A stretch of 64,000 bases of DNA, from NCBI GenBank assembly GCA_040437565.1, contig JBDOQK010000023.1:1-64000 (forward strand), in the 5' to 3' direction. Origin of the DNA: Albugo candida. Lineage: Eukaryota. A model generated the notes under the pieces. It was given only the letters and a program-made list of their open reading frames with translations. It did no database searches and was not told the DNA's origin. Of this stretch, positions 1 through 64,000 are shown in pieces; position 1 is the first letter of the stretch; every line of letters begins with the position of its first letter. The translations under genes and the position numbers were made by a program.

Positions 1-12884: not shown

Positions 12885-13452
12885 GGGAACCGTTAAAATC
12901 CCCTCAGTTTGATATGATAGGCTGGTTTTATGTTCCTCAGTTTAATATGACTGGCTAAGTATTAGGTGCTTCAGCTACTGCGAGTCGAACCAGTATCTCT
13001 GCAACTGCGTGGGTGGCCATCTGGATCGACCCGAAGGAATCAACCATCTGCATCACCGACGCAAAGAATTCTTCGCAATTTGAGCTCTTCGCAGCAGCCC
13101 TGGATGCACCCATGCAAAGAAGATCTGGCCGTTCATGAGGGTAGGACACAATGCACGAAGATGTAAAAGTGCAACAACAGGACCCACAGGACTCAGTTTA
13201 CAAAATCATATATTTTTGTGTTATGAACAAACCGTGAAATATAAAATAGTATAAAAAGATTGATCACAAACGAACGAAGGCGAACGCGAAGTAAACCAAA
13301 TGATTGCGAATAGAGCGCAAAATAGTTGACGTCGAAAAGGAGCGGGCAGTTGGATCATTTTATCGTATTGCCCCTTACCTAGGCGTACGTTAGTACCATG
13401 GAAGCATAAAATTAGAAAATCATAATAAACTGAGGGGCTTTTACCGGTTCCC
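12885..13452. mobile_element. 568-bp non-autonomous TIR element (MITE), PIF/Harbinger (Tourist)-like
   Basis: Left end gggaaccgttaaaatcccctcagttt vs reverse complement of right end gggaaccggtaaaagcccctcagttt (24/26). Flanked by TTA at 12882-12884 and 13453-13455. Confidence 0.85.
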
Positions 13453-13819
13453 TTAATTTATATGTCTATAATAGTTTGTAAACTGGCTGATCGAGTAGGA
13501 ATTACCTGTATTGCGTGTTACTCCCATGACTAAACAGGAGTTCCGGTCCTTATAGACGTGTTGCCGGTCGCCCTCTTACTTGGTATATCGACGAGCCGAG
13601 TCATTCGGACAAATGACGCTGTAACCAGTCGCTGTGATGTAAGTTTGATTACACTTCAAATTCAGTGAGACTGTTGGTAGTTTATAAAAGGCTTCCAGGT
13701 CGGTACGATTGTGGAGATGTATCGTTAAAATACAGTCTTTTGACTGTCTCATAAACACCAAAGCATATCCCAGTACTTGGTGTGATAGTAATCGTGCGAC
13801 ATAATGCATATTTCACAAT

Positions 13820-14695
13820 CCTCGAATTCCTTCTTGGTGTACCGTTTTCCTACACAATTTCAGAAAGCCGAGTATGATTTTTGATCTCCTTGTGTTATGA
13901 GCCGAACTATCACAATATTCAATAGATTAACGGTAGATGCAGCCATACCACCGGCGATCGATCCGAACGCTTTAGACTTGAAACTAGAGAGCGTACTATC
14001 CGAGCTTGCACCTGTACGCACCCGCCATTGCTGTTTTAATGAAAACGCAGAGAAGAATGTATCAACACTCATATACGCCCAATAACCCGCATACAAGCTT
14101 CGAAGTCCTTCACGCTGCAAAATGGAGTGAATCGCATGCCTCGTATTTCGAGAATTGTTTGATCTCGTAACGATTACTCTCGTCGCATTCGCGGATTCCA
14201 GCTAATTGCATTCTACTTTTACCACTTCCGCTGGTACGATTATGCTCGAAATTTCCAGCTCGCTACCGGCTCCTGCTATGAAGTAAACTTTTCCGGTGTG
14301 TGCTTTTAAAATAGATTACTGTTCCAAAGTTTGTTTCAGATATTGGTACGTTTCAAAGTAGAACGCAGCGCTTATTAGTGAGAGGGTCATTGTCGTTCCT
14401 AAACCTACAAAGAGTCCACGAAATCCTTTTGCTACTTTCTGTGATCTTCCAGTATAGATATGTTAGTGACCTTACCTTCCCGTGCGATTCTAAGCACTAC
14501 TTTGGATAAGCGAATTTTATTTTCCACTTGCAATTTGATTCGAATATTAAGTGTGTCGAAAATTGGCAAAACGGAGTCAGAAATGACACCAGCAAAGGCT
14601 CCTGGCACAAAAGCAGTAGCTAAATACGTAGTGCCTTATTCATGATAGTGAGAGAACGCGTCTGGATGTGCGTAAGAAGCTTTAAGAATTGACAT
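13820..14695 (-). pseudogene. Mitochondrial carrier (SLC25 family) pseudogene
   Basis: GAFAGVISDSVLPIFDTLNIRIKLQ (degenerate PxDxxKxRxQ), REGLRSLYAG, AFGSIAGGMAASTVNLLNIVIVRLITQG. In-frame stop shortly after the ATG at 14695, plus frameshifts. Confidence 0.8.
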
Positions 14696-15089
14696 TGAGA
14701 CCGATGGAAGCGGAGAGGTCACCGTATCTAGTCACGATAGTGGCTAGATGCTTTATGTTGTCATATTTCTGAAACCTCTTGAGGCGATCATTTTCGACGT
14801 TTTGAGATTCCCAAAGCCTCGTAGAATTGATTCATGTCATTGTTCACTGATGAATTACTGTTTGCTTAATTCTTATTTGATTTGGTTGTTATTGAGCGTG
14901 ATGATCGAAGCTCAAAGTCTAACGACTCTGCGAGGTATTTTGCACTCTCATTAGTAGTATACATCTGATTATCACGATACTCCGCTTTGGTCTCTAACTT
15001 GAGTTCTACATCCACTCCGTCCTTTGCGATTTCCTCTGCAAGAATTGAGCTTTTTCATTGTTTCTGGGAACCTGAGATTGAAAAAGATA

Positions 15090-16140
15090 CTACAGGAGAC
15101 CAGCGCCGTTCGAAAGCCAATCTTGCATCATGGAAATATTTCTAAGAAGCTTTATGCGGCTCGATACGAGTAGTTTTTGAAGATGCTGTATTTCGGCTTT
15201 AATCTCACTGAGCTGACTAAAATCTTGTTTGTATTGCGCCTTATATGTGTCAATTTCTTCTTTTATGTTGTTGTTTCGCCTGTAGCGAGGAAACACTCGA
15301 AGTCGTACTATCGGCGCTTACAAGTCCTTCATGTGCAATGGCTATTTGATTTAGTAGCTTCTCTATGGATGCTTTAAGACATTTTATCTGATTACAAGCT
15401 TCATTGACGTGAGAAGCAAGCTCTTTCGCTTCATCGTACTTCTTTTTCAGTAAAACTTCTTGCACCGAATCGCGTCATTATTCGGATAATGCACTTTTAT
15501 GCTTCGTATGCTTTAGCAGGATCGTTCAGTATCGCAATATCAGGACGATACGAGTTTTTCTGCTTCCGCTGGACTCTTTTTAAAAACTTTGGCGCCTTGT
15601 GCTCATCCTTGTGCCTGCATAGCCCACTTTTCATCCAGCTGCCGAGCTGCTGCTCCTGAATCTTGTTCTCTAATCATGTATACCATTATGGTGATTTCAT
15701 TGTCTCGCTGTCACACTAGCTGCTCGAACTCCTCGAGGCTTCCTAGAAACTCCTAATTCAGTTGATTTTAGTCCTAAAAACTTTTACGGGAGCACCGGCT
15801 TCAAATAAGAACTCAAATAACTTGTGCCTTTCGCCAGGATTTCCAAACACGTTCTCATTTTTGCATACGTGAATTCCTCATAAAAAACGTGCATCTGACG
15901 CTGTATCATTTACAAATTCTTCCCACCATACATACGATTTTTCGCGTTCATGGGTCTTCGATTCTCCTCTTCTTTTTACGCTCCAAAATGATCTAAATAA
16001 GATGGGACTCAACAACGATCTGAAATCATTAGTACGCACCATATCCCCACGCGGATTCGATAATTCTTCTTTGTAGTGAGGCAGCTGAGCTTTCAGCTTA
16101 CAAATGACGACATGCGGATCCAATTCCTCATTGAAGAGAA
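15090..16140 (-). pseudogene. Kinesin-9 (KIF6-like) neck/tail pseudogene fragment; motor domain not seen
   Basis: NEELDPHVVICKLKAQL, QRDNEITIMV, LKKKYDEAKELASHVNEACNQI and YKQDFSQLSEIKAEIQHLQKLL match remembered KIF6 coiled-coil segments. Split across frames with stops. Confidence 0.7.
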
Positions 16141-17716
16141 GTGTCAGACGATACCGGTCTCTGATAGGTCGTCAACGGCTTGAGTTTCAACTGCATGACC
16201 ATTACAGGTTAAGTCTGACCTCACCTGAACGGCTGTTTGGTGACAACATGATAGATGGGATGAGTAGAGACGCTCACCACCTGGGTCCAGACGTACGTCA
16301 TGTGAAACGAGACTTAGTCAAGTTTGTAAAGGCGTTGCACATGCATGTTGTAGTATTGGCAAACAAGCTTGATGCTAGGTATATTTTACTTCTACTTAAC
16401 AAGTGCATATCGAATACTTTCAACGAATACTTTCAGCAAAGTTTGTTCACTATATCTGTACGAACAGAGAATGCATTCATATGGAGCTTCCAAATGCTGG
16501 TACTCATATGGGATTCTCGCTGGCAGTTCTTCTTTGACACCGTATTGGCTCATCGCAACAAGTACAATAGATTTCGTCGAGCATATCTTCGATAATTTTC
16601 GAAATTTCATCAGCTCTGGTATAGCTGCGACAAGCATTCATACAAGAAGATGTCATTCAAACCCTACCATATGATGTACTCTGTACAAGTAAATTTTGGA
16701 TCAATCCACATAACCTGTATGAGTGTAGGCTGCGTTGATTACTCATAAATGTGAAAGGGAAGGTGATGAGAGAAAATGGAATGACAAAGACGGATGAAAC
16801 CAGTAAAATTCTATACAGATGCTTTACAACTCATAAGCTGGATGATACTGAATGNNNNNNNNNNNNNNNNNNNNNNNNNNNNNNNNNNNNNNNNNNNNNN
16901 NNNNNNNNNNNNNNNNNNNNNNNNNNNNNNNNNNNNNNNNNNNNNNNNNNNNNNTCAGCTTACAAATGACGACATGCGGATCCAATTCCTCATTGAAGAG
17001 AAGTGTCAGACGATACCGGTCTCTGATAGGTCGTCAACGGCTTGAGTTTCAACTGCATGACCATTACAGGTTAAGTCTGACCTCACCTGAACGGCTGTTT
17101 GGTGACAACATGATAGATGGGATGAGTAGAGACGCTCACCACCTGGGTCCAGACGTACGTCATGTGAAACGAGACTTAGTCAAGTTTGTAAAGGCGTTGC
17201 ACATGCATGTTGTAGTATTGGCAAACAAGCTTGATGCTAGGTATATTTTACTTCTACTTAACAAGTGCATATCGAATACTTTCAACGAATACTTTCAGCA
17301 AAGTTTGTTCACTATATCTGTACGAACAGAGAATGCATTCATATGGAGCTTCCAAATGCTGGTACTCATATGGGATTCTCGCTGGCAGTTCTTCTTTGAC
17401 ACCGTATTGGCTCATCGCAACAAGTACAATAGATTTCGTCGAGCATATCTTCGATAATTTTCGAAATTTCATCAGCTCTGGTATAGCTGCGACAAGCATT
17501 CATACAAGAAGATGTCATTCAAACCCTACCATATGATGTACTCTGTACAAGTAAATTTTGGATCAATCCACATAACCTGTATGAGTGTAGGCTGCGTTGA
17601 TTACTCATAAATGTGAAAGGGAAGGTGATGAGAGAAAATGGAATGACAAAGACGGATGAAACCAGTAAAATTCTATACAGATGCTTTACAACTCATAAGC
17701 TGGATGATACTGAATG
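16093..17716. other. Gap-flanking exact duplication (762 bp), probable assembly artefact
   Basis: 16093-16854 equals 16955-17716, separated by exactly 100 N. Confidence 0.85.
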
Positions 17717-18109
17717 GAAAAGCAATCTGCTCATATTCTGTTAAAGGACATTTCACTAGCAGGCTACCTACTCTTTTTGCACTGTAAGTACCATACGAAA
17801 CGCTATCATCCAGTATGCATTTCAGAATTATTGGTCACGAATCATCTCACCGACCTATTGATCGAGTATCAGCTTACCATACTCGTAGTGATTGAGCATG
17901 CGACCGTATCTCGAGTCAGATAAAGTACATCGGATCAGGAAGTACTAAATTTAGTATGTCAACAGGTTCTGCCTTTTCACAACCCCAATCTCACAAATGC
18001 ACAGCCTTTTCGCGCACCTTGGCGTCTTATTTCATTCAAGTGCCGGGATGTGATAAAGATATTATGTGTTTTTATTCACGATATTGCCTACAACCTCACC
18101 CTTTTGCTT

Positions 18110-21100
18110 TCCCTATATGCTGCCATCCGTCAAGGTGCATGAAAATTTCAATTGCAGCATGATAAAAGTATTTATACAGTCTACGAAGGAAGCCTGATCA
18201 CCTCACTGTGATGAAAGTCATTATTAATATGATAAGCTCCAGTTGATCCTGGAATCCAAAAGCCTCTAAGATCTTGGAATATTGTTCAAATAGTTTTTGA
18301 TGGCTTGACAAACGGCTGAAATGTCATTCTCTTCTGGCATTGCACACTTATAAGGATAGAATTTCTGAAAATTCTCAAAGCCAGTTGAATGAAAAACTAC
18401 ATCTCTGACAAGCATTGTGGCAGCTCACATATGCTTATGTCTCCGCTGTCACATCACGCTCCACTAAATGAGCAAGTTTTTCAAATATTGTGATGTTGGC
18501 TGATGATATGTTGCGTCTTTTGGCCAAAAACAATAATAAAGTGGTATCTTCGTACAAGGAGTTTGCTTGCATATCCAAAAAGCTGCAGTCAAGTCTTCCG
18601 GTATCAGTTCATGCAGACGTCCCAGTTTTCAAAGTAGCTTTCACGATGCACGTCTGTATGAGTATTCTGCTATATGCAAATCAATAATACATGAATCCCT
18701 AGTAAAGGCATTTTTGCTGCAGCTTCTCGAAATAAGTGTCATTTCCCATTCACTTTGAAGCGCAAACTAAGATGTCATCCCCTTATCAGTATAAATTTGG
18801 AAACATTTGACAATAATGGAATCAGCTTTTGAAAAACGGATACTGAGAAAGCTTTCGGGCCTCAGAAATAGCATTCTTGTTTGTCACGATCGAGAAGTTC
18901 AGTGAGACGATCAGACTGACCACATAGATGATGCAAGCGAGAAGCACTCTATTATTAGCCTCCATACTCAGCATTACTACAATACACCCGTCATTTATAG
19001 TGCCAATCTACTTGTCTGTACTCGTACCCTACCTCAATGAGTTCTTCCTTGTGCCCGTCTGTCACGAAAAATACGTGTGAATGAAATCTCATGTAGATTC
19101 GTGTTCCCTGCATATAAAAATGTGAGCAGCTCGGCAATAAACCACGTCGCCATCATCTCCGTGATTTATTGCGCTATCGTGATGAAAAATAACTGCGATA
19201 GCGCTGAGAGAGATGTGATTATCTCGCCTATGCAGATGCTATCGACGATTATATTAGCGGTCAGTTTCTTACAGAAAATGTCAGCGCAATTCGTAGCACT
19301 TCCGATTATGGTATGCAAGATGATAATTTGCACTCTTCCTATACATCGCCGTACTGATATAAGTATTGTTGTCTTATCATGAAAATTGAGCATGCTGTCT
19401 TCAGTAAACCACATTTCTTTAGCAGCGCGATCCAGCTTAATGCATTTTTTGATCTCGCCATTGTATCTTTACTTTTCCTATGAAACATTACACTTCTTAA
19501 GTAACCATTGGGATTGCGAAGATGTGAGTCCTGCGTTTTAGGAGCTCAGCATATTACCTTTTGGCTTGTTCACGAAGTGATTAGCATCTTTTGTGTTGGC
19601 AGGTGAGCGAAGACGGTCGCGTTCCAGGAAAATTGCCAAAACTGAGGTTTTATATCAGAAAAGGGGACCAGTAGAAGCCCCCAGTTCTCGCTAACCAGCT
19701 CCCACCCTCTTAAATACAGCACCCCTAAGTTATGATTGCGAGTTATGAATATTTTATACATCACGAGGTGTAACCGTGAGATTGATATTGCGCATTTGTG
19801 CGACGATACGCGCAGCCGTCAGAATATAACTTGAAATTTGTTGCCGCTCATGGATTTTGAGGGCACGGCATTGTGGATGTACGGCAGCATCTACGAAAGG
19901 CACGTCATTATGCTCAAGTTGATTGGCCTCAACAACCCATGAAACATGTCTCCGTGTCCTAGCATTAGGCAAATTATCAGAGCAGACTGGCAGCCTGTCC
20001 ACGGCTACCGCGTACACGTTTACGCTGCTGCAACTTCCATGTCGAAGCAGCTTAAAGGGTTTCCAACTATCCTTGTTCTTTTGCTTGTAATTACGAAGCC
20101 CTCATCTTGAGATTGACAGGTTGCTGCTAATCTAGCCTCTTCTAAAGTCGCGTAAGTAGTATCGAAGATGTCTTCGAATCGATTCATGGTTGGCAAAACG
20201 GAAGAGTTATGGTATGAAGAAATTTTCCAGCTTTCGCGTTTCGAACGGTCTATCATATATTCTGATGAGGGTACTCTCTTCAGCCAATCATAACTCGTAA
20301 GCATAACTTTGGGGTGCTGTACTCAAGAGGGGTGAGGGCTGGTTAGTGGTTCTCTTAAGAAAATTAAAATCCTAACAAATCGTTAAGACTAAGAACCAAG
20401 TGCGACTAGAAACCTAAAGCACATTCTTTTGTCCTTCCAACATATTGCTCGCATCTTCTTTTGCGCATCTTCGTCTTGATGGAACAGATGATTTTTGATC
20501 CGATCATCATCACCATGATGTCTGACGAGGATCGTCAGTTCTCCCATGTTTAATCGGGAGAAGTCTTTACTACACATTCTACAAACACAACAGAACTGAA
20601 ATAAAGCGTGCTGGTTGATCGAGGCTTTCGATGCTTTACAACGGAATTCCGACGCTCGCTCGAATTAACATCCCCCGCTAAGGAAGCGATCATTCTGATA
20701 CTTACCAGAAAATACAAACGGCGCTATCTGACGGGTTGATTTGGGGGAGAGCCGGACCAAGGAGCGTTGGTCTTTAGACGCAAAATATCTCTATTAGAGT
20801 GGGGTGCACCACACAATGATGACCAGAGAGAAATTGCGTCAAATAGTTGTGCATCAATTGAGAAGCTCATAGCTTCTTCTCGGTTAATGTGCAACTAGAG
20901 CTCTCGATTTCGTAGAGAATGATCAGGATGCTCGGATGGTTCATTCTTGCATGATTCTAGCCATTATTTGGACATTCTATAAACAGATTTTACTCTCAAA
21001 AGGTTCTTTCATCGAAGTCTTTAAAGCTGACGCTACATATATCATTGCCTATTTCACCGCGGAGACCCATGGTTAAAACTTAATCAATAGTCAAATACTA

Positions 21101-24100
21101 TCAAGATAATAAGCTACAGCTGACATGCACGCAACTCAAGTCGAATACATTGATCGTGCTCAATGAAGAGAGCATGATCATCTAGAGCACGTTGCATAGG
21201 ATGAGGTCACGACGGGTCTTTTTAAGCATTAACCCATGTGTTAATCAGGTGTAGTCCAACGTGATCGAGGGGCAAAGTTAGACAGAGAAGTACAGTTTCG
21301 GGAATTATATCATCAAATACGTGTGTGAGTTTTCCTTTGCAGCCTTCATCGGCTTTTTAGTAAGCAGATCGTTCACTTGGTTGTCTCGAGCTTTATTCAT
21401 GTCTTTAAGCATGAGCCTATCCAATGGCCAAACTTTTTGGTACAATTGTAAAAGAAGGCTTTCCTCTTAGCTCATCACAATTACTCAAATCTGATCTCAT
21501 AAAAGTGCTATTTCGATCCGGAATTGATTTTGCATTCTAAAAATTCGCATCTCAATTGCGTCAAGCGATGCATCAGCGGAACCTTTCATTGGTTCCACCG
21601 TGGGACGTCCGTCTGTTGGAGCATGAGGATTCCGTTTGTTGGAATGAGCGCTAGACCAGTCCGCAAATCGAGATTTTCCGAGCTTCACATATCAAAATAT
21701 GAGAAATCAAAGCCGGACTCGCTTCGCAATATGTTACGAAGCTTAGCGGAAACGTTTGTGCGGATGAATATACTAATTCTCGTTTTCATCATATTTTGAC
21801 CGAACTAAACAACTGTTTTAGATACGTTCGATCTGAGATTAAGGTCATGTCCCATTCATCAGAACGGACGCTCACGGATGTCGAGTCTTTATCAGTCCTC
21901 AGCTCCCACGTGCCTCCTTATGCGGGATATACAGTACAGGCTATTAGTTAATTCTCATACGTAAGGCAGCGAGGGTGTTTGGAAAGGGAAACAGTACGAT
22001 TTGTTGTGCTTTTTTTTCTGAAAGAGTTTCTCAACTCCGTGACTAACTTGCAATTAACATGAAAGCATGGATGCTGGGGGAGAAAGCTTGCGGACCAATT
22101 TTCAAGCTTTCTCTCCAATTCGTACTAGAGACATTAGAAGAAGCTCTATCGGAATTTATAAGCAATCGTACCTCTTCCATCTTAGGTTGAGAAGCGACAT
22201 TACGAGCGAAAGTCCGCCAAAGATATCTCCAAAACGGGGCAGAAAGAAAGCTTCTATTTCTATCAATTCAGCTGAGTGAAAACTCGGTTTTACTGGATCT
22301 GATCGAGAACCATGTTTTTCGGAACAATTTTCGATACAGAAAAAAATGAGAATTTCCGTAGTACTCAGAGCGACGGTTATTTGTTTCAAAGTGTTGTTGG
22401 CTGATCATGCAAGAGGTCTTTTGTCTCGCAAACGTCTCAAAAGGTTTCCAGACGCATTAATATTATGCTTCACTCGACTTTGGATGTGCAAAATTGTATG
22501 TGAGAAAGCGTGGAGAAGGTATTACGTGAATAAACAAAATCTCCCTTGAAACTGCTTTTAGCACATATGGACGACCCATCTTGGTAATTTCGCTCCATTT
22601 GTATCCTGTATTGCTTATCCATTACGCCTGCTCCAATTGGTTGCTCTTCCACCCAGATTTTGACGTGGAAACCACGACGTGAGCATTTGCTGCCTTCCAT
22701 CGAAAATCATCTACGATAGATCACTAAAATTACTGACTTGTAGCTTTACGCTTGAGCAGAACGCATCATAATGGGACTACGAATCAATGCGACTGCTCTG
22801 AACAATGTGGAGTGGATGTGGATGTCGTAGCATAGCACATTCCAGCGCTTAAAAGCAATTAGAGAAATCTAGGAAACGGGTTGTTGGCTTCATCAAATGA
22901 AAGGAATGTACATGAACACACCCTATTAGTGTTAAAGCAACTGTAGATCGACTCAGGATTTAGAGGGTCATATGCAGCTACGTGCCTAATTGTAAACTGA
23001 CGAATTATGCGAGTGTCTGTGTCGCGTAGGTCTGGAAACGCAAAGACATACCCTTAAAAAAAATTAATCGTCTTGGTGCCAAACGCGCTGCTTAAGATCT
23101 TTAGAACGAGCAGAATTGATCCACACGTATATCGCTTTCAGTGATGCTGTGAATGCATGACGATCGTTTATTCTTGATAAAGATAAAACGTCTGTTGCCT
23201 TCACTGTGAATTGAATGAGTCTCTCATTCTTGCAAAAGTCGGAAGATATAGCATCTCAAACTGCGGGCATTTATTTCAGCTTGATGCTCGTTTCTCTATC
23301 TATGAGCCCTTCACACCTTTCTCCAAAGTCGAGGTATATAACGAAAAGGTAATCAAGTCTCAACTGAACAAATATATCAATCCTTTTTCCTGTATGTAGA
23401 TCACCTGGACTTTTGGTTGAAGATTCTAGAGATAAAATTGTCTCTCATTTTGATTATTACACACGTGGTCAAGGTACTAGGCGATGAGAAGTTCTTTCCA
23501 ATCAATGCGTTTTCTACAGCTAAGTGTTTGATTGAAAAGCCAAAGATTTGTCGAGCTCATTGCTTGTTTAAGGTAACTGATAATCCAAGCTTTTCGAAAC
23601 AATCTGCATTCGATCTGGAAAGCGGTAACGCTGTAAGAGGCACCAAATTCTTGGAAAGTATCCGATTGTTTCCTTTTCCCTAGAAAATTAGCTAGCTAGC
23701 TGAATCTTCGTTGAGATAGCATGATCATTTAATTTGCTTGCGTCGACTTCGCTACCTGGACTTGCGGTCCTAAGCTGATGCAGGTCCATTTATTTTTTTC
23801 TATTCAATTGCTTTTCTCTATTTTAATATTTAAATTTGAATTGCACTTTCATATTCACAAACTTGATGCTAATCGCTTAGAAATATGTCAAATCACCGAA
23901 ACTAAATTGTCCGCCTAAAAGATTTCTGAGCATATTGATATTGACATTGATATTGACAATGCTAATCTGCTTCAGCTGAGGTGGTCTCTACCTTTTCTTC
24001 AGTCGGGATTTGCTAAAGATCGACGTACCATTCACCGTACCCATGTTTAGTGACATTGACCACCGATCATTCTGGTAACTTAATTACAAAAGTGGCATGC

Positions 24101-24420
24101 AGCACCAAAAGGTCTTGAGGTGGTCACCAGATATCCATAGACTCGAAATTCATAGGAATAGTGTGCAATACTTGAGGCTTTCAAAAATCGACTGATTCAC
24201 ATGCTGCACATGCTACGTTTGACTCCCGATTGATGCATTGTAGAGAAAATTTCGTTCATTGGAAATTATGACTTCCTTATCATATCAATACCATAGCCTT
24301 GATCGATCCCTAAACATCTGGGAATGCATATATTTTTATTGAGCTTGATTGAGCTATCTTGATATCCTCGGCCATTGTGTCAAAATAAACTATATGTATC
24401 ATATCGATCAATCTATCTAA
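18110..24420 (-). pseudogene. Decayed copy 2 of the large orphan gene (paralogue of 1200-6750), interrupted by a MULE-like element
   Basis: Shared blocks, e.g. acgaaggaag.ctgatc (1262/18183), ggatcgtcagttctccca (2584/20529), cggatgtcgagtctt (4487/21875) and the gacatt repeats (6234/23937). Confidence 0.65.
19691..20346 (-). mobile_element. Internally deleted Mutator-like (MULE) element with ~58-bp TIRs and a FAR1-type transposase N-terminal remnant
   Basis: 19691-19748 is an imperfect inverted repeat of 20288-20346. Internal minus-strand frames read YATLEEARLAA..QDEGFVITSKR and WVVEANQLEHND, resembling the FAR1 DNA-binding domain. Absent from paralogue copy 1. No TSD recognised. Confidence 0.7.
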
Positions 24421-24447
24421 ATCTGTATCTGCCAACTCGTCTTTGGC

Positions 24448-25959
24448 ACCCATCATTCGTTGCGCTAGCAATTGCACCCTGATTGTCCTCATACACAGTA
24501 ATTGCGGACTCTTGCTACAGTCCCAATTCATCCAGAACACTCTTGATCCATGTGACCTCTTGTACACAAAGAGATAGCGCAACATATTCTGCTTCGGCGG
24601 TACTCAAAGCAACAAGTCAATGTAATGTTGACTTGCAAATGACAGGAGATCCAGTAATCATAACCATGATCCCTGACATTGATCAACGATTTTTTTTGGA
24701 TACAACCCAATCCGCGTCGCTATGCGCACAAATTTGTAGATATGGGCCAGATCGAAACCAAATTCCACTTGATTTTGTTTTCTTTAGATATCGCAGCGCT
24801 CGATTCTAATGTTCCTCAGTTGGGTTAGATGTCGACTTAGCTGACACACAGCAAATATAATTTTAGGTCTTTTCCCATTCGCAATGTACAGTAATGATCT
24901 AACCAACGACCGGAAAGGTCATTCCTTCATCCGTGGGTCTTTCGTCTCACTTTTCGTCAATGACTGACCCACAACTTCTGGGTGTATACTGGCTTCGAGT
25001 CGACTTGATTGAACTTTTAGATCCTTCTCGAAATGTCAGCTGCCTGCGAGATCTTCATCATTCTCTTACGTTGGCTATACTCAGCTTCCATGCCAAGGAT
25101 GTATCTCACTTGATCATATGTCTTGAGTGAAATTCGTTCTCCAATTGGAACGCGATGTTGTTAATCACTCCAAGACCTTTTGCTGCTATCAATAGATCGT
25201 CAAACTACAAAACAATGTACGTGAACTCATGTTCCGCATGTCGAACAAAGATGCAAGAATACGTCCTGCATCGAATCAATCCTAGCTTTATCTCAAATGA
25301 ATTTTAAATCATCTTGTACCATGTGACAGCTGCTTTTCTTTAGGCCATCTGAACTTCGGTTCAACTTGAAAACATGGCTCGGTTGAACCGATACTCCTTC
25401 CGGTGGCCAAATGAATACGTCTTCTTCCAGTACCATTAAGAAATGCCGTATACACATCATATTGCTGCGCATGATAGCCTCGGTGATAGCACACAGTCTA
25501 GAATACACGAATTGGATCCAAACTTGCAACAGGAGAGTACGTGCCAAAGTAGTCTACACCAGGAGTTGTCTATAGCGTAGTGCAACGAGGCTTGCTTCAA
25601 AACGTAGGATTTCTCCTTTTTCATTCTCCTTGATTGAAAAAAATCACTTGGTGCCGATCACTTTCTGACTTTGTTGAGTGTTTTACCACGGTCCAAGTTG
25701 ACTTTTCCTCCAAAGCTGCCAATTTTACTTTGATAGCTTCAAACCCCTGCTCCACTTCAAGCAATTTCTGTACACCATGATAGCAACTTGGTACTTCCAA
25801 CGCTTCATTAACTTCTTCATCTTCGATTATGTATCGTTTCTTCAGTCGTCCAGTACCTTCAACTGAATCGCTCTGATAAGGGACGATAGAGCTTGAGGGA
25901 CCAGCGTCCAAGACTGGTAATTGCGGCTTGAGAGTCTTTTGGAACAGTTGAGAATTCAA
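24448..25959 (-). mobile_element. Degenerate Ty1/Copia pol (RT plus first part of RNase H)
   Basis: ALEEKSTWTVV, QYDVYTAFLNG, LEEDVFIWPPEG, *FDDLLI (YVDD), RSLVRSLLYIA..RP, SDADW, ALSTAEAEYVALS, VYEDNQGAI; many stops and frameshifts. Confidence 0.92.
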
Positions 25960-25962
25960 TAG

Positions 25963-41288: not shown

Positions 41289-42422
41289 AATTCTCATTAG
41301 GAAGACTCAGGCGCTTGATACCTGCTTCTTGAAATAGCACAAAAAGTGAGAGGTACACTCGGGGGAATTGGCGCTACTACCTACAGATCTACTGCTTAAG
41401 ATTCCTCTCTTGCTTCTTTTACTGTACGCTTCCAATATATCCTGCTTTTTCCATTCTTGTTCTTGTTGGCGACAACTAGTTGATTAGTAAACGAGCCAAT
41501 GTGTCCTATTCAACCGAATCATTCACTTTGACGCCGTATTCGATAGGAGCGCTATCCTACCGCTCGAGTAGCAGCGTCCAATTTCGTGGAGTGTACTCAC
41601 TTCCTGATACACTGCTTGCACCATTCGTACGTCCAAAGGTCGAGTGTATTCGTTAGGATCAATCTGTTGGTGAGTTGCTTTTCCAAAAGCACATATAAAA
41701 TGGCTTACTCAACACATCGAGTCTTCTAGCGTATAAACAAGTAGGAATCATTCCTCATACAGTTTTTAAATGGTCGTGCGATGCAGCGTGAAAACAAGCA
41801 TTTCATAGAGCTTTATTTGGTGGGATGAACTCATGTCGACGGGTAGAAGCTGTTTTTGTCACTCTTGAAGTAGGAATACCTACAACATATTCTCACCAGC
41901 CCTGACACCAGCCCTGTTGATCGTTAAAAGCACAACCAAGTTATCATTCGATAGGTGTCTGCTTGGAACGAAGAAGGACCAGCATAGCATCGTGGTCGGA
42001 TAAACGGTCTGTCATTTTGCACGCTTGCCTGATAGGCTCTCATACGACCGCGAAAAGAGAATTGTCGGATGACTATAAACTCTGCAGCCTTCTTCTACTT
42101 TTTGGATACGATATAAAAAGTAGCTTTATAAATATGACCTGCTGCCTATGAAACGAAGCACTGTGCATTCTCGACGTCGAACACATCGAGGCCAACGTGT
42201 ATTACTCACAGGTGATATACAATTCGCTCACTTTTTGCTGACGACTCGCTGGTGAAAATGACGCAGAAACATTTGGCATCATAAAGTACGGGGTTTTATG
42301 CGCCAACAATATGAATGCGTGGTACGCGTTTACCATTCCGACTCGAGCATACGATGTGAAATTACTGCTTTGCAAGTCAAAAAAGATACATTGATTTATG
42401 TTATTGTAAAGGCATCAACTAC

Positions 42423-44552
42423 TTAGGAGCGTCGATGATATTTAAAATATAGCAAGCAAGTAAAGATAATCTGAAGTCCCAGTGCGTATACAGCCAAAAT
42501 AGCCATATTCTGGCCCACTTGAACGTCTTCCATCCCGTACTGAGCTAAAATCTTCCAGGAAACGTCCGTGTCGACCACTGAAAAGTGGCTGTACATGAAG
42601 GACTCGAACGAGTATGTGTGAAAGGCGGCATAATATCCCCATCGCCAGTATAGAGGTATTGCGTCGCGCGGGACCATGAAGCCCTCACATAGCATAAACA
42701 TTCCAAAGACACCTGCTCCAAGTGCAATACCAATGATATAGTGAGGTACTGCAGCCCCCAAGACGTGCATGAACGATTCTGCCGTGACTAATGATAGGAA
42801 AAGGTTGATAAAAAAAGACTTGAACGTGTGGATCGATGCGAAATGAACGACGATAGTTGATGCCAGCAATGTGATAATGACGATTCCAGGAATCGAAGCT
42901 ACAAAATTAGCAGCGACATAACTTATCAGATTGATGGAATGATTCGTTCGTTCCCGTATAAAGACAGCTCGACCCTCGATGAATGATGGAATAGCAGCAA
43001 TGGACATAAACACCAAAAATGCTTGGACGTAGAAAAGCAATGGCACAATTTGCTCTTCATTGATCCGGCGATTGGAGCTCAAGTACATTGTTCCGACCAT
43101 CAAACAAAGTAATAAATACATCAGCACTCGAATCCATACAACCGCTGGGTTTCGTATCGTATTTATATAATTTCGATAACAGAGTACGCGGAATTGTAAG
43201 TAAGGCGAAGGATGCCAAGCTCGTACGAGATCTGGATCAATTCCGTACGCACCATTTTCACGATCGTGGATAATCGTCGAATGCAAGCGGAGTGCGTCAT
43301 TGCTTGTCCGCCATTTGTCAACAAATGGCTCAATATGTAAATCATCCACAAAATCTTTATTTACCAGTTGTACGAAATATTCGGCAGGATTTGAGTATGT
43401 CGGACATTGATACCCAATTGACGTAAAGTGATTGATAGCGTTGGCACCAGAGCCAAAATAAACCATTTCGCCGGAACTGAGAATCATGAGATTGGTCAAG
43501 AATTCGTAAATGGAGGACGAAGGTTGGTGAATCGTGACTACAACAGTCTTTCCATCCTTGCACAGATTTGACAAATGTTGGACGACGTTAAAAGCTGAGG
43601 AAGAATCCAAGCCCGACGTGGGTTCATCCAGCAAGAGAATTGACGGATTGGAAAGTAATTCCACTGCAATACTGAGACGTTTTCTCTGACCATTGGAAAT
43701 ACCTTTGTGAAAAAGATCACCAACTTGTGTTCCAGAGCAATTTCGAAGTCCCATACTATCGATAACTTCTTGAACGCGTATTTCCCGAGCAAGTTTCGGG
43801 ATATGGGTTGGTAGACTCAATGCGGCCGCAATACGCAGAGTTTCGAGAACCGTAAAGGACCCATAAAAAGACATATTGGGAGATACATAACTGGTCACAA
43901 TCCGGTAAGACTTTTCCTCACGAGCTTGACCGTTGACTTCAATGACACCTTCGATGTTGCCAGTGCTCGGATCAATTCGATTCGCTAAGAGATCCAAAAG
44001 TGTTGTTTTTCCTGCACCAGACGGACCAATAATGGCTGTTAATTCTCCCGGTGCTGAACGACCTGTGATGCCCCGGAGGATGCAACGAGACGATTTCTCT
44101 GTAAGCGCTTTCATTGGCAACTCCATCGAAGGTGTCTTCTTACTCTTTCTAAAGCATAATTTATTAGCTCCACGGATGGTATACGAGAGATTCTGCCACG
44201 CCAATGTGCAGTAATTAATATTTCTGAGTTGCTTACTAATATCCAAAAGTCCTAACGACAGTGAGTTACCGTGTCCATTATCGGGAACCGAAGCGATTGT
44301 GGATATAATGATATCTTCAGTGTGTTGTGAGGACTCGTGGACATTTCGATAATGTGTAATGGAGGAATTGAGACTCTGATGATCGCTGACTACAGACGAC
44401 TCGGGGTACTGGGACCCATGGAATATAGAGCTCGGTTTGCCTCGATTGCTACTGGAGTGTGTTTCAGACTTTGGCGAGTTCTTTCCATGTTGTATGCTGT
44501 GGTACCTTGCTGGGCTTTGCATGATGCACTCAATTGGTGACTTTCCTTGCAT
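42423..44552 (-). CDS. ABCG (White-type) half ABC transporter, 709 aa
   Basis: Walker A GPSGAGKTT, signature ISNGQRKR, Walker B LLLDEPTSGLD, TIHQP, NPAEY, then ~6 TM helices (NBD-TMD order). Confidence 0.96.
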   Translation of the reverse strand: MQGKSPIECIMQSPARYHSIQHGKNSPKSETHSSSNRGKPSSIFHGSQYPESSVVSDHQSLNSSITHYRNVHESSQHTEDIIISTIASVPDNGHGNSLSLGLLDISKQLRNINYCTLAWQNLSYTIRGANKLCFRKSKKTPSMELPMKALTEKSSRCILRGITGRSAPGELTAIIGPSGAGKTTLLDLLANRIDPSTGNIEGVIEVNGQAREEKSYRIVTSYVSPNMSFYGSFTVLETLRIAAALSLPTHIPKLAREIRVQEVIDSMGLRNCSGTQVGDLFHKGISNGQRKRLSIAVELLSNPSILLLDEPTSGLDSSSAFNVVQHLSNLCKDGKTVVVTIHQPSSSIYEFLTNLMILSSGEMVYFGSGANAINHFTSIGYQCPTYSNPAEYFVQLVNKDFVDDLHIEPFVDKWRTSNDALRLHSTIIHDRENGAYGIDPDLVRAWHPSPYLQFRVLCYRNYINTIRNPAVVWIRVLMYLLLCLMVGTMYLSSNRRINEEQIVPLLFYVQAFLVFMSIAAIPSFIEGRAVFIRERTNHSINLISYVAANFVASIPGIVIITLLASTIVVHFASIHTFKSFFINLFLSLVTAESFMHVLGAAVPHYIIGIALGAGVFGMFMLCEGFMVPRDAIPLYWRWGYYAAFHTYSFESFMYSHFSVVDTDVSWKILAQYGMEDVQVGQNMAILAVYALGLQIIFTCLLYFKYHRRS

Positions 44553-45216
44553 TCAAGTGGAAGGCACAAGAGTCGAGTCACAGCCGTTGGCAATGAAAAA
44601 GAGTTCTGAATAGCTTGGAAATCGCAGAGTGACTGTTGTAAAAGCGGAGTTTGAGCGAGAAGTATCCTTTTACATTTGAGGAAAACGACGACATATTCTG
44701 AATGTAAAAAAAGAACTTTTCTCTTCCAGCTGTTCTGAGACTATAATTCTCGCGTTCAAAGCATTCGATCGATTCTTTAGATTATATTATACAATCTATA
44801 TATACTCGAATTAGCTGATATTTGATTATACACGAGTATCGGATACTGCGGGGTATGTAGAATGCAGGGAGATAAGAATCTTATCGACNNNNNNNNNNNN
44901 NNNNNNNNNNNNNNNNNNNNNNNNNNNNNNNNNNNNNNNNNNNNNNNNNNNNNNNNNNNNNNNNNNNNNNNNNNNNNNNNNNNNNNNNTGTAGAATGCAG
45001 GGAGATAAGAATCTTATCGACAGTCTTTTCAAACCCTTATCATAGTCACATGTGTTGCATAAGCCACTCTGACGTCACTGCCTCAATTTTGATACCCACC
45101 ATGCACTTTCCGTTCTGAAAATTTGATACAAGCTACAATACAAGACTTGCGAACAGATGGTACGTCTTTCATAATTCCTTATGTTTTATTCTGCCAGAGA
45201 GAGTACGATCGTCTTC

Positions 45217-47637
45217 TCACTTTTTGCAGCTGTATCGATCGAATGGCGGCTGTGCAAAAGACCGTAGCGGTGATATAAAACACGAGGAATCAGAATTGCT
45301 ATGTAAAATAACTCGATATTCTTCGACAGCGCACTTGACGTACGAAAAGGGTATGTGAACGAGCCAATCTGATTCCATACTGTCCGTTTCACAACAGACA
45401 CTCTCTACCAAACAAACGGAATTTTTTTTTTCGGTGATGGGCTGGAGAGACAGTTGCATTGAATCATCTGTCGTTCCACATTGTGTCTGCTCTTCCGCCG
45501 GGTAATGCTGTGTTCTATCTGAACGAGTGATGTGCACGACTGATCGATTCGACTTTAATGAATAGATTAATCTCAATTTTCGATCGTAGTACTCGATGAC
45601 GTTGATGAGACGTTTTTCGAATATTTTCCATCGCTGTTCCTGAGGCTTGCTTGAATAAGGAGTTGTATTCTCGGGGATTTCACAATGTAGGAGCAGAAGT
45701 TGGTCCGATGTAAGCGATAGTGCGCTACGATTTCCCGGGTAGACCACGTAGAGAAGTACATGTTGATAATAGCAGCGAACTTCTTGACTCCAATGGAAAA
45801 AGAACCGCGCGAAATTAGCTTCCAGTAGCTGCAGTATTCGTATTTGTACCTCCTCTGATAGTTTGAGCAAGTGATTCAATAGAAACAAATGTGTGTCACG
45901 AAGTATTTCATAATGCTCCGATTCAAATAATCGCTGGAAAATCTGGTACAAAAGTAGAATTTCTTTCCAGTGCTCGGGAAGCGCTAATGTGCGGAAAAAA
46001 TCTGAAGAGTAGCAAATCAACTCATCCATAAACTGAAGGCACGCGCGCACGTGAAAAGGGAAAAAGCCATTCGTTTGTTTGAGAACATTGGTGAGGACAA
46101 TATAAATCATTGGAGAATGATCGCTCACTATACGACACAAAATGGAGAGGAAGTTCTGTGTTTGAGGCTGGGTACTGCTCAGATCAATTGAGGTCGAGTT
46201 GATAACTCCCGAATGCGATTCATTCTCATTTGTCTCATCAGGTTGGAGATGCATCAACTTGTCACGATACATTTCCTTGGTGATATCGCAGGTATGCTGC
46301 ACAATAGCATTAAAGCTTGGGGTTTGTGAATCGACAAGATGTGGAAACATGAGCTTCCATTTTGTAAAGTGCTGTATGCACGCAAGCAGCATACGAGCCT
46401 TTTGTTCTTTGTCAAGTACCTGTAGCACAATACCTGCATCCATGCATCTTTTTTGAACCGTATGCAATAAAGTACATTTATGGCTGTCCACGTGTTGCTC
46501 CCAATCAAGCTGCAGCTCTTGCGCAAAGGCCGATCGATTCTCTGGGAAAAGTGTGTCCAGAATCTCGGCTCGGGACACTGAAATACGCCAATACGTGGCT
46601 GCCAATAGCAATACAACCAGCTCCTGTTTCAGTTTAGCGTAAAGCAGACTCCCAGGTCTTTCAAGTTGGCTCCCTCGACTATTTCCTGACTGCAATAAGA
46701 CAAGTGTGTCAAAGTGCAAGCCCACGTATCGCTCAATCAAGCTACATTCACAAATGATCGGTTCTTTCGGTCGCATTGGAGGCTGCTTTTGTGTGGTCCT
46801 GGCCCTCTGTCCAGTCAATGTATGCTGCCCTCTTGGTGTTCTTCGCGACGTGGATCGTCGACTGACCGATATTGACCGAGTTTGATTGTTGACAGCACTA
46901 CAGACACGCACGTTCATTTGTTTTTTTTGAAAAAAATTCGCAATATTTGCTCTTTTCTCCCTTACTCGTCCAGTTTTACTAATGTCATATTCAGGTTTTT
47001 CAGATTTAAAACTGGGATACAGATTTTGGCGCGCGTATGCTGCTGAGTTTTCGCTCAGTATGCTTGAAAGAAGGTAATCCCAATGAGGAAGTAGTACGAG
47101 CACTTGGATCAATTTCCAGACCGCGTAGATCCACTGGGCCGTATTCGCGACATAAACTCGTCGGTTGTACTGATCTCTATTTCTTCTATGCCAAAATCTA
47201 TTCGGTGCACGTGTTTCTGAACACAAATCTTGCCGTTTTTCTCGGTTCTCTTCTTGCTTCAGTAAAGCCTCGTGATAGAGCTTTTCCCAAAATTGACAAA
47301 GCAATGTGACGTACTGCACGAAAGACACCCTCATAGTACGATTTCTTTCGCGTCTTGTAGTACGCTCCAGGTACCCTCTATTTTTTAAGCACTGGAATTC
47401 TACTGACTCGGCCGTCAAAATTGTTGCTACCAGCAAGATTTCATCGGCAGAATAAATCGTCAAATTATAAGAATAGGATCGTTGCAGGAATCGAAATAAA
47501 TGTTTGGAGACTCTAATTTTTCGCAATGCTACTGCACGATCTCTGCGCAATTGTGATGTCGTATTGCATTTGTCTCGTTGTCTTTTCGCTTTAACCGATT
47601 GCAAGAGACTTTCCCACGCATTGGCGATAAGTCTCAT
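45217..47637 (-). CDS. 806-aa helical protein with a probable DUF1765-like C-terminal region
   Basis: Uninterrupted 2.4-kb ORF. FARFFFHWSQEVRCYYQHVLLY resembles the HWxxxVRxY motif recalled for DUF1765; the domain call is tentative. Confidence 0.75.
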   Translation of the reverse strand: MRLIANAWESLLQSVKAKRQRDKCNTTSQLRRDRAVALRKIRVSKHLFRFLQRSYSYNLTIYSADEILLVATILTAESVEFQCLKNRGYLERTTRRERNRTMRVSFVQYVTLLCQFWEKLYHEALLKQEENREKRQDLCSETRAPNRFWHRRNRDQYNRRVYVANTAQWIYAVWKLIQVLVLLPHWDYLLSSILSENSAAYARQNLYPSFKSEKPEYDISKTGRVREKRANIANFFQKKQMNVRVCSAVNNQTRSISVSRRSTSRRTPRGQHTLTGQRARTTQKQPPMRPKEPIICECSLIERYVGLHFDTLVLLQSGNSRGSQLERPGSLLYAKLKQELVVLLLAATYWRISVSRAEILDTLFPENRSAFAQELQLDWEQHVDSHKCTLLHTVQKRCMDAGIVLQVLDKEQKARMLLACIQHFTKWKLMFPHLVDSQTPSFNAIVQHTCDITKEMYRDKLMHLQPDETNENESHSGVINSTSIDLSSTQPQTQNFLSILCRIVSDHSPMIYIVLTNVLKQTNGFFPFHVRACLQFMDELICYSSDFFRTLALPEHWKEILLLYQIFQRLFESEHYEILRDTHLFLLNHLLKLSEEVQIRILQLLEANFARFFFHWSQEVRCYYQHVLLYVVYPGNRSALSLTSDQLLLLHCEIPENTTPYSSKPQEQRWKIFEKRLINVIEYYDRKLRLIYSLKSNRSVVHITRSDRTQHYPAEEQTQCGTTDDSMQLSLQPITEKKNSVCLVESVCCETDSMESDWLVHIPFSYVKCAVEEYRVILHSNSDSSCFISPLRSFAQPPFDRYSCKK

Positions 47638-48229
47638 TACGTAGTCACACTATAAAACTGATAGTGGTGCGATCTTGCCGCTAGATATGTCGATGGAGAC
47701 GAGACCGCCATGAAAAATTTGCGACATAATGCGTTTGCAGAAATAGTTTTCGGTCTTACAAATTGCAATTGAATTTCTGTGACCTTTCAAGATCGGGCCA
47801 CGTCGACAGCGTCATCATGAGTGTGATTGGTACAAAATGAGAGCGTTTGCAGAAATGAAGAGCTCCAATCAAATGCATGTCGCACGCATAGAATGTCAAC
47901 TCGCTACACGTGACAATGTGTCTCATGCACTTTGCTGATTCGTATCCATAATTCTTGCACGAAATCTGATCATCGTATTCTCTCCTCTGTAGCCTTTCCT
48001 ATTAAAAGCAGACGATGTGGTTGGCTATAACAACATCTTCGTACCGTACTCTTCAAAACCTAGACCCATTTGAAACCCATCCGAATGTCCGGAACGTGAT
48101 CTGATCTAGAGATATTTCCATACTCTTTTGCCAGCATCTCTTGGCGCAATCACTATTTTCAAGCCTCTATATATCACTTTATCCTCTGATCTACCTGTCT
48201 CTTTATTTTTCATCTTCCCTCTCTAACTA

Positions 48230-51116
48230 ATGGCATCACAAACACGTCCTGAAAATGTCGGAATTCTCGCCATGGAAATCTACTTTCCGAATACCTACGT
48301 CACTCAATCGGAATTGGAGGACTTTGACCGCGTCCCCAAAGGTAAATACACCAACGGACTCGGTCAGCAGAGTATCGCGTTCACCGGCGACCGCGAAGAC
48401 GTGAATTCCATTGCGCTAACTTGCGTGCAAAGTCTCCTTACAAAGTATGCAATCAATGTCAAAGAAGTGGGAAGACTGGAAGTAGGCACAGAAACGCTTG
48501 TCGATAAGAGCAAATCCACAAAAACGGTTTTAATGCGTCTGTTTGCTTCCGAGGAGACAGCTGAAATGGAAGGAGTTAGCACACTGAATGCTTGTTATGG
48601 TGGAACTGCTGCCTTCTTTAACGCTGTGGATTGGATTGAGAGTTCGGCATGGGATGGGCGATTCGCATTAGTTGTGATGCCGGAAATCGCGGTGTACGAT
48701 AAAGGCGCCGCACGTCCGACAAGTGGCTGTGGAGCGATTGCGATATTACTTGGACCAAATGCTCCAATTGTCCTCGATAGTACAACACGAACGACTTTTA
48801 GTGGCGATATTTACGACTTTTATAAGCCAGATCCAAGCACGGAGTATCCCGTAGTGAATGGATCGACTTCACAGACGGCGTATTTACGAGCATTGGATTT
48901 GTGCTATCAGCGATTCGCTTCCAAGCAATCGGAATCTTGCGTCATTTCTGATTTCAGAAATGTTGTATTCCACTCGCCTTACAACAAATTAGTGCAAAAG
49001 GCATTTGCGAGAGTATGCTCTTCCCCTCTAATCGATCCAATCGAACTAATTTTCTCTGTAGCTTTGTTATTTGGACTATCGACGACAAGCACACATACAA
49101 ATGGATCATCCACTCGCTCGCTGGAAAGAATCGCCTTTGAATACAACGTACGAGGATCGCGAGTTGGATTTGAATGCCCGACAAGTAGCACAGGAATGGT
49201 ATGCGCATATGGTGGCACCGAGCTGCACAACGTCTCAACGGATTGGGAATACGTACACTGCTTCTTTGTATATCAATTTGGCCACTTTGGTCGCTTCGTC
49301 CTGGCAATCCTGGAATGAGAATTCTTCCGACAAGACGATTCTCATGTATTCGTACGGCTCTGGCTTTGTCGCATCCATGTTTCAGCTACAAATTGCTTCG
49401 GATCGTAATGGAAATCGCTTCAGTTTGGAACGTATAGCGATCTCTTTGGATTTGGAAGCACGACTACAATCTCGAGTACAGAAAACCCCAATTGAGTTTC
49501 AGCGTTATTTGGAGCTTCGCATTCGAAGCTTTGGGCAAAAGGAGTGTTCACCGATACAGCCAATCGACGACTTACGTGACGGAACCTTTTATCTCAATTG
49601 TATCGATACTTCTCACCAGAGAATGTACGCTCAGAAAGGAGAAGCGATTGTGTCTCCGCCTGCAAAACAGCATCAGCCTTCAAGCACAAGTCGCAGTCAC
49701 AAATTTGCATTGCAATCTCCAGTTTTTGTGACAGGAATAGGCATCCAACTTCCGGGCTCCAGTGACATTTCGAGTCCCAAGGAAGCCTTTCAGGCTCTTT
49801 TACGAGGCACCAATCGTATCGAACGCTTGCGTGAGAGTGCAATCGATACAATGCTCGATAAGAATATCAGTGTTTTGAAAAAGACCTCGACAGGACGCAA
49901 GATGGAGCCCGTTACCCAACGCCATGAAAGCATTCAGGTAGCAGCTCGTATCAGCACTTCACCAGGAGTCGATCTCGCAGGAACGTACGGACTGGATCCC
50001 GTGATTGTGGAGACGATGGATTTGGCTACGACGATCGCAATTGCTGCAGGATTGGATGCTTTACACGCGGCCATGCTCGTCGCCGGACATGAAAGTAACG
50101 ATGCTCATCGCTGGAAGCTCGATGATTCTATCCGCGACTCTGTTGGTGTCGTGTATGCGTGCTCGTATCCGACGATGCAGGCTACAATCGAACAAGTGAC
50201 TCGATATCACGCGTCCAAGGAAACGTATCGATATGATCGCAAGTTTCTCTTCCGTGTGCTCGTTCTCGCCAACGCACAATTAGCTCAAATCATCGGTGCA
50301 CGTGGTCCCAATACGCAAATCAATGCCGCGTGTGCAGGCACGACAATGGCGATATCACTGGCGCAAGATTGGCTACGTTTAGGCTATTGCACTCGAGTTC
50401 TTGTGATCTCTAGTGACGTCGCAAGCAGTGATGCAATGCTGCCTTGGATCGGGACGGGATTTCGGGCTATCGGCGCAGCCTCCACGGCCTCAACTGTGGA
50501 AGAAGCAGCTCTTCCATTCGATGCGCGAAGAAATGGCATGGTGTTGGGTGCAGGTGCAGTTGGACTTGTCTTGGAGATAAAACCACTTCCTCAGACGCTA
50601 TCCACTCGTTCGGTGCGTCTTGTAGCGTCTCAAGTAAGCAATTCCGCATTTCATGGAGCTTCCTTGGACACCGATCACATCACAAAAGAACTGACGCGAT
50701 TCTTACATGATGCGGAGAGAGAATTCGGTATCACTCGACAGGAATTCGCCAAGAACGGTGTGTATTACAGCCACGAGACATTCACGAACGCTTCATCGAC
50801 GACATCGTGTGCGTACATTGAGATCAACGCATTGGAAAACGCTCTTGGGGATCCAAAGCTTTTGGAAGAATTGATGATAACCAATACGAAAGGCTTTTTA
50901 GGGCACGCGATGAGCGTTTCCTTCGAAGACATTGCAGCTGTACAAGGGCTCAAAGAGCAGATCGTCTGTCCTGTAGTCAACTTTCAGCTTCGTGATGCCA
51001 ACATCAGCTCCGTGCCATTGAAGCTGTCCAAAGGAGGACACTACAACCATCGATACGCCTTACGCTTTGCCGCCGGTTTTGGCTCTCAGATCGCCTTCAC
51101 GTTGTACGCAGCGTAA
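48230..51116 (+). CDS. HMGCS: HMG-CoA synthase fused to a C-terminal beta-ketoacyl synthase (KS) domain, 945 aa; exons 48230-49012 and 49062-51116
   Basis: HMGS motifs GKYTNGLGQ, RLEVGTET, NACYGGT, FHSPY, GNTYTASLY, SYGSG. A 49-nt intron (gtatgc..ctaat..tgtag) restores ARLCYLDY. The open frame continues into VFVTGIG, NAACA, PFDARRNGMVLG, SHETFT, TKGFLGH and AAGFG. Confidence 0.92.
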
Positions 51117-51211
51117 GGCGTAAAGCGTGACGTCTCAATGTCAGGTAGCGAGATGGAAGGGAATCAAAATGGTCGAATGAAAATTCAATTGTGTAAATGC
51201 TTTGGATATTG

Positions 51212-53566
51212 CTACGCGCCACACACGAGACACTCTTCTTCTTCCTCTTCTTTGGCATCTTCAGTTTGCTTCAGCTTGGCGAGTGCCGAGTCGTCGAGGC
51301 TTTTCTGATCGACTGTGAATTGGATTGCATCTGCTCTTGGACGTGTTCGGAGATAGTACATTCCTGTCTTGAGACCTTTTTTCCATGCGTAGAAATGCAT
51401 CGAAGTGAGTTTACTGACAGTCGGGTCGGCAATGTGAATATTTAGTGATTGACTCTGACAAATGTACGCTCCTCGATCGGCAGCCATGTCCAAAATCGCC
51501 TTTTGCTTGATTTCCCAAACTGTTTTGTACTTTTCTTTCACATGAGAAGGAATTTCAGCGATATTTTGTACGGAACCGCGATCGCGAAGGATTTGATTCC
51601 GAACGTCTGATGTCCACAAATTCATCTCAATAAGCTCTTCCATGAGATATTTGTTGACAATTGTAAATTCTCCAGCGAGGACGCGTCGATTGAACATGTT
51701 GGAAGTGAACGGCTCGATAGACTCGCAATTGCCGAGAATTTGAGCCGTTGAGGCGGTTGGCATCGGAGCGAGCAGCAAAGAGTTTCGGATTCCGTGAGTA
51801 GCTACTTGCTCTTTCAACTGCTTCCAATCCCATCGACCGGAATCGGGAATGACCTGCCACATATCAAATTGAAAGATACCTCGACTAACTGGTGATCCAG
51901 CATAGCTCTCGTACGGTCCGAGTTCCCGTGCCAATTCCATGGAAGCTTCCATCGCCGCGAAATACATCGTTTCAAAAATTTCTTTGTTGAGCTCGCGAGC
52001 AGCTTTGCTTTCAAATGGAAGACTCATCAGTAAAAACGTATCGGCAAGACCTTGAACGCCGATTCCAATCGGTCGATGTCGCTGATTGCTCACTTGTGCT
52101 TCAGGAATCGGATAATAATTGAGATCAATGATTTTGTTGAGATTTTTCGTAACGATTTTTGTGATTTCGTATAATTTTGCAAACTGAAATTCTTTCTGAT
52201 ACACAAATTTTGACAATGCGATGGAAGCCAAATTGCATACTGCCACTTCTTTGGAGTCTGAGTACTCGATGATTTCACAGCAGAGATTGCTTGATCGAAT
52301 GGTTCCAAGATTCTGCTGATTGGATTTACGATTACAAGCGTCTTTGTAAAGCATATACGGCGTTCCGGTCTCAATCTGACTATCCAAAATGGCAAACCAC
52401 AATTGCTGGGCTTTGACAGTCTTTCGGGCAATGTTTTGAGACTCGTACTTTTCATATAACGCATCAAATTCGCTTCCCCATGTCTCATAAAGTCGTGGAG
52501 CCTCGTTCGGACAGAATAAACTCCATTCTTGGTTGTCTTCCACACGTTTCATAAACAGATCGGGGATCCAAAGAGCATAAAACAAATCTCGAGCTCGATG
52601 GAGTTCATTTCCATGATTCTTACGTAGTTCCAGAAACTCAAAGATATCCGCATGCCAGGGCTCTAGATAAATTGCAAAAGACCCTTTCCGCTTCCCACCA
52701 CCTTGATCAACGTATCGAGCTGTGTCATTGAACACCCGAAGCATTGGAACAATTCCATTCGAACTTCCATTCGTCCCGCGAATATAACTGTTGGTGGAGC
52801 GAATATTGGAAATACTGACGCCAATACCGCCAGCCCACTTTGAAATACACGCACATTGTTTCAGCGTGTCGTAAATGCCGTCGATAGAATCATCTTGCAT
52901 GGATAATAGAAAACACGACGATAATTGAGGTCGAGGCGTTCCCGCATTGAAAAGCGTCGGAGTTGCATGCGTAAAGAACTTTTGTGACATGTGTTCATAC
53001 GTTTCCAAAACGGCATCCAAATTCTCTTTGTGTATGCCGACAGCCACTCGCATTATCATATGTTGTGGGCGTTCACACACTTTTCCATTCACACGCAACA
53101 GATACGATTTCTCCAGAGTTTTAAAGCCAAAATAGTCGTAATCAAAGTCTCTATCACCGATAATGGCGGAATTGAGAGCTTCTTTGTTCTCCATAACAAT
53201 TCGATGCACATCGTTGGCGATTAATGGAGCGGGTACTTTGGTGGTTTCGTGCTTATTTTCGTAAAATAATTGAATGTTTTCACTGAAGACTTTGTTTGTA
53301 TTTTTATGTAAATTGGAAATAGCAATTCGAGCAGCCAATTTGGAGAAATCGGGATGTTGTGTGCTGCAGTAAGCTGCGGTTTCTGCTGCCAATTCGTCCA
53401 ATTCCGATGTGGTGACGCCCGGATACACGCCAGCAATCACTTTCTGAGATATTTGGACGGGATCAACGTATTCTGTGTTTAAGTTGTAGCAGAGTTTTGT
53501 GATTCGCGCAGTGATTTTGTCGAATTTGACGACTTCTTTTCGTCCGTCACGTTTGATGACATACAT
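51212..53566 (-). CDS. RNR1: Ribonucleoside-diphosphate reductase large subunit (class Ia), 784 aa
   Basis: ATP cone MYVIKRDG (ATG at 53566), [42 protein letters not shown] and C-terminal CLVC. Confidence 0.98.

Positions 53567-64000: not shown

Follow-up and report, generated by a model that had tools for sequence, protein, structure and literature searches.

An HMG-CoA synthase fused to a predicted KAS I/II-type ketosynthase in Albugo candida, and its possible role as a malonyl-CoA-driven entry to the mevalonate pathway

One gene in the window examined here, a stretch of 64,000 nucleotides of Albugo candida DNA (GenBank assembly GCA_040437565.1, contig JBDOQK010000023.1, positions 1 to 64,000), was found to encode an HMG-CoA synthase (HMGS) followed in the same polypeptide by a ketosynthase (KS), as seen in Table 1. 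The gene represents, in Albugo candida, a fusion that is common to oomycetes and to diatoms and other ochrophytes. It is plausible, at close to an even chance, that the KS uses acetyl-CoA plus malonyl-CoA to make an acetoacetyl thioester and that the tethered HMGS then converts this product to HMG-CoA.

Table 1. Positions of the HMGS-KS gene and its features in the window
Feature	Position	Strand	Basis or remark
Whole HMGS-KS coding sequence	48230..51116	+	945 aa; stop TAA 51114-51116
Exon 1, 261 codons: HMG_CoA_synt_N and first third of HMG_CoA_synt_C	48230..49012	+	
HMGS Glu88 codon, GTET motif	48491..48493	+	column invariant in 40/40 fused proteins
HMGS Cys122 codon, NACYGG	48593..48595	+	C108 of P0001; column invariant in 40/40 fused proteins
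HMGS His248 codon, FHSPY	48971..48973	+	H234 of P0001; column invariant in 40/40 fused proteins
Intron, 49 nt, GT..AG, phase 0	49013..49061	+	sequence; skipped in contigs; profile continuity
Remainder of HMGS C-terminal domain, start of exon 2	49062..49637	+	PF08540 exon-2 residues 2-192; TIGR01833 positions 268-457
Inter-domain linker, Pro/Ser/Gln-rich, predicted disordered, ~22 aa	49644..49709	+	AF2 pLDDT <50
KS domain, aa 480-945 (466 aa), predicted KAS I/II fold, KS* clade	49716..51113	+	
KS active-site Cys685 codon, NAACAGT	50331..50333	+	aligned to FabF active-site Cys
KS His832 codon, SHET (first catalytic His, HGT motif)	50772..50774	+	profile alignment
Extra KS Cys844 codon, insert after first catalytic His	50808..50810	+	conservation
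KS Lys871 codon, motif NTKGFLGH	50889..50891	+	aligned to FabF STKSMIGH
KS second catalytic His876 codon, motif NTKGFLGH	50904..50906	+	aligned to FabF STKSMIGH

The structure of the gene was determined by an ORF scan and in silico spliced translation. Two exons, opening with the ATG at 48230 and closing with the TAA at 51116, give a product of 945 aa, with exon 2 (49062-51116) contributing 684 codons plus the TAA. The initial annotation had proposed that removing a 49-nt intron yields an in-frame fusion, and this was borne out by runs X1 and X5 of two separate studies, whose contigs lack precisely the intron. The HMG_CoA_synt_C profile also continues unbroken over the splice joint, as positions 1-89 close exon 1 and positions 91-280 open exon 2 (Pfam). 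Contigs of run X9 retain the intron bases. Transcript read-through between the two domains had been set beforehand as a test of the fusion, and one spliced contig of 5479 nt was found to span both HMGS and KS, carrying 48100-49012 joined to 49062-51300 without a break. The RNA origin of runs X1, X5, and X9 is presumed, and their contigs are uninformative on transcript ends and levels; additional KS-only or HMGS-only transcripts may accompany the spliced fusion. An assembly or gene-calling artefact was rejected because the frame is continuous, spliced contigs come from two studies, and numerous independent genomes and transcriptomes show the same arrangement. The 945-aa product and the public A. 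candida protein P0001 have 99% identity; P0001 differs at 7 residues and shares the identical splice, and its model begins at Met15, 14 aa further in. The N-terminus of the longer model, MASQTRPENVGILA, is alignable to homologues, and by this alignment the Albugo protein has the HMGS fold from its very start, without a presequence.

The N-terminal half is predicted from its profile matches to be an ordinary eukaryotic mevalonate-type HMGS. PF01154 matched residues 6-179 (2.4e-77, 259 bits; cutoff 25), and PF08540 matched on both sides of the intron, at residues 180-261 in exon 1 (profile 1-89, 3.7e-25, 89.5 bits) and at residues 2-192 of exon 2 (profile 91-280, 4.3e-36, 125.4 bits). TIGR01833, which describes eukaryotic HMGS, reached 383 bits from exon 1 alone compared to a cutoff of 286. 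The description of this half as a complete HMGS with its Glu, Cys, and His was thus supported by all three profiles, each over its cutoff, and by the motif codons for Glu88, Cys122, and His248, which we take to be the catalytic residues. Pathway papers on Phytophthora infestans and Phaeodactylum take orthologues of the fusion gene as plain HMGS, and the formation of HMG-CoA from acetyl-CoA and acetoacetyl-CoA is an activity assumed for those orthologues.

Between the two halves lies the short Pro/Ser/Gln-rich linker that had been read from the sequence at the outset. It comprises residues 442-463 of P0001, which have pLDDT <50 in the full-length AF2 model and are equivalent to residues 456-477 of the 945-aa protein. 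Both its length and its sequence vary among homologues. The full-length AF2 monomer of P0001 had a pTM of 0.55, with the linker disordered, and did not predict a fixed inter-domain contact. We regard this model as neutral on channelling, neither for nor against.

The KS domain corresponds closely to the region of about 465 aa from about 49720 first assigned to it, and its AF2 model (pLDDT 94.2, pTM 0.94) has the fold of the elongating KAS I/II type. The lack of any KS-fold match for the C-terminal half had been named beforehand as a possible refutation, and the model was found to match E. coli FabF with a VIA Z of 47.2 and an rmsd of 2.3 over 397 residues. Type II PKS ketosynthases gave Z values of 45-46, compared to 24-26 for thiolases and about 24 for KAS III, and Foldseek matched P. 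aeruginosa FabF at 6.3e-31. At the level of Pfam profiles, PF00109 matched at 5.6e-18 with 65.9 bits (cutoff 20.8), and PF02801 was slightly under its cutoff, at 19.9 bits compared to 20.8. The domain bears an extra N-terminal hairpin and a 5-residue insert behind the first catalytic His. A FabF orthologue was rejected, since TIGR03150 gave 105.9 bits against a cutoff of 493.75 and the identity to FabF structures is about 20-23%. A KAS III of the NphT7 type was also rejected, both on its Z of about 24 compared to 47 for FabF and because His, and not Asn, occupies its second catalytic position; the PF08545 match was limited to 37 residues around the KS Cys. Finally, exon 2 had no PF00108 or PF02803 match at E <=0.01, which, with the gap between the thiolase and FabF Z values, led us to reject a thiolase.

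The KS is likely to be active, because it has a FabF-like fold and because seven positions, Cys209, His356, Thr358, Thr360, Lys395, His400, and Phe458 (KS-domain numbering), are each conserved in 126/126 fused homologues. These 126 are the fused homologues with a full KS domain, and they are spread over oomycetes, diatoms, and Phaeothamnion and include one protein of a Dinobryon-containing cluster. Judged from these alignments, all the residues required for decarboxylative Claisen condensation are retained, namely the Cys, both His, the Lys, two Thr, and the gate Phe. The Cys-His-His triad was located exactly at the codons originally given for it (50331, 50772, and 50904). A pairwise phmmer alignment to FabF had suggested that the first catalytic His was replaced by Ser, as it set the His of the FabF motif AHGT against a Ser 7 residues downstream, but this was overruled by the family and profile alignments. 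In the profile alignment, the invariant His of SHET is paired with the HGT His of a canonical ketosynthase (CHGT), after which the 5-residue insert follows.

Another possible explanation is that the KS does not turn over at all and either provides a scaffold for dimerisation or senses malonyl-CoA or acyl-CoA and thereby regulates HMGS. KS and HMGS folds are both dimeric, which is consistent with such a role, and no activity has been reported for the KS in the literature searched. However, the retention of all seven catalytic and substrate-binding positions in 126/126 fused homologues is unexpected for a purely structural domain, and we consider a scaffold or sensor very unlikely.

The KS also has an extra Cys, Cys844, which lies 12 residues past the first catalytic His and 4 ahead of an invariant Glu. 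This residue is Cys in 126/126 fused homologues and in 11/11 related ketosynthases joined to a methyltransferase-like domain, two groups that are both ACP-less, whereas it is Ser in 88/92 related domains from bacterial megasynthases. The active-site Cys itself is found in 11/11 and 91/92 of the same two sets of relatives. In thiolases, a second Cys acts as the base. Cys844 could serve as a base in a thiolase-like KS, one in which two acetyl-CoA are condensed with no decarboxylation and the acetoacetyl-CoA is then passed to HMGS. The pattern of Cys844 conservation would agree with this. Against it, the set of His, His, Lys, and Thr residues that binds and decarboxylates the malonyl group is wholly retained, for which there would otherwise be little reason, and in fold the KS is much nearer to FabF, at Z 47, than to any thiolase, at Z 26 or below. 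A non-decarboxylating reaction therefore has, in our judgement, only a small chance of being correct.

The fusion was not restricted to Albugo. An architecture search over oomycetes and other stramenopiles had been suggested along with the initial annotation, and it recovered the same domain order from oomycetes to diatoms, with an HMGS Pfam domain adjoining PF00109 in 108 of the best 120 KS matches. Named carriers include Albugo, Phytophthora, Pythium, and Saprolegnia among oomycetes and Fragilaria and Mayamaea among diatoms. Two ORFs from diatom transcriptomes, P0096 and P0100, are complete and have all four Pfam domains. The cluster of P0100 contains a Skeletonema grethae protein.

Whether the fusion had already been described in oomycetes was a question left by the initial annotation, and the answer is yes. 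The HMGS-KS architecture is not new and has been in print since 2009: Table 2 of Morris et al. 2009 (PMC2705460) includes it, with no functional comment, under P. sojae, T. pseudonana, and P. tricornutum, and databases already annotate it. A functional study of the fusion was not found in the openly accessible literature searched. The words oomycete, stramenopile, ketosynthase, and NphT7 are each absent from the text of a 2026 mevalonate review.

The nearest relatives of the KS are not FabF, thiolases, or NphT7. They are the second internal ketosynthases (KS*) of giant PfaA-like bacterial synthases, with 35-45% identity and E of about 1e-100. A sister clade, eukaryote-looking, has the same KS* type behind a methyltransferase-like N-terminal domain. 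In a FastTree analysis of 102 rows, from which every second row >1200 aa had been omitted, the canonical-KS outgroup fell outside the three groups and the base was unresolved. In a quick IQ-TREE analysis of 58 hand-picked rows, the outgroup, whose branch is very long, joined within the fused clade, beside the long Albugo branch. From these two trees, no direction of transfer between bacteria and eukaryotes is proposed.

The origin of the KS raises another explanation, in which the fusion is a beta-branching or specialised-lipid unit: the KS would extend an acyl chain on a separately encoded ACP and HMGS would add an acetate branch. This would fit a KS clade rooted in PKS/PUFA-synthase-like megasynthases, and HMGS homologues are indeed partnered by KS-like proteins in PKS cassettes. 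Such beta-branching cassettes have a decarboxylating KS partner without the active-site Cys, a donor ACP, and ECH enzymes. In contrast, the active-site Cys is kept in 126/126 fused homologues, and the HMGS half is over the cutoff of an equivalog for eukaryotic primary metabolism. As the initial annotation had stated for ACP and AT, no carrier or loading domain was seen: Pfam found no ACP, AT, DUF35, or, besides the KS, any further PKS/FAS domain in the HMGS-KS protein, and no ACP, AT, or ECH was found in the 14 window ORFs scanned, out of 20 ORFs of at least 130 aa. An ACP may be encoded elsewhere in the genome, eukaryotic genes being unclustered. Membership in a PKS beta-branching cassette was rejected on the retained Cys and on the lack of an ACP or ECH in the protein and the scanned ORFs. 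In addition, the gene is retained in an obligate biotroph and throughout a very broad lineage, which fits a housekeeping use. No second Albugo HMGS was seen among the best 120 shorter HMGS matches, where the near-identical ones (99-100%) were all fragments of exon-1 length; this is not proof of absence. Taken with the cassette comparison, a beta-branching role seems highly improbable.

The mechanism we favour is the acetoacetyl-forming KS working with HMGS. The KS Cys would take an acetyl group from acetyl-CoA, and the KS would decarboxylate malonyl-CoA to form an acetoacetyl thioester. HMG-CoA would then arise as the tethered HMGS condenses this thioester with another acetyl-CoA. The outcome would be an irreversible entry to the mevalonate pathway with its two steps kept together, a role that Streptomyces fills with NphT7 plus HMGS, and archaea with their thiolase/HMGS complex, but here performed by a different enzyme class. 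The use of CoA thioesters by the KS would be the simplest option, since no ACP or AT was found in the protein or the scanned ORFs and the protein has no presequence. The ancestral substrate of the KS was probably ACP-bound, because its closest relatives sit within ACP-bearing PfaA-like megasynthases. A thiolase route may also operate, since oomycete pathway tables carry an acetyl-CoA C-acetyltransferase as an entry of its own (PITG_01783 and a Saprolegnia gene). HMGS models of about 460 aa that stand alone, such as Pedospumella P0293, occur in some ochrophyte transcriptomes, and HMGS can do without the KS provided that these models are complete. In the literature searched, no enzyme of the KAS I/II class was found that has been characterised as a CoA-dependent acetoacetyl-CoA synthase.

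It is also conceivable that the KS performs a reaction unrelated to HMGS, for instance with other acyl-CoA primers, and that the fusion serves only to co-express or co-localise lipid and isoprenoid metabolism. The KS* type is also joined to a methyltransferase-like domain and is, therefore, not bound to HMGS chemistry, and the full-length AF2 model lacks confident inter-domain packing. On the other hand, the fusion and its domain order are stable from oomycetes to diatoms, an arrangement commoner for consecutive steps. The residue set opposite Ile108 of FabF in the pairwise alignment is aromatic in 126/126 fused homologues (Phe in 114, Tyr in 12), with the caveat that this alignment is weak there. 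In FabF, I108F is a change at the position that limits chain length and would favour very short primers, as the aromatic residues would here. We therefore hold an unrelated reaction to be unlikely.

Extending the acetoacetyl-forming reading to the whole lineage, we tentatively propose, at rather less than an even chance, that the cytosolic mevalonate pathway of oomycetes plus ochrophytes owes its first committed step not to a thiolase but to an ACP-independent acetoacetyl-CoA synthase of the KAS I/II class fused to HMGS. The KS would derive from a PUFA-synthase-like megasynthase, and Cys844 would be an adaptation to CoA substrates. If this is true, the fusion would be the first eukaryotic answer, and a third independent one overall, to the unfavourable thiolase equilibrium, beside NphT7 and the thiolase/HMGS complex of archaea. 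If acetoacetyl-CoA does come from the KS, then a malonyl-CoA-driven, irreversible entry to isoprenoid synthesis is missing from textbooks for a large and important eukaryotic branch that contains diatoms as well as oomycetes pathogenic to crops and fish. Isoprenoid flux would be coupled to acetyl-CoA carboxylase and hence to fatty-acid synthesis. Diatom terpenoid engineering would have to treat the 'HMGS' gene Phatr3_J16649 differently, the enzyme domain would be lineage-specific and not present in plants or animals, and enzymologists would gain a KAS I/II ketosynthase that operates without a carrier protein.

Compared to known systems, the Albugo KS most resembles the KS* of the PfaA-like synthases, with which it shares the motifs NAACA, SHET, NTKGFTGHPMG, and AAGFGSQ as well as the 5-residue insert after the first His. 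These synthases have the layout KS-AT-ACP-KS*-ACP-KR-DH-PPTase, and the named examples are proteins from Myxococcota MAGs. Unlike the Albugo KS, the KS* is embedded with AT, ACP, KR, DH, and PPTase and is thus ACP-dependent, and it has Ser in place of Cys844 in 88/92. FabF and FabB have the KAS I/II fold, the Cys-His-His triad plus Lys, and the gate Phe in common with the Albugo KS, which differs in its identity of about 20-23%, its polypeptide without an ACP partner, its extra N-terminal hairpin, and its insert after the first His. FabY of P. aeruginosa, a 'noncanonical ketosynthase' (PDB 4cw4), also has the KAS I/II fold and is a distant match (Z 32.3). FabY starts synthesis from acetyl-CoA and uses malonyl-ACP, and its acetyl-CoA start offers a precedent for a KAS I/II fold that accepts a CoA-bound primer. 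Unlike the Albugo KS, it is not fused to HMGS.

Physical coupling of the acetoacetyl-CoA step to HMGS has precedents as well. A thiolase/HMGS/DUF35 complex in archaea couples the two steps physically, as the Albugo fusion may do, and such complexes are also reported for oral Streptococcus (PMC12960953). Those complexes consist of a true thiolase held non-covalently on a DUF35 scaffold, whereas in Albugo the coupling is by gene fusion and no thiolase match was found at E <=0.01. NphT7, the acetoacetyl-CoA synthase of the Streptomyces mevalonate clusters, is a thiolase-superfamily decarboxylating condensing enzyme located beside the HMG-CoA synthase NphT5, and it increases mevalonate output, the thiolase equilibrium being unfavourable (PMC5509993). 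NphT7 is homologous to KAS III and is made as a separate, operon-encoded protein. The Albugo KS, with its predicted activity, is instead of the KAS I/II type, has a Cys-His-His triad, and is covalently fused to its HMGS.

The HMGS-KS fusion was found to be a single gene of two exons. The ORFs, the sequence itself, the continuity of the Pfam domains and contigs that skip the intron all agreed with the initial annotation, which had proposed one gene with a 49-nt intron. In the Pfam scan, position 89 of the HMG_CoA_synt_C profile closes exon 1 and position 91 opens exon 2 and, therefore, splicing restores one continuous domain. The top database match was an Albugo candida protein, P0001 (931 aa, 99% identity), a public model with an identical splice, 7 residue differences from our 945-aa model and a start at Met15 (48272). 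In the family alignment, residues 1-14 (48230-48271) have counterparts in A. laibachii and other homologues, which favors the ATG at 48230 as the start; the public model probably lacks its first 14 residues.

Features of the HMGS-KS gene and of neighboring ORFs
Feature	Position	Strand	Basis
HMGS-KS gene, two exons	48230-51116	+	ORF scan and sequence
Exon 1, ATG at 48230, 261 codons	48230-49012	+	sequence
Intron, 49 nt, GT..AG	49013-49061	+	sequence
Exon 2, 684 codons, TAA 51114-51116	49062-51116	+	sequence
Cys844 codon, insert after first KS His	50808-50810	+	conservation count
Poly(A) polymerase pieces	39255-41285	+	neighboring ORF
ABC-2/ABCG-type transporter	42426-44552	-	neighboring ORF
DUF1765 protein	45220-47649	-	neighboring ORF
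FYVE plus CRAL/TRIO protein	54080-56278	+	neighboring ORF

The splice and the inter-domain junction of the proposed fusion were both recovered in contigs of sequencing runs, none of which is recorded as RNA over this region, the run kinds being guesses. The intron was skipped exactly, at its GT..AG ends, in contigs of X1 and X5, which are from two studies, and was retained in a contig of X9. A single X1 contig of 5479 nt joins 48100-49012 to 49062-51300 with no break and, thus, spans the HMGS-KS junction as spliced sequence. Contigs are blind to transcript ends, and extra shorter transcripts may also exist. A ribonucleotide reductase large-subunit gene at 51215-53713 (-) is convergent with the HMGS-KS gene, with a stop-to-stop gap of only ~100 nt (51117-51214). 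The 5479-nt contig extends beyond 51300, so the two genes are merged in assembled contigs. Two diatom transcriptome ORFs flagged as complete, P0096 (1071 aa) and P0100 (1123 aa), carry all four Pfam domains, and a Skeletonema grethae protein is a member of the P0100 cluster.

The HMGS half, read as complete from its Glu, Cys and His motifs, matched PF01154 (2.4e-77) and covered the PF08540 profile in full. Exon 1 by itself reached 383 bits for the eukaryotic equivalog TIGR01833, whose cutoff is 286. The columns of Glu88, Cys122 and His248, which we take to be the catalytic HMGS residues, were invariant among 40 fused proteins.

The C-terminal half was likewise borne out as a KS domain, by a PF00109 match (5.6e-18) and by its fold; PF02801 fell slightly under its cutoff (19.9 bits against 20.8). 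An AF2 model built from 53 sequences (pLDDT 94.2, pTM 0.94) gave Z 47.2 against E. coli FabF, with an rmsd of 2.3 across 397 residues; Z was 45-46 for type II PKS ketosynthases, no higher than 26 for thiolases and ~24 for KAS III enzymes. Foldseek agreed with a FabF-like fold. FabF orthology was ruled out by an NCBIfam fabF score of 105.9, far under the cutoff of 493.75. A pairwise phmmer alignment placed a Ser beneath the His of FabF 'AHGT', with an invariant 'SHET' seven residues upstream of that Ser in the family alignment. The family profile alignment paired the 'SHET' His with the 'HGT' His of a canonical KS, followed by a 5-residue insert, and together these alignments overruled a Ser in place of the first catalytic His. 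In the 126 HMGS-KS proteins examined whose KS domain was full-length, seven residues never varied, namely the Cys, both His, the Lys, both Thr of H-E-T-x-T and the gate Phe (126/126 each); therefore, the triad codons initially assigned at 50331, 50772 and 50904 are right. The residue at the FabF Ile108 position was aromatic in 126/126 fused domains by a pairwise alignment of low confidence there. FabF I108F affects primer length and, if that effect applies, the aromatic residue would fit a very short primer, a weak lead. Ochrophyte KS domains, including those of diatoms, have a conserved ~60-aa insert that is absent in oomycetes (alignment A1, columns about 933-995); it lies between Albugo 'HASK' and 'ETYRYD', near 50205-50225, and fragments HMMER matches into two or three pieces.

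The fusion was found across oomycetes, diatoms and other ochrophytes. An HMGS Pfam domain accompanied PF00109 in 108 of the best 120 KS matches, the other 12 being 462-699 aa and possibly fragments. Members came from Albugo, Lagenidium, Pythium, Globisporangium, Phytophthora, Peronospora, Bremia, Plasmopara, Saprolegnia and Aphanomyces, from the diatoms Mayamaea, Fragilaria, Leptocylindrus and Entomoneis, from Phaeothamnion confervicola, and from EukProt (a 1099-aa protein with a Dinobryon sequence in its 90% cluster). Stand-alone HMGS models of ~460 aa occur in, for example, Pedospumella and haptophytes. An N-terminal extension of ~90 aa in the Saprolegniales proteins P0011 and P0037 (Saprolegnia, Aphanomyces) contains long hydrophobic stretches and may be a membrane anchor; in several diatom proteins the N-terminal extension is rich in Ala and Gly, and Albugo and Peronosporales proteins have none (A1). 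The Albugo protein has no presequence in the family alignment. Since these extensions vary by lineage, localization may differ among lineages.

The initial annotation had left prior description undecided. The architecture is not new, having been in print since 2009 as one of 21 multifunctional proteins predating the oomycete-diatom split (Morris et al. 2009, PMC2705460, Table 2). In the main text of that paper each domain name appears once, both in that table row and without functional comment. Our literature searches found no functional study of the fusion, and the text of a 2026 mevalonate-pathway review contains none of the terms oomycete, stramenopile, ketosynthase and NphT7. In excerpts of pathway and expression papers, 'HMGS' is the sole label for P. 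infestans PITG_12495 and P. tricornutum Phatr3_J16649 (PMC5289490, PMC6330534, PMC12168105). Phatr3_J16649 is the model (16649) given as a fusion by Morris et al.; PITG_12495 would, judging from its HMGS annotation and from the protein-search matches, represent the fused family in P. infestans.

The full HMMER scan with the KS domain gave 3414 matches, and 147 of the best 150 were classified, the remaining three being already among the best 120. These comprised 93 proteins >1200 aa without HMGS, 46 shorter ones without HMGS and 8 with HMGS. The long relatives are laid out as KS-AT-ACP-KS*-ACP-KR-DH-PPTase with a PfaA-like N-terminal part, and their internal KS* is the domain related to the Albugo KS. 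The few named ones are MAG proteins labeled Myxococcota and one labeled Asgard archaeon (P0149, 3592 aa), which has an N-terminal NMO (enoyl-reductase-like) domain and a label that may reflect binning. Trees gave three KS* groups: HMGS-fused, megasynthase, and eukaryote-looking with a methyltransferase-like N-terminal domain. In IQ-TREE the long outgroup branch joined inside the fused clade, and the root of the KS* tree is not reliably placed. The third clade (support 98-100; P0134, P0143, P0170, P0144, P0147, P0153, P0156, P0210, P0140, P0188 and P0255) consists of eukaryote-looking metagenome or run-assembly proteins, none from the window. In each, an N-terminal domain of ~250 aa bearing the Rossmann-type motifs VLVFG, FDVILCFN and LRPGG..AGTG is joined by a Ser/Ala-rich linker of low complexity to KS*, without ACP. 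Pfam detected the KS alone in them, and the Atlas placed the N-terminal domain with class I SAM-methyltransferase clusters at 0.89, as a lead only. Cys844 was Cys in 126/126 fused and 11/11 methyltransferase-like KS* domains and Ser in 88/92 bacterial megasynthase domains. Judged from these alignments, this position sets the two eukaryote-type, ACP-less clades apart from the megasynthase clade.

The two modules have intact catalytic residues, are tethered and are co-transcribed. As initially noted for ACP and AT, no carrier or loading domain was found in the protein or in the window ORFs scanned (14 of 20 ORFs of at least 130 aa). The four neighboring ORFs in the table have no relation to lipid or isoprenoid synthesis. 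The KS would take CoA thioesters and form an acetoacetyl unit by decarboxylative condensation, which the HMGS would then consume. This supply of acetoacetyl units is plausible, at somewhat under an even chance. The remaining probability is shared by four rivals, in which the KS reacts like a thiolase, the pair has an ACP-dependent part in branching, the KS reaction is unrelated to HMGS, or the KS is not catalytic. Counting against acetoacetyl supply are the ancestry of the KS domain, which by its relatives is ACP-dependent, the stand-alone HMGS models in some relatives, and the separate acetyltransferase genes listed for oomycetes. The full-length model also counts against it (pTM 0.55, linker pLDDT below 50), its inter-domain arrangement carrying no confidence. 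NphT7, the Streptomyces acetoacetyl-CoA synthase, belongs to a different KS class than the Albugo KS. With the proposed function, the HMGS-KS fusion would be a variant beside the systems already known to couple HMGS with acetoacetyl-CoA formation.
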